Of a stretch of DNA of 64,000 nt, positions 1-64,000 are shown one piece after another (the first letter of the stretch is position 1; each line of letters opens with the position of its first letter). The stretch lies in the NCBI GenBank assembly GCA_038143065.1, contig JAYQLI010000035.1, positions 96,001 to 160,000 on the forward strand, written 5' to 3'. This DNA comes from Rhodospirillales bacterium. GTDB taxonomy: Bacteria > Pseudomonadota > Alphaproteobacteria > Bin95. The notes beneath the pieces are model-generated. The model did no database searches. It saw only the letters and a list, made by a program, of their open reading frames with translations, and was not told the origin of the DNA. Both the position numbers and the translations under genes were made by a program.

Positions 1-982
1 TTCTCAGCTTTGGCAGGCCTAGCTGCTGGTGCCGCGGCTGTTGGGGAGAGAGAAAGTTTTTTTCGACTGTAGACCGTGTGTTTTCCATAGCAAAGGATAA
101 TGACATTGGGAGAGATGGATGGATTAGAAGTGCCTCTCCAATCAGTCAACTGGATAGCTTAATGCGGTTGTTGGACCTGCGTACGGCAGCCAATGCAGTT
201 GGTAGAGTGCCGCCAGAAGGAATTTCCGAAATTATCACCTTGGTGGCGGGAACATTAGCTACGATGCGTGCGGGTGACGGTGGGCTCTCAGTATTTAACG
301 GTGGAGAGGGTGACTCCTGGGCAATTGATCTCGCTCTTGCGGCCTCTGGATGGAGGAGGCGTGCTGCTTTGGATCTCCCGATGCTGGATACTCCCGTGCT
401 CTTGCAGGGCGTTCATTACTTTTAATAGGCGCCCAAAATGGCGCCATAGAATTTGGACATGGGAATGATCGTATTTTTGTGAGCACCGGCTCTATTTCAG
501 ATGCACCAGCTCCTCGCTTTCAAAGAGATCATGGCTCCGCCTTTTGTGCACCAATGTTTAAGGGAGCACGACCTCTAGATTTCAACGCAATAGAGCGCGA
601 TAGCGAAGAGGGTGCCACGTTATTAACAGCTTCATTTCAACAGTCACGGCCAGAAATAAACTGGAGGCGCCGAATTTTTTTGGCTGCTGACGGTTTTGAT
701 CTTCGAGGTGAAGATCTTATGGAAACTAGCTCTAAGCAAGCTGGGATTATTCCTTTTCACTTACATCCAAGCGCCGATGCGATTCAGGTCGATGAAACCT
801 CAGCGCTCATAAGAACTGCATCAGGAAATGGTTGGCGCTTGCGTGCTAACCAGGCAATAAATCTATCACCAGAACCTTATCGAGGTTTACCTGGGGTTCC
901 ATCTGCAGCAGTGCGGATAGAATTGCCAATATATCCTGGCCGATCTGGGCGGTGGGCGATCAGAAAAGAAAGCAATACTTAA
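1..982 (+). CDS. Heparinase II/III-like family protein, 5' truncated by window edge and frameshifted (~60 and ~400)
   Basis: ORFs 78..425 and 350..982 give typical segments (GDGGLSVFNGGE, RRIFLAADGFDLRGED, FHLHP, GNGWRL). Position directly upstream of purH is as in many Alphaproteobacteria. Confidence 0.7.
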
Positions 983-1073
983 TTTTCCACTGGTGCTGAG
1001 TTTGACTTTATGGAGCCTGATCCGCAAAAACGCGGTTCCTCATTTCATTCTCAAGTAGGAGTCGCTAAGAGCG

Positions 1074-2691
1074 ATGGCCGTTTCTATAAATCTACCTCCC
1101 TCGCCGGATCTTGTGAAAATTACTCGGGCATTGATTTCTGTCTCGGATAAGACTGGATTAGTTGAATTTGGAAAGTTCTTGGCTTCTTCTGGTGTCGAGA
1201 TTTTATCGACAGGAGGAACACGAAAAGCTCTGGTTGATGCAGGGATACCTGCAATTGAGGTTGCTGAGGTAACTGGCTTCCCTGAAATCCTTGATGGCAG
1301 AGTAAAAACACTTCACCCGAAGGTTCACGGAGGACTTCTCGCAGTACGAGGCCTTCAAGATCATAAGGCGGCTCTGGAAAGCCATGATTTGCCAGAAATA
1401 GATTTATTGGTTGTGAATTTATATCCCTTTGAGTCCACTGTTGCAGGCGGAGCTGATGCTGCCACTTGTATTGAAAATATAGATATCGGTGGCCCAGCCA
1501 TGATTCGGGCGGCGGCTAAAAATCATGGTTATGTAACGGTTTCTACCCATCCTGAACAACTTGCAGCGATAAGGGCGGAAATGGAAGAAAATGAGGGGAG
1601 TACATCTCTTAAATTACGCCGACGTTTGGCAGGAGAAGCTTATTCAAGAACTGCTGCCTATGATTCTCGAATTGCGAACTGGTTTGCTGCAGAGCGAGAG
1701 GAGGTTTTGCCTGCCACGTTGCCTGTTTCTGGCACAGAGGGTCAGACCTTGCGTTATGGAGAAAACCCTCACCAACAAGCAGCTTTTTATCAAATGCCTG
1801 ATGCTCGAGGGTACGTTCGACCAGGCGTGGCAACTGCTGAACAACTCCAAGGCAAAGAACTTTCCTATAACAATCTTAATGATACTGACGCTGCATTTGA
1901 GCTTGCTGCTGAATTTGAGCAGCCCGCGGTTGCCATCATAAAACACGCAAATCCATGTGGTGTAGCGACCGCATCTACCTTGTTGGAAGCTTGAAACAGG
2001 CTCTCAGATGCGATCCTGTGAGTGCTTTTGGTGGCGTGATCGCTGTGAACCGTCCATTAGATGCATCAACAGCTGAGGAGATAGGTAAGCTGTTTGTTGA
2101 AGTCATTATTGCACCTCAGGTTTCTGAAGGTGCTAAGTCTGTTCTCTCCAGTAAAAAAATCTGAGACTCCTCCAGACAGGAGCAATGCCCGATCCGGCTG
2201 CGCTTGGATTGGCATTTAAAAATCTTTCCGGAGGGCTATTAGTACAAACACGAGATAATGGTCGCATTGGTGTTCAAGATTTAAAAGTTGTGACCAAGCG
2301 AGCCCCCACCGAGCAGGAGATGAACGACCTCCTTTTTGCCTTCCGCGTGGGCAAGCATGTGAAATCTAATGCTATTGTTTACGTTAAAAATGGTGCTACT
2401 GTTGGGGTAGGTGCTGGGCAAATGAGTCGAGTTGACTCAGCTCGTATCGCAGCACGTAAAGCAGCAGATGCAGCAGAGGCTTCGGGCCAGTCTGAAGCAC
2501 TAACTAAGGGATCTTTAGTTGCTTCTGATGCATTTTTCCCATTTGCCGATGGTCTAATGGCGGCGGTGGAAGCTGGGGCAACGGCCGTGATACAGCCCGG
2601 TGGATCGATCCGAGATGATGAGGTGATTGCTGCTGCTGATGAAGCTGGACTCGCAATGGTATTTACAGGGATGCGCCATTTCAGGCACTAA
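1074..2691 (+). CDS. purH: Bifunctional AICAR transformylase/IMP cyclohydrolase, split by two frameshifts (~1992, ~2158 at an A-run)
   Basis: [64 protein letters not shown] and TGMRHFRH are spread over ORFs 1074..1994, 1955..2164 and 2185..2691. Confidence 0.97.
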
Positions 2692-2718
2692 ACGAATGAG
2701 TTTTTTGGCTGAGTTTGG

Positions 2719-3262
2719 TCAATGTTTTTGAAGATTTTTGAACCATGCGACAAACTCAGGACTATCCCACTCAGCAAATCCCTCTGCTGAGGCTATAACC
2801 TCTCCTGCGGTATTAAATACAAACGTAGTCGGCATTCCGCGTGCCCCAAGTTCGCGTGCGAGTTTCGAGCGCGGATCTAAATCGGCATCGAGGTTTTTCA
2901 ATCCTAATTTTTCCATGAAAGGGCGAGCTTTTTCTTTGCCACGAGCATCTATTGAAAGCACTAAGACTGTAAAAAGATCTGGTGATAATTTTGACTTCAA
3001 TGAGTCCAAATGTGGCATTTCTCTAACACAGGGCGCACACCATGTGGCCCAGAAATTTAATATAACAATTTTACCGTGGTGGTCCGTTATCTGCGCCTTT
3101 TCTCCATTTTCTTTAATAAAAAATTGCTCTGGAACAGGTAGAGGGGGGAGTGTAATAAGATAGCTTCAGGAGTTGGGGTGGTGCAGCGATGGACGTATGA
3201 CCATGGATGCTCCATAACGCCGCTACAAGACTAATAATCAGTAACTTCAGGGATTGGCGCAT
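2719..3262 (-). CDS. tlpA: TlpA-family thiol:disulfide oxidoreductase with signal peptide, frameshift in G/C run ~3145
   Basis: Extending the frame of ORF 2719..3018 upstream gives [23 protein letters not shown]. The N-terminal [18 protein letters not shown] lies in another frame. Divergent from argH. Confidence 0.88.
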
Positions 3263-4667
3263 GTCCAGCTCCAGTGATAAGTCAGCGAACGCAATGTGGG
3301 GCGGCCGCTTTAAGGGTGGTTCCTCTGATATAATGTCAGAAATCAATGTTTCCATTGGCTTCGACAAACGTCTGGCAGTCCAAGATATTTTAGGCTCTAA
3401 GGCGCATGTCACAATGTTGGCTGCTCAGGGTATTGTTTCAAATTCCGATGCCGCCGAAATTTGTTCTGGGCTTGAACAAGTATTAGCCGAAATTGAGGCC
3501 GGAAACTTTGAATTTAAGACTGATCTTGAAGACATACATATGAATGTTGAATCAAGATTGAGTGAATTAATTGGTCCTGCAGCAGGTCGATTGCATACAG
3601 CACGGTCTCGCAATGACCAGGTAGCAACGGATTTCCGTCTTTGGCTCAGAGACGAAATTGATGCTGTGGTTCCAGCTATTAAAGATCTTCAATTGGCGTT
3701 GATTGATCAGGCCGATGGGGCAGCGGATTATGTAATGCCTGGATTTACCCATTTGCAAAATGCTCAACCTATAACCTTCGGTCACCACCTGATGGCTTAT
3801 GTTGAGATGTTTCAAAGAGATCGAGATCGGTTTCGCGATTGCCGTAAACGCCTAAACGAAAGTCCTTTGGGGTCGGCAGCTTTAGCCGGTACGCCTTACC
3901 CTATTGACAGGGATCATACAGCAAAAGCTCTCGGTTTTGATCGCCCTACTGCCAACTCTATGGACGCTGTTGCATCAAGGGATTTTGCTCTTGAATTTCT
4001 TGGTGCAGCATCAATCCATGCGATGCATCTTTCTCGTTTGGCCGATGAAATCGTGCTTTGGATGAGTGCTCAGTTCAGATTTGTTAAACTCTCGGACGCC
4101 TTTACCACTGGCAGTTCAATTATGCCCCAAAAGCGAAACCCTGACGCTGCGGAGTTGGTTAGGGCGAAGATTGGTCGTATCGCTGGAGCGTTTCAGTCCC
4201 TCATAATGGTAATGAAGGGGCTTCCGCTCACCTATTCAAAGGATATGCAGGAAGATAAAGAGCCAGTATTTCAAGCCGTAGATGCTTTGATGCTTTCAAT
4301 TGCGGCTACGTCAGGAATGATGCGCGACCTTGTACCACAAAAAGACAATATGCTTGCTGCTGCGAAGCTGGGCTTTACTACAGCTACAGATCTTGCTGAT
4401 TGGCTTGTCCAGAAAAAGGGAATGCCCTTTAGAGAGGCGCATCACATTGCCGGAGCTCTAGTTTCTGAAGCAGAAAAAAAAGGCTGTGGCTTAGAAGATT
4501 TGTCGCTGGAAGAAATGCGCTTAATTTCCTCAGAAATAGATGAAAGTGTTTATGAGGTTTTAAGCGTTGAAGCGTCTGCGGCTGCACGCAAAAGTTTTGG
4601 TGGTACGGCTCCTGAGTGTGTGCGAAAAGCGATTGCTGCCGCCCGCACTGAACTTTTGGCAGAATAA
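3261..4667 (+). CDS. argH: Argininosuccinate lyase
   Basis: [49 protein letters not shown]. Start could alternatively be 3294. Confidence 0.97.
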
Positions 4668-4672
4668 ACCTC

Positions 4673-4795
4673 ATGTGTCGTCTTTTTATAATCGCGTTAG
4701 TTTTGGTTGCAGTTTCCGCTTGTGGAAAAAAGGGAGACTTAAAGCACCCAGAAAATTCAAATGCCACCTACCCCAGAACATACCCAAGCCGGTAA
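4673..4795 (+). CDS. lptM: Small lipoprotein LptM/LppL (YifL) family, 40 aa, below ORF-track cutoff
   Basis: Translates MCRLFIIALVLVAVSACGKKGDLKHPENSNATYPRTYPSR*. Lipobox VSAC followed by GKKGDL..P, in the conserved argH-lptM-lysA order. Confidence 0.85.
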   Translation: MCRLFIIALVLVAVSACGKKGDLKHPENSNATYPRTYPSR

Positions 4796-4804
4796 TCCAA
4801 ACCT

Positions 4805-6091
4805 ATGAATTTTAAAGATCAACTCGCATCCATCGCCCCGGCGTTTTCCTATAATAATGGGCACCTTGAGGCTGGGGGAGTAAACCTTTCAGAAGTGATT
4901 GAAGCAGCGAAGGGTCCTGTTTACGTCTATGCACTTGATTCGGTGTTAGAGAATTTTCTAGGTTTTAAAGAAGCCTTTTCCGGCCAGCCAACGCGGATTT
5001 GTTACGCTATGAAAGCGAATGATTGTGTGGCTATTTTAAAACTATTGTCGGATATGGGTTCAGGTGTCGATGTCGTATCAGGAGGTGAACTCGCTCTTGC
5101 GATGTCTGCGGGAGTTCCAGCAGATAAGATAGTCTTTTCCGGTGTAGGAAAGTCAGACAGTGAGTTGGCGCAGGCGGTGAATGCAGGCGTTATGCAAATC
5201 AACGTAGAAACTCCTTATGAACTAGGCCAACTTGCTAAGATTGCAAACTCAATGGGTAAAGAGGCACCGATTGCTCTACGGGTGAACCCAGATGTTGAAG
5301 CGGGAACACTGGACCAGATTTCAACCGGGCGAGCTACCGACAAGTTTGGGGTAGCTTATCGGGATGCTGCTCGCCTTTATATGGAGGCAGAAAAAACTTC
5401 GGGTCTGGCTCCTAAAGGTATTGCCATGCACATTGGATCACAAATTGGTGATACAGATTTTCTGGCAGCGGCTTGTGCAAAACTAAGGTCTTTGTGGGAA
5501 AGCTTGGCAACCTCTGGCGTAAAACTTGAGCGCTTCGATGTTGGCGGTGGATTAGGTATCCGATACAAAAATGAAGACCCTCCACTAGTGCAGGCTTATG
5601 CCGATACTATAAAAAAAGCCGTATCAGGATTGAACGCCGAAGTTGTTCTGGAGCCTGGACGTCGGATTGTTGGCCCGGCAGGGGTATTGCTCTCTACGGT
5701 AATATCTGTGAAGGAGGCCGCTGGTCGTCGTTTTGTCATTCTTGATGCAGCAATGAATGACTTAATTAGGCCTGCTTTGTACAAGGCCTGGCATGAGATT
5801 GTTCCGCTTACTGATCCTGGGGAAGTACAATGGACGCCAGCTGATGTTGTTGGCCCAGTCTGTGAATCTACTGATAAATTTGCCGATCAGCGTCCGCTGC
5901 CTCCATTGCTACCTGGAGACAAGGTGGCCTTTCTGGCAGCAGGCGCCTATGGGGCGGTTATGGGATCAGAATACAACAGTAGACCTAGAGCTGCCGAGGC
6001 AGTGGTTCGTGGGGGAAATTGGTCCTTCACTCGTAACCCTCGCACCTATGATGATATTATTCAGGAGCAGCATGCTCCATCTTGGCTGTGA
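4805..6091 (+). CDS. lysA: Diaminopimelate decarboxylase
   Basis: YAMKAN (PLP Lys), DVVSGGEL, HIGSQI, DVGGGLG, EPGR, VGPVCESTD, GAYG. Confidence 0.96.
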   Translation: MNFKDQLASIAPAFSYNNGHLEAGGVNLSEVIEAAKGPVYVYALDSVLENFLGFKEAFSGQPTRICYAMKANDCVAILKLLSDMGSGVDVVSGGELALAMSAGVPADKIVFSGVGKSDSELAQAVNAGVMQINVETPYELGQLAKIANSMGKEAPIALRVNPDVEAGTLDQISTGRATDKFGVAYRDAARLYMEAEKTSGLAPKGIAMHIGSQIGDTDFLAAACAKLRSLWESLATSGVKLERFDVGGGLGIRYKNEDPPLVQAYADTIKKAVSGLNAEVVLEPGRRIVGPAGVLLSTVISVKEAAGRRFVILDAAMNDLIRPALYKAWHEIVPLTDPGEVQWTPADVVGPVCESTDKFADQRPLPPLLPGDKVAFLAAGAYGAVMGSEYNSRPRAAEAVVRGGNWSFTRNPRTYDDIIQEQHAPSWL

Positions 6092-6108
6092 GAAATTTGG
6101 AGAGAGTT

Positions 6109-6889
6109 ATGGAAGATCGCATTTATCCCGAGCGTGTACTTGAAAGTGATACTACTCGAACCTTCGCAAATCGGGTGTCTGTGCGCTCCTACACCGATGA
6201 GCCTGTTACTGATGAGCAAGTTGATGCGGTATTGCAGGCAGCATTTCGAGCACCAACTTCCTCTAACATTCAGTCTTATAGCGTTATTGTTGTCCGAGAC
6301 CAGGAGGCGTTAGACCAACTCGCAGTAGTGACCTCCGGTCAAAAGCACGTTGCAAATGCCCCAGTTTTTCTCGCTTTCTGTGCAGACCTGACCCGTATTG
6401 ATAAAGCCATGCGAGACAGAGGCGGGAATATGGAGACAAATAATCTCGAAACAGGTTTAGTCTCCTCGATCGATGCAGCTCTTGTTGGAATGTCAGCCTA
6501 CATAGCTGCTGACCCTTGGTATGAAGGGTGTTATGATTGGCGCTGTCCGCAATAATGCCGCTGAAACTGCAAAAATTTTAGGTTTGCCCAAACGGGTCTA
6601 CTGCGTCTTTGGGATGGTACTAGGTTGGCCCGATAGCATTCCAAAGCAGAAGCCGCGAATGGAGCAGGACGCCGTGGTGCACTATGAGCAATACGGAAAG
6701 ACTATTGCTGGCGAAAAACTTGATCCAAAAGTAGATTCTTATGACAAGGCTCTGGCGGCTCACTACCGAAGTGTTGGAATGACAACCACAGATGATAGTT
6801 GGTCCCATGATGTTGCATAAAAGTTCATGCCTGAACCACGTGAAAACTTGCGAGCTGAATTAAAAAACCTTGGTTTTGATTTTCGTTAG
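6109..6889 (+). CDS. NfsA/FRP-type NADPH-dependent nitroreductase/flavin reductase, frameshift ~6518 and in-frame TAA at 6818-6820
   Basis: RVSVRSYT, APTSSNIQSYS, FCADL, IDAAL, IGAVRN, KPR. The frame continues after the TAA as KFMPEPRENLRAELKNLGFDFR*, a typical NfsA-like C-terminus. Confidence 0.85.
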
Positions 6890-7000
6890 ATTAGAAATCA
6901 ATAAAGTTTTTTAGACTAAAAATAGCTCCACAGTTTATCTGAAGAAATCTACTCATAGCGTCCAAAGAAGTTTGGTTTTTTTGGTCATGAAAGCGGGTGC

Positions 7001-7855
7001 ATGGCGAACAGCTCTTTCCTAGGTGCATTTTGGATGTTAGGGGCGGTTGCCAGCTTTGCTTGCATGCAGATAGCTGGCCGTGAATTGTCTGGATCATACG
7101 ACGCATTCGACATTTTATTAATTCGTAGTGTGAGTGGAATTATCCTAATCACACCTATTGCGTTTGTTTTTGGAGGCGTCACAAATTTTTCGACCAAGCG
7201 TCCAATCGGTCACTGCATTAGGAACGGGATCCATTTCATTGGTCAATTTGGTTGGTTCTATGGAATTGCATTCCTTCCAATGGCCGATGTAACAGCATTA
7301 ACTGCGTCAACACCATTATTCGGAGTTGCTCTGGCTATTATCTTTATGGGAGAGCTTTTCTCGTTTCGCCGTATTGCTATTGTCTTGGCAGGTTTTGTTG
7401 GGGTTCTGATAGTGGTGCGACCTGGTGTAGTTCCGTTAGAACTGGCAACAGGTGTCACTGTACTTGGAGCATTTTGTTACGCAGTCTCAATCATAATGGT
7501 GAAGTCTTTAACTCGAACGGAACCGCCTCTGCGCATCGTCTTTTATATGATGTTGCTCCAGCTCGTGTTTGCGTGTGTATGCACTAGTCTAAATATTTCC
7601 TGGCCTCTCGGGGTAGATTGGCCCTTTGTTATCTTAGTGGGCATAGGTGGACTGACGGCTCATTATTGCATGGCAAGATCAGTTCAGTTGGCAGATGCTA
7701 GTGTTGTAATGCCTGTAAATTTTCTGCAACTGCCTTTGATGGCTTTGGCTGGATTTGTTTTATATGGCGAAAATGTGGACCCTTATACTCTGGGTGGAGG
7801 GGTCCTCATTCTAGGCGCCACCTATTTGAATATTACCCTCTCAAAACAAAGATAG
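7001..7855 (+). CDS. DMT/EamA family transporter
   Basis: 284 aa, about 10 hydrophobic segments, two EamA repeats, GFVGVLIVVRPG motif. Confidence 0.9.
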   Translation: MANSSFLGAFWMLGAVASFACMQIAGRELSGSYDAFDILLIRSVSGIILITPIAFVFGGVTNFSTKRPIGHCIRNGIHFIGQFGWFYGIAFLPMADVTALTASTPLFGVALAIIFMGELFSFRRIAIVLAGFVGVLIVVRPGVVPLELATGVTVLGAFCYAVSIIMVKSLTRTEPPLRIVFYMMLLQLVFACVCTSLNISWPLGVDWPFVILVGIGGLTAHYCMARSVQLADASVVMPVNFLQLPLMALAGFVLYGENVDPYTLGGGVLILGATYLNITLSKQR

Positions 7856-8147
7856 TTAAGATTGTCCGGTGGAACGTTGAAATTCTTTGAAATTGGAAAA
7901 TAAAGATCAAGGAATGAGACTAATTTCCACGGAACTACTCGAGACTTGTATCTCATCCCTTTTTTCGGGTGAAATGACAAAGCGATAGAAATTACATCAA
8001 TGGTCTTAAAAAATGGTTTAAAGGCTATCTAGGTTGATACTTTGGTTTGACATTTATGCATGGGATCGGGTAACTACTCTCGAAATCAATGATCTGATTA
8101 GATCGTTGCAACTCTTTTATAATTTGTTTGTTTTGAGGGCTGGTCCC

Positions 8148-8273
8148 ATGAAAGTCGTTCGTTCGCTTAAGACTCTTAAGAGCCGTCATCGTCAATGCCA
8201 AGTGGTACGGCGGCGCGGGCGGATTTATGTAATCAATAAACAGGTTCGGAAATTCAAAGCCCGGCAGGGTTAA
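8148..8273 (+). CDS. rpmJ: 50S ribosomal protein L36 (C-minus, zinc-free type)
   Basis: [41 protein letters not shown], with GAGGG RBS upstream. Confidence 0.96.
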
Positions 8274-8295
8274 GACCTCTCATTATTTCTGTTCG

Positions 8296-8320
8296 GGGGA
8301 TAGTTTAGTTCATCCCCTTT
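8296..8320 (+). terminator. Possible intrinsic terminator after rpmJ
   Basis: GGGGAT-N10-ATCCCC followed by only TTT. Confidence 0.35.
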
Positions 8321-8375
8321 ACGATTGGTTTTGGATCTCGGTGGTCGGTTTTTTGTCCTTCCTATGGCGTGATCT

Positions 8376-9664
8376 ATGCAGACAAATTTTTCTATAGCGC
8401 AGCTTTCCGACCCTGATATGGCCGCTTCGGAGTCGATTCTGAGGTCGTGTGTTCACTGTGGGTTTTGCACTGCTACTTGCCCCACATACCTCCTTCTTGG
8501 CGATGAATTAGACAGCCCTAGAGGACGCATATATCAAATAAAAGATATGTTGGAGTCTGGTCTTCCAGCCCCAAAAACGGTCGTGAAGCACATTGATCGC
8601 TGTCTTTCATGCCTCTCATGTATGACGACATGCCCTTCAGGCGTTCATTATCAGCACTTAGTGGATCATGGCAGGGCGTACGTTAATAAGACCTTCCAGC
8701 GACCATTCTTTGATAGAGCCTTCCGTTCAATCCTTTCATGGGTTTTACCTTACCCAGATCGTTTTCGAGCAGCTTTAGTGCTTGCTTGGCTACTTCGTCC
8801 TTTTGGATCATTAGTTTCTGGGCGTGTAGGTGCGATGCTGCGCCTAGTGCCTAAACGGATTCCACCTCGCTCACCGATCGAAGGCCCCAAAGTCCACAAA
8901 ACAGAAGGTGCCACAGTTAAACGTGTGGCTCTGCTTGCGGGCTGTGCTCAACAGGTGCTTAGTCCTTCCATCAATGAATCTACAATTCGTCTACTCAATC
9001 GTCATGGAGTAGAGGTCGTTACAGCTAAAGGAGCAGGTTGCTGCGGTGCTCTTGTCCATCACATGGGCCGGGCAGAGGAGGGACACGAAGCTGCGCGTCG
9101 TAATGTTGATGCGTGGACGCGGGAAATCGAGGCTGACGGCTTAGATGCAATTATAATCAACGCCTCGGGTTGTGGCACAAGCGTGAAAGATTATGGTTTT
9201 ATGCTGCGGAATGACCCAGCGTATGCCAGCAATGCTGAGCGGGTTTCGGCAATAACTAGAGATATCGTTGAATTTATGTCGGACCTAGGTCTGCAAAATT
9301 CCAAGCCCCTAAGCCATTGAAATTGGCTTATCATTCAGCTTGCTCCATGCAGCACGGTCAGCAATTAAAAGATGAGCCTAAAGCGCTTCTAGAGGATGCA
9401 GGATTTCAGGTAGATACACCAGCAGAGTCTCATATCTGCTGCGGGTCAGCTGGGGTTTATAATATTATGCAACCCCAGTTTGCTGAGCAGTTAAAAGCCA
9501 GAAAAGCGGGTAACCTCTCACGTCTCAAACCTGATGTTGTAGTAGCAGGAAATATTGGTTGTATTAGCCAGTTGCAGGGAGCGATTGATGCGCCAGTGCT
9601 CCATACTGTTGAGTTGTTGGACTGGGCAACTGGTGGGCCAAAACCGGAAAAACTTGATTATTAA
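8376..9664 (+). CDS. glcF: Glycolate oxidase iron-sulfur subunit, frameshift ~9310
   Basis: MQTNF start, CVHCGFCTATCP and CLSCLSCMTTCP 4Fe-4S motifs, CCG domains (CCGAL, CCGSAG), C-terminal HTVELLDWATGGP. Confidence 0.93.
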
Positions 9665-11211
9665 TCAGCGAGTTTTCGTACCCCTCCCCATAATGTATGA
9701 GGGGATTAAAGCCAGCGCCGCTACTACGGCCGTTAACATAAATGTGTCTTGGAAACCTTGTGTTTGTGCTTGCAGAAATACTGTTTGCCCAAGATAACTA
9801 ATTGCACCAGCTGATGACTCAATTGCGGACACACCGGACGCCTGCATTATGTTTACAATGTTAGACAAAGGTCTTGTGCAACTGCATTGTCTGGGGTTTG
9901 GCTCATTGTGATGGTTTGCGCATGATCAGCTGTTCGGCTTTCTAAAAATACCACCATTAGATTAACACCAGTCGCTCCGCCAAAAGTCCTTGCAAAATTT
10001 ATCAAACCTGCTCCCTGGCTTACTTGTTCTGGGCCAAGTGAACGCAGAGCCCCGGTATTTAATGAAGGAATTATCAATGACAAACCAAACCGGTTTACCA
10101 GCGTAAATAAGACAAAGATCCAGTATGGCGTGTTTGTATCTGCCACAGACATCAGAAGGAAGCCGAAGCCAAACCAAAATAAACCGGCCATGATAAGCAG
10201 ATGCGCTGGAAATCTATCTACAAGTCGGCCTGCAGTTGGGAACATGATTACCATCAATATCCCTGCTGGAATTAGAGCAACTCCTGCTTTTGTGGCTGAA
10301 AAGCCCTGGATGTCCTGCATAAAAACAGCAATGGCATAAATTGAGCCAAACATGCCAAAACCAAAAATAATCCCCACCAAAATTGCAGATGCAAATTGAG
10401 GATTTGTAAAAAGGCGGAGGTCTAGCATTGGCCACTTCGCAGTGAGCTGTCTGGCGATGAAAGCCAGCGTTGCTAAAGTACCAATAAAAAGCTCCAAAAT
10501 AATTCTATCGGAAGTCCACCCAAATCGCCTGCCGCTTGCGAGGCCATCAAGAACAAAGCCAAGGGCAAGAGCCATTAGGATCAGGCCAGTCCAGTCAAAA
10601 GGACGTGATGTGCCAGATCGACCAGCTGGCATGAAAGCTCCCCCAGCTACCATTGCGGCAAAGGCAAGAGGCAGAGGTATTAAAAAAACAAACCGCCAGC
10701 TAAGTTCGTCCTTCACAAATCCACCGATGGCAGGTCCAAGTCCCGGGGCCAAAACCACTCCGAGACTAAAAAGCCCCATGGCTGCTCCTCGTCGTTCCGG
10801 TGGAAAGACAGTAAAAATAATTGCCATAGTAAAGGGCTGCATTAATCCTGCACAAAATCCTTGAATGACGCGAGCCAGAATTACGGTTGAGTAATCGACT
10901 GCGGAAAATGCTAGGAATGAGCCTCCTACAAAAATTGCCATTGTTGCGAGAAATACTGTCCTCTGGCCAAAACGCTGTTGTAGCCAAGATGTGAGAAGCA
11001 TAGCTCCAGTCATTGAAGCGAAATATGCAGTTGAAAGCCATTGGGCTTTGTCTTGGCCAATACCAAAGGCCCCCATTACTGCAGGTACAGCTGTATTGAC
11101 GCTGGTAGACGAGAGCACCATACCGATCATTCCAATCAGTCCAGAGCCTGTCATGAGCCATCGCTCGGTCTCGGTAAATGCGGACCAACCTTGGTTTGCC
11201 GTAATAGCCAT
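9665..11211 (-). CDS. DHA2 (EmrB/QacA) MFS efflux transporter, frameshift near 3' end (~9865)
   Basis: Long hydrophobic ORF with ARVIQG, FPPERRGAAMG, GPAIGG, WRFVFL, DLRLF. C-terminal GFQDTF helix lies in ORF 9665..9868. Confidence 0.9.
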
Positions 11212-11252
11212 TAAATTAGAATGAGGGATAGTTGCGTTGCTTGAAGTAACTT

Positions 11253-12449
11253 TTAATTTCTGACGTCAATTTCTACTTCAACCATCATACCAGGAGAGAG
11301 ACGCTTTGGTTGTTTAGTGAACGCAATTTTGACTGGGATCCTTTGAGTGACCTTTGTAAAATTGCCACTTGGGTTTGGGGTTGGTAGAAGTGCAAATCTT
11401 GAAGTTGCCGCAGTTCCTATCTTCTCCACTTTCCCCATGAAGTTGTCGTCTGGATAGGCATCGACAGTAATATGGACAATCTGGTCAACGCTTAGACGGC
11501 GAACTTGTGTCTCTTTAATATTGGCTTCTACCCATACATTCTCAGGATTATGAAGCATTAGCACGCGCCGGCCTGGGCCTACGAATTCACCGTTTTCTAC
11601 GAAAACACGATCTATAATTCCGGGGATTGGTGCCCGAATAGAACGCTGGGCAATAAGTGCTTCTTGCCGAGCCATTCTAGCCATAAGCTCCGCTTCCTTA
11701 TGATCAAGAATAGCCAATTCGCTTTCTATGACCGACAACTCCCCTTTGTCAGCTTCTGCCTCTGCTGCTTCGCCACGTGAAGAGGCAATGTCTGCATCAG
11801 CGCGGCGAAGTTCACTTTCTAGTCGTGAAACTTCTGCCTCAGCTCGGTCTAGGCGAGAACGCGAAATAACGCGTCGATTAAAAAGACTTTGAAATCGATC
11901 AAACTCTTGTTTTGCAAGCTTTAATTCTGCAGCAAGGGCACTTCGCCGAGCTTGTTGTGCCTGAACTTCTGTTGCTCTTGTTTGTACTCTACTGTTTGTT
12001 TGTCGGGTAACCATGTCTGTTCGGGCTGCATACTCGGCCCTCTCGGCCTGAACGCCAGCGAGGGAGGCTTTCAGAGCGTCTAGCTCTAAGGCTTGGACTT
12101 TATTATCCACTTGAGCAAGGAGGGTGCCGGCCTCCACGGTGTCGCCGGACTCTACATTGAGTGCAACTAATAATCCTTCAACACGGCTGCCAACAGTAAT
12201 GTGATCAGTAGTAACTCGAGCGTCGTACTCATAAACGTGAGTCATTCGGCTCATTACCTCACGACCTGCAAAAATCATTGCTGCTACGGCGACAAGTCCA
12301 ATCGCAAAGTAACGCAAAGTTCTTTTTGGTCGGTGTCGTTGTGTTTTATTTGGGGTTGCCGATAGTGTACTTGAGTTAGCGTTATCCGCTGAACTTTGAG
12401 AGCTTGATAACGCATTTGTTTCTGAACCTTTTTCAGTGTCTTGTGCCAT
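11253..12449 (-). CDS. HlyD/EmrA family efflux membrane fusion protein
   Basis: N-terminal TM helix, coiled coil, WVEANIKET, VDAYP, GNFTKVTQRIPVKI, PGMMVEV. Confidence 0.93.
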   Translation of the reverse strand: MAQDTEKGSETNALSSSQSSADNANSSTLSATPNKTQRHRPKRTLRYFAIGLVAVAAMIFAGREVMSRMTHVYEYDARVTTDHITVGSRVEGLLVALNVESGDTVEAGTLLAQVDNKVQALELDALKASLAGVQAERAEYAARTDMVTRQTNSRVQTRATEVQAQQARRSALAAELKLAKQEFDRFQSLFNRRVISRSRLDRAEAEVSRLESELRRADADIASSRGEAAEAEADKGELSVIESELAILDHKEAELMARMARQEALIAQRSIRAPIPGIIDRVFVENGEFVGPGRRVLMLHNPENVWVEANIKETQVRRLSVDQIVHITVDAYPDDNFMGKVEKIGTAATSRFALLPTPNPSGNFTKVTQRIPVKIAFTKQPKRLSPGMMVEVEIDVRN

Positions 12450-12909
12450 CAAGCATCTCCTTTGAGGTGGGGTGTAGAGAGACTTTCAAATCGACTTATC
12501 AATTGTGTAGTGAATTCAATCATTGCATTAACCTGCGCTGGGTCGAGGTCGCCGAGCACTTCTTGCCGAAGTTCAGCCGCAATAGTATCTACTTCTTGGA
12601 ATCGAGCCCGTCCGTGTTTGGTAAGGTGTATTAGGTTGGCTCGGCGGTCATCTGGATTTGGGTTGCGATCAACCAGGCCAGCTTCCTCTAACTGGTCAAT
12701 TTGGCGTACAAGTGTTGCACCTGAAATTCCCGCCCGCGCTGCAAGATCAAGCTGAGTTATTCCATCAACCTTGTCATTTAGGTGCATGAGCAAAATCCAA
12801 CGGGCTTGTGAGAGCCCAAGGGGCGCAATCTGTTGTCTAGTTCAGTCCGCCAGAGTCTTGCGAGAAGTCCAGTTTGTCTGCCCAAATTTGTTGGAGGATT
12901 GCGGGCCAT
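12449..12909 (-). CDS. MarR/SlyA-family transcriptional regulator, frameshift ~12840
   Basis: LGLSQARWILLMHL...ITQLDLA...ATLVRQIDQLEEAGLV...DDRRANLIHLT. N-terminus MARNPPTNLGRQTGLLARLWR is in another frame. First gene of the MarR-EmrA-EmrB operon. Confidence 0.88.
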
Positions 12910-12922
12910 TACAGTTACTCTT

Positions 12923-12979
12923 TTATGATCCTAATTATTAGCTACCTATATGTTAGTATCCTAATAATTAGGGTGCAAT
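12923..12979. promoter_or_regulatory. Putative MarR/SlyA operator array: four TTA-N6-TAA-like boxes at 15-bp period
   Basis: TTATGATCCTAA (12923), TTAGCTACCTAT (12938), TTAGTATCCTAA (12953), TTAGGGTGCAAT (12968). Includes the perfect inverted repeat CCTAATTATTAG/CTAATAATTAGG. Confidence 0.65.
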
Positions 12980-13045
12980 TCAAGGAGGTCAACTCTCGCA
13001 AGCTTATTGTAGCCACTTAGTCGTTAATATGACCGCATCCTGATG

Positions 13046-13086
13046 CCGAGAAGTTTGTATGGCAGCTGCCATCACAAGCATTCCGG
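13046..13086 (-). other. Long imperfect hairpin with 14-bp perfect palindrome in the 3' UTR of the UGSC gene
   Basis: ATGGCAGCTGCCAT (13059-13072) flanked by TTGT/ACAA and CCG/CGG arms. No U-tract. Confidence 0.45.
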
Positions 13087-13098
13087 GAAAAAATTATT

Positions 13099-13623
13099 TC
13101 ATTTATTCCCCGCCTGAATCCTCTCAAGAATTTTTGGCGCTGCTTCGAATGCAAGGGTCTTAAGCTCATCAGCAGTCTTATTTTGGATTGGGTGTGGCGT
13201 CCAAACAATTGCTGGAGCAAAACCCAATGCCTTACCTTGGGCTTCCGCTGCTTGTTGAAACTCCACTGTTGCTGTCGCACAGCCAGGGATCCCACGAACG
13301 TCGAGTTGGTGAATGTCATGCAAACTGCACGACGTACACGATCCTCAATCTGCTAAGGCTTCGACGACAATGTCACAACTTTCAACAATATCTTGCAGTA
13401 TAGATTCTGGTGCCGGTTTAGTATGCGTTGGCTTTTTAAATCTTATTGTTTTAACGCCTGCAGCCTGAATCAAGGGCTCTAGAGCGTCCATAAATTCATC
13501 AGAACGCTCTTTTGAGATAGATAAGAGACCGACAGTTTTTCCTGATATGTCGGGAGGAGGAGGGCGTCTTTCTCTGAGCGAAGAAGCGCTCTCTGCTGTA
13601 GGGTCTCGCATAGCATATGTCAT
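13099..13623 (-). CDS. UGSC-family selenoprotein (174 aa), in-frame TGA at 13345-13347 read as selenocysteine
   Basis: ORFs 13345..13623 and 13099..13323 share a frame: GCC TTA GCA GAT TGA GGA TCG TGT ACG TCG TGC = ALAD-U-GSCTSC, then HD..RGIP..PHP. A SECIS-like hairpin follows. Confidence 0.88.
13315..13333 (-). promoter_or_regulatory. Bacterial SECIS element
   Basis: UGA + 11 nt (GGAUCGUGUAC) + GUCGUGCA-GUU-UGCAUGAC, an 8-bp stem with one G-U pair and an apical GU. Geometry is close to the E. coli fdhF SECIS (UGCAGGUCUGCA apex). Confidence 0.75.
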
Positions 13624-13627
13624 AGGT

Positions 13628-15069
13628 TCAATACTCCTCTAATGCTTGAGTTACCGGTCGAACTTCTGCATTGTTTCGTCCGCCGGTCCAACCACCAATA
13701 ATTGCTGACATCAAAGCTCCAGGCCCCCTGCTCTAACAACCAAAAGTCCGCCTGGATGAAATTTGTCGATCATCCCATTAGAGTCAGAGTACTTTTCTGC
13801 CTGAGCAGGCGTAATTCCAAGAGGGTGACCCGCACCTTCTAATATTTCTGATGTGGGACGCTTGAGAGCCTTATAAAGCCCATCTTCAATCTCTGCTCGG
13901 CCCCAACCATCTTTTCTGAAGATTTCATAGTGGTTAGGAGAAATGACTAGGATTGCATTGCCCCATCGTGCAAGTCGTGGGTGGTTAACGCTCCATAACT
14001 GCATTGCCATAGACTCACAGAGTTCTTCAGCTGTTCTACTTTTCTGGTCAACGAAGCCAGTTACGCCATCAGCATGGAATAGAGTGACCGCTGAAGCACC
14101 ACTGCTAACACCTCTTGCCTGAGCTAGTGGGATCCAATCCTCATCGCCTTCATCCTCCGCAAAGCAAAAAGTATATTTGCCAGGTTGTCCGAGGCACGCT
14201 CTGTCAATTTCTTGCGGACGACCGCCACCAACATTTCTGATAATCAATTGGAATGCACGCCCAATAGTGGCATTTGCTCGATTACCCTGGCCAAGAGCAT
14301 TTCCACCAGAATTCATGCCGATACGGCGTGAAATAGGGCCATTCACCAAGATAAGTGGGCCAGAGAATGCAAGGGTGCAAAGAAGTCCATGCATTGCAAA
14401 CTCTGGCTCAAGCGCTGCTTTCATGGCTCCAAGTAGCACAGGGAAGTATTCGGGGCGGCAGCCTGCCATAACGGCATTAACAGCAGCCTTTTCAACAGTG
14501 CAAGGAACAAGGTTTGGGGGAATTAATCCTATAATCTCGTCAGCTTTTCGGGTTGTACCCGCTAACATTCTTGCCACCCTTAAATCGGTGGGAGGTGTTA
14601 CTGGAAGGCCATCAGTCCAGCCTCGATCGAACGCTACCTCCATGGGATCATTGTCGTCATCGACTTCTATCGCGCGCGAATTAAGTACTATTTCACCTGC
14701 CTTAAGGGCTAGTCTTTCTACTGCTCCAGGGGCAACATTTAGAGCTCCGCAGCCTGGCATATTTTCAGGCATTGAAGCCCCAAGATTATCTATCCCAGTA
14801 ATTTCTCTCCAGTCGTTCTTATTCCAGCCATAGACGCGTGAAGTCTCTGTTGTTTGGTTGAATGCAATAACGGTTGGAACTATTTCAATTCTAAGCCTAT
14901 GACTTTCCAGCAATTCATCATCGTGGCGAGGGTTTAGGCCACGTGGAAACTCCGGTATGTCCTGAGTAATAACTTCAAGATCCAATCCTGCTGCACGCAT
15001 TTCCGCTAATGCAGGGACTGCTAGGCGGCACGTTGGACAATCTTCTTTAACAACCGCGACAAAACGCAT
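13628..15069 (-). CDS. UGSC-associated protein: N-terminal thioredoxin-like CxxC domain fused to a large uncharacterised domain, frameshift in G-run ~13725
   Basis: VKEDCPTC...IEIVPT (Trx-like, cis-Pro), then PGCG, GWTDGLPVTPPT, NAVMAGCRPEY, NRANATIGRA, GQPGKY. The true C-terminus GPGALMSAIIGGW...ALEEY* ends 4 nt before the UGSC start. Confidence 0.8.
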
Positions 15070-15158
15070 TAGCTGTCCTCCTCCAGGCAACGATAGCCCC
15101 AGACGAAATGGAGCGCTACATTGTTAATGTTAACTATCAAGCGAAGCGGATAAGAAAA

Positions 15159-16427
15159 ATGGATTTTGGCTATTCAGATAAGGTGAAGCAGCTACAAGAG
15201 CGTGTTTCGGACTTTATGGCGAGGGAGATTGTTCCTCGCGATAAGGAGTGGCACGAGCTAACTGAATCCGGTGTTTTCCCTCCTGCTTTTTGTGAAGATA
15301 TTAAATCAAAAGCTAAAGCAGAGGGACTTTGGAATTTCTTCTTACCAAATCTTCCCGAAGAAGCTCCAGGTCAAGGCCTTAGCAATCTCGAGTATGCCCC
15401 GCTTGCTGAAATAATGGGTCGTATTTACTGGTCGCCCGAGATGTTCAACTGCAATGCACCGGACACGGGAAATATGGAAGTATTTCACATGTTCGGTACG
15501 CCTGAGCAGAAAGATACCTATCTGAAGCCCCTTTTAGAGGGCGAAATCCGCTCGGCTTTTTGTATGACGGAGCCTGAAGTGGCTTCCTCCGATGCCACGA
15601 ACGTCCAAACGAGAATTGAAAAGGATGGGAATGAATATGTCATAAATGGGCGTAAGTGGTTCATTACTAATGCTGAGCATCCCAACCTTGGCGTGATGAT
15701 AGTTATGGGTAAGACCGATCCGAGTGCAGAGACCCACCGTCAACAGTCACAGGTCATTGTGGATCCCAATACACCAGGTGTTTCTATCCGCAGAAATTTG
15801 CCTGTAATGCATCACATTAGCCCTGAGGGACACTGCGAGGTCGTCTTCGATAATGTCAGAGTACCGACAACTAACATCATTGCCGAAGAGGGTGATGGAT
15901 TCATGATTGCCCAGGCACGCCTAGGTCCGGGGCGGATCCACCACTGCATGCGTACCATAGGTCAGTGTGAGGTGGCTTTGGAGCTTATGATAGAACGTGG
16001 GTTGAACCGGAATACCTTCGGCAAAAGAACTATTGATCACGATACTGTAAGAGAGGCTGTAGCACTGTCGCGCCAAGAGATAGATATGGCTCGGCTCTTG
16101 GTTCTTCGTGCAGCTTGGATGATCGACACAGAAGGGCCGCGTGCCGCTCGCATGGAAGTGTCAAAGATTAAGGTAGTTGCCGCGAGACTTCAGACGACGG
16201 TCGTCAACCGCGCCATGCAAGTATTTGGTGCTATGGGCCTAACGCCTGATACTCCACTTTCATACCTTTGGACTTGGGGTAGGGCACTTCAGTTTATTGA
16301 TGGACCAGACGAAGTGCACTTGCGTACAATTGCTCGTAGCCTTGTCCGAAATCATGAAAAGAATGGTATGAGCGAGGTGATGCCTCACTTCTATCGTGTT
16401 TCAAAGGACTTCGACGAAAGTCGTTAA
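15159..16427 (+). CDS. Acyl-CoA dehydrogenase (ACAD10/11, FadE2-like)
   Basis: FNCNAPDTGNME, SAFCMTEPEVASSDATN, INGRKW, AQARLGPGRIHHCMR, DGPDEVH. Confidence 0.93.
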   Translation: MDFGYSDKVKQLQERVSDFMAREIVPRDKEWHELTESGVFPPAFCEDIKSKAKAEGLWNFFLPNLPEEAPGQGLSNLEYAPLAEIMGRIYWSPEMFNCNAPDTGNMEVFHMFGTPEQKDTYLKPLLEGEIRSAFCMTEPEVASSDATNVQTRIEKDGNEYVINGRKWFITNAEHPNLGVMIVMGKTDPSAETHRQQSQVIVDPNTPGVSIRRNLPVMHHISPEGHCEVVFDNVRVPTTNIIAEEGDGFMIAQARLGPGRIHHCMRTIGQCEVALELMIERGLNRNTFGKRTIDHDTVREAVALSRQEIDMARLLVLRAAWMIDTEGPRAARMEVSKIKVVAARLQTTVVNRAMQVFGAMGLTPDTPLSYLWTWGRALQFIDGPDEVHLRTIARSLVRNHEKNGMSEVMPHFYRVSKDFDESR

Positions 16428-16442
16428 TTCTGCTTTGGTGTT

Positions 16443-17081
16443 TTAACCCAAGCCTTGCTCAATCATCATCTGGGCAAGGCTTGTTGCGTTTGGTTGTTTG
16501 GAATTTTGTAAGCCTGCAATAACGCCTGCTTGGTCAAGTGCAGATCGGTTTTGGCTTAGTTTAGACTTTGCTTCGATTTTGGTTATTTTGATAGAAAATG
16601 CGACGATTCCATGAAGCATTTTTTGGATGTAGTCTTCTGGTTCGTCACTAAGCTTCCAAGATTTTGGCTGGTCTCCTTCGAATATCTTCGAAAGTTCATT
16701 AACGCATCGCAGCTTTTCAGTATTTTCGATCAACGGAAAAGTTTGGCCGGTTAATTCAACTGATACGTAATTCCAGGTTGGCACCACTCCTTTGCCCTTG
16801 CTTTTGGATTCATACCAGCTGGGCGATATATAGGCATTCGGTCCTGCAAATAACGCTAAAACCTCCCCTGGCTTAGAAAGTGCTCTGGCTTGCGGGTTAC
16901 TGCGAGCCAGATGGCCTATAAGTCGACGATTTTCCGACTGTTGATCAAAAATCAATGGTACCTGGGTAATCAACGGCAGAGCATTATCTTCTGACGGGGT
17001 TATTAGCGTTGCGAAGGGGTGTCTTGTGATTACGTTTATCGCCTCGTCCCGTGAGGCAGCAAAATGGGTTGGGGCATACAA
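16443..17081 (-). CDS. paiB: PaiB-like FMN-binding protein
   Basis: YAPTHF, PFATLIT, GHLARSNPQ, YISPSWY, VPTWNY, KLSQNR. TTG start. Confidence 0.88.
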   Translation of the reverse strand: MYAPTHFAASRDEAINVITRHPFATLITPSEDNALPLITQVPLIFDQQSENRRLIGHLARSNPQARALSKPGEVLALFAGPNAYISPSWYESKSKGKGVVPTWNYVSVELTGQTFPLIENTEKLRCVNELSKIFEGDQPKSWKLSDEPEDYIQKMLHGIVAFSIKITKIEAKSKLSQNRSALDQAGVIAGLQNSKQPNATSLAQMMIEQGLG

Positions 17082-17240
17082 AATTTCTACTCTTTCGCAA
17101 CAGAAGATGAACGTTAAAGAAGGGAGACGTTATGCAAGACACATATCAGAAGTGGAGACAAACTTAATTAATGTTAGGACCATTGCTGATATTTTTTGGG
17201 CGCTCTGGCTGAATAACGGTCCTTCTAAAGACCTAAACCC

Positions 17241-17912
17241 TTATCCAATATGCTTGCCAAAGAATTCGAGAGTGCGTGAGCGAGCGAGTTTAGCGCAGTC
17301 ATCGTTGAAATCTCCACGATGATCACAGTTGAAGCCGTGTCCTGCAGGGTAAACAAATATATCTGAATCGCTGTGTGCAGCTCGAATTTTGTCTACGTCA
17401 GCCATAGGGATGCCGTGATCATTTTCTCCAAAGTGCATCATCACAGGGTTCTTGGGGGCCTCGTCGTTGAACATTGCAATCTGGCCTCCATAGTAACAGA
17501 CGGAAGCATCTATGCCGACGCGGGTTGCCGTGAGCCATGACATCGATCCGCCCCAGCAGTAGCCTACGCTGCCTATCTTGCCAACATTAGCTGCCCTCAA
17601 GGCGGCAACAGTCGAAGCAACATCTTTAACAGCATCATTCCAGTCGACCTTGGCGCGCGTGTCTCGCCCTTTGGCTATATCGTCGGGCGTATAGCCAACC
17701 TCAAAATTTTTCTCGGCTCTGTCAAATAGTGCTGGTGCTAATACTGCATAACCATCCGCAGCGTAGCCATCAGCTACTTCCCGGATGTGTTTGTTAACGC
17801 CAAAAATTTCTTGAATAACAACTATTCCACCTTTAGGTGTCCCAGATGGATCCGCTTTGTAGCAGTCAAACTCGTGACCATCTTCAGCTTTCAGCGAAAT
17901 TAACGAACCCAT
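17241..17912 (-). CDS. Dienelactone hydrolase family protein
   Basis: QEIFGVN, GYCWGG nucleophile motif, HFGEND, AGHGFNCD. AGGAGG RBS. Confidence 0.92.
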   Translation of the reverse strand: MGSLISLKAEDGHEFDCYKADPSGTPKGGIVVIQEIFGVNKHIREVADGYAADGYAVLAPALFDRAEKNFEVGYTPDDIAKGRDTRAKVDWNDAVKDVASTVAALRAANVGKIGSVGYCWGGSMSWLTATRVGIDASVCYYGGQIAMFNDEAPKNPVMMHFGENDHGIPMADVDKIRAAHSDSDIFVYPAGHGFNCDHRGDFNDDCAKLARSRTLEFFGKHIG

Positions 17913-17965
17913 ACTCATTCCTCCTGAGAAGTTGCTTCGATAACAAAGCATATATTACCGAATAA

Positions 17966-18373
17966 TCAAACGTAAATTAGTTGGCCATCCTTTGCATTCG
18001 TAAGGGCTGTTGTGAGGCCAGAAGTTTGTATTTTTAAACCTTTCTTAATGCTGCCAGCAGTCATACCAGCCACGGTTAGTGCTGTATCGCAGGCTGATAT
18101 AACAACATCTAACTCACAGAGAGCGTTGAGGAGTTCGTCTGGATGAGCTGCGCCAGCCTTTTTCAATTTCAATAAATAATTTTCGCCATGTTCACCTGCA
18201 ACGGTCTGCAGGTTCTCCCAATTATCAGACTTTAAAGTTTCTACGCCTTCCATTCCAAAAAAAATGTGAACGCGGCCGTCTAGAGCGGCGTGCGAGGCTG
18301 CAAGCATTAACGCATAGTGAACCCTGTCTAGGGCCTTTGTTTGGATGACTATGGTGAGGTGGCCAAGTGGCAT
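17966..18373 (-). CDS. DsrE/DsrF-like (DrsE_2) protein
   Basis: DRVHYALMLAAS..AALD, IFFGMEG, conserved ISAC cysteine. Confidence 0.75.
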   Translation of the reverse strand: MPLGHLTIVIQTKALDRVHYALMLAASHAALDGRVHIFFGMEGVETLKSDNWENLQTVAGEHGENYLLKLKKAGAAHPDELLNALCELDVVISACDTALTVAGMTAGSIKKGLKIQTSGLTTALTNAKDGQLIYV

Positions 18374-18379
18374 TAATTT

Positions 18380-18562
18380 TTAGTCTGATCTTAATTGTAG
18401 GGACGAATATTTGCTTAGTATTTGCCGCACTCGGGGCACACATTGGCCACAGGTCGGAGCACATTCATTATCTCTGTATATTTCTGATACCTTTGAGGCT
18501 CCTCTTTCTAAAGCTGCCTGGATAGCCTCTTCCTTGATGCCGTTACATATGCAAATTCGCAT
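18380..18562 (-). CDS. bfd: Bacterioferritin-associated [2Fe-2S] ferredoxin
   Basis: ICICNG...CGQC pattern in 60 aa. Confidence 0.88.
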   Translation of the reverse strand: MRICICNGIKEEAIQAALERGASKVSEIYRDNECAPTCGQCVPRVRQILSKYSSLQLRSD

Positions 18563-18650
18563 TAGAAAACAGATGTCCTAAATGAATATTTCATAACGCT
18601 TACGTTCTTTGAGAATAGAGTCAATTGTCGAGCATCCATTCTAACGTTTC

Positions 18651-19847
18651 TCAAAGATAGCGAGCAATCAACTCTTTCATAATTTCATTCGTGCCCCCGT
18701 ATATTTTTTGTACTCTCGCGTCAGTCCACATTCTAGCAATTGGGTACTCTGACATGTAACCATATCCGCCATGGAGCTGAACACATAAATCAAGAACTTC
18801 GTTTTGTTTCTGGCTAGCCCACCACTTAGCCATTGAGGCAACTTTTGAATCCAGATTGCCTGCTAAAAGACGTTCTACGCAATCATCTATGAATACTCTT
18901 GCTACACGCGCTTCCGTCACAGCTTCAGCAAGCCTGTGTTTTGTATTTTGAAAATCAAATATGGCTTGTCCAAAGGCGCGCCTCGACTTCACATATTGTA
19001 AAGTAAGGTCGAGCCCAGTCTCCATAGATGCCACAGCCCCGACTGCTATTAGGAGCCGTTCCTGCGGTAATTGGTTCATGAGTTGGTAAAACCCTTGGCC
19101 TTCCTCTCCTCCAAGAATTGCATCTGAATTGACAAGAACATCTTCGAAGAACAACTCAGACGTATCTGCCGCATGCATTCCTATTTTCTCTAGGTTTCTG
19201 CCACGGGAAACTCCGGGCAGGGTCATATCTACGAGTATTAGGGAAATTCCTTTACCCCGTGCCTCTGGATCTGTTTTCGCCACCAGAATTATTAGATCTG
19301 CATTTTGACCGTTCGTGATAAAAGTTTTTTGGCCATTTATGAGAAATCCATTTTCTTGTTTTACCGCCCGAGTTTTGACTGACTGCAAGTCAGACCCAGT
19401 TCCCGGTTCCGTCATCCCTATAGCGCAGATTACTTCACCGGATACTAATTTGGGGAGCCATAAACGCTTTTGATCTTCAGTCCCAAACTCCAAGAGGTAG
19501 TGGGCACAAATGCCCGAGTGGACTGCATCGCCAAATGCAGCCCCTAAAGTAATTCGCTCTAATTCTTCTAACCACGCAAAATGGTGAGCAAGCGATCCTC
19601 CACCTCCGCCATACTCTTCTGGAACTGACGGACAAAGAAACCCAGCTGATCCTGCGGCACGCCAAGCGGCCTTGTCTATAAAACCCTGACTAGTCCAACG
19701 CTCAATATGTGGTTGAAATTCCGACTCTAAAAATTTCCTAGCAACGTTTCGAAAAATGCTGACGTCGTCTATTTCCCAACTCGGTTGATAATCACTAGTA
19801 AAATCAAAATTCATCCCACCGCCACCTTGCGTGTCACTGTCGCGCAT
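18651..19847 (-). CDS. Acyl-CoA dehydrogenase (LCAD-like)
   Basis: IGMTEPGTGSDL, NGQKTFITNG, DTSELFF, LPQERL, QLHGGYGYM, IYGGTNEIMK. Confidence 0.93.
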   Translation of the reverse strand: MRDSDTQGGGGMNFDFTSDYQPSWEIDDVSIFRNVARKFLESEFQPHIERWTSQGFIDKAAWRAAGSAGFLCPSVPEEYGGGGGSLAHHFAWLEELERITLGAAFGDAVHSGICAHYLLEFGTEDQKRLWLPKLVSGEVICAIGMTEPGTGSDLQSVKTRAVKQENGFLINGQKTFITNGQNADLIILVAKTDPEARGKGISLILVDMTLPGVSRGRNLEKIGMHAADTSELFFEDVLVNSDAILGGEEGQGFYQLMNQLPQERLLIAVGAVASMETGLDLTLQYVKSRRAFGQAIFDFQNTKHRLAEAVTEARVARVFIDDCVERLLAGNLDSKVASMAKWWASQKQNEVLDLCVQLHGGYGYMSEYPIARMWTDARVQKIYGGTNEIMKELIARYL

Positions 19848-19901
19848 GTTGACGCCTCCTAGCGTATGCTTTCATCTAAGGTAGTTCCTGGAGCATAACT
19901 C

Positions 19902-21102
19902 ATGAAGATATCTGCCGTCGAAACTATTCTCTCAGATACCTACCCAAATGGTATTTGGGTCCGATTAGAAACTGATGAAGGTCTAGTAGGAGTTGGAGAG
20001 ACATTCCGAAATCCTAAAGCCACAGAAGCGTACATCCATGAAACTCTTGCTCCTTACTTACTTGGGCAAGATCCCTGTCAGCCCGAGTTACATCGCACAG
20101 CTTTCAATCGCCTACTTGGTAACCGGTTTCAGGGCTTCCCAACCCGCTCGATAGAACTACGAGGTAATTCTGCGGTTGATATAGCTCTTTGGGATTTAAT
20201 GGCCAAATCACTGGATGCCCCACTTTACAAGGTTTTAGGGGGTCCAGCTCATCAAACGCTTCCAGTTTATAATACCTGTGCAAGTGATGGTTATAATCTT
20301 GCTGCAAAGGTTATAGGTGACAGTCGCGCAGCAGGAGAAGGCGAGGACGACCTCGCTCTCCAAGTGAGTGATCCAGGACGTCTTGCCAGGTCACTTTTGG
20401 ATGACGGTATCACGGGCATGAAAATATGGCCCTACGATCGATTTGCTGCCAAGCATGATGGCTGGCACATAGATCGTGCAGATTTGGAAGAAGCAACTGA
20501 TGTTATTGCACAGATCCGAGATGCGGTTGGTGATAAAATTGAAATTATGCTTGAGTATCATGGGCTTTGGAGGTTGCCTGCAGCATTAGATATTGCCGAA
20601 GCTCTTGGCCAGTATCGAGTTTATTGGCATGAGGACCCAATTGATCTTTCTAACATCGCAGACCTGCGTCGCTACCGTGATGAAACAGGCGGCCGTGTAG
20701 CGGCTAGTGAAAATCTTGGGACAACTCGTTGGCTGCGTGACGCTTTAGTTGCCGGAGCTGTGGATGTAGTTCAGTTTGACATGGGCTGGGTTGGGGGCAT
20801 TTCCGAGGGTAAACGTATCCAAGCACTAGCCGAGGCCTTTGATCGTCCTATCGCCCCCTCATGATTGCGTCGGTCCCATCCTGTTTGCGGCTGACTGTCA
20901 TTTAGCCTTTGCGAGCCCCAATACTTTAACACAAGAGATTGTTCGCGCTTACCTGTCCGGCTGGTACCGTGACGTTGCCAGTGGTTTGCCAGAGGTGAAA
21001 TCAGGCCAATTACAGCTTCCTAAAGGTCCTGGCCATGGGGCGGATTTTGCTCCGGGATTTCTTGACGGAGATGGAATTAAAAGGAAGAAAAGCTGCATGT
21101 AA
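19902..21102 (+). CDS. Mandelate racemase/muconate lactonizing enzyme (enolase superfamily) protein, frameshift in C-run ~20857
   Basis: GVGET, SAVDIALWDL, MKIWP, metal ligands EYH/EDP/ASE, then PHDCVGP and PGHG in the second frame. Confidence 0.88.
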
Positions 21103-21273
21103 ATTTTTTAGCAGCTTGCCTAATTCAAAGTCGATTTATTCAACAATATCGATACGGTGCTATTTTTGTTTTAAAGACAGCTGCGGATATATTACCTCAA
21201 AAAATTTAAAATCAGGCTACTTAACTGTCTTCAACGAGTTAAAAAATGTGCAGCAGATTAAAGTCCTCGTATT

Positions 21274-21969
21274 ATGCCAAGTAAGGAAAATACTTTGTTA
21301 GATCTGTCTGATCGCGTTTTATATAAAGACCCAATGGTCTTAGTGATTAATAAGCCCGCAGGAATACCAGTGCATGCGGGTCCTAGTGGTCAAGAAAATA
21401 TTGAGGCTGCTTTGGACCTGCTCCGGTTTGAGGGCAAAGATTTACCGAAGCTGGCTCATCGTTTGGACCGAGATACGTCAGGTTGTCTTGTTTTAGGTCG
21501 TGGTCCAAATGGGCTTAAACGGCTACATCGGCTCTTCCGGGAAGGTATCGTCAGCAAATATTATTGGGCTTTAACTGCAGGGGCGCCGGCTAAGGACGAG
21601 GGCCTTATTGATTCTCCTTTAACAAAACTAAACACAAGGCAGGGATGGCGTATTGTTGTTGATCCAGCTGGGAAGGCATCACAAACCCACTGGCGTGTAC
21701 TCGCGCGAGGTAAAGACATTGCCTGGCTTGAATTCCGACCGAAAACGGGTCGTACCCACCAAGTTCGTGTGCATGCTGCAAGTCTTGGTTTTCCAATTTT
21801 GGGTGACTCGCAATATGGTGGAGGGGTTGGAGATTTAATGCTCCATGCTAATCAAATAGATCTCCCGATATACCAAAACCGACCATCGGTTGTGGTAAAA
21901 GCAGAACCTGCGTCACAGTTTATTTCAAAGCTCGAATCTTTCGCGCCAGATTGGCGCAACATAAGCTAG
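21274..21969 (+). CDS. RluA-family pseudouridine synthase
   Basis: NKPAG, HRLDRDTSG, TGRTHQVRVH, PILGD, LHA. Confidence 0.92.
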   Translation: MPSKENTLLDLSDRVLYKDPMVLVINKPAGIPVHAGPSGQENIEAALDLLRFEGKDLPKLAHRLDRDTSGCLVLGRGPNGLKRLHRLFREGIVSKYYWALTAGAPAKDEGLIDSPLTKLNTRQGWRIVVDPAGKASQTHWRVLARGKDIAWLEFRPKTGRTHQVRVHAASLGFPILGDSQYGGGVGDLMLHANQIDLPIYQNRPSVVVKAEPASQFISKLESFAPDWRNIS

Positions 21970-21992
21970 GTGCTGTTAATTAGGAGGAACCG

Positions 21993-22871
21993 ATGGGTTG
22001 GTTTATTCATCACGTAAATGTTCAGGCATTTGACGTTCAGGAAAGCGCCAAATTTTATCGGGATATTATTGGTTTGAAGGAAGGTGTTCGCACTTATCCC
22101 GAAACTGTTGGCGCAATGAGCAGTGGACCCGATCGTATTGCTGCATTTGGACGTGACAACCGCGGCATCCACGTAGTTAAGGCAAATCCAAGCTTCCCCA
22201 TCCAGAATAAGCTTTTTCACAACCCAACTATTGGTGGTCATTTCGCAATTACCGTGACCAACCTCGAAATCGTGAAGGCTAGGTTGGAGGAAGCTGGACA
22301 TATTGTTTCTGATGCGGGCGTATACGCTATGGCTGGGATGCGGCAAATCTATGTTTTTGATCCGTGCCAACGAGTGATGGAGATCAATCAAGCTATTGAC
22401 GATTCAGCTGGCCGTTCTCCTCGCCAAGGCGAAGCACACGATCTTGAGATGCAAGAAGGTGGATGGACCCTGCATCACGTCAATTTGCCCGCTCACAGTG
22501 TTCCAGCAACTGTAGCATATCTTCGAGATCTCATTGGGTTAGAAGAAAGTCAATGGATTCCTGCTGAGAGCTCTTCAATTAGCGAATTTATAGTTGATCC
22601 AGAAATGCTCGCTGTTTTTGGAGATGACAATCGAGGAATCCATGTCGTTAAGCCAACGGCTGAATTTGCAGCGAAAAACGGCTTTAAACACAACCCCACA
22701 ATTGGGGGGCATTTTGCTGTCACAGTGCCTGACCTAGAAGCCGTGAAGTCACGCCTTTCTGCTTCAGATATTCAATTCACCGACGCAGGATCCTATGCCA
22801 TGGCGGGGATGGCACAAGTTTATGCGTATGACCCGTCTATGAACCTAGTAGAAATAAATCAGGTGATGTGA
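21993..22871 (+). CDS. Tandem-duplicated VOC/glyoxalase family protein
   Basis: Two similar halves, each HHVN...FG.DNRGIHVVK...HNPTIGGHFA.TV...DAG.YAMAGM.Q.Y..DP....EINQ. Confidence 0.85.
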   Translation: MGWFIHHVNVQAFDVQESAKFYRDIIGLKEGVRTYPETVGAMSSGPDRIAAFGRDNRGIHVVKANPSFPIQNKLFHNPTIGGHFAITVTNLEIVKARLEEAGHIVSDAGVYAMAGMRQIYVFDPCQRVMEINQAIDDSAGRSPRQGEAHDLEMQEGGWTLHHVNLPAHSVPATVAYLRDLIGLEESQWIPAESSSISEFIVDPEMLAVFGDDNRGIHVVKPTAEFAAKNGFKHNPTIGGHFAVTVPDLEAVKSRLSASDIQFTDAGSYAMAGMAQVYAYDPSMNLVEINQVM

Positions 22872-22924
22872 GTTTTGGAAGACGGAAACAGTTCCTAAAT
22901 ACCGTGTTAAGAGGATGTTCCGTT

Positions 22925-23566
22925 TTAAGCTTCCGGAGTTTCGGCTGGTTCTGTGGCACACATGCTGGGCCTCAGTCGAAAATTTTCATACCAGCGTGTT
23001 AAGGCAGGTCTGCCGTGACGAAAGTTTCCAAGCCAATCGCGCCAATCTTGGTAACTCGCTGCAATCCCAACGGTAATCTCTGCAAGATTGGGAGAATTTG
23101 TGTCACTGCTAGTTTGGAGTTCTTCGGCGCGTAATTCTATAGCATCAAAGCAGCGATCAATGCGGTCTCTTTGCTTTTGTAAAAAACTCTCCATCCGATA
23201 TTCAGAAGGCCGAAGGTGTTCAGCGCGCATCAGGATTTGAGCCTCAATTAGACCATCAGCAATTGCATAAAGAGACAACATTCTATCAGGTTCTGGACCT
23301 GTCAGCTTACCGCCAGATAAGCGATCCAGATGCTGACATGCAAGTGTTGAGCATCCTAGCGCATGGCCTGCGTCAGTGACGAGTGTTGGGATCCGAGCTA
23401 CGGGGTTATTCTCTGCTAGGCCAGGAGTAAAAGGTACCGTTTCAAACCCCCATGATAGAGGCCAAGTTGTTTGAATTATCTCTATCTTATCCCAGAGGCC
23501 AATCTCTCGTGCAGCTACTGAGACTTTTCGTGTGAAGGGTGATGCTGGTGTCCAGAAAAGTTTCAT
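22925..23566 (-). CDS. Glutathione S-transferase family protein (YibF-like)
   Basis: MKLFWTPASPFTRKV, NPVARIPTL, helical C-domain with NLAEI. Confidence 0.85.
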   Translation of the reverse strand: MKLFWTPASPFTRKVSVAAREIGLWDKIEIIQTTWPLSWGFETVPFTPGLAENNPVARIPTLVTDAGHALGCSTLACQHLDRLSGGKLTGPEPDRMLSLYAIADGLIEAQILMRAEHLRPSEYRMESFLQKQRDRIDRCFDAIELRAEELQTSSDTNSPNLAEITVGIAASYQDWRDWLGNFRHGRPALTRWYENFRLRPSMCATEPAETPEA

Positions 23567-23626
23567 AAAATATTTCCTGTAGTTCAGAAAAGTAACCTTG
23601 CTACTTAATTTGCTTCGATATGTTCT

Positions 23627-23668
23627 AAATAAAAATACACCGCCCACAAAATTAGCAGGCGGCGTATT
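23627..23668 (-). terminator. Rho-independent terminator of the MaoC pair
   Basis: Minus strand AATACGCCGCC-N13-GGCGGTGTATT followed by TTTATTT. Confidence 0.65.
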
Positions 23669-23690
23669 GAATCAAAAAATAAACGCTATT

Positions 23691-24098
23691 CTAGTCTACG
23701 CGAGCCGTAGCTGAGCCGGTGACCACGGTCTTTCCATCCTGATTTGTTGTGGCTAGCTCTAGCTCAATCTCACCTTCTCCAATCGCAACAACTGTTGCTT
23801 TCGAAGTAAGTGTATCACCAGGCCAGACCTGGTTTGTGAAACGTACCCCGAATTTTTTAAGACGGCCGTCTCCCACGAAATTAGTCAGCATTTTTCCTGT
23901 AAGACCCATTGTAAGCATGCCATGGGCGAAAACACTTGGGTAACCAGCTGCTTGAGTGGTGTATACCTCATCCGTATGTAGCGGATTATAGTCACCTGAT
24001 GTTCCTGCATACATGACTAGTAGTCCCCTAGAGAGGTTTTCGACTACTATTTCCTCGTGAACATCACCAACTTTTAGATCAGTTGCTTTTAAAGCCAT
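23691..24098 (-). CDS. MaoC-family (R)-specific dehydratase, catalytic subunit
   Basis: YAGTSGDYNPLHTD, AHGML, VWPGD. Confidence 0.9.
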   Translation of the reverse strand: MALKATDLKVGDVHEEIVVENLSRGLLVMYAGTSGDYNPLHTDEVYTTQAAGYPSVFAHGMLTMGLTGKMLTNFVGDGRLKKFGVRFTNQVWPGDTLTSKATVVAIGEGEIELELATTNQDGKTVVTGSATARVD

Positions 24099-24112
24099 CT
24101 CTCAGTTCCCCC

Positions 24113-24598
24113 TCAACCTTGGTCGACAGGGCGTTCGGTTTTTACGCCTACACCCCGAGATGTGACAACGAGCTCGCCGTTCTGATTCCGATACTCAAGG
24201 ATAGTCTCAGTGAAAGTTAACTTTCCCGCTCGTTTGCTTTCTTTCTCCCATACTTTTCCAGGCTTTGTTGTTACGGTTAGGACATCGCCAGGTTGTACAG
24301 GGAGATGATATTCAAAGTGCTGCTCCGCATGAAGGCCGCCGGAGCTTGCAGGTTTGCCTTCTATGCCCGAAGGACCTTTTGCTGATCCAAACCACTTCTC
24401 ACCGACTTTAGGTCTAAGGAAGTAGTCGGGGTCGAATTGTGCAACGGACCTATAGAATGTTGGTGGTGGTACCACGTGTCCAACTTCATTATTCTTTGCT
24501 TATTCGGCATCATAGTAAATTTGATTGTCATCATTGACCGAGCGCGCAAACATCATGATGTGCGTTGCTTCGATCGGCATTGTGACTTTATCAGCCAT
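24113..24598 (-). CDS. MaoC-like (FAS1-like dehydratase N-terminal) partner subunit, in-frame TAA at 24500-24502
   Basis: MADKVTMPIEATHIMMFARSVNDDNQIYYDAE*AKNNEVGHVVPPPTF...LHAEQHFEYH..PGDVL, a hot-dog heterodimer partner. Confidence 0.8.
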
Positions 24599-24671
24599 TG
24601 TAAGACCTCCTTTTACGATCTTTAAGAAAACTATGTACGGGTTGGTAAAGAAGTCGCAACCAGAAAAGAGT

Positions 24672-25301
24672 TCAGACTACCGATGGAACTTTTACCCCTA
24701 TCATTGCATCTCTAGTAATGAGGGCTTCGAGCTGTTCAGCGCTCCAGTTATCGGTGCCGGCAGGCCGCATGGGTAACACCAGATATCGCATGTCTGCCGT
24801 TGAGTCGTGAACTTCAATTTTGGTTAGATCAGGCAATTCTGTGCCAAATTCTGACAGTACCTTGCGCGGTTCTTTAACAACTCGCGAGCGATAAGCCCGT
24901 TTTTTGTACCAGGCTGGAGGCATCCCAAGTAATACGCGTGGGTAACAGGAACACAGGGTGCACACGATGACGTTATGCCGTTCCGGTGTATTTTCGACGA
25001 CAACGACCTCTGGGTTTTCGTCTAGTCTCGTTACTCCCATTTCAGCAAAGGCTGATTTGGGGTCAGAAATAAGTCTTTCCCGATAGGCAGAATCAGTCCA
25101 GGCACGAGCGATGATCTTTTGTCCCATAACGGGTGTGCGACTATCCATGTCATCAATTTGGGCTTGAATTTGACTGGCCGAAAGGATGCCTTTTTCTACC
25201 AGAAGCTCACGGATGGCTTGCTCCATCACTTCAAACTCTGTGATGTCATCAAGGTCTTCGATTGCTTCATGATCGTCGTGATGGTGTCCGTCGTGGGGCA
25301 T
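24672..25301 (-). CDS. nthA: Cobalt-type nitrile hydratase alpha / thiocyanate hydrolase gamma-like subunit
   Basis: VIVCTLCSCYP metal-binding motif (Co-type CTLCSC), PPAWYK, EPR.VL.EFG, RYLVLPMRP, His-rich N-terminus. Confidence 0.92.
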   Translation of the reverse strand: MPHDGHHHDDHEAIEDLDDITEFEVMEQAIRELLVEKGILSASQIQAQIDDMDSRTPVMGQKIIARAWTDSAYRERLISDPKSAFAEMGVTRLDENPEVVVVENTPERHNVIVCTLCSCYPRVLLGMPPAWYKKRAYRSRVVKEPRKVLSEFGTELPDLTKIEVHDSTADMRYLVLPMRPAGTDNWSAEQLEALITRDAMIGVKVPSVV

Positions 25302-25303
25302 AT

Positions 25304-25582
25304 CTATTCTCCTATTGGCTGCAACCAATGTTCATATATATCTGCGGCAAGTTCATCCTTACTGTCTTCTCCCCAGACCTCTTTCCATTCAAAAACAATG
25401 TCGTATAGCGGTTGCTCTTCCGCATCCTTGTAATAAGCCAACTCTTCTGGATTTTTATATATTCCAATTAGCTTGCGCACTTGGCCAGTCTTACCACGCA
25501 AATACATTGGAGTTCGACAGTGGCCCTCATGGTCACGAGCGTCGACTAAAACTCTGTCCCCAGCCTTAAAACGAGGCATCAT
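25304..25582 (-). CDS. Nitrile hydratase beta C-terminal SH3-like half (ScnA-like) as a separate gene
   Basis: FKAGDRV, GHCRTPMYLRGKTG, LYDIVF..KEVW, DIYEHWL. ATGA overlap with the upstream gene's stop. Confidence 0.88.
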   Translation of the reverse strand: MMPRFKAGDRVLVDARDHEGHCRTPMYLRGKTGQVRKLIGIYKNPEELAYYKDAEEQPLYDIVFEWKEVWGEDSKDELAADIYEHWLQPIGE

Positions 25583-25848
25583 TCTGCTGTCCCCCAATGA
25601 TTTAATTTATCACGAGCTTCAGATATCCGGACGGCTAGATCTTCCGCAGAGATAACACCGTCAGAAACCAGGTTAGCTCCTAACGCCTCAATCCATCGGT
25701 CGAAATACGCTGAATCATCAGGCGCTGTCTTTAATGACTTTTGTGTGCGCAAAAATGTTTCTCGCACTTGGCCTCCTGCCTTTGGCAAAAGCTGTAGCAA
25801 TGCATCAACGCGCTTTTCATAAAGCGTAAGGTCACGGTCTGCGGCCAT
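25579..25848 (-). CDS. Nitrile hydratase beta N-terminal-like / accessory (ScnB- or P14K-like) protein
   Basis: YEKRVDAL, YFDRWIEAL...LVSDGVISAEDL resemble the beta N-terminal helical domain. First gene of the operon. Confidence 0.7.
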   Translation of the reverse strand: MAADRDLTLYEKRVDALLQLLPKAGGQVRETFLRTQKSLKTAPDDSAYFDRWIEALGANLVSDGVISAEDLAVRISEARDKLNHWGTAE

Positions 25849-25942
25849 AGGTCTTCCATCAGTTACCTAAATGAGAGGCTATGGGTCTTGAGGGATCGGC
25901 GCAAGTCGTCATGATCAATAATAGTTAATTGGAGTTTTTACC

Positions 25943-26836
25943 ATGACTGACCGTGTCACCACTAAACTCAAGAAAATGATAGCTGGACCTGAATTGGCTG
26001 TACTTCCTGGTGTAGCGGATGCACTTAACGCCCGCCTGGTTGCTGCTGAAGGGTTCAATGGAATTTATATGACTGGAGCTGGCACATCAGCTAATCGTCT
26101 TGGTATGCCAGATGTTGGATTACTTACCATGAATGAGATGGCGGATAACGCTTCGCGCATTGCTGACGCTTCGGGACTGCCATTGTTAGCGGATGCTGAT
26201 ACCGGATGGGGTGGACCTCTTAATGTACGTCGGACCGTGCAGCTGTATGAAAGGTCTGGGGTGGCAGGTCTACACGTTGAGGATCAAGAGTGGCCAAAAC
26301 GGTGTGGTCATCTTGCTGGTAAAGCCGTCATTTCCACCGAAGATATGGTGCAAAAAATCAAGGCTGCTGTTGATGCTCGCATCGACCAAGATTTTCAAAT
26401 TGTTGCAAGGACTGACGCTCTGGCGGTTGAAGGATGGAACGCCATGCTAGACCGGGCTCACGCTTTTGAGGAGGCAGGAGCAGATGTGCTCTTTCTAGAG
26501 GCTATGACAACGATGGAGCAGCTAACAGAAGCCCCAAAACTTTTTTCCAAGCCGCTACTATATAATATGGCTTCAAGTGGTAAGACACCATTTTTGGCAA
26601 CCGATGAAATACAGAATCTGGGCTTTGGCGTAGTCATATATCCAAATTTTGTTGTTCTTGCGGCTATTCCCGCTATTCGAAGAATTTTGAAACACCTTAA
26701 AGAAACTGGAGATGTAAAAAATCTTGCTAACGAAATCGTTAGTTTTAAGGAATTTTTTGATTTAATGGGTATGGATGATGTTAAGGCATTAGAGGAGCGC
26801 TATGTGACTGACGAAACCCGCCGAGCTGATTACTGA
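25943..26836 (+). CDS. Isocitrate lyase/PEP mutase superfamily enzyme (PrpB / dimethylmalate lyase-like)
   Basis: LGMPDVG, ADADTGWG, HVEDQ, PKRCGH, ARTDA, AGAD. Confidence 0.9.
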   Translation: MTDRVTTKLKKMIAGPELAVLPGVADALNARLVAAEGFNGIYMTGAGTSANRLGMPDVGLLTMNEMADNASRIADASGLPLLADADTGWGGPLNVRRTVQLYERSGVAGLHVEDQEWPKRCGHLAGKAVISTEDMVQKIKAAVDARIDQDFQIVARTDALAVEGWNAMLDRAHAFEEAGADVLFLEAMTTMEQLTEAPKLFSKPLLYNMASSGKTPFLATDEIQNLGFGVVIYPNFVVLAAIPAIRRILKHLKETGDVKNLANEIVSFKEFFDLMGMDDVKALEERYVTDETRRADY

Positions 26837-27942
26837 TGGAAGAGTTAAATCCTCTGCCTCTACCAGATGGCGTAACATCTCGAATGGTCAGCAAGGTAAA
26901 TGGACTCAACATTCATGTTCTTGAAGCTGGAGATCCAACCAGACCCGCTATTCTCTTACTCCATGGTTTTCCAGAACTAGCTTGCTCTTGGCGGAAAATT
27001 ATGTTGCCGCTGGCAGATCTTGGGTACCATGTAATTGCCCCAGACCAGCGCGGTTATGGCCGAACCACAGGTTGGGCGTCGGGTTTTGATGAAGATCTAT
27101 TTACATCGCGAATGCCCAATCTCGTTAGAGATGCGATGGGGTTGTTGTTCCGCATGGGGCATGACCATGCTGAGCATGTTCTTGGTCACGATTTTGGAGC
27201 GTCAGTTGCGGGATGGGCCGGTGTTTTGAGGCCGGATATCTTCAGGTCTATTACAGTAATGAGTGCGCCCTTTGCGACGCCGGTAGCACCAGTAATTGGC
27301 GCAGGAGATTATCCAGAGGACCGGATTGACGAGGAGCTTGCCGCTCTTGCGCGTCCTCGAAAGCACTACCAGCACTATTATTCAACCCGAGAAGCAAATT
27401 CTGACATGTTAAATGCACCAAGTGGCTTGAAGGAATTTCTTCGCGCTTATTTTCATATGAAAGGTGCTGGTTGGAATGAAAATACACCTTTTAAATTGCA
27501 GGGTTGGAATGGGGAAGCACTCGCTCAAATGCCGACCTATTACATAATGGACCGTGATCATACGATGCCTCAGGCAGTCCTCGCTGCATCCTCCGCTTCA
27601 GAAGATGATTGGATGAGTGATAAGGCTCTAAATGTTTATTCAGCAGAGTATGCGCGAACTGGTTTTCAGGGTGCGCTAAATTGGTATCGCTGTCGTTTTG
27701 TTACGGAATATATGCGAGAGCTTGGGCTTGCAGCTGGAATACAGATAAAGGCACCAATGACTTTTATAGCAGGAGCCCAAGATTGGGGCGTTCGGCAAAC
27801 CCCTGGTGCGCTTGAAGGTATGGAGGCCCGTGCCTCTGAGGATTGGCGTGGAACCTACCTTATTGATCAGGCCGGTCATTGGGTTCAGCAAGAACAGTCG
27901 GCGGAAGTAGTAAATGCTTGGCGGCAAGCTATGAAAGTTTAA
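26836..27942 (+). CDS. Alpha/beta hydrolase, epoxide hydrolase-like
   Basis: LLHGFPE, APDQRGYG, GHDFGA nucleophile, LNWYR, AGHWVQQE. Confidence 0.9.
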   Translation: MEELNPLPLPDGVTSRMVSKVNGLNIHVLEAGDPTRPAILLLHGFPELACSWRKIMLPLADLGYHVIAPDQRGYGRTTGWASGFDEDLFTSRMPNLVRDAMGLLFRMGHDHAEHVLGHDFGASVAGWAGVLRPDIFRSITVMSAPFATPVAPVIGAGDYPEDRIDEELAALARPRKHYQHYYSTREANSDMLNAPSGLKEFLRAYFHMKGAGWNENTPFKLQGWNGEALAQMPTYYIMDRDHTMPQAVLAASSASEDDWMSDKALNVYSAEYARTGFQGALNWYRCRFVTEYMRELGLAAGIQIKAPMTFIAGAQDWGVRQTPGALEGMEARASEDWRGTYLIDQAGHWVQQEQSAEVVNAWRQAMKV

Positions 27943-30900
27943 AGCCTGATAATATTAACCCCAGGCACTGCTTCGGTTGCGATGTCGAGAAGATGTTGGT
28001 GATGGGTGAGATAGAGGACCTGTCCACGTTTCCCCATTCCAGCTAAAAGATCAAAAGCTTCTCTTGCCCGATTGTCATCAAAGGTTTCAAAAATGTCATC
28101 TGCTATGAAAGGTGGTGGGGAATTTTCGTCGGCAAAAGTATGAAATCCAGCAACTCTGAGCGCTAGGTATAATTGCGCGCGCGTTCCTGCAGACATTTGC
28201 CCATCTTCTATGCGTGATGCACCATTAGAGTCGATTGCGATTAACTCTTTCCCTTACTACCTGCCTGCGTACGAAGGCCTTTATAAGCACCACAGGTAAT
28301 TTTTGCGAAAGCTTCTGAAGCAACTCTCAGCATGTCGCTCTGCTGCTCAGACCGGAAGGATTCGATAGCTGTTTTCGCAGCGAGTGCTCCTAGACGGAGG
28401 CGAAGAGCTTTTTTGGTCCCATCTATAATTTCTTCCAGAACAGTCTGTTTTCTAGTTTGTAGGGCCGCAGCAACACTATCACCGCCGATTGCGTCTATTG
28501 CATTTTGTGCTTCTCGCAGATCGGCATGTCGCTCACGCGTGGCCTCGGCAAGAGCTGTGATTTTTGAATCAAGCGTCGCAATTTCTGCCTCAAGAGATGA
28601 ACTATCTAAACTTTGAAGTAGTTCCAGTGCTTCATCAGAATTTTCAGTGCCTGCTGCCTGAAGTATTTCGCGCTCTAGATTGGCCACAGTTTCTGCTGAT
28701 TTTTTGACTTGAGTGATTTCTTCCAAAATCTGGCTGGCATCAGATAGGCTTTTAACACCAAGAGATTTGAGAAATAGTTCCTTGACGACATTGTGCTCTG
28801 CAATTTCTTTTTGGATCGCAGAAGCGGTATCAAATTCGGATGCTAGAGAGTGTTCTAATGTTTCAACTTGATCTGCCGATTTTTGTTCTTCAATGAGGCG
28901 TGCTTTTAAAAGCTCAAATCCAATTTCAGGATCACTTTGATCAATGGTTAGGCTTAGCTCGTTTAAAATTCCTCGCACTTTCGCAACGAAGGTGTCTTTG
29001 TCATCGGTCATGTGACGGATGCGTGTTTCAAGATCTTCTTGTTTTGCAATCAAATTTTCTAACTCGCGTAGTTCTGATAACGCGTCTGGAATTAACTGAG
29101 GTGCTTTAGAAAAACTACCAATCCATGAAGTGCCCAGTGCTTCTGCCCATCTGGTAGTCCAAACTTCTAAATCTTCCTCTGCTTTGAGCAGCAAAGTCTT
29201 TCGGGTGCGGAGTACGTCTCGACCCTCGCGAGCAATTTCAGCTTCGCGCAATCGAGTGTCAGCGGCATCTACAAGAGTAGCTAAGTCTTCTTCAATATTA
29301 AGAATTTTTGAGAGTGTTTGAACGTGGTTTTTGATTTCGCGTTCTGCTGCTGCACGCAACGATAAAGCCTCATTTTTTTCGGTTGATGGCTAGTGCGTCT
29401 TCTCGGTTCTCTGTCCATTGGATTAGGGCCTCAGGGGCTGTGTTGGGGTCTAAACCTAGTTTTTCTGATACCTCTGCTAGAGTAGTATTTATCTTTCTTA
29501 TATTATTTTGGCACTCCTTAAGAGATACTTTTAGGTCGGATATTTTTGCTTTTTCTTCTGTAGCAACCTTCTTGGCGAGATCTAGGTCCGCTAGTTTAGA
29601 CATGTTTGCTATCTGAGTATCAATTGCTTGATCAAATGCGCGCATTTCCGTTGCGAATATGTCAGCCGTTTCTGCTGTTAATGTATCCCGGTGATGTCCC
29701 CAGGCTTCATCACGCCTAAATTTTAATTTGATTAAAGCGTTCTGATCTAAAATTGCTGCTAAATCTCTATTGGCGTCCAGGTTTGCCTTTGCGACGGTAT
29801 ACCTCGAACGCGCTGAGTCCATCAGGTCTTGAATATTTGCTTTTCTCAGCCGCAGAGAAACAAGATCATTTTTCCAAGTCTCGAGAACACTCCTTGCAGG
29901 TAGCTTTAATGATTTGAGGTCTTCTCCATTTCCTTCCCATGGCGCTAGGCGATCGAAAGCAGAGATAACTTCTATTTCAAGAACTCTCTCTTCATTTAGA
30001 GCTTGTTGATAGCGATTAAGTAGTTCAGTCGATCTAATGGAATAGAGGATAGTTTTTAGCCTCGCATGCTCGGCGTCAGACAATGGACAATCTTGTTTGT
30101 TTGCTTCTGCGCGGGTTACCTCTAGTTGCGCTTGTTTCACTCTTTCGCAGAGCACAGGCCAATCTCGTGCGAGCTCCAGTATTTTTGCTGTTTGCTCAAT
30201 TTCGAGGAAGAGAGTGGGGCTCCGCTTCTTTTCCGTTAGATAATTTTCGTGTCCGGGCCTTAATTTGGGCTACTGTCTCGTCCAGTGTGCGCTGACGCTT
30301 TGGGATATCTTGAGTTGCTGTTCTGTAGCGGCTGGCAAGATCTGTTATTGTCTGAATTTGATGACTAGCGGCAACTATGGTTGCATTAATTTCGATTGAG
30401 GCCAGTTTCTCTTTTTGGGCTGCTATGCGTCGTTCAGTTTCTGTATGTCGAGTTTTTAGGGTGCTTTCATTATCGCGTAATAATTCGAGTTGTGTTCTTG
30501 CGTCCGGAGGTGGCTTGGGTAAATCTTGTAAACGCTCCACAGCAGCTATAGCAGTTCGGTAGTCTTCCAATTTTGAGCACACATTTAACCTACGCTTAAG
30601 AATAGCCTGTTTTTCTCGTGTGGTCTTTTCCTCTTCCTCAGCTTCTTGTCTGGAAATTGTAGCAATTTCGCGTGTCTCTATTAGCCGGTCGAAATTGGCG
30701 GCATTAATATCATGAGTTTCTTGGTCTTTCTTTAGGGTATCAAGTGTTTCCAACAGACTGCGAAGCTTATTTTGTCGCCCACTCCGTCGGTAGAAGGCAT
30801 CTGCTTCAGCATCCATTTGTATTAGGCGATCGCTCAGGTCTGATAAACCGGAGCTGGCTGAAAAGAGAATGCGTCCGAAGTCACCGTTGGCTTTGAGTAA

Positions 30901-31314
30901 CTCTCTACCACCCGCCTCTAAAGACATTTCATCAAGTGAAAACATCGCACGATACTCTGCGCGATCAAGTCCCCCTAGCATCCCTATTAGTGGATCATGG
31001 TTCAGTGGCCTATCGTCAATGCCGACTAGATCGGCATGTCTACGTTTGACCCTGGCTAGTTCTATTTTGTCTTTTTTATGAAGGAAGCCTCCTTCTATCC
31101 TCATTACAGAATAATCATGCATAAACCCGTACGGACTTCGGTCTGGAATCCCAAACATCAAATCTAAGATTGCAGCAAATAGAGTGGATTTTCCTGCTTC
31201 ATTTGGGCCGTATATAAGATGAACGTCGGATCCCTTGTTTTTGGGATCTGGAAATTCCAGTTCGTAATCGGTGAACTTTCCAAAACGGACAAGATTAAGC
31301 CGTTCAATCCTCAT
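27939..31314 (-). CDS. yhaN: YhaN-family AAA/SMC-like coiled-coil ATPase, split into 4 ORFs by frameshifts
   Basis: N-terminal FGKFTD...YGPNEAGKST (Walker A), long coiled coils, C-terminal MSAGTRAQLYLALR (signature), PFIADD (Walker B), FDDNR, YLTHH. Confidence 0.87.
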
Positions 31315-32552
31315 TGCCTATCCTCATCCATGGTGGAGAGGCGCGCTAAAGCGTCCGCAATGCCGTCGAAAGCTAACTCCTCAGCTAGTTTCATTTGTTC
31401 CGTTTCTGAATCTCCAAGAGCGTCTCTTGCCTGAGGGGGGAGTAGCCTTACAAGATCATTAAGCATGTTGATTGCCTCCGCCTTCAGAGCAATCTCCGCA
31501 TTTTTCTGCTGCATTAGTTCGGCTATTCGAGAAATAGGACCTGATGGCGTTGAGGTGCTTTTGGAGATATCAATTTTCTCAATCCAAGCAACACTGCCAG
31601 AAGCTGAATTCAATTCCTCCAGAAAAAGGTCACTGTCGCGTCGAAGTTGCCAGGAAAGATTGTCGTTGGCTTCGATGTGAAGCCGGGCAATTAGGCGCTC
31701 TGAACAACACCCTTCCGCAGCATTTTTGAGAGCACTTTCAGCAGCTACACGGGCATCACTCCAACTTCCTGAGACAGTGATGTGAATTGGCATAAATGCA
31801 GTAGTAGCTAGAAACCGCTCTTCGATAGTTAAAGACTTATCGTTACCAACAGTGATGAGTGTTACAGATTTAGGGCCAGCTTCATTAATATGCCTGCCCT
31901 GAGGGATGCCTGGCATCACAACAAAGGGTTTCTCGGAATGAACTTGGCGCTTATGGATATGACCAAGAGCCCAATAATCGTAACCATGATCTATTAGTTC
32001 TTGAACAGAGCAGGGGGCATAAACATCATGCCCATCTGCACCCGCCAGACTTGTATGCAGCATCCCAATATTAACTGCATCATTTGTTGGGCTTGGATAT
32101 TTTCTTAGTAAATTTTCAGGGACATGCCGGTTGGGGAAACTAAGGCCATTGATAGTAATTGTGGGTCCATTTTGGTTCTCAATTACTAGCGTCTCAGCAG
32201 TTCTTGCTCCAAGATTTTTCACTTTTTCAGGTAAGTCTAGTTTGTCTGTTATTTTTGCTCGAGCGTCATGATTTCCTCGTATAATACAAACATATACGCC
32301 TGCTTCTGATAGTCTTCTGAGCTCTCCTGACAGAAAACCCGCAGTTTTAATGGAGGTCTGCTCTCCATCATAAAGATCCCCTGCGATCAAAAGAGCATCG
32401 ATATCTTCATCAAGACAAAGATTAACAATTTTTCGAAATGTTGATCGAGTTGCCGTTTCCACCTCTTCGGCGAGAGTTTGATTTCGCAGAGCTAGACTTT
32501 TAAGTGGAGAGTCTAGGTGAATGTCTGCAGTGTGAACGAATCGAAAGGCCAT
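31311..32552 (-). CDS. yhaO: YhaO-family Mre11/SbcD-like metallophosphoesterase nuclease
   Basis: FVHTADIHLDSP, AGDLYD, GNHD, LHT, YAPC, YWALGHIH, PGIPQGR. 4-nt overlap with yhaN. Confidence 0.9.
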   Translation of the reverse strand: MAFRFVHTADIHLDSPLKSLALRNQTLAEEVETATRSTFRKIVNLCLDEDIDALLIAGDLYDGEQTSIKTAGFLSGELRRLSEAGVYVCIIRGNHDARAKITDKLDLPEKVKNLGARTAETLVIENQNGPTITINGLSFPNRHVPENLLRKYPSPTNDAVNIGMLHTSLAGADGHDVYAPCSVQELIDHGYDYWALGHIHKRQVHSEKPFVVMPGIPQGRHINEAGPKSVTLITVGNDKSLTIEERFLATTAFMPIHITVSGSWSDARVAAESALKNAAEGCCSERLIARLHIEANDNLSWQLRRDSDLFLEELNSASGSVAWIEKIDISKSTSTPSGPISRIAELMQQKNAEIALKAEAINMLNDLVRLLPPQARDALGDSETEQMKLAEELAFDGIADALARLSTMDEDRQ

Positions 32553-32561
32553 GACTTAAGT

Positions 32562-33848
32562 TTATAGCGAATGCTCGATCCACGCTGCGTTTGGTAAAAG
32601 TTTATCGTCACTATGCAGAGGGCCTAAAACCTGTAGCCCAAGGGGAAGACCTTCCGGCGTCTTAAACACCGGTAAAGTCACGCACGGAAGATGTAATGGT
32701 GTCCAAATAGAGCCTATGGCTGCGGATCCTGTTGCTTCGATACCAATTGGTGCTGAACCTAATGTGCTAGCGGTCACGATCACATCTGTTTCATCAAATA
32801 GGGTAGGTATCATTGTCATCGCACTACGCATGAAATTTAAACTCTCAAAGTAGCGCTCAGGTGTGCAGTTAAGCCCATCCGCTATACGGCCTTTTCTTAG
32901 CTGAGGACTTATTTTTTCCCAGTGTATATCAATTTCAAATGCAAAATTTCTGGCAAATTCAAACGAGGAAATCCACCGATGCGCTTCAGGGAGATTTTTG
33001 AATTCGCTTGGTAATTCAATTTCCTTGACAGAGGCGCCCGCAACTCGCAATTGCTTAATAGCAGTCTCAATTTCTGATCTATAGAAACCATCTACTTCGT
33101 TCCACAAATGCGACCGGCAAAATGCAATTCGGGGAGGCTTAGGAGATATTTTAAAAGTGTTAGCCGGCCTGAGTAAAAGCAGGTCACGGACAAGCTGAAT
33201 GTCTTCCAAACTTCTAGTGATTAATCCAAGACGATCAAAAGTACCTGCCGCTTCTCTCACCCCGGACATTCGAAAATGACCCGTGGTAGGGTTGTAGCCA
33301 TGAACCCCACAAAATGCTGCTGGTCGGATTGTGGATTGAGTTGTCTGTGTTCCAAACGCTACTGGAACCATCCCTGCAGCAACTGCGGCTGCTGAGCCTG
33401 ACGATGACCCCCCGGGGGTTCTATTTGTATCAATTGGATTGCGTGTTTGGTTAGGAGTGAGGTTTGCAAACTCCGTTGTAACTGTTTTTCCCAGAAGTAC
33501 ACCGCCAGATCGTCTTGCAAGTGCAATACAACTTGCATCTGTCACAGGCTGGGCATTGGCATAAATTGCAGAGCCATAAGATGTTGGCATGTCATGGCTA
33601 TCTATTATGTCCTTTGCTGCAAAAGGAATGCCATGCAAAGCCCCTTTAGAAGAAAGTTGATCCAACTTTCGTGCTGTTTCTAGGGCGGATACATCAGCAA
33701 CATGAGCGAAGGCTTTAACTTCTTTATCAAGCTTATAAATTTGTTCTAGGCAATTTTGTAAAAGTGCTTCTGAAGTAAGTTCTCCACTTGCGATGGCTCG
33801 CGCGGCTTCTGAGGCAGTTAGGTTTGAAGGTTCCATTAAGCCAATCAT
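32562..33848 (-). CDS. Amidase signature family protein
   Basis: LHGIPFAAKDIID, GKTVTTEF, PGGSSSGSAAAVA, GTQTTQSTIRPA, GLPLGLQ. Confidence 0.9.
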   Translation of the reverse strand: MIGLMEPSNLTASEAARAIASGELTSEALLQNCLEQIYKLDKEVKAFAHVADVSALETARKLDQLSSKGALHGIPFAAKDIIDSHDMPTSYGSAIYANAQPVTDASCIALARRSGGVLLGKTVTTEFANLTPNQTRNPIDTNRTPGGSSSGSAAAVAAGMVPVAFGTQTTQSTIRPAAFCGVHGYNPTTGHFRMSGVREAAGTFDRLGLITRSLEDIQLVRDLLLLRPANTFKISPKPPRIAFCRSHLWNEVDGFYRSEIETAIKQLRVAGASVKEIELPSEFKNLPEAHRWISSFEFARNFAFEIDIHWEKISPQLRKGRIADGLNCTPERYFESLNFMRSAMTMIPTLFDETDVIVTASTLGSAPIGIEATGSAAIGSIWTPLHLPCVTLPVFKTPEGLPLGLQVLGPLHSDDKLLPNAAWIEHSL

Positions 33849-33913
33849 TTTTCAGGTTCTTAGGGTGTGGAGTGTTTCGCCAGTGCCTGGAAATCAGACA
33901 ATTCTGCTAGATA

Positions 33914-34492
33914 TTAGACCAAATCGAAATCAATGATACGGGCATCGATAGGATTGGTGTTTATTATTGCGTATGAAAGGCGACGGCCGTTGGTCATATC
34001 TCGAGCATCGCCAGTTGAACCCGGGTTTACCACGAGTGTACCATTAATTTCCTTCACAACTTGTCTATGAGTGTGCCCATATAAGACTACATCCGCATTC
34101 GTTTTCCCAAACTCACTTAGTTTAGGATGTTCTGGGATAATGTATGCACCGCGCGGTTCCCACGGTGTTGAATGGCAAAGGTGGGAGTCAATTCCATCCA
34201 ACTTCAATTGTTTTCGTAGAGGTTGAGCTGCTAGCCAGTCTGCAAGATTGTTATCTATTCCTGGTGCCGCTCGTGCACGAACTCCAGCGGGGCTAAAGAA
34301 TGCCTCTTCATGATTTCCTTGAATGACATGTGCACCTGAAGTTTTTAGGATTTCGACTACTTCGTTTGAGAAACGGTATTCGAATATTGAATCACCAAGG
34401 CAAAAAATTTCATCAACGTTGCCCATGAGTTTTATAGCCCGCTTTAAGGCTGGGGCATTGCAATGGATATCGGAAACCACACCGATACGCAT
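33914..34492 (-). CDS. YfcE/Vps29-like metallophosphoesterase
   Basis: SDIH, GD, GNHE, HS, GHTH, NPGS. Confidence 0.88.
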   Translation of the reverse strand: MRIGVVSDIHCNAPALKRAIKLMGNVDEIFCLGDSIFEYRFSNEVVEILKTSGAHVIQGNHEEAFFSPAGVRARAAPGIDNNLADWLAAQPLRKQLKLDGIDSHLCHSTPWEPRGAYIIPEHPKLSEFGKTNADVVLYGHTHRQVVKEINGTLVVNPGSTGDARDMTNGRRLSYAIINTNPIDARIIDFDLV

Positions 34493-34496
34493 AAGA

Positions 34497-34883
34497 CTAG
34501 GAAACCCTTATCTTTGGAAAAGTAGCTGCTTCAATTCTGTGGCCATCGGGATCAACAATGAATGCTGCGAAGTATGGTGTAAGTTCAGCCTTTCGAACAC
34601 CAGGTGGGCCATCGCAGATTCCCCCATTGTTCAGAGCGGCGGCATGAAATTCAGCAACTGCACTTTCAGATTGTGCTCTAAGACAAATATGATTTCCTGA
34701 ACCAGGTTCTTGTTGAGATGAGAATGGACGAAGATTTATCCAAAATTCTGGATATGTCTTCCCAAAACCAACTGCAGAGGGTCTGGTTATAAATTCTTTT
34801 AGGCCTAGAGGAGCTAAAACCTTCTTATAGAAGGTTTTGCTCACAGTAATGTCTCGAACCTGAATTGAAACGTGATCTATCAT
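34497..34883 (-). CDS. VOC/glyoxalase family protein
   Basis: MIDHVSI, HICL, GPPGVR, YFAAFIVDPDGHRIE. Confidence 0.88.
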   Translation of the reverse strand: MIDHVSIQVRDITVSKTFYKKVLAPLGLKEFITRPSAVGFGKTYPEFWINLRPFSSQQEPGSGNHICLRAQSESAVAEFHAAALNNGGICDGPPGVRKAELTPYFAAFIVDPDGHRIEAATFPKIRVS

Positions 34884-35019
34884 AAAAACAGTTTAAATCT
34901 TTGTTTCAAAAACCGGAAGTTAATCGGGACCGTTAAACGGTTAAGTCAAATTTCGATAATTCACCTTTACTTATTTTATTTTTTGCGTTCTGTTGAATTT
35001 GCTTGCAGAGCGCACCGTT

Positions 35020-37619
35020 TCAGGTTTTTAGCGCTTTCGTTGCAATCTCAAAAACATCCCTTGATACGCCTTGCGTAGATGCAATTTCTTCAAGAGCATT
35101 GCGCATTTTTGATTGCCTACCTTCATCCATCCGTCTCCAACGTCCAAGAGGTGCGAGCATCCTGGCTGCGGTCTGAGGATTAATTTGATCAAGTGTAAGT
35201 GTCATCTCCGTATGAAAAGCGTACCCAGATCCGTCTTCCCTATGAAATTCTATAGGATTGGCTGCAACAAAGCCTCCAATTAGCGCACGTGCTTTATTTG
35301 GGTTGGAAAGTGTAAATGTAGGATCGCGCATTGCCTGACGTATGTCAGACAGTGCGGATGGTATGGGAGCTGTCGCAACCAACGAAAACCATTTGTCCAA
35401 TACATGAGTTTGCCCGTCATAATCTTCTCGAAAATTCTGCAATGCGATATCTCGAGCTCTGCCTGGCATGTCATTTAGCGCGCTTAGAGCTGCTATTTTA
35501 TCCGTCATATTGGTTGCATTGGAAGTAGCTTCTAGAGCTCGGCTGTCTCCATTAGGGAGGCGAGACAAATATGCTAAAACTGTTCCGGAGAGAGCACGTT
35601 TGCCTGCGGCTATAGCTGAGGGATTGAAATCCCCAGAATCCTGCATGTCATTCCAGATCACCTCTAATCTTTTTGAGTTGGCCAAAGCCAGGGTATTTCT
35701 GAGTGTTTGCCGCGCTGAAAATATTGCATCGAAATTTGCGATAGTCATCGCTTCTGCAACAGTTTCAACGCTGGGAAGTGTCATTAACAAGCTTCGAAAT
35801 GCTGGATCAATGTTTGGATCTTTAAGAATCTGCTCCCAGGCAGCTAAGAAGTCAGATGGTATCTGCGGCGCCCGATTAGCTTCTAATTCTTCGACCATCT
35901 TTATCAATATATCTTGGGCGAATGCTTGACCTGCTTCCCAGCGATTGAAAGCATCTTTGTCATGGGCCATTCGAAAACTTCTGTCAGAGTCGGTTTCCCT
36001 ATCATCAATTTTAACAGGTGAAGTGAAAGATCTATTGATTGAAATTACTGGTGTTGTCTTTAGTCCTTCAAACGTCCAGCTCTGTTTTTCTTGGCTTAGA
36101 ATTAAGACCTTCGAAACGATATCTTTTCCATCGGGTCCAATCAGACCAACTTCAATAGGCATTTCCATTGGCTCTTTTTTAGATTGCCCGGGTGTTGGTG
36201 GTATTTTCTGATGGATTGTTAATTCAAATATTCCATCTTGAAAATTTTTGGTCACATGAAGTGTTGGTGTTCCGGATTGACTATACCACCTCCGGAAAAG
36301 AGAGAGATTTTTGCCGCTAGCATCGGCCATTGCATCGATGAAGTCATCGCAAGTAGCTGCCGTTCCATCATGTCGCTCGAAATAGAGGTCTATGCCCTTT
36401 CTAAAGTCTTCCCAGCCAATTAGGTGAGAGAGCATCCGAATGACCTCTGCCCCCTTCTCATAAACAGTAGCTGTATAAAAATTATTAATCTCGATATAGC
36501 TATCTGGTCGAATTGGATGGGCGAGGGGACCTGCATCTTCCGGAAATTGTCGAGCACGAAGTTGCCGAACATCCTGAATGCGCTGAACTGGCTCTGATCT
36601 CATGTCAGCAGAAAATTGCTGATCTCTGAAGACCGTTAGGCCTTCTTTTAGTGAAAGCTGGAACCAGTCACGGCAGGTTACTCGATTTCCAGTCCAATTA
36701 TGAAAGTATTCGTGGGCCACTACGCTTTCTATGAAAGAGTAGTCATTATCAGTCGCTGTTAATGGATTAGCTAAAATGTACTTGGCGTTGAAAATATTTA
36801 GACTTTTGTTTTCCATTGCTCCCATGTTGAAGTCTGAAATAGCTACGATGTTAAATTGATTTAGGTCATATTCGAGACCATAAACTTCCTCTTCCCAGGC
36901 CATTGAACGCTTCAACGCATCCATTGCGTAGTCGGTCTTATCGATTTGATCGTGTTCGGTCCAAATTGCGAGATCAACAAGCTTGCCAGACTTCGTTGTA
37001 AAAGTATCAGAGGTCTTTCCAAGGTCTCCAGCTACCAGAGCAAAAAGGTAGCTAGGTTTTTTATGTGGATCGCGCCAGCGTGCAAAATGACGACCATCGG
37101 ATAGATCACCTGATGCAATTAGATCGCCATTTGATAAAAGCACGGGCGCCTCTGCTTTAGGTGCACGTATTTCGACTTCGAAAGAGGCCATAACATCCGG
37201 CCGGTCTAAAAAATATGTAATGCGGCGGAAACCTTCAGCTTCACACTGGGTGCAATAAATGCCGTTGGATAGATAAAGACCTTCCAGACGGGTGTTCTCT
37301 TGTGGTGAAATTGCTACCCTTGTTGATAGTGTAAAATCATGAATGGGAGGGGATAGTAATGTAAGACCCTCGCTATCAACGACATAGTCGCTCTCTGGCA
37401 ATTGATCATCATCAACTGCAATCTCAAGCAAATTTAGGTCTTCCCCATCAAGCCTAAGTTGTTGACCAACACTTTCATTTTTCCATGGTTGGAACCTTAA
37501 TTTTGCGATTACCTCAGTTCCTGTTGGGGTTAGGTCAAACTCTAAGTTAACCGAAGATATGCCGTAGGAAGGGGGGTATAATCTTCACGACGAATTTCGA
37601 CTGGTGTTTCGGTACGCAT
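35020..37619 (-). CDS. pepN: Aminopeptidase N (M1), frameshift near 5' end (~37575)
   Basis: MRTETPVEIRREDY start, TQCEAEGFRRIT, GAMENK, HEYFH...E zinc motif, NNFYTATVYEKGAEV, NPNKARAL. Confidence 0.96.
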
Positions 37620-37759
37620 AGCTAAATTTCCTTAGCAGCTGATATTGAATTTGACGTTGAACCGCTCATGGAAGGCTTTCTGCATTAAAAGTCACAGGTC
37701 GCCTTAATTTTATTCAAAAGGGAGATGCCTTGAGCTAGGAGAACACTTCTTAAGTACAC

Positions 37760-38452
37760 TTAGCTAACCAATGTTAGAAAACGATAAATTTCGTCAAGTT
37801 CTGCTTTTCTGTAACTGAGACGAAGTTGAGCCTCAGCGTCTTCACCCCATTCTTGTAGCTGAAACTGGTCATCAATGTGTGCGGCTAGAAAAGCATCTGT
37901 CGCGTCAATCGCGTAATTTGTCATTGCAAGAGCTATAACTACAGAGCCTGTAAGATCGGCTACTGAGTGAGCTGATGTAAGACGGAAATTATCCAGAGAT
38001 CTAAGAGCTTCAACTACACAGGAAGTGGTTTCTTTCGGCTGTTCAACTGGCATGATGCCATCTGTGATAACGAAGTGCTTTCCGTAATGACCTTTAAACC
38101 AGTCAAGTAGGGGATCCCAGCTAGAGCTTTGACGTTTTTTAAGAGCTTCTGGTGCCGCTGCGCGGTAACAGAGTAAATCGGTCTCTGCAAATTTTGCTGT
38201 GGCCTGAATGAAGTGCTCTGAATCAGGTGCCACTCGGTCGCAGGCGGCATAGGCTAAAGCCGTCATGGGCATTTCGGTAATTTCAAGTTTCTCAGCTTGT
38301 CCGTTCCATTCTGCCGCCGAAGCCTCGGCCAAAGCTAATGTTGGGAATTTTAGTAAATTGCGGTTTGGAGTGCGCACTGGTTTGCCGTCTAGGTGTACCT
38401 CGTACTCTTCATCGCTCAGGTGAGTAGAGGCAGATTTGTAAAAACGTTTCAT
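37760..38452 (-). CDS. ATP12 family chaperone
   Basis: MKRFYK, LDGKPVRTP, EW, TDLLCYRA, WDPLL, WGEDAEA. Confidence 0.92.
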   Translation of the reverse strand: MKRFYKSASTHLSDEEYEVHLDGKPVRTPNRNLLKFPTLALAEASAAEWNGQAEKLEITEMPMTALAYAACDRVAPDSEHFIQATAKFAETDLLCYRAAAPEALKKRQSSSWDPLLDWFKGHYGKHFVITDGIMPVEQPKETTSCVVEALRSLDNFRLTSAHSVADLTGSVVIALAMTNYAIDATDAFLAAHIDDQFQLQEWGEDAEAQLRLSYRKAELDEIYRFLTLVS

Positions 38453-38454
38453 CC

Positions 38455-39123
38455 TCAGCACCCCAAAATTTTAATCACTGCCGAAGGAGCTTGCTCGTAT
38501 GAGTTTATGATCTCGGCGGCGCCATAGATCTTTAATTCTTCTGGTGGGTGGTAGCCCCAGGCAACACCAATTGATGAAACTCCCGCTGCTTTCGCCATTG
38601 CCATATCATGGCTCGTATCTCCAAGCATTATCGTACAATCATCAGAGGCACCTAGTTCTGCCATAACATCTAGAAGAATTTTCGGGTTCGGCTTGCTTGG
38701 ACCATCGTCCGCTGTTTTTAAAACTGCAAAGCGATCCCGGAGGTTGTGGCGCTCCAGCGTAAGCTCGAGACCTCTTCGTCCTTTACCTGTTGCGATTGCT
38801 AAAAGAATTCCAGCTTCTGCAATTTTGTCTAGGGCATTCACAGCACCGGGAAACAATGGTTCCTCGTATTCCGGATCTGTTAGCAGACTTCTATAAGAAT
38901 CACGAAAGTTCTCGGTAAGCCGTAAGAGTTGTTCAGGATCAGTTTCTTCAGGAGCTACAGCAGCTACTGCGTTAGGTAGAGCAAGTCCAACTGAACGCCG
39001 GGTAGCAGCAGCCGAGGGAGGCGATAGGCCTATATCTTCGAATGCCATTTCCATCGCTCTAATTATGCGGCGCTGGCTATCAACGAGAGTGCCATCGCAG
39101 TCAAACACTGCAAGGTAGGTCAT
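38455..39123 (-). CDS. HAD-IA family hydrolase (phosphoglycolate phosphatase-like)
   Basis: FDCDGTLVD, ATGK, SKP, GDTSHD, WGYH. Confidence 0.9.
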   Translation of the reverse strand: MTYLAVFDCDGTLVDSQRRIIRAMEMAFEDIGLSPPSAAATRRSVGLALPNAVAAVAPEETDPEQLLRLTENFRDSYRSLLTDPEYEEPLFPGAVNALDKIAEAGILLAIATGKGRRGLELTLERHNLRDRFAVLKTADDGPSKPNPKILLDVMAELGASDDCTIMLGDTSHDMAMAKAAGVSSIGVAWGYHPPEELKIYGAAEIINSYEQAPSAVIKILGC

Positions 39124-40117
39124 CGACCTGCCTCAATAAAAGGATCTCGCAGCTCGGATGGGTTAAAATTAAAGGTCAATAAAGCCTCAGTGAAGGCTTT
39201 AGGCGGGTCAGCCTCTATAAATAAACGTCCTTTGCCACATGGGTGGGGTAGATCCAAACTACGCGCATGAAGAAGCATGCCGCGCGGTAGTGACATCCCT
39301 GGTAATATAGACTTCTCACCGCCATATTTTCCGTCTCCCAATATAGGATGGCCAATTGCGGCCATGTGTGCTCTCAGCTGATGGGTGCGACCTGTTAAGG
39401 GCATCATCGCTACCAAACTGGCAAAGCGGCCAGCCTTTTCTAGAACGGCGTAGTCGGTTGATGCTTTATCTCCACGTTCTTGGTCATCCCAGACCATGCG
39501 CTCAGAACCCCGAGAACCCGCTTTTTTGAGTGCCAGATCTATACGTCCACGCTCCACTTTGGGTACCCCGGCGATTATTGCCCAATATACCTTTCTCGCT
39601 GACCGGTCTCTGAAAGATTTAGCCAGAGATGCTGCAGATTTACTGGTTTTGGCTAATAGCAAAACGCCGGATGTATCCCGATCCAACCTATGTACCAGTT
39701 TGGGACGCTCATGATCATCGGCTAGCGCAGCCATTAACCCGTCCACATGTCTTGAGGTGCCAGTACCGCCCTGGCTAGCTAATCCAGACGGCTTATTGAT
39801 GGCAACCGCCATGATATCTTCATAAATGATACTTGCCTGTATCATCGCGAGATCTTCAGGATTAGCTGTGATCTTTTTAGGCTTCGGAATTCGGCTGTTC
39901 TCGTTTGTATCCAGTCCCATCGGGGGACACGCACATTCTGACCTGATAACAACCTATCAGCTGTTTTTACTCTTTTTCCATCGACACGAATTTGGCCCGT
40001 TCTCGTCAACTTCTGCAGCCGGCTATGAGGCAAGTTAGGAAAGTGTTTCTTAAACCATCGATCTAGACGAAGGCCATCTTCATCAGCCGACACACTCTTG
40101 TTTTCGACACCAGTCAC
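39120..40117 (-). CDS. RluC-like pseudouridine synthase with S4 domain, frameshift ~39922
   Basis: RLDRW...GQIRVDG (S4), then NKPSG, HRLDRDTSG, TGRTHQLRAH, PILGDGKY. Confidence 0.9.
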
Positions 40118-40503
40118 GTGAGCCCCCGCAGTAATTTTTCGCCAATTACAAATCCGGTAAGGCCCAATGCCACAGATAGAAAGATATACACAGCAAATTG
40201 TATGGTCTCACCTCTTTGCCAGAGGCTTATGGCTTCGAGGGAAAAACTGGAGAAAGTGGTAAAACCACCCAACACACCAACACCTATAAGTAATCGAATT
40301 TGCTCGGCTTCTTTGCTGTCACCGATTAATCCCATCGCGGCAGCCCCAACTAATGCACCCATTAGAAGAGAGCCCGTCAAATTGCAAAGCATTGTGCCCC
40401 ATGGAAAGCCGAACCCAAATATCTTTGAGGCGGCAAGACCAAAACCATAACGGAGCCCCGCGCCTAGGCTTCCCCCTATCATTACAAGTAGCAAAGCTTT
40501 CAC
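40114..40503 (-). CDS. crcB: Fluoride channel FluC/CrcB
   Basis: GGSLGAGLRY, FPWGT, N, GGFTTFSSF. Confidence 0.94.
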   Translation of the reverse strand: MKALLLVMIGGSLGAGLRYGFGLAASKIFGFGFPWGTMLCNLTGSLLMGALVGAAAMGLIGDSKEAEQIRLLIGVGVLGGFTTFSSFSLEAISLWQRGETIQFAVYIFLSVALGLTGFVIGEKLLRGLT

Positions 40504-41813
40504 TTGTCTTTATCTTCTCTTTTATCTCGGAGTTTGGCCCAGTAAGAAAGACGCTTTATTGCCTCCCGTTCGAAGCCACGCTCTACCGGTTTATAGAAAA
40601 CCGCGCGTTCCATTCCATCGGGGAAATAGTTCTGTCCCGAAAAGCCTTCCTCTTGGTTGTGATCGTAGGCATACCCCTCGGAGTAACCTAGCTCCTCTAG
40701 AAGTTTTGTAGGAGCATTTAATATATGTTTAGGAGGCATCAGTGAACCGTTAGCCTTGGCTGCTTGCATCGCAGCATTAAAGGCTGTGTATATCGCATTC
40801 GATTTAGGGGCTAGAGCTAAATAAACCACGGCTTCAGCGAGTGCTAACTCTCCCTCCGGTGAGCCAAGGCGTTCGTAATGTTCCCAAGCCGCAAGTGCTA
40901 AAGGCAAAGCTTGTGGGTCTGCAAGGCCTATATCTTCTGCAGCAAATCTAGCTATGCGACGAGCAATATACTTGGGATCTTCGCCACCAGATAACATACG
41001 AGCCAGCCAATACAGAGCAGCGTCCGGGTCTGAGCCTCGCATAGATTTATGTAAAGCTGAGATAAGATTGTAATGGCTTTCTTGAGCTTTGTCGTAGACG
41101 GGGGATCGTTTTTGTATCACTCGACTGAGGCCAGCACTATCTAGTATCGGCGTGCTTGGGAGGTAAATCAGTTCCTCAACAAGGTTGAGGAGGTAACGCC
41201 CATCGCCATCTGCTAATTCTTTCAAAGATTTTCGGGCGCTTGTGTCAATTGGTAATGGAGATTTTGAAACATCTTCTGCTTTTGAGATTAATGTTTCCAA
41301 AGCTTTGTCGGAAAGCCGCGATAATACCAAGACTTGGCATCTTGAGAGTAATGCCGCGTTCAATTCGAATGATGGGTTTTCTGTGGTTGCCCCGACCAAT
41401 ACAACGATGCCCTCCTCCACAACAGGTAAGAAAGCGTCCTGTTGGGAACGATTAAATCGGTGTATTTCGTCTACAAATAAAAGTGTGCCACGACCTAACT
41501 CTCTACGACTACGGGCGTCATCAAAAGCTTTTCTCAGGTCAGCAACACCTGAAAAAACAGCGGAAAGGGATACAAACTCAAGATCTGTCTCTACCGCTAG
41601 CAAGCGAGCGATTGTTGTCTTTCCGCAACCTGGTGGCCCCCAAAAAATCAGAGAGGCTAGCCTCCCATTTTTTAGCATTCTGGTTAGAGGCGCGTTCTCT
41701 CCCAATAAGTCATCCTGACCAACGACCTCGGATAAAGATTTAGGTCTTAGTCGTTCTGCAAGTGGTTTTGTGCTTGCTCCAGCTATTCCGGCAGCTTCGA
41801 AGAGATTAGACAC
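40500..41813 (-). CDS. rarA: Replication-associated recombination protein A (MgsA)
   Basis: PLAERLRP, GPPGCGKTT, DEIHRF, GATTENP, ISALHKSMRGSD, EDIGLAD, PKSN. Confidence 0.96.
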   Translation of the reverse strand: MSNLFEAAGIAGASTKPLAERLRPKSLSEVVGQDDLLGENAPLTRMLKNGRLASLIFWGPPGCGKTTIARLLAVETDLEFVSLSAVFSGVADLRKAFDDARSRRELGRGTLLFVDEIHRFNRSQQDAFLPVVEEGIVVLVGATTENPSFELNAALLSRCQVLVLSRLSDKALETLISKAEDVSKSPLPIDTSARKSLKELADGDGRYLLNLVEELIYLPSTPILDSAGLSRVIQKRSPVYDKAQESHYNLISALHKSMRGSDPDAALYWLARMLSGGEDPKYIARRIARFAAEDIGLADPQALPLALAAWEHYERLGSPEGELALAEAVVYLALAPKSNAIYTAFNAAMQAAKANGSLMPPKHILNAPTKLLEELGYSEGYAYDHNQEEGFSGQNYFPDGMERAVFYKPVERGFEREAIKRLSYWAKLRDKREDKDK

Positions 41814-43230
41814 GATCTAACCAACCTCCAGAGAGATTTGTCTCCCTCCTCTTAAGATAACTATCTTCCATGTTCTCGGACGAGTTTTTGCTGAGGTAAT
41901 TAGGTCCTGCACGCGACGAATATCTTGACCGTTGATTGACGTGATTACATCTCCTGACGGAGGCCAAGTCTTCGGGCAAATCCACGGCTAAGAAGCCGCA
42001 AGACCACGACGCCACCACCTCGTATGCTGAGGTTAAACTCTTCTTTGATTGCGGGTGATAAATTCGCTACTTCGGCTCCATCAATAGGAGAGCCTTCTTG
42101 AATGACAGTTATATTTCGAGGTGGGTCTTCTGGCGGAGCCTCAAGTCTCACTTTAGTATGAAGGGTCTCGCCCGCTCGCCAAAAGTCAAATTCTACACTG
42201 CTGCCAATTGGTTTGGTTGAAACTCTGAAACGCAACTCCAGAGGATCTTCAATTGGCTTGCCGTCAACTGCTAGCACCACATCGCCCTGCTTTAAACCGG
42301 CCTTCATCAAAGAACCGCCTTCACTTAAAGAGTCGATTAAAACTCCCCGTGGTGGTGATAGTCCAATGGCCTCGCCAATTTCGGCAGTTACTTCTTGGCC
42401 GTGAGCTCCCAGCCAAGGACGAACAATGCGCCCCCATCTTTGGCGGCTTGAACCATACGAGTTACTAAGCTTGAAGGAATAGCAAAGCCAATCCCAAGGC
42501 TGCCTCCAGATTTTGAGTAAATTGCCGTGTTAACTCCAACAACGCGACCTCGCATATCTACCAAAGCACCCCCAGAATTACCTGGGTTAATGGCAGCATC
42601 AGTCTGAATAAAAACACCAAAATCTGTTAGCCCACGGCGCGAACGAGCAAGAGCAGAAACAATTCCACTTGTCACTGTCTGCCCAACGCCGAAGGGATTT
42701 CCAATCGCTATTACAAGGTCTCCAACTTGGATTGTGTCTTCTGGGGCAAGAATCGCAGACGGTATTGTTGAGCCCTCTGTGTTTATCCTGAGTACGGCTA
42801 AGTCCGATCTTTCGTCCTCTTGTAGGACTTCTGCTTCAAATTCACGTCGATCATTCAGAACCACGCGTATTTGATCTGCTCCTTCGATAACATGTCGATT
42901 GGTGACGATGATGCCACTCCTATCAACTATAACGCCTGAACCAAGAGAGCTCTCTTCGCGTTCTCTTGTACGACCACCCGGGAAACGGTCACTAAAAAAT
43001 TGCCTAAAGAAAGGATCGTTGAATAGAGGTGAAACACGTCGCTCCCTCACGATAGTCCGCGTAAATATGTTTACTACGGCGGGCGCAACACGCTGGACTA
43101 AAGGAGCAAATGACAGCTGAACTTCCGCCTGAGTTGACGGAACTGACCGAGTTTCAGCCGAAGCTACCGAGCTTACAAAGTGAAGCGCGATAAATGCGGT
43201 GATTAAGCAAGTTTTGAACAACAATCCCAT
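41806..43230 (-). CDS. degP: DegP/HtrA (Do-family) serine protease with PDZ domains, frameshifts ~42425 and ~41950
   Basis: Signal peptide, SLGSGVI, TNRHV, SDLA, IGNPFG, TDAAINPGNSGG. PDZ parts are in downstream ORFs. Confidence 0.9.
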
Positions 43231-43410
43231 ATCGGTTTGTGTCTTCTCAAAATCTAGGATGAATAAGAAAAATGACGGTATTAGAGTTTATCAGGCCAGC
43301 ATTGGAGAGATATTAAACCTCGTTTTGGCTGAATCCTATTAATTTCATTTTAGAGAGGGTCAGACAGGAGAGTTTTCTACCTAAATTTTCCTTGGTTTCA
43401 TGGTGTCCAC

Positions 43411-45241
43411 TTACCGAGGATATAGGGATTCCAGCTGTTCTTTATAAAGATCTGTGATGAAACGCCTTCGGATCTTCATAGTTGGAGTTAAAAGGCCATT
43501 TTCGATAGTGAATGCTTCATTCACCAAAATGAAGCGTCGAATGCGTTCTATCGGCGATAATTGCATATTGGCCTCATCAACTGCCTCTGAAATTACTTGC
43601 CGGAATTTGTCATTAGCTAACAAAATATCTCGACTAACACCGTTAGATGCTGCCCACAGTTCTGCAAAATCCTTTGCTGGGTTAATCAAAGCAACTAAGT
43701 GCGGTTTCTTATCTCCAAAGACCATGGCTTGATCGATCGCTTCATGAAGAGTCAACACACCTTCAACACGCTGGGGGGAGATGTTATCTCCGCCTGCATT
43801 CACAATCAGATCCTTCTTCCGATCAGTGATTTTCAGGCGTTCTAGCTCGTCAAATTCCCCAATGTCTCCTGTATATAGCCAACCATCTTTGATAGTTTCT
43901 GCTGTTTCGGCCGGCCGGTTCCAGTAGCCATCCATTAGCAGGTCGCCTGCTACTAGTATTTCTCCATCTGACGCTAATTTTAATTCAACCCCCAAAAGCT
44001 TTGGTCCAACCGTTTCCAGATTTAATGTGCCTGGCCTATTGCAGGAAATAACGGGCGCGGCTTCTGTCTGACCATAACCTTGCAATAAACGAAGGCCTAA
44101 GCCCGCAAAAAATATGCCGACATCATAATTTAATGGCGCACCACCAGAAATTAACGCTTTCAATTGTCCACCGAAACGCCCTTGGACCTTTTTCCGGACA
44201 AACTTGTTTAGAAAAAGTTCTCTATTTTCTCCAGGATGCTTAGAGGTGAATTTTCAACTTTTTTCGGCCTAGTTGTACTGCTCGTTGGAATAGCTTTTGT
44301 TTGAGTTTGGACTCTTTTTTTAGACCTTGCAGGATACGTGCATGAAGACTTTCATATAGTCTTGGAACTGCAGTCATGATTGTTGGTTTTGCTTCCAAAA
44401 GATTGGCAGCCAAGTTTGTCTAATCCTTCAGCATAGTAAATTTGGCAGCCGGCAGACAATGGGAAGAATTGGCCGCAGGTTCGTTCATAGGCATGCGACA
44501 GGGGCAGAAAACTCAGAAAACTTTCATTCTGCAGATCATCTATCTCATCGAGGTCAAACACCAAATCAAGAGCGCTCTTGCAGTTTGCTAAAATTGCCCG
44601 ATGAGACAACATCACCCCCTTAGGAGACCCTCCAGTTCCTGAGGTATAAATAAGACTTGATAAGTCGCTGCGACGAATGCTGTTGAGAGTAGAAGGGGGA
44701 TCTGTGTTCTCGTTATGACGTGCGCAAATTTCAGCTAACAATTGTGCATCCTGGTTGTTACTGTCGAATGCAATAGTAAATCGAACTTGGTCTGATACAG
44801 CTGCTGCTGCTAGGGCCTGCTCAGCCACTTTTCCGCCTGATGTGATTAAGCCAACAGCTCCAGAGTCCGTGATTATATGAGTATGGTCTTTTTCGGTATT
44901 CGTAGCGTAGGCCGGTACTGAAACACCCCCCGCAAGAGCATTATTGCAATATCCGAGATCAACCATTCAGGGCGGTTTTCAGATGCTAAAACAACACGTT
45001 CACCGGGTTTAAGGCCAGCTGAAATCAGCCCATGAGATAGAGATAGGACTAGCTCACGAATTTGAGCATGGGTAAGTTGTTCGTATTCTCTTTTTCCATC
45101 GGGCTTCCACCACAAAAACGGTTTGTTTCCGCCTTTTAAAAGCATGTCCATTGCCATTGCTGGTATGCTTGACCAACTATCGTATCGAGAGAGGAGATGC
45201 GTCTTTTCGGCAGAGGGGATTCCCATATCAGGTTTCCTCAA
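43411..45241 (-). CDS. Long-chain fatty acid-CoA ligase (AMP-dependent), fragmented by several frameshifts
   Basis: SENRPEW, IYTSGTGGSPKG, FLPLSH, QGYGQTE, TGDIG, ITDRKKD, LTPTMK. Confidence 0.88.
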
Positions 45242-45375
45242 TAAACATTCTGTTAAACACTTTCCTGAACCATGTTAGCACAGGATATTATTTTCATTTG
45301 CATTTTCTCTATGGTGTTGTCCTGCCTATATATTAGAGTATTGAGATGTTCCCGTGTGTCTATCGTGCGATTTCA

Positions 45376-45783
45376 ATGAAAATTTTAATTAAAAGCCTCT
45401 TGTTGGTGATGGCTACCACTCTAGCCAGCACAACATTTGCAGGATCATTGGATGGTCCAGAAATCGCTGATTTCCGAGTTTGGCGATCTACCCGATGCTA
45501 TAAGCCACTACCGCCCCCGTTAGAGGTCTCAGATGCCCGTTCTTACAACCTGACTGTTGACGCATTTAATAAGTATTTTGGCCAAATGAAAACTTTCATG
45601 GAATGCGTGGGTTCAGAAGGTAATCAGGATTATGAAGCTATGAGAGAAGTTTTAGAAAATGGAATGGGGCAATCTCGGGCTGAGGCACTTCAAGACCTTG
45701 AACGCATACGTGCTGCTATAGAAGCTTACCGGGCAAAATATTTCACCCAGGAAAAGGGGCCTTTAGTAGAACCCCAGCGATGA
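45376..45783 (+). CDS. Hypothetical secreted protein
   Basis: Signal peptide MKILIKSLLLVMATTLASTTFA, two Cys (C-x-x-P and ECV), helical C-terminus. Confidence 0.6.
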   Translation: MKILIKSLLLVMATTLASTTFAGSLDGPEIADFRVWRSTRCYKPLPPPLEVSDARSYNLTVDAFNKYFGQMKTFMECVGSEGNQDYEAMREVLENGMGQSRAEALQDLERIRAAIEAYRAKYFTQEKGPLVEPQR

Positions 45784-45842
45784 ACTTGCACCTAAGATAG
45801 CAACAGCGCACACTCAGACTTACACGTAACCATGGAATTCCA

Positions 45843-46805
45843 ATGATCCCTGAGCTTTCCACAAAATTTTCAGATGTTGACACGATTACCAAAGGCTTTG
45901 CCGATCTTGGGTATATTTGTTCCAAGTCAATTGCGACAGCGCTATACATCGCGGGTAACTTAGGTAAACCCTTGTTGGTTGAAGGGCCTGCAGGTGTCGG
46001 TAAAACTGAACTTGCTAATACTATGGCTACTTTCGCTGACCTCCCAATGATCCGGTTGCAGTGTTATGAAGGGCTGGATGAAGCAAAAGCACTGTATGAA
46101 TGGCGCTACGCTAAACAGCTTCTTTATACACAAATTCTTCGGGACAAAATTGGAGAGGTTTTAGGCGATGCAAAAACGCTCCAAGCCTCTATGGACAGGC
46201 TGCATAATCATGCAGATCTATTTTTTTCCGAAGAGTTTGTTGCTCCCCGGCCCCTCTTAAAAGCCCTTCGTGAAGAAAATGGGTGTGTTCTTCTGATTGA
46301 TGAGATTGATAAGTCTGATCATGAATTTGAAGCTTTTTTGCTAGAAATATTATCTGAATTTCAGGTATCGATCCCCGAGCTGGGGACTATTAAAGCCAAG
46401 AAACGGCCTATTGTTTTTCTAACCTCTAATAACACTCGAGAGCTATCCGACGCTTTAAAACGTCGCTGCCTTCACCTTTATGTGCCGTTTCCTGATGCTG
46501 CTCTGGAGAGAAATATTCTCAAGGCCAGAGTGCCAGAAATTACGGAACATTTGATGCGCCAACTAGTTTCTTTTGTTCAAGGGGTCAGGGAACTTGATTT
46601 GAAAAAGCACCCTAGTGTCTCGGAAACTATCGACTGGGCGAAGGCACTCATGTTGCTCAATGCCTCTGAGCTTGATGGTGACTTAGTGCGTGAAACATTA
46701 AATGTCATTTTGAAGTTTGAGGAAGACATCGCAGCTGTAGATCGCCAGGTCTTAGATCTCGTTAGGCAGGCAGAGAAGGCAGCACCCGTTGCAATGGATA
46801 AATAG
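45843..46805 (+). CDS. MoxR-family AAA+ ATPase, CoxD-like
   Basis: EGPAGVGKTELA, RLQCYEGLD, LLIDEIDK, LTSNNTRELSDALKRRCL, PSVSETIDW. Confidence 0.92.
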   Translation: MIPELSTKFSDVDTITKGFADLGYICSKSIATALYIAGNLGKPLLVEGPAGVGKTELANTMATFADLPMIRLQCYEGLDEAKALYEWRYAKQLLYTQILRDKIGEVLGDAKTLQASMDRLHNHADLFFSEEFVAPRPLLKALREENGCVLLIDEIDKSDHEFEAFLLEILSEFQVSIPELGTIKAKKRPIVFLTSNNTRELSDALKRRCLHLYVPFPDAALERNILKARVPEITEHLMRQLVSFVQGVRELDLKKHPSVSETIDWAKALMLLNASELDGDLVRETLNVILKFEEDIAAVDRQVLDLVRQAEKAAPVAMDK

Positions 46806-46813
46806 GCAGTCAG

Positions 46814-48208
46814 ATGCCTGGAGAGATTGACCGGACCCTCGTTAACTTTTTGCGTGCTGTAAGGGGGGCAGACGTTCGTGTGTCTGTTGCAGAAACTCTT
46901 GACGCGGTAGAGGTAGCCAAATTTATTGGCTGGGAGGACCGAGCTTCGTTAAAACAAGGTCTCGGTCTTGCGCTGGCTAAAACAGTTGAGGAAAAAGCTC
47001 GGTTCGATACGACCTTTGATGCTTTTTTCTCAGCGGTCGCTGATACCTTTGGGGGTGAAGCGGAACTTGATGAAGATATCGATAAAAATTTCTCACAGGA
47101 TGTAAGTGATAGTCTGTCCCAACTGCTTCTTGATGGTGATAGAGCGGAGTTGATTGCCGCTCTGGAAGAGGCTGCTGCAGCTGTAAATTTGTACGAAATT
47201 AAGTTTTTCACCCAACGTGGTCTCTATACACAGCGTATCTTGCGCGAAATGGGTGTGGAGGGACTGGATGCAGCAATTCGTGAGGCTCAGCAAGGCGGTG
47301 GAGCTGGTGATGGTCAGGGAAATGGCCAAGGCACTGGACAGCAGGCAGGTGTTGCAGGTGAACTTGAGGCTGCTCGGGCCAAATTATTTGAGGCCACACG
47401 GGATCTCGTTGAGAGACGTCTTTCAATTTATGGGGCAGAGACTAGCCGAGACTTGAGGGAAGGAAGACTAAGGCGCTCGAAGCTTGGTAATTTGGATCGT
47501 CGCGATCAGGAAGAAATGCGTCGGCTTGTAGCTCGTATAGCCAAGCGTTTGGCTGCTCTTCACTCGCGTAAGCCAAAGCGCAGAAACCGGGGAATGCTGG
47601 ATCTGCGGCGAACTATGCGCAGAAATTATGCGAATGATGGGATTATGTTTGACCTAGAATGGAAACGTAAAAAAGTAGCAAAGCCTAAGGTGATGGCTAT
47701 TTGTGATGTTTCTGGTTCTGTCGCTGCAGTGGCGCGCTTCCTTCTCCAGTTTCTGTATGCACTTCATGATATTTTAAATGATGTTCGCAGCTTCGCTTTT
47801 TCTGGAAAGTTAATAGAAACATCAGAATTTTTTAAGCATCATGATGTTGAAACGGCTGTTGACCATGTCATGAGTTCAGTTGGTTATATGTCAACAGATT
47901 ATGGTAAAAGCTTAGAAGACTTTCGTGAGGGATGGCTCGAGGACGTCGATAAGCGAACTACTATTGTCATTCTTGGCGATGGAAGATCAAATAATACTGA
48001 GCCTAGATCTGATATTCTCAAAGAATTGTCGGAACGTTCTAAACGTTTGCTTTGGTTGAATCCTGAACCGCCGCCTCTTTGGGGGACGGGCGATAGCGAA
48101 ATATATCGCTATAAGCCATACTGTAATTTGATGCGTGAAGTGAATAGTCTCAGCCATTTAGAAAGAATAGTTAATGATTTGGTTAAGGTTGTTAAGGCGT
48201 CTAGTTAA
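46814..48208 (+). CDS. VWA-domain protein, CoxE-like
   Basis: LDLRRTMR, MIDAS DVSGS, TDYG, LGDGRSN, WLNPE. Directly downstream of the CoxD-like ATPase. Confidence 0.9.
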   Translation: MPGEIDRTLVNFLRAVRGADVRVSVAETLDAVEVAKFIGWEDRASLKQGLGLALAKTVEEKARFDTTFDAFFSAVADTFGGEAELDEDIDKNFSQDVSDSLSQLLLDGDRAELIAALEEAAAAVNLYEIKFFTQRGLYTQRILREMGVEGLDAAIREAQQGGGAGDGQGNGQGTGQQAGVAGELEAARAKLFEATRDLVERRLSIYGAETSRDLREGRLRRSKLGNLDRRDQEEMRRLVARIAKRLAALHSRKPKRRNRGMLDLRRTMRRNYANDGIMFDLEWKRKKVAKPKVMAICDVSGSVAAVARFLLQFLYALHDILNDVRSFAFSGKLIETSEFFKHHDVETAVDHVMSSVGYMSTDYGKSLEDFREGWLEDVDKRTTIVILGDGRSNNTEPRSDILKELSERSKRLLWLNPEPPPLWGTGDSEIYRYKPYCNLMREVNSLSHLERIVNDLVKVVKASS

Positions 48209-48344
48209 GCCTCTCGTTGCAACTTTCCTTCCATTGGCTCCATCATCGTAACTGACAGATTTGACTGATTTCACCCTTTTTTCTCAGCATGCCCGCGCTA
48301 ATTAGCTAAAAAGGAAAGACTTTGGTGCGAGCAAGGAGAAAATA

Positions 48345-48560
48345 ATGATTGTATCTCAGGAAGCTCGTATCACAATGATTAGGGCAGAACTGGCTGCCTC
48401 CATAAAGTTGAATAAACCTACTGTCGAATGTGTAGACCTACTGATCGATCTTCGCGAAGCTCTATGGGATTACGAAGATGAAACTGGAAAAAATCACGAG
48501 GTCGAAAGTGAATTCCATATGCTTGAGGAAGCGATCTTTCCCGAAGCGTCGGTAAAGTAA
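48345..48560 (+). CDS. Small acidic hypothetical protein (71 aa)
   Basis: AAGGAG RBS, own intergenic slot, helical acidic sequence. No recognised family. Confidence 0.55.
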   Translation: MIVSQEARITMIRAELAASIKLNKPTVECVDLLIDLREALWDYEDETGKNHEVESEFHMLEEAIFPEASVK

Positions 48561-48640
48561 TAGTGGTTCTCTTATCCGTTGAGATTAAAGATCCAATATG
48601 GTTTCTCAGGACATGGATAGAGATTTAGGAAGATAAACCT

Positions 48641-48928
48641 ATGGCTAAGACCGTTGTTCTTGTCGCTTTTGAGGTGAAAGCAGACAAAATGGAGTGCTTC
48701 CTAGAGATAATCCACGAGCATGCTTTTGGTACTTTGGCAGACGAGCCTGGATGCGAGCGTTTTGACGTTATGACAGCAAGAGATGGGACCAACGCGGTAC
48801 ACCTACACGAGGTATATGTGGATGATGAAGCATACGAGTTTCATGCTCGGTCTTCACGCTTGGTAAATGTTCGTGAACGTTACAAAGACCTAATTGTTGG
48901 GCGGACGATAACAATCTGTAACCTTTAA
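48641..48928 (+). CDS. Antibiotic biosynthesis monooxygenase (ABM/LsrG-like) protein
   Basis: EPGCERFDV, LHEVY, AYEFH pattern. Confidence 0.85.
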   Translation: MAKTVVLVAFEVKADKMECFLEIIHEHAFGTLADEPGCERFDVMTARDGTNAVHLHEVYVDDEAYEFHARSSRLVNVRERYKDLIVGRTITICNL

Positions 48929-48979
48929 GAACTATGCCTATAAATGATGTCTAGATTTTCCAGAGATCTTTGCACTGGT

Positions 48980-49477
48980 TCATATCCAATCTGGGTTTGG
49001 TGCTAACCGTCCTGGTTTTATAGGTGGACGAGCCGGGTCTAGGTCGTCCATACGTAGTCTAGCCAGTCTCATGACATCGATTAGCCAAACACCTTCTCTT
49101 AAAACGTACTTTTCCTCATAAAAACCCCAGCCTACCCATCCGCGAGCACCGTATGGACTGGGTGCATCAGGGGGAAATTCCACGTAGTCCATCATCGCCC
49201 AGGAGCCGCGAGCTCTTTCTTGATCAACCATAATAATTTCAGGCTGATGTACATGGTGTATGGAAACTGCATTGGCCAAATTACTCGCAATTCCGTCAAC
49301 AAAACCTCTCGGTGAGATGCCATCAGGGACAGCTCCAAACCCTGATAGCTTGGCGTCTGGAGTAAATAATTGCTTCAGGCGATCCCAAGCTTTTAGATCT
49401 ACGAACCTGCAATAGCGTGACTTTAAATCTTGTATTTCCGCTATAGCCACTAAATTGGCTGGGTTAATCGAGCTCAA
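48980..49477 (-). CDS. SnoaL_4/NTF2-like protein (LinA/BaiE dehydratase-like)
   Basis: EIQDLKSRYCRFVD.K.W, HHVHQPEI, ARGSW, G.YEEKY, W.I. Confidence 0.82.
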   Translation of the reverse strand: MSSINPANLVAIAEIQDLKSRYCRFVDLKAWDRLKQLFTPDAKLSGFGAVPDGISPRGFVDGIASNLANAVSIHHVHQPEIIMVDQERARGSWAMMDYVEFPPDAPSPYGARGWVGWGFYEEKYVLREGVWLIDVMRLARLRMDDLDPARPPIKPGRLAPNPDWI

Positions 49478-49521
49478 AAGATAAAACTCCTGTTCAAATT
49501 CTTTTTCGACCTTGCGATTAA

Positions 49522-50733
49522 TTACGCAACGATACCTGCGCCTTTAAGGTCCAATATTTCTTGCTTTGTTAATCCAACCTCACTCAGGATTGCATCTGTA
49601 TGTTCTCCAAGTTTTGGGGCAGGAGTCCTTATTGCGCCAGGAGTTTTTGATAATCTTGGAACTATATTGTGCATGGGTAAGTAGCCATCAGGAGCATCAT
49701 TATCTGTAATATTAACGATTGCCTCGCGCCCTAAAATATGAGGATCTTCTCGGAGTTGTCCTGCATCATAAACGGGTCCTGCCGTAACCTCTGTTTCTTC
49801 AAAGAATTTTAGGTTTTCTGCCAATGTTCGCTCTCCAACCCAGGTTTGAACAACACCATCGACTTCATCGGCATGTGCTACTCTGGCGGCATTTGTAGAG
49901 TATCGAGGGTCATCGCACATATCTCCGCGTCCAATGGCACGAAAGAGACGCATTGCCATTGCTTGCATTGAACCGGAAATGGCCAACCAGTGGCCATCTT
50001 TGGTTTTGTAGGTGTTCCGTGGACTCGCGGTCATGGACCGGTTCCCAGACCTCATAGGTGCTTTTCCCGTCACGTGATGAATGGCTGCGTCTCCGCCAAG
50101 AATTGATACCAAAGGTTCGAGCAGGGACAGGTCAATAATCTGCCCGTTTCCACCTTTAGTTTCTACTTCTCGAAGTGCTGTCATGCAGGCAAAAGCGCCA
50201 TAAAGACCAGCTACCATATCGGCCAGCGCCATGTTTGGTAGTGAAGGTGGCCTGTCTGCTGAACCAGTCTTCATGGCAAAGCCACTCATCCCTTCTATGA
50301 GGGTGCCAAAACCTGGTTTATGGCTGTAGGGGCCCGTCTGACCAAATCCAGTAACTCGTAAAATGATCAAATTTGGATTGCGAGCCCATAACGTCTCAGG
50401 CGCCAGGCCCATTTTCTCGAGGCCACCAGTACGAAAATTTTCTACAAAAACCTGAGCGCCTTCGACCATGTCCAGAAGGATAGCTTTAGCCTTTTCTTCT
50501 CTAAGGTTCAAAACAATGCTTTTTTTATTTCGCGCATATATTTTCCATTGAACGCTAATGCCATCCGCTCCCCAGTCACGCAGAGGATCGCCTTTTCCTG
50601 GCGGTTCGACTTTTATGACCTCGGCACCATTATCTGCTAGCACATGCGTCGTCATATTGCCGGCCACAAGCCGCGAAAGATCGAGAACACGCACGCCGTC
50701 TAGTGGGCACTCAGCAGTTGGTTTGTATTCCAT
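49522..50733 (-). CDS. Class III CoA-transferase (CaiB/BaiF)
   Basis: PLDGVRVLDL, GAEVIKVE, RNKKS, ENFR, GFGQTGP, catalytic D in LADM, APKLGEHT. AGGAGA RBS before 50733. Confidence 0.93.
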   Translation of the reverse strand: MEYKPTAECPLDGVRVLDLSRLVAGNMTTHVLADNGAEVIKVEPPGKGDPLRDWGADGISVQWKIYARNKKSIVLNLREEKAKAILLDMVEGAQVFVENFRTGGLEKMGLAPETLWARNPNLIILRVTGFGQTGPYSHKPGFGTLIEGMSGFAMKTGSADRPPSLPNMALADMVAGLYGAFACMTALREVETKGGNGQIIDLSLLEPLVSILGGDAAIHHVTGKAPMRSGNRSMTASPRNTYKTKDGHWLAISGSMQAMAMRLFRAIGRGDMCDDPRYSTNAARVAHADEVDGVVQTWVGERTLAENLKFFEETEVTAGPVYDAGQLREDPHILGREAIVNITDNDAPDGYLPMHNIVPRLSKTPGAIRTPAPKLGEHTDAILSEVGLTKQEILDLKGAGIVA

Positions 50734-50826
50734 CAACAGTCTCCTTGTTGAACAGTATATGCCCTGGATTGAGAATGCGGGAACGGCGTTTATGCTTCGC
50801 ATTGAATTTGGGCGGGAGATAATCAA

Positions 50827-52320
50827 ATGGCACGTATAGCTGTTGCCAGTTTTAGACACGAGACCAATACTTTCGCGCCACATAAAGCAACAATGCAAGA
50901 TTTTGAGACTGGATATAGTTGGCCATCTTTAGTCAGGGGTGAAGAGATGCCCGCAGCAGTGAAGGGCTTTAATCTTGCAATTTCTGGCTTCATTGAAACT
51001 GCTTCTGCTCAAGGTCATGAAATTTTACCTCTGCTTTTCGCTTCGGCAGCTCCATCAGCTGAAGTCACTGAAGATGCTTATGAGACCATTGTTGCAATGC
51101 TTTTCGAAGAGTTAGCAGGTGTAGGCGATTTTGATGCGCTGTATTTGGCTCTTCATGGAGCTATGGTGGCAGAGCACATTGAGGATGGTGAAGGAGAGCT
51201 GTTAGGTCGTCTTCGCCAGAAATTTGGCCCTAATTTACCAATCGTTGTAACTCTTGATTATCACGCCAACATGAGCCCAGCGGCATTGGAGTTTGCAACT
51301 GCCATCACCGGGTATCGCACATATCCGCATGCCGATATGGCAGGAACTGGCAGTCGCATGGCTCAATGGCTAGATGTGCACCTCAGCAATGGTGCAGTTA
51401 AGCCCGAGGCGTCGCTTCGCCAAATACCATTTCTAATTCCACTGTTTGCAGGTTGTACTATGCGCCAGCCTGCGTCCGATGTGGTTGCCGCTGTTGCTGC
51501 GGTTGAAGCTGAAACCAATGTATTGCTTTCATTTGCAGGCGGCTTTCCAGCTGCTGATATTCTTGATTGTGCCCCGAGTGTTTATGGTTACGGTCCATCC
51601 GCGTCTGATGCGGTGAATCGCATTGCAGATATGGTTGAGGCTTTAGAGCCAACTTGGGGGGGGGATATACTTACGCCAGAAGCAGCTGTTTCGAAGGCTA
51701 TAAAACTTTCAAAAGGAGCTTGTAGGCCCATAGTTCTAGCCGATATCCAAGATAACCCTGGAGCCGGCGGCACCGGTGATACCATGGGTTTGATTCGCGC
51801 AATGCTAGATGCTGGTGTATCTGGTTCAGCAGCTGGACTAGTTTATGACCCCCACGTAGCCACGATCGCGTTGAAGGCCGGAGAAGGGGCAGAAATTGCG
51901 GTTGCCCTAGGCGGAAAGCATGGAGTTGCTGGTGACAATCCCCTAGCCGGCCAATTCAAGGTTATTGTTGCTTCGGATGGGCAAATGATTGGATCCGGTC
52001 CTCTTTATAAAGGCGCGCGGATGGATCTCTCCCCAGCTGCACGTCTTCGCATTGGTGGTTTGGATATCATCGTTATTGGCAAGAGGGTGCAAGCTGCTGA
52101 TCAAGAAAGTTTTCGTCATTTTGGTATCGAACCAGCAGAAACAAAACTGTTGGCGCTTAAAAGTTCCGCGCATTTCCGTGGGCATTTCCAGCCCATAGCT
52201 GAAGCTGTGATCGATGTTGTGGCACCAGGTGCAATGTCAGCGAACCCGGCGAATTTAAAATTTACCAAGTTGCGTCCTGGTGTAAAATTAAGCCCTGCCG
52301 GCGCTCAGATTGGGAGTTAA
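50827..52320 (+). CDS. MlrC-like M81 metallopeptidase
   Basis: HETNTF, LHGAM, LDYHAN, YPHAD, DNPGAG, KSSAHF. Confidence 0.9.
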   Translation: MARIAVASFRHETNTFAPHKATMQDFETGYSWPSLVRGEEMPAAVKGFNLAISGFIETASAQGHEILPLLFASAAPSAEVTEDAYETIVAMLFEELAGVGDFDALYLALHGAMVAEHIEDGEGELLGRLRQKFGPNLPIVVTLDYHANMSPAALEFATAITGYRTYPHADMAGTGSRMAQWLDVHLSNGAVKPEASLRQIPFLIPLFAGCTMRQPASDVVAAVAAVEAETNVLLSFAGGFPAADILDCAPSVYGYGPSASDAVNRIADMVEALEPTWGGDILTPEAAVSKAIKLSKGACRPIVLADIQDNPGAGGTGDTMGLIRAMLDAGVSGSAAGLVYDPHVATIALKAGEGAEIAVALGGKHGVAGDNPLAGQFKVIVASDGQMIGSGPLYKGARMDLSPAARLRIGGLDIIVIGKRVQAADQESFRHFGIEPAETKLLALKSSAHFRGHFQPIAEAVIDVVAPGAMSANPANLKFTKLRPGVKLSPAGAQIGS

Positions 52321-52321
52321 T

Positions 52322-53206
52322 TTGTTGATTAATAAAATTCAAACCATTCTTGTTGCCGGTTATGGCGTTATGGGCAAAGGCGTTGCTGCCTCTTTTCATG
52401 CTGGCGGCTTTGACGTCACTATCCTTACGAGAGATCCCGCGAAGGCTTTGGCTGATGCGCCAACGGGAGTTAAAGCAGTATCGTCATTACCAGATGAACC
52501 GCCAGACTATATTTCTGAAAACTACCCAGAAGAAATTGCGCCAAAGCAGGACTTATTTGCAGCTATCGAAGCCAAATGGGGAGGTGCAAGCATTATTGCA
52601 TCTAATACCTCTGGTCTTGACTTAGAAGAGTTAGCAGCACCGTTGCAGCACAAAGATATGTTTATGGGTGTTCATTATTTACAACCTGCTGATGCGTTTG
52701 CATGTGTGGAAGCTATTCGGATTTCGGCTACATCCGATGAAACAAAAGATAGAGTAGTTGATGCTTTAAAGCGGACTGATAAAGAAGTGGTCCTCCTTAA
52801 TCGACCCATTATAGGAGCTTTATTTAATCGTTTGCAGCATGCGATGCTGCATGAAGCTTATTGGATGATAGAGCAGGGGCTTTGCTCAGTTGAAGACGTC
52901 GACAAATTTGCCAGGCTCGCCATGGGGCCGCGCATGTGTGCTGGGGGCCTTATTGAAGTAAAGGACCTTGGAGGACTAGTAGTTCATGCTGCCTCGCAGT
53001 CTGAAATCATCCCTAAGCTTACCTTAAGTAAAGAGCCAGCACCTTTTGTCCAAAATTTACCGAAACAGGGTTTCACCGGGGCTGACGCCGGAAGAGGTTT
53101 TTACAACTGGCATGGAAAAGATGTTGAAAAGCGGCGCCGCGAGGTCAAAGAGATGACCCGTAAGATTTTAGACATTGTTGAACCAGAGGCTAGGGCGCGT
53201 GACTGA
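52322..53206 (+). CDS. 3-hydroxyacyl-CoA dehydrogenase family protein
   Basis: GYGVMG Rossmann motif, E..PE...K, ASNTS, H..P..E catalytic pair, NRLQ, GRGFY. Confidence 0.85.
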   Translation: MLINKIQTILVAGYGVMGKGVAASFHAGGFDVTILTRDPAKALADAPTGVKAVSSLPDEPPDYISENYPEEIAPKQDLFAAIEAKWGGASIIASNTSGLDLEELAAPLQHKDMFMGVHYLQPADAFACVEAIRISATSDETKDRVVDALKRTDKEVVLLNRPIIGALFNRLQHAMLHEAYWMIEQGLCSVEDVDKFARLAMGPRMCAGGLIEVKDLGGLVVHAASQSEIIPKLTLSKEPAPFVQNLPKQGFTGADAGRGFYNWHGKDVEKRRREVKEMTRKILDIVEPEARARD

Positions 53207-54578
53207 TCGTTCAGCAGCTATCTCTCGCGCCATAGACGGCTTCGATAATGGCGAATTTTTCAGTGTGCTTAACAGGCGGGTGCAAATTCAAAGCACTAGC
53301 CAAGAACCGTCGCGGGCTTCCGAATTGGATAGATACCTTTTTGAGGAAATTGGTCCCAGTCTCGAGGCCGATCTGGGAGTTGTTTGGGAGGTTCACCCAA
53401 ATCCCCTCGATGCTGGCCCAATTCTGATCGGAGAACGCCATGAGGGGGCAGATTTGCCCACTATCCTTTTGTATGGCCATGGTGACACGGTTCGCGGGCA
53501 AGAGGAATTTTGGAGCGCTGGCCTCGTTCCTTGGAAAATAATCGTCGAAGGTGAGCGCTGGTACGGGCGCGGTACAGCAGATAATAAGGGTCAACACACT
53601 ACTAATTTTGAGGCCTTAAAGGCTGTTTTAGCGGAGCGGGGAGAGCTTGGGTTCAACCTTCGCCTCCTTATCGAAACAGGGGAGGAAATGGGCTCCAAAG
53701 GTTTGCGAGAGTTTGCTCAAGCAAACAAGGAACGTCTCAAAGCGGACGTTCTCATTGCTTCTGATGGTCCTCGCGTACAGGCCGAACGGCCAACCGTATT
53801 TCTTGGTAGTAGAGGTAATTTAAATTTTACGCTTTCTATAAATGCGCGCGATGGTGCACATCACTCTGGAAACTGGGGTGGCTTAATCTCTAATCCCGCC
53901 GTACAGCTAGTGAACGCGATTTCCACTTTGGTTGATGGACGAGGTCAGCTTTTAGTTGAAGGATTGAAGCCGCCCCCAATATCTAACGCTGTCCGAGCAG
54001 CTTTGGCCGATTTAAATGTAGATGGCGGTCCAGATGCTCCAGCGATTGACGGAGATTGGGGCGCTAAAGACCTGACACCAAATGAACGTGTTTTTGCTTG
54101 GAATACTTTAGAAATTCTTGCGATGGAGACCGGAAATCCATCTGCACCGGTCAATGCAATTCCAGGAAATGCGTTTGCTGTATGTCAGATACGTTTCGTT
54201 GCTGGCTCAGATCATGAGGGCTTCTTGGAAGCAATCCGTGACCACTTAAAACTTAATGGCTATGCCATGGTTAATGTTGAACCTTCCCGAGGGGCAATGT
54301 TGGCAACTAGGACAGAATTAGATGAGCCTTGGGTAGGACGCACTGTTAATTCATTCGAGAAAACCTCTGGTAACAGGCCAGCTATTCTTCCTAGTTTAGG
54401 TGGTTCTATACCAAATGATGTTTTTACAGATATTTTAGGCATGCCGACTGTTTGGGTCCCTCATTCATATTCGGGATGTCAGCAACATGCTCCGGATGAG
54501 CATGCATTGGCTCCAATCTTAAGAGAGGGATTAGGTCTAATGACGGGGCTCTTCTGGGATATTGGCGCTAAAACATAG
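53199..54578 (+). CDS. M20 family metallopeptidase/amidohydrolase
   Basis: YGHGDTV, GRGTADNKGQH, GEEMGS, SDG, HSGNWGG, QHAPDE. Confidence 0.9.
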   Translation: MTDRSAAISRAIDGFDNGEFFSVLNRRVQIQSTSQEPSRASELDRYLFEEIGPSLEADLGVVWEVHPNPLDAGPILIGERHEGADLPTILLYGHGDTVRGQEEFWSAGLVPWKIIVEGERWYGRGTADNKGQHTTNFEALKAVLAERGELGFNLRLLIETGEEMGSKGLREFAQANKERLKADVLIASDGPRVQAERPTVFLGSRGNLNFTLSINARDGAHHSGNWGGLISNPAVQLVNAISTLVDGRGQLLVEGLKPPPISNAVRAALADLNVDGGPDAPAIDGDWGAKDLTPNERVFAWNTLEILAMETGNPSAPVNAIPGNAFAVCQIRFVAGSDHEGFLEAIRDHLKLNGYAMVNVEPSRGAMLATRTELDEPWVGRTVNSFEKTSGNRPAILPSLGGSIPNDVFTDILGMPTVWVPHSYSGCQQHAPDEHALAPILREGLGLMTGLFWDIGAKT

Positions 54579-54757
54579 AGCTTATCTGCGGAGCGCCATC
54601 TGGTTTTTGTTCTCTGCTTAGTCAGCATCCCTATTAAAAATATATGTCATGCTATTCAGTTTTGACGATCTGTAAGTTTGATGGTTGGAAGCGCTTTCCG
54701 TGTTGATCTAGAAAGACTATCTTCGTCTCTCTCGTTTCGTTTTCAAGCAGTACAGTT

Positions 54758-55288
54758 ATGAGCAAAGGTAAGCGCTTCGGTGGTTATGGACCGGCGCTGT
54801 TCATCTGGAGTTTGGCGATCTCCCTCGCGGTGATTTGCTATTTCGTCAAGGGTGAACAGGCCTTCATCCGAGCATTCTGGGCAGACATGGAAATTGTAGA
54901 GACCATGGCGCCGCGGTTCCTACTTGGTCTAGCTTTAGTGGGATTTTTAACAGTACTGGCCCCACGTGAAGCAGTAGCCAGGACCCTTGGTGGAAATTCG
55001 GGTATGAAGGGCTTAATGCTTGCTACTGGAGCTGGAGCGTTATTGCCGGGTGGGCCTTGGGTAATTATGCCCTTGGCGCTGACTATTTCAAGGGCTGGTG
55101 CTGATGCTGGCGCATGTGTTGCTTTTGTAATTGCCTGGGGGGCTCTTGGTCTTAATAGGTTGCTTGTTTGGGAACTCCCTTTCTTGGGTTTTGAAACCGC
55201 GGGCCTCCGTTGGTTACTGGCGCTGCCACTGCCAATTTTAGCGGGATTAGCTTTACGCCGGTTCCTTCCATACGTGGCGGTGCGTTGA
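54758..55288 (+). CDS. Predicted permease subunit (DUF318/ArsP-like)
   Basis: About 5 hydrophobic helices, GALLPGGP, W..L...R...WELP. Confidence 0.7.
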   Translation: MSKGKRFGGYGPALFIWSLAISLAVICYFVKGEQAFIRAFWADMEIVETMAPRFLLGLALVGFLTVLAPREAVARTLGGNSGMKGLMLATGAGALLPGGPWVIMPLALTISRAGADAGACVAFVIAWGALGLNRLLVWELPFLGFETAGLRWLLALPLPILAGLALRRFLPYVAVR

Positions 55289-55788
55289 TGTCGGCCTCGC
55301 TAATAATAATGATCTTGCTTGTTTTAGCGGCTGCGCTTGCCACAGCGTTAAAGCCTGGAGTTAGCTTCAAAGAAGCTCTCCAGATTTCAAAAACCCAGGC
55401 AATAAGAGTACTCCCTATAGTAGTACCCGCTGCGTTTATTGCAGGATTTCTAGCAGAACTTTTACCGAGGGAGCTAGTTTCAGGTCTAGTGGGACCTGAA
55501 AGTGGGATTATAGGTTTTGCTCTTGCCGCCTTTGCTGGTGCTATTCTCCCAACTGGACCTATGGTGGTTTTACCCCTCGGCGCTGCGTTACTTCAGGCTG
55601 ATGCTGGATTTGCGCAAATCTTAACACTTTATGCATCATGGACGTTGGTTAACGTGCAGCGCTTCATCATCTGGGAGGTTCCCTTAGTAGGGATGAGCAT
55701 GGCAGCGCGCCGTTTAGCTGGAGGTTTTGTAGCATTGCCATTTGCTATCCTTGGTGCAGAGTTGATCGAGCTTATTCTTGCGCGCTAG
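55288..55788 (+). CDS. Predicted permease subunit (DUF318/ArsP-like), paralogue of the upstream gene
   Basis: GPESG, GAILPTGP, R...WEVP. TGATG coupling with the upstream gene. Confidence 0.7.
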   Translation: MSASLIIMILLVLAAALATALKPGVSFKEALQISKTQAIRVLPIVVPAAFIAGFLAELLPRELVSGLVGPESGIIGFALAAFAGAILPTGPMVVLPLGAALLQADAGFAQILTLYASWTLVNVQRFIIWEVPLVGMSMAARRLAGGFVALPFAILGAELIELILAR

Positions 55789-55854
55789 CTATAAGGCGAT
55801 GATGTATCTATCTTTATAAAGATCTTCTTACCCCTATGGAGTTTTACTGAAACT

Positions 55855-56556
55855 ATGTCGAACCTGGTGCTTATTCGCCACGGCCAAAGCCAATGGAACT
55901 TAGAAAATCGTTTTACCGGCTGGAAAGACGTTAACCTCACTGATGCGGGTGAGGCAGAGGCTCGAGAAGGTGGAAGATTGCTGCGTGAACAGGGATTTGA
56001 TTTTGATATCTGTTACACATCCGTTTTAACTCGTGCAATTCGAACCCTTTGGATAGTGTTGGATGAGATGGATCGCCGTTGGTTGCCGGTTGTAAAAGAC
56101 TGGCGTTTAAACGAGCGGAGTTATGGTGGTTTGCAGGGATTAAATAAGGCAGAAACAGCTGAAAAGCATGGCCTTGACCAGGTTATGATTTGGCGGCGTA
56201 GTTTTGATATTCCTCCACCAAGTCTTGCTTCTGACGACGAACGTTATCCAATTGATGACCCACGTTATCGGGATTTACCAAGGGAGAATATTCCTCTAAC
56301 GGAAAGCCTCAAAGATACTATTGCGCGGGTCCAGCCATATTGGGAGGCTGAGATTGCTCCAAAGATCCGATCTGGACAGCGCGTCCTTATTTCTGCTCAT
56401 GGCAATAGTTTGCGTAGTCTAGTTAAACATCTGGATGGGATCTCTGATTCTGAAATACCTCAGGTTGAAATCCCGACAGGAAACCCGCTGGTTTATGACT
56501 TAGATGATAACTTGAGGCCCAAGTCTAAGGCGCGATACCTAAAGCCTCACGAATGA
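55855..56556 (+). CDS. gpmA: 2,3-bisphosphoglycerate-dependent phosphoglycerate mutase
   Basis: [42 protein letters not shown]. Confidence 0.96.
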
Positions 56557-57299
56557 CAGCCGTAGTAATTACTGGCGCCGCTTCAGGTATAGGGGCTGCC
56601 ATTGCAAACCGAGTGGCAGCGCCCGGCGTAAAACTCGTTTTGCATAGTCGCAAGAATGTTGTTGGCCTATTGGCTGTGGCGGAAGCAGCTCAAGCAGCTG
56701 GGGCCGAAACAAAAACAGCCATTCTCGATTTATCAGATCCGTCAAATGCTGCAAAACTAGTTCAAGATGCCGTGCACTTTATGGGAGGTATTGACTGGCT
56801 GATTTCTAACGCCGGTTTTGCGGATAGCCGTTTGATTTCTGATTTGCCAGACGATGGTGTCCAAGCAAGTATGACACCAATAGCTGATAGCTTTTTCCGA
56901 ATGGTAAAGGAGGCAGCGCCATTCTTGCAAGCATCCGAGCGTGGCCGTGTGGTAGCTATATCGTCATTTGTTGCTCATCGTTTTTCTCCTTCAGGAGATC
57001 ATTTTCCAGCATCGGCAGCGGCGAAAGCAGCATTAGAGGCGTTGGCGCTTAGCCTTGCGTCTGAACTCGCAAGCGCCAGCGTCACGGTTAACATTGTCGC
57101 TCCTGGCTACACTCAAAAAGATAAAGGCGCCCATGCTGCTCTTTCACCAGAACGCTGGCAGGAAATTATAGAGCGCATTCCCTTTGCCCGTCTGGGAAAG
57201 CCCGATGAATGTGCGGCCGCCGTAGCTTATTTTTTGTCAGACGAAGCGGCCTATGTGACTGGGCAGATTATTCATGTAGATGGTGGGTTAGGACTTTGA
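56553..57299 (+). CDS. SDR family oxidoreductase
   Basis: [20 protein letters not shown] (Tyr of YxxxK replaced by Ser), [15 protein letters not shown]. Confidence 0.88.
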
Positions 57300-58423
57300 T
57301 TACTGCTTTCCTGAATTGAATTTATGGCCTTCAGGCCAGTTCCAGTCAGGAGTAGGGCGATGCTATCATTTTTTTGAATAACACCATTTGAGATTAAGTT
57401 TGAAAGCCCTGCGGCACCGGCTGCTGTAGTTGGTTCTACAAAGAAACCCTTGCCATGAAGTCTTTGCATAGCCTTTATAATCTCAAGTTCAGAAACACCA
57501 ATCAGTCTGCCACCACTCTCTCGACACGCAGATAGAACTTCTCTGACACGAACGCCTTTTGATGAAGTTATGCCGTCTGCAATAGATGGTTTTGGATCAA
57601 TAGTTATAGGCTCGCCGTTACCTTCCCAAGACGCGAGGTAGGGGGCTGCATTGATGGCTTGTACGCCATGAATTGCGGGAATCTTATTGATTAGATTTGC
57701 GGCATAGAGCTCCTTAAATCCAATGTGTAGACCTATCACGTTGCCGCCCTGGCCACATGCAACTACCACATGATCAGGTGAGGTGCCTCCTAGTTGTTCC
57801 CAGAGCTCGAAGGCAACTGTTTTGCAGCCTTCTAAGAAGAAAGGCTGAATATTGTGTCCGGCATAAAAGGTGCCTTTCAAAGCTTCTGAAAGAGCAGCAT
57901 CAGCAGCGTTCTGTCGAGGCCCATCAATGGCTCGAAGTTCAGCGCCCATTGCTCTCATTTGGGATAGCTTTGCAGGTGGGGCAGAAGCGGGTGAAAAAAT
58001 AGTGGCGTCCATATTGGCTCTGGCAGCATAGGTCGCTACTGATGAGCCTGCATTCCCACTGGAATCTTCAAGAATTTTTTCTATGCCATGGCCTTTAAGG
58101 TAAGCCATCATCACAGATACGCCACGGTCTTTAAACGATCCAGACGGCATCATGTGATCGCATTTAAAAGCTACTTTGGCCCCATCCCATTCACCTTCAA
58201 TGAGAGGCGTCCATCCCTCACCCAGAGATAGGGGAGGCGCTTCAATCCGCAGCATTCTTGAATAACGCCAAATGGAAGGGTCTGAAGTCTCAATTTCTTG
58301 GGCGTCAAAGATGGTTGCTTGGGTGAGGTTTAGGTAATTACCGTCATCAGGAGCAGACCAAAGCGGTTGCGAAATACTCCATTCCGCCCCCGAGCGCGGA
58401 TTTACATAACGGCATTCGGTCAA
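57272..58423 (-). CDS. Threonine synthase-like PLP-dependent enzyme (fold type II)
   Basis: SLGEGWTPL, PSGSFKDRG (PLP Lys), EDSSGNAG, EGCKT, VEPT, LTGTGLK. Confidence 0.85.
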   Translation of the reverse strand: MTECRYVNPRSGAEWSISQPLWSAPDDGNYLNLTQATIFDAQEIETSDPSIWRYSRMLRIEAPPLSLGEGWTPLIEGEWDGAKVAFKCDHMMPSGSFKDRGVSVMMAYLKGHGIEKILEDSSGNAGSSVATYAARANMDATIFSPASAPPAKLSQMRAMGAELRAIDGPRQNAADAALSEALKGTFYAGHNIQPFFLEGCKTVAFELWEQLGGTSPDHVVVACGQGGNVIGLHIGFKELYAANLINKIPAIHGVQAINAAPYLASWEGNGEPITIDPKPSIADGITSSKGVRVREVLSACRESGGRLIGVSELEIIKAMQRLHGKGFFVEPTTAAGAAGLSNLISNGVIQKNDSIALLLTGTGLKAINSIQESSNQSPNPPST

Positions 58424-60015
58424 CTTACATTCTCCTCAGCCAGGATTTCCTCTGCCATGCGGCGCATGTCTGTTTTTCTAACTTTGATGGCATTGGCACT
58501 CTCTGTGACTGGAAAAACGTCCAATGGGACTACCCGGATAGGAACCTTGTAGTCGGCTAGACGATCTCTGCATCGTGCAATTGCCCTTTGTTCATCAAAA
58601 GGAGTAGTACCGTTCAGAAGAACAAATGCAAAAGCTTTATCCCGCGTTCCAATTCGTGTTTGTACTACTTGAGCTTCAAGGACAGCTGGATCCGCCTCCA
58701 ATTCTTTCTCAATATCCATTGGGTTTGTAAGAAACCCGGCTAGGCGAAGTACGTCCCCCATTCGAGCCAGATACACAAAACTGCCATCTTCGCGCATTTT
58801 ACCAAGGTCACCCGTCTTAAAGAATCCGTCTTTGGTAAGTGATCCGGTAGTTGCTTCCGGGTTGTCAGCATACTCCAACATTCTTGTAGGGCTCTTAATT
58901 TGAATTTCACCTTCCTGTCCAGTTGGTAGAGGGACATCGGTGTCTGGATCACTTACACGAATTTCTGTTTCAGGATGAACCGGCTGTCCTCCGCCAATTA
59001 CGCGATCATCTTCGTGAAGAGACATGTCCTGAAAAGCAAAAAGCGCGCACACCTCACTCATGCCATAAACAGCACAAATTGGAATTCCTCTGTCTCTGGC
59101 AATTTTTCGAAATGGTTCCAAAGGGGGATTGGCTCCAAAAGAAGGTGCAGGGGCAAGTTTTGGGAATGGAATTTTTTCGGGACGACTTGCGACCATACGT
59201 TCGTACATCGCATCCATTCCAATCATATGAGTTACGCCGTGGCGAACAAATAATTCAGCAGCTGAGATAGGCTCGAATACAGACTGAATTATTTGAGGCC
59301 GAATTGCAGCAATACCCAAAGTTGCAACATTAAGACCTACAACACCACAAAGGGGAGCTGCTTGAAATACAACACCGTCTGGTCGGTCTAAACCCCAAAA
59401 ATGGGGAAGGCGTTGGGAGTGTAATGCAAGGCTATGATGAGCATGTAGAACAAATTTTGGCTTTGAGGTTGTACCGGAAGTGGTAAAAATCTGGCATGGC
59501 GTGTCAGGAGTGGCTCTATCCTCTTTCATAGTTCCGTTTTGAGAGAGCTCTGATAGCGGAAAGGTAGGTCGATCCAGTACTATTCCCTCATCTGTTTCAC
59601 CGAACAGTAAGACCTTCTCTAGAGATTTAAGAGAATTGCTATCTACTCCAGCCAATATGTTATCAAATTCAATACCTTTAAATCCTGGGTCGAACGCAAG
59701 TAGCTTAGCTCCAGATCGACCAACGATATCCTCGACCTCTTTGGATTTAAAGCGAGTGTTTACGCCTACGTTAATCGCACCAATACGCCAGATAGCATAA
59801 GTCAAAGCATAATGTTCTGGAGAGTTTGGGAGCCAAAGTGCGATCCGGTCTCCTCGGCCTAAGCCAAGTGCTGTTAGTCCAGCAGCATACTTTCGAGCCA
59901 ATTCCTCGAGTTCAGAAAAAGAGGTTTTTCCATTTTCGTGAATTAAAGCTGTTTGGTGTCCTGCAACATCCGCTGCATGAGTTAATTGGCTGGTTAGTGT
60001 TAGGACTCCAGACAT
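58420..60015 (-). CDS. AMP-binding acyl-CoA synthetase
   Basis: FTTSGTTSKPK, YGMSE, FKTGDLG, LADYKVP. Confidence 0.9.
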   Translation of the reverse strand: MSGVLTLTSQLTHAADVAGHQTALIHENGKTSFSELEELARKYAAGLTALGLGRGDRIALWLPNSPEHYALTYAIWRIGAINVGVNTRFKSKEVEDIVGRSGAKLLAFDPGFKGIEFDNILAGVDSNSLKSLEKVLLFGETDEGIVLDRPTFPLSELSQNGTMKEDRATPDTPCQIFTTSGTTSKPKFVLHAHHSLALHSQRLPHFWGLDRPDGVVFQAAPLCGVVGLNVATLGIAAIRPQIIQSVFEPISAAELFVRHGVTHMIGMDAMYERMVASRPEKIPFPKLAPAPSFGANPPLEPFRKIARDRGIPICAVYGMSEVCALFAFQDMSLHEDDRVIGGGQPVHPETEIRVSDPDTDVPLPTGQEGEIQIKSPTRMLEYADNPEATTGSLTKDGFFKTGDLGKMREDGSFVYLARMGDVLRLAGFLTNPMDIEKELEADPAVLEAQVVQTRIGTRDKAFAFVLLNGTTPFDEQRAIARCRDRLADYKVPIRVVPLDVFPVTESANAIKVRKTDMRRMAEEILAEENVS

Positions 60016-60083
60016 TCTTTGACCTCCTTGCCTTTTAAGATCATGCAGCCGAAGCTTTCAAGCGTCGAGAGGGCTAGATACTG

Positions 60084-60913
60084 ATGTACGAAGAATTCAA
60101 AGAGTTTGAGAAAGCTGGTTGGGAAAAACTAGCAGATAGTTACTTCGAGGTTACACACACTTCTACCTCAAAAGCAGCTGAAACTCTTCTAAAATTTGTC
60201 GGATGTGAAGGGGATAATGCGACCAAAATTCGATTACTCGATGTTGCGTGTGGTCCTGGCTATTCTGCAGGTCTAGCTGTTAAGAGAGGAGCTGTAGCTT
60301 TTGGTCTCGACTTCGCGGCTGCTATGGTGGACAAAGCATCTACGCTCTACCCCGCGGCAGTGTTTAAAGAAGGTGACGCAGAGAATTTACCTTTTGAAGA
60401 CAATAGTTTTGATGCTGTCGTATGTGCTTTTGGCCTACTTCATTTTGCGGACCCCGATAAGGCGATAGCAGAGGCTTTCCGTGTTCTAAAACCTGGTGGG
60501 CGATACGCGTTCACTGTGTGGCGATCGCCCGAAGAAGTGGAAACTTTCCAGATTTTCAGGGTGCTATTGCTGCACATGGAAGCCTTGTTGTGCCAATTCC
60601 CCCTGGTCCAGATATGTTTCGGCTTAGTCGGGATGGTGAGGCAGCCGGGGCTCTGGCTTCAGCAGGATTTTCAAGTATTTCAATCTCTAATCTCAGTTTA
60701 ACCAGACAATCGAGCCCTGAAGCACTTTTGGCAAATCTTGCTAAAGCAACTGTGCGCACCCGAGCTCTTTTTGATGCTCAGCTTGAACACGCCAAGCCAA
60801 AAATAGAGGCTGAAATTATTAAGCTTGCTAAGGAACTCATGGAGAAGCAAGGGGGTAATATTTTAATACTAAAAATGCCGGCTCTTCTCGCAGGAGCAAG
60901 GAAGCCTAGCTAA
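60084..60913 (+). CDS. Class I SAM-dependent methyltransferase, frameshift ~60555
   Basis: [24 protein letters not shown]-terminal half is in ORF 60518..60913. Confidence 0.88.
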
Positions 60914-60949
60914 AGAGAATTAAATTTTCTGGCCAAAACGCACTCTGTT

Positions 60950-61354
60950 CTAGCCTGGAGGAGCGCAGGGGACTGTTCCCATTTCGCCTGGCGTAGATAA
61001 CTCAAGAATGTCCAGATCTTCAGAGCAACCAAATTCGTTATGTTTCATTCCGCCCGGGATGAAAAGTGATTCACCTTCTTTCACGCGTACTTGCTCACCA
61101 GTTTCGAATTCTAAATCAACCCAGCCTTTGAGAACGTAAACAAACTGACCATCACATTGATGATAATGCCACCCAGTTGGTTCGGTCATACCACGAATAG
61201 CAGTCATTGTTTGGGCGCGAAGAGCTCCGTTTGAAGCTGCCATTACCCCAAGATCACGATACTTAAAGAAATCCCTACGGCCATCAACGAGAGGGGCGTT
61301 TTCCTTTGTGGCGTGGGCAATAGTACCTTTAGCGGTAGGGTTACCTTCAGTCAT
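60950..61354 (-). CDS. Cupin domain protein
   Basis: GWHYH...QFVYVLKGW, GESLFIPGG..H.E. Confidence 0.88.
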   Translation of the reverse strand: MTEGNPTAKGTIAHATKENAPLVDGRRDFFKYRDLGVMAASNGALRAQTMTAIRGMTEPTGWHYHQCDGQFVYVLKGWVDLEFETGEQVRVKEGESLFIPGGMKHNEFGCSEDLDILELSTPGEMGTVPCAPPG

Positions 61355-61383
61355 CGCTTGTCTCCTTTTAATCTAGTAGCAAA

Positions 61384-61941
61384 CTATACACGTCCAGCGT
61401 TAAGGTTTTCCAGAGCGTTCTCAAGGCCAATTTTTGCACCAGTAAAATGAGGATGAATTTCAAGAGCACGCTTGTACCATTCTGTGGCGCGCCTCCAGTT
61501 TTTTAGGCTGGCCGAAATCATGCCTAGGCCGGCCATAGCGCCATAATGCCTTGGTTCGAGTTTTAGAACATTTGCACAATCAGCAACGGAACCTTCTAAA
61601 TCTCCAACCATATACCTGAGAGTTGCGCGTTTATTCCATGCTTCCGCAAATTCAGGGTTTCTCTCTAAAGCTTCCGTAAATGCTAATTCAGCAAGTCGAG
61701 CCTCACCCCGGTTCATAAAAGCAATACCGATAAGTGTTACTTCTCTCGTCCGTTTATCGGGGTGTTCCAGCCAAATTCGCCAAATCTTATCTTCATGCTC
61801 ACTTGCGGTGGCAGCACTTTCAGCAGCTTTTAGCTCCAGAAATAGATAATTAAGTCTGGGATCATTTTGGTCTGCATATACGCTTTGCGAGTACACAGAC
61901 ATTGCGGTTACTAGTGCTAAGGCATTTAGTAACTTACTCAT
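61384..61941 (-). CDS. Secreted tetratricopeptide repeat protein
   Basis: Signal peptide, IWRIW, FAEAWNKRAT, LEPRHYGA TPR units. Confidence 0.85.
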   Translation of the reverse strand: MSKLLNALALVTAMSVYSQSVYADQNDPRLNYLFLELKAAESAATASEHEDKIWRIWLEHPDKRTREVTLIGIAFMNRGEARLAELAFTEALERNPEFAEAWNKRATLRYMVGDLEGSVADCANVLKLEPRHYGAMAGLGMISASLKNWRRATEWYKRALEIHPHFTGAKIGLENALENLNAGRV

Positions 61942-61987
61942 GTGACATCAGAGGACGCAATTTGAAGAGGTTGAAACACAAATTATC

Positions 61988-62392
61988 CTAAGCTTGTTCC
62001 AATTCGACTAGAGTACCGCAGAAATCTTTTGGATGGAGAAAAAGCACTGGCTTTCCGTGAGCGCCAATCTTCGGCTCACCATCACCAAGGACTCTTGCTC
62101 CCTCGGACTTTAGTTTATCCCTAGCAACTATGATATCATCCACTTCATAGCAAACATGGTGCATTCCGCCTGAAGCATTGTTGTCTAAAAAGCCTTTGAT
62201 AGGAGATGCATCTCCGAAGGGATGTAATAACTCCACTTTGGTGTTGGGAAGTTCCACAAAAACAACTGTGACTCCATGTTCCGGGAGATTTTCTGGTTCA
62301 GTTACTGAAGCCCCAAGAACTGTTCTGTACTGATTGGCTGCACCTTCTAGATCTGGAACAACTATCGCAATGTGGTTCAGGCGCCCTATCAC
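61988..62392 (-). CDS. mce: Methylmalonyl-CoA epimerase
   Basis: MIGRLNHIAIVVPDL, EHGV, GGMHHVCYEV, GAHGKPVLFLHPKDF.GTLVELE. Confidence 0.96.
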   Translation of the reverse strand: MIGRLNHIAIVVPDLEGAANQYRTVLGASVTEPENLPEHGVTVVFVELPNTKVELLHPFGDASPIKGFLDNNASGGMHHVCYEVDDIIVARDKLKSEGARVLGDGEPKIGAHGKPVLFLHPKDFCGTLVELEQA

Positions 62393-63594
62393 TAGATGGC
62401 CTCTTTTACATCGTTGGCACCGAGGGTTCGCGCAGCAAACTCTTCGGGCACCTCACGACCAGTGTCGGTAAAGGCCTTTTTAACTGCTTCTACATTCCCA
62501 GCCAGTACAGTGGTCCTATTAGCTTTAACAAAGGCATTAGACTTATTAATTGTCTCTAATTGTCCTTGAAAACGCGGAGCAACATAGCGGGCAAAGAGTT
62601 CGTAGCTCTTCATAATTTGCTCACGATTAGCCCATTCATTGGCACGAAAAGTCATCGCGCCAAAACCGCCTTTCGAAAGCTCAAGCAGGTACTCAATGCC
62701 TTTTGCCACTGTATCTGGCGATCCTATGAGAGTTGTCCCCATTTTAACTCCGTCTCGCAGAGGGTCATCTGATCGGCCAGGTGGGCGCCCGAGGGTCTCT
62801 TCGAAGTAGGTAACTGTTTCTAATCGCTCGCCGGCTTTAACTTGCCTTAGAGCCTCTTCGTCGTCCTCTGCACAATGCATGTTAACTACGACCCGCCAAT
62901 TATTCCGGTCCATGGTTTTGCCATGCTTAGCGGCTTCGTCTTCTGCAATACCCCATTGTTTAGAGAGCATCTCTGGCCCTCCAGGAATTCCTGCACCGAT
63001 GGAGAGTACTCCAATACCATGCCTGCCTGCAGCCATCATTCCAAAGGGAGTAATTGTTGATGCAACTGCCACTGGAAGCTCACTAGACCAGGGAGCGAGG
63101 TGAAGTTGACCTTCTCTAAGAGTGAACCAGTCAGTTTCCATGGTTACTGGTTCTTCACACTTAAGAAGGCCCATAATTGCGTCAAGCGCTTCGACCATTC
63201 GCCTGCGTTGGTCCACCGGGTTTATGCCCATCATGTAGGCATCTGATGGCAGAGCTCCTGGTCCACAGCCAAGCATAACGCGGCCTTTACTCATGTGATC
63301 AAGCTGAACAAACCGTTGAGCTACAAGGAAAGGGTGGTGGTAGGGAAGGGAGGTCACGCCTGAACCAAGCCGAATATTTTTTGTTCTTTGGATTGCGGCG
63401 CCGATGAATATCTCTGGAGAAGCGATGGTTTCCCAGCCTGCAGAATGGTGTTCGCCGATCCAAGCTTCATCGTAGCCCAGATGATCGAGCCATTCGATCA
63501 GCTCCATGTCTCGATCCATTGAAAGAGTTGGGTTTTCTCCAACAGCATGGAAAGGGGCCAGAAAAATACCAAAACGCATTCCACGACGGGCCAT
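62392..63594 (-). CDS. LLM-class flavin-dependent monooxygenase (limonene 1,2-monooxygenase-like)
   Basis: FGIFLAPFH, EAWIGEHHS, GVTSLPYHHP, GCGPGALPSDA, ELFARYVAP. Confidence 0.9.
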   Translation of the reverse strand: MARRGMRFGIFLAPFHAVGENPTLSMDRDMELIEWLDHLGYDEAWIGEHHSAGWETIASPEIFIGAAIQRTKNIRLGSGVTSLPYHHPFLVAQRFVQLDHMSKGRVMLGCGPGALPSDAYMMGINPVDQRRRMVEALDAIMGLLKCEEPVTMETDWFTLREGQLHLAPWSSELPVAVASTITPFGMMAAGRHGIGVLSIGAGIPGGPEMLSKQWGIAEDEAAKHGKTMDRNNWRVVVNMHCAEDDEEALRQVKAGERLETVTYFEETLGRPPGRSDDPLRDGVKMGTTLIGSPDTVAKGIEYLLELSKGGFGAMTFRANEWANREQIMKSYELFARYVAPRFQGQLETINKSNAFVKANRTTVLAGNVEAVKKAFTDTGREVPEEFAARTLGANDVKEAI

Positions 63595-63819
63595 AACGAT
63601 TACTACCTCACTTTTCCAATGATACGCACAAATACGCTTAACCATGGCTTGAACAGGAAGCAAGTACAGATCGGCGTTCTCCCAATCAAAGTTAACCTTT
63701 GATCACTTTTCAGATAAGGACATGATTGTAATTTTTGGATACAAAAAGAATATGAATATATATAAAACAATAATTTAATTAATAAAATTAATAAAAAAAG
63801 TTAAAAGTTTTTAAAATTG

Positions 63820-63848
63820 TTAGCACTCTTTTTAGGTTAGAGTGCTAT
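63820..63848 (+). promoter_or_regulatory. CIRCE (HrcA operator)-like inverted repeat
   Basis: TTAGCACTC-N11-GAGTGCTAT versus canonical TTAGCACTC-N9-GAGTGCTAA, upstream of groES. Confidence 0.8.
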
Positions 63849-63854
63849 TTTTTC

Positions 63855-63883
63855 CTTGAACCTCTAAGAGAGATTTCCTATAT
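63855..63883 (+). promoter_or_regulatory. RpoH (sigma32) promoter of groES
   Basis: CTTGAA-N16-CCTATAT, matching the alphaproteobacterial RpoH consensus. Confidence 0.8.
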
Positions 63884-63970
63884 CCCTTCAATCCAAGCGT
63901 GGGTCAGCCTTAATGGTGGACGCATAGCTAGGTTTTTTTTGTTTATAGCCAATTATTTAGGAGGGCTTCC

Positions 63971-64000
63971 ATGGCTGTGAATTTCCGGCCGCTGCATGAT
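63971..64000 (+). CDS. groES: Co-chaperonin GroES (5' end only)
   Basis: AGGAGG RBS, then MAVNFRPLHD (canonical FRPLHD), preceded by CIRCE and an RpoH promoter. Confidence 0.9.
   Translation, partial: MAVNFRPLHD

Follow-up and report, generated by a model that had tools for sequence, protein, structure and literature searches.

In the Global Ocean Sampling survey, proteins of the UGSC family ranked with the most abundant selenoproteins, at 255 Sec forms and 21 Cys homologues (Zhang and Gladyshev, 2008; PMC2398784). The available portion of that paper also reports UGSC-containing proteins fused to a domain named 'Unknown_1' and describes the family as having a 'likely Trx-like fold'. As far as their available text extends, reviews of 2022 (PMC9312934) and 2026 (PMC13188914) list the family with its function uncharacterised, and the later one regards the functions of such selenoproteins as largely uncharacterised. 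The bSECIS model set out in the available text of the 2026 review has a loop of 3-9 nt, an upper stem of 4-16 bp, 16-37 nt from the UGA to the loop and an MFE of <= -7.5 kcal/mol; a G stands in the first two loop positions and is usually followed by G or U (PMC13188914).

Two other groups of selenoproteins resemble UGSC in the arrangement of their active residues. In selenoprotein B of glycine/proline reductase (GrdB/PrdB), too, Sec comes first in a U-x-x-C motif (PrdB, Table 2 of PMC2398784, from the available portion). The selenoproteins with a thioredoxin fold (Trx-like, Prx-like and SelW-like) likewise carry Sec at a helix start with a Cys three residues on, and a thiol/selenol redox chemistry is presumed for them as for UGSC. 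GrdB/PrdB works with a larger catalytic partner, like the arrangement proposed below for UGSC.

The locus described here lies on the reverse strand of a 64,000-nucleotide stretch (the window) of a Rhodospirillales genome. The segment 13623..13099(-) is very probably a single gene for a 174-residue UGSC selenoprotein, in which an internal UGA would be decoded via SelA, SelB, SelD and tRNA-Sec with the help of an 8-bp SECIS hairpin with an apical G-U, and whose product would have a redox role beside a partner enzyme.

The UGSC gene and its family

The list of open reading frames contains two ORFs in the same frame at this locus, one of 92 aa at 13345..13623(-) and one of 74 aa at 13099..13323(-). 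A reading made from the letters alone (the sequence-only reading) had joined them across the one TGA that parts them. Translation of 13623..13099(-) with TGA as U agrees: it runs ...VEALAD-U-GSCTSCSLHD... and the TGA at 13347..13345 is its sole internal stop (Table 1). Ordinary gene finders split the gene because of this in-frame TGA.

Table 1. Coordinates of the UGSC gene, its predicted recoding signal and the adjacent partner gene
Feature	Position	Strand	Remarks
UGSC-family selenoprotein gene (predicted)	13099..13623	(-)	174 codons and terminal stop, single frame with TGA read as U
Start codon ATG of the UGSC gene	13623..13621	(-)	
In-frame UGA, predicted selenocysteine U93	13345..13347	(-)	first residue of U-G-S-C
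Terminal TGA, true stop of the UGSC gene	13099..13101	(-)	PF24696 profile ends here; without downstream hairpin
Putative Shine-Dalgarno-like AGAGGAG	13634..13640	(-)	10 nt 5' of the UGSC ATG, within the 3' end of the upstream gene
Spacer from UGA to hairpin, 11 nt	13344..13334	(-)	
Candidate SECIS apical hairpin	13315..13333	(-)	5' arm 13333..13326, loop GUU 13325..13323, 3' arm 13322..13315
Extended SECIS region (candidate)	13300..13347	(-)	UGA with adjoining sequence can form a weak lower stem that encloses the apical hairpin
Partner gene	13628..15069	(-)	N-terminal thioredoxin-like domain and a ~330-aa core without described family
Listed ORF of the partner	15090..13711	(-)	459 aa; CPTC = C18-P-T-C21
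Stop codon of the partner, next frame	13630..13628	(-)	4 nt 5' of the UGSC ATG

The translated protein matches PF24696 (UGSC) with 124.5 bits against a cut-off of 25 (6.6e-36), residues 5-169 aligning to positions 2-170 of the 172 in the profile. The match forms one stretch and therefore passes straight through the TGA; it spans both halves, as befits the one 174-aa protein that had been proposed. When scored with C in place of U, the protein reached 124.1 bits with the NCBIfam model NF041046 'UGSC family (seleno)protein', 0.9 bits short of the curated cut-off of 125. The signature D-U-G-S-C occupies residues 92-96. All 24 aligned members match PF24696, and C(U)93, G94, S95 and C96 are invariant in their alignment (A2, 24 sequences).

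Among Cys-form loci, 76 of 80 have Trp in place of the third Cys of the motif; among Sec-form loci, 2 of 34 do. This residue is variable, and therefore only U/C-x-x-C is conserved in the family. The description of the protein as UxxCxxC, given by the sequence-only reading, holds in the subgroup of this gene but not as a family trait, the family signature being U/C-G-S-C.

The gene resembles the UGSC family (PF24696/NF041046) in its full-length profile match, in U-G-S-C with Sec first, in having Cys homologues and in its marine and estuarine occurrence. The fusions to 'Unknown_1' reported in 2008 (PMC2398784, available portion) may also have a counterpart here in fusions to the core of the neighbouring protein. 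It differs in that its subgroup has a partner with an extra thioredoxin-like domain. The gene belongs to an already catalogued family, published by 2008 at the latest and therefore of low novelty, and recognising it corrects an annotation without adding a new type of biology.

Fold of the UGSC protein

The AlphaFold2 model built from 24 sequences (pLDDT 88, pTM 0.82) contains five alternating strand-helix units, and U93 is located between the strand of residues 85-91 and the helix of residues 94-109. Among the best 50 Foldseek matches and the best 50 VIA matches, flavodoxin, CheY, Rossmann and TIR-like folds score about alike (TM 0.4-0.5, Z 9.5-11.7), and no thioredoxin is found among the matches listed. 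The Trx-like fold considered likely in 2008 (PMC2398784, available portion) gains no support from the fold matches listed, but may still apply. The model instead suggests a small flavodoxin-like alpha/beta domain. This would set the UGSC protein apart from the thioredoxin-fold selenoproteins, to which its listed fold matches give no link; in the same searches, the N-terminal domain of its neighbour matches thioredoxins only.

The UGSC profile yielded matches at E ~0.5 only among PDB sequences, and the GrdB/PrdB profile PF07355 (Gly_reductase) matched 0 of the 24 UGSC members at E up to 10. Homology of UGSC to GrdB/PrdB was rejected on the latter result: the two are alike in their motif but differ in that no sequence relationship to the UGSC members was detected.

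The partner gene and its core

The gene directly upstream gave no Pfam, NCBIfam or PDB sequence match, and its profile also found nothing in the PDB. In its model (pLDDT 93.9), residues ~4-101 match thioredoxins (Z 8.4-10.3); matches to this domain fill the fold-search lists for the whole model, so that the core is not represented in them. Homologues of the partner are ~480 aa long. Two metagenome contigs (X5 and X6) have one extra base after 13723 relative to the assembly, and the next-frame tail of the partner matches the end of P0002. The extra base in two metagenomes together with the homologous tail indicates that the assembly lacks one base, which cuts the listed ORF short at 13711, and that the two genes lie 4 nt apart.

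The core has a large family of its own, to which 7,992 of 8,000 scored candidates belong, with 5,359 representatives (50% clustering) at E up to 0.001. It is marked by the motifs GWTDGLPVxPPT, MAGC, RANATIGRA and TxCFAE, and Cys211 and Cys309 of the core are nearly invariant. In a protein atlas, the core falls at 0.93 among unnamed clusters and one called 'Thiol-disulfide oxidoreductase family protein', and at 0.87 with a cluster in which 16% of members carry PF24696; these are leads only.

Seven copies of the core are present in the genome. Five are beside or fused to its five UGSC domains; the remaining two are a second copy downstream of the pair at locus L137 and an orphan. The core stands in the flanks of the UGSC domain or is fused to it in 113 of 115 loci (5/5 in the genome itself, 29/30 in relatives and 79/80 among Cys forms), and UGSC-core fusions occur at L024 (578 aa), L025 and L037. 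Among 42 representatives of the core family, fusions join it to UGSC (5), Redoxin/AhpC (6), Thioredoxin-like (up to 6) and FeThRed_B, the FTR beta domain (1). Since relatives fuse the core to such varied modules, the core may be a catalytic client and UGSC one of several interchangeable thiol/selenol donors.

Some loci contain further genes. At L137, the gene string reads UGSC, core, core and then a 300-aa TrxR-like flavoprotein with CAFC; at L056, which is among the two nearest Cys orthologues, it reads TrxR-like, Trx-core, UGSC. By tblastn, a TrxR-like gene was detected in 6 and an acyl-CoA dehydrogenase in 7 of the 80 Cys-form loci, and neither in the 30 loci of relatives, whose flanks cover only 1.5 kb; both genes are too infrequent to carry an argument. 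When ORFs were clustered over 85 contexts in search of a recurrent third gene, no cluster beyond the pair occurred in more than 18 loci, and spurious GC-rich frames dominated. Downstream of the UGSC gene lie the efflux genes for a MarR protein, an EmrA-like adaptor and an MFS transporter.

A redox-relay reading, based on gene order, fusions and conserved cysteines, makes the UGSC protein a likely selenol/thiol redox partner of the neighbouring enzyme. A different role would follow if U-x-x-C-x-x-C were a metal or metalloid site, in a carrier or a sensor, and not a redox-cycling selenenylsulfide. The three chalcogen ligands within seven residues in this UGSC subgroup would suit such a site, as would the efflux genes downstream. 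The third ligand, however, is the Cys that gives way to Trp in the counts above, leaving only U/C-x-x-C conserved, and UGSC is constantly accompanied by modules of the thiol-disulfide type and by a core whose cysteines are conserved. A metal site is accordingly held to be improbable.

Sec and Cys forms at the UGA column

A six-frame PF24696 search found five UGSC copies in the genome, four of them with exactly one in-frame TGA. Across the source genome and 60 relatives, 41 of the 61 genomes have PF24696 matches, among them all 36 that belong to the same family. Exactly one in-frame TGA is present in all 150 of the UGSC matches listed for the 61 genomes; 43 further matches lie outside the 150. 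In the source genome and its relatives, TGA stands at the D/C-U-G-S-C column in 34 of 35 loci, the exception being L025, a fused UGSC copy with neither Sec nor Cys at the column; counts over the 34 Sec-form loci are not independent, because the loci come mostly from one bacterial family.

Cys forms are distributed more widely. A scan of named genomes with the pattern [GA]DCGSC... returned 206 Cys-form stretches from Alphaproteobacteria, Actinomycetes, haloarchaea and others; it returned Cys forms because the tools write U as C. The 80 Cys-form loci that were fetched have Cys at the TGA column. A protein-database search with the UGSC protein gave 86 matches, 39 of at least 150 aa and 47 shorter ones. 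D-C-G-S-C-T-S-C is found in 36 of the 39 longer matches, and 46 of the 47 short ones stop exactly at ...LAD, the residue preceding the UGA.

Homologues of the gene therefore have Sec or Cys at the TGA position, as the sequence-only reading required, with TGA in 34 of 35 loci and Cys in 36 of 39 longer database matches. Together with the halves that end at ...LAD, this indicates that gene callers truncated the Sec forms. The companion claim that standard gene callers split or truncate such genes is borne out by the 46 catalogue halves, but it is naive ORF callers alone that miss the gene: UGSC is already a (seleno)protein family in curated models. Catalogues keep the Sec forms of this subgroup only as halves, and family counts from predicted proteomes are therefore biased to Cys forms.

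The SECIS hairpin and constraint on the RNA

Past the UGA, the mRNA can fold into GUCGUGCA-GUU-UGCAUGAC, a stem of 8 bp, including one G-U pair, closed by a 3-nt loop. Its position and fold agree with the hairpin first proposed, at 11-nt spacing and with an apical GU. The 19-nt hairpin alone has a folding energy of -9.1 kcal/mol (z = -4.29; 0/200 shuffles as stable), and the 48 nt from the UGA have an MFE of -16.5 kcal/mol (z = -2.58; reached by 3/200 shuffles). The fold of the 66-nt stretch is unremarkable (z = -1.0; reached by 33/200 shuffles). For comparison, the sequence downstream of the terminal TGA has no like hairpin (-6.6 kcal/mol, z = +0.24).

The bSECIS criteria of the bSECISearch model, taken from the available text of PMC13188914, were applied by hand. 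The hairpin lies within them, with a loop GUU of 3 nt, a stem of 8 bp, 19 nt from UGA to loop and the -9.1 kcal/mol given above, and the expectation that it would satisfy a bacterial SECIS model was thus confirmed. It shares with the bacterial SECIS consensus a stem-loop within the coding region right after the UGA and an open loop of G then U; it differs in its loop of 3 nt, which is at the small end of the range. An Rfam search of 12900-13800 at E up to 10 returned two chance-level matches and no SECIS family.

The stem also encodes the conserved S-C-S-L-H-D, and for this reason constraint at the RNA level was examined. In the 34 Sec-form loci, stem and loop use fixed codons (Cys TGC 31/31, Ser AGT 31/31, Leu TTG 31/31, His CAT 32/32, Asp GAC 32/33). 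Those just 5' of the stem vary in the same Sec forms, with TGT in 18 and TGC in 16 for the Cys at +3 and six codons for the Ser at +2. At the same stem positions, Cys forms use AGC for Ser, mostly CAC for His, and others. All 21 distinct Sec forms (mean MFE -20.3) have a hairpin of 6 bp or more that begins 8-14 nt past the codon, whereas 42 of the 76 Cys forms do (mean MFE -14.5 despite higher GC); L057, the other of the two nearest Cys orthologues, lacks it. L024 has a different peptide (TPAVLRAS), yet an unrelated perfect stem occupies the same site. In L022 and L037, a change from Cys to Trp is compensated on the opposite arm by GC/CG swaps. Several unrelated contigs, from other UGSC genes, match 13313..13347 only, that is, the UGA, spacer and hairpin, and 13313-13347 is an island of nucleotide conservation.

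Covariation, which the sequence-only reading had named as a check, gives modest support. The score of 0.154 exceeds the 0.121 of shuffles (1/500 reach it), but partners slid by +3 outscore the hairpin register (0.176), and in the apical stem only 3 cells have changes on both sides. Lower stems are longer in relatives and vary in register; a single register for the lower SECIS stem was tried and rejected for poor pairing across subgroups. Part of the pairing comes from the coding sequence, because 42 of 76 Cys forms keep hairpin potential and the stem peptide is conserved. Stronger RNA evidence than covariation comes from the synonymous codons that are frozen in Sec forms and from the way in which Cys forms differ.

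If the TGA were a true stop, the locus would encode separate proteins of 92 and 74 aa, and the hairpin would be a by-product of coding, a translational pause or an attenuator. Gene callers do call exactly these halves, some hairpin potential is kept in Cys forms (the 42/76 above) and the 66-nt fold is not exceptional. Against this, the PF24696 profile crosses the TGA in one stretch, the Cys-form homologues are single polypeptides and the UGSC model is one five-strand domain with a pLDDT of 88; the second ORF would moreover begin at a TTG within the hairpin loop, leaving the invariant G-S-C untranslated. Two separate proteins are very unlikely.

Sec machinery, genetic code and independent contigs

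The genome contains adjacent selA (496 bits) and selB (435 bits) genes and a selD gene (280 bits), all above curated cut-offs. selA is an intact 429-aa ORF, and its profile match merely overran the stop. A tRNA-Sec scored 71.5 bits, above the curated cut-off, and ARAGORN assigned it the anticodon TCA. That the organism decodes Sec had been implied from the gene itself, and selA, selB, selC and selD were all found in its genome. In 600 kb, TGA closes 76 of 242 open frames of at least 300 codons and is therefore an ordinary stop in this genome.

These data bear on whether the UGA could be read without Sec, as Trp or Gly under an altered code or as Cys or Trp via near-cognate tRNAs. Selenium-limited cells misread Sec codons, which is a point for near-cognate reading; no specific support for a reading of this UGA without Sec was found. 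The 76 of 242 long frames that end in TGA include the UGSC gene itself at its own end, the genome has a tRNA-Sec with anticodon TCA along with selA, selB and selD, and homologues have Cys at the UGA column, not Trp or Gly. These points argue against such a reading, and decoding of the UGA as another amino acid is highly improbable.

At least 20 runs from 13 studies, mostly marine and estuarine, contain the stretch or part of it. Positions 13345-13347 read TGA without a variant letter in 4 runs from 4 studies. X5 (record 12) and X6 (record 17) are DNA metagenome contigs from independent studies that cover the UGSC gene; X15 (record 8) and X19 (record 10) are RNA-library contigs that bridge the TGA, which is not proof of transcription. 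The codon on which the first reading depended is thus kept at 13345-13347 in independent metagenome contigs. It is extremely unlikely that the TGA arose in a Cys-form gene by nonsense mutation or by a sequencing or assembly error, and that the locus is a pseudogene or artefact: the assembly does have errors or breaks (a base is missing near 13723 relative to two other metagenomes, and several genes elsewhere are broken into two or three ORFs), but those other breaks are indels and the TGA, as had been argued from the letters, is a substitution-type codon, the same TGA recurs in the 4 runs of 4 studies, in 3 further paralogues and in 150 of 150 matches listed in relatives, and the hairpin and frozen codons are specific to TGA forms.

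Proposed mechanism and significance

Predicted decoding of the UGA as Sec is supported by the family match, the Sec/Cys column, the SECIS hairpin and the machinery. In the proposed mechanism, the hairpin 11 nt past the UGA would signal Sec insertion by the genome's own machinery. Sec93 and Cys96, at the strand-to-helix junction, would cycle between selenol/thiol and selenenylsulfide states. The UGSC protein would exchange reducing equivalents, as donor or as acceptor, with the protein encoded 4 nt upstream, and its redox pair may serve the cysteines of that enzyme (Cys211 and Cys309 of the core). A chain from NAD(P)H may be completed by the thioredoxin domain fused to the core and, in certain lineages, by a TrxR-like flavoprotein.

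A wider proposal can be given about an even chance. Instead of acting alone as a thioredoxin-like antioxidant, UGSC would serve specifically as the selenol/thiol subunit of an oxidoreductase made of two parts, widespread but so far undescribed, whose core recruits UGSC, thioredoxin-like, redoxin-like or FTR-beta modules as interchangeable electron donors according to lineage; UGSC would be flavodoxin-like, and its U/CxxC would have evolved independently of thioredoxins.

For the annotation of this genome, two short 'hypothetical' ORFs become one selenoprotein, and the source organism is recognised as using Sec, with four UGSC genes of the Sec type. What is new here is the flavodoxin-like fold model and the near-constant pairing with a thioredoxin-fused core protein. 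UGSC is one of the commonest aquatic selenoproteins, with a function still unknown as of the 2026 review (PMC13188914, available text), and its near-obligate pairing with a very large family without a described domain provides a handle on that function.

A nucleotide segment conserved among diverged UGSC genes

In three of the four metagenome or RNA-library runs compared, a 35-nt stretch of the window (13313–13347), comprising the UGA, the spacer and the hairpin, was the sole matching part of contigs from other organisms or paralogues, which diverge from the window on either side of it. The segment is therefore conserved at the nucleotide level among otherwise diverged UGSC genes.

Frameshifts in the partner gene and elsewhere in the genome

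Towards its 3' end, the upstream partner gene has one base fewer near 13723 (13700–13740, minus strand) than contigs from two other metagenomes, and its listed ORF therefore ends at 13711. Its conserved tail (GALMSAIIGGWTGG...EEY) was found in the next frame, up to the stop at 13630..13628, and agrees with the 480-aa homologue P0002 (97% identical). The missing base is probably an assembly indel. Three genes at other loci of the genome are each split into successive ORFs, consistent with frequent assembly indel errors; the two overlapping ORFs at window 8376–9664 may likewise be a single gene broken by an indel. Such indel errors are probably what the sequence-only reading had in mind with the other breaks in the window, from which it distinguished the in-frame UGA.

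Features of the window and of other loci in the same genome
Feature	Location	Strand	Remark
Acyl-CoA dehydrogenase genes / ETF-QO surroundings	window 15108-16427; window 18651-19847; L138:9002-10156	+; -; 	
Seventh partner-core copy	L140:5963-7144 (G000:C35:2590711-2591460 region)		393-aa ORF
Fused UGSC-core protein	L025 / L139:6349-7998 (G000:C36)		U/C-G-S-C site replaced (…CDGGTAAS…)
Malate/L-lactate dehydrogenase (Ldh_2)	L137:10119-11110		2 or 3 successive ORFs
GHMP kinase	L138:5047-5972		2 or 3 successive ORFs
UbiD-like gene	L139:3820-5177		2 or 3 successive ORFs
4Fe-4S dicluster + CCG domain ORF, then second CCG domain ORF (GlcF/HdrD-like)	window 8376-9664	+	ORFs overlap

Other partner-core copies and gene neighbourhoods

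The fused UGSC-core protein also lacks the first conserved Cys of the core (…MTGMPPD…) and is possibly a redox-dead paralogue. No UGSC domain was detected beside the seventh copy of the partner core, which adjoins Rieske ring-hydroxylating dioxygenase genes and an RND efflux pump. Two of the five UGSC pairs of the genome have acyl-CoA dehydrogenase genes nearby, and one has an ETF-QO gene; the acyl-CoA dehydrogenase association is rare outside this genome (7 of 80 Cys-form UGSC loci).

SelD of the same genome

A weak selD-family match (E 2.3e-4) containing one in-frame TGA is located at G000:C33:66207-66692. The SelD protein encoded at L010:1393-2919 (G000:C35) is 508 aa long and carries a long N-terminal extension, with a C-G-G-C motif where the SelD part begins. 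The protein is similar to the CxxC-containing Ndh-SelD fusions that are reported in PMC2398784 to be common in ocean samples.
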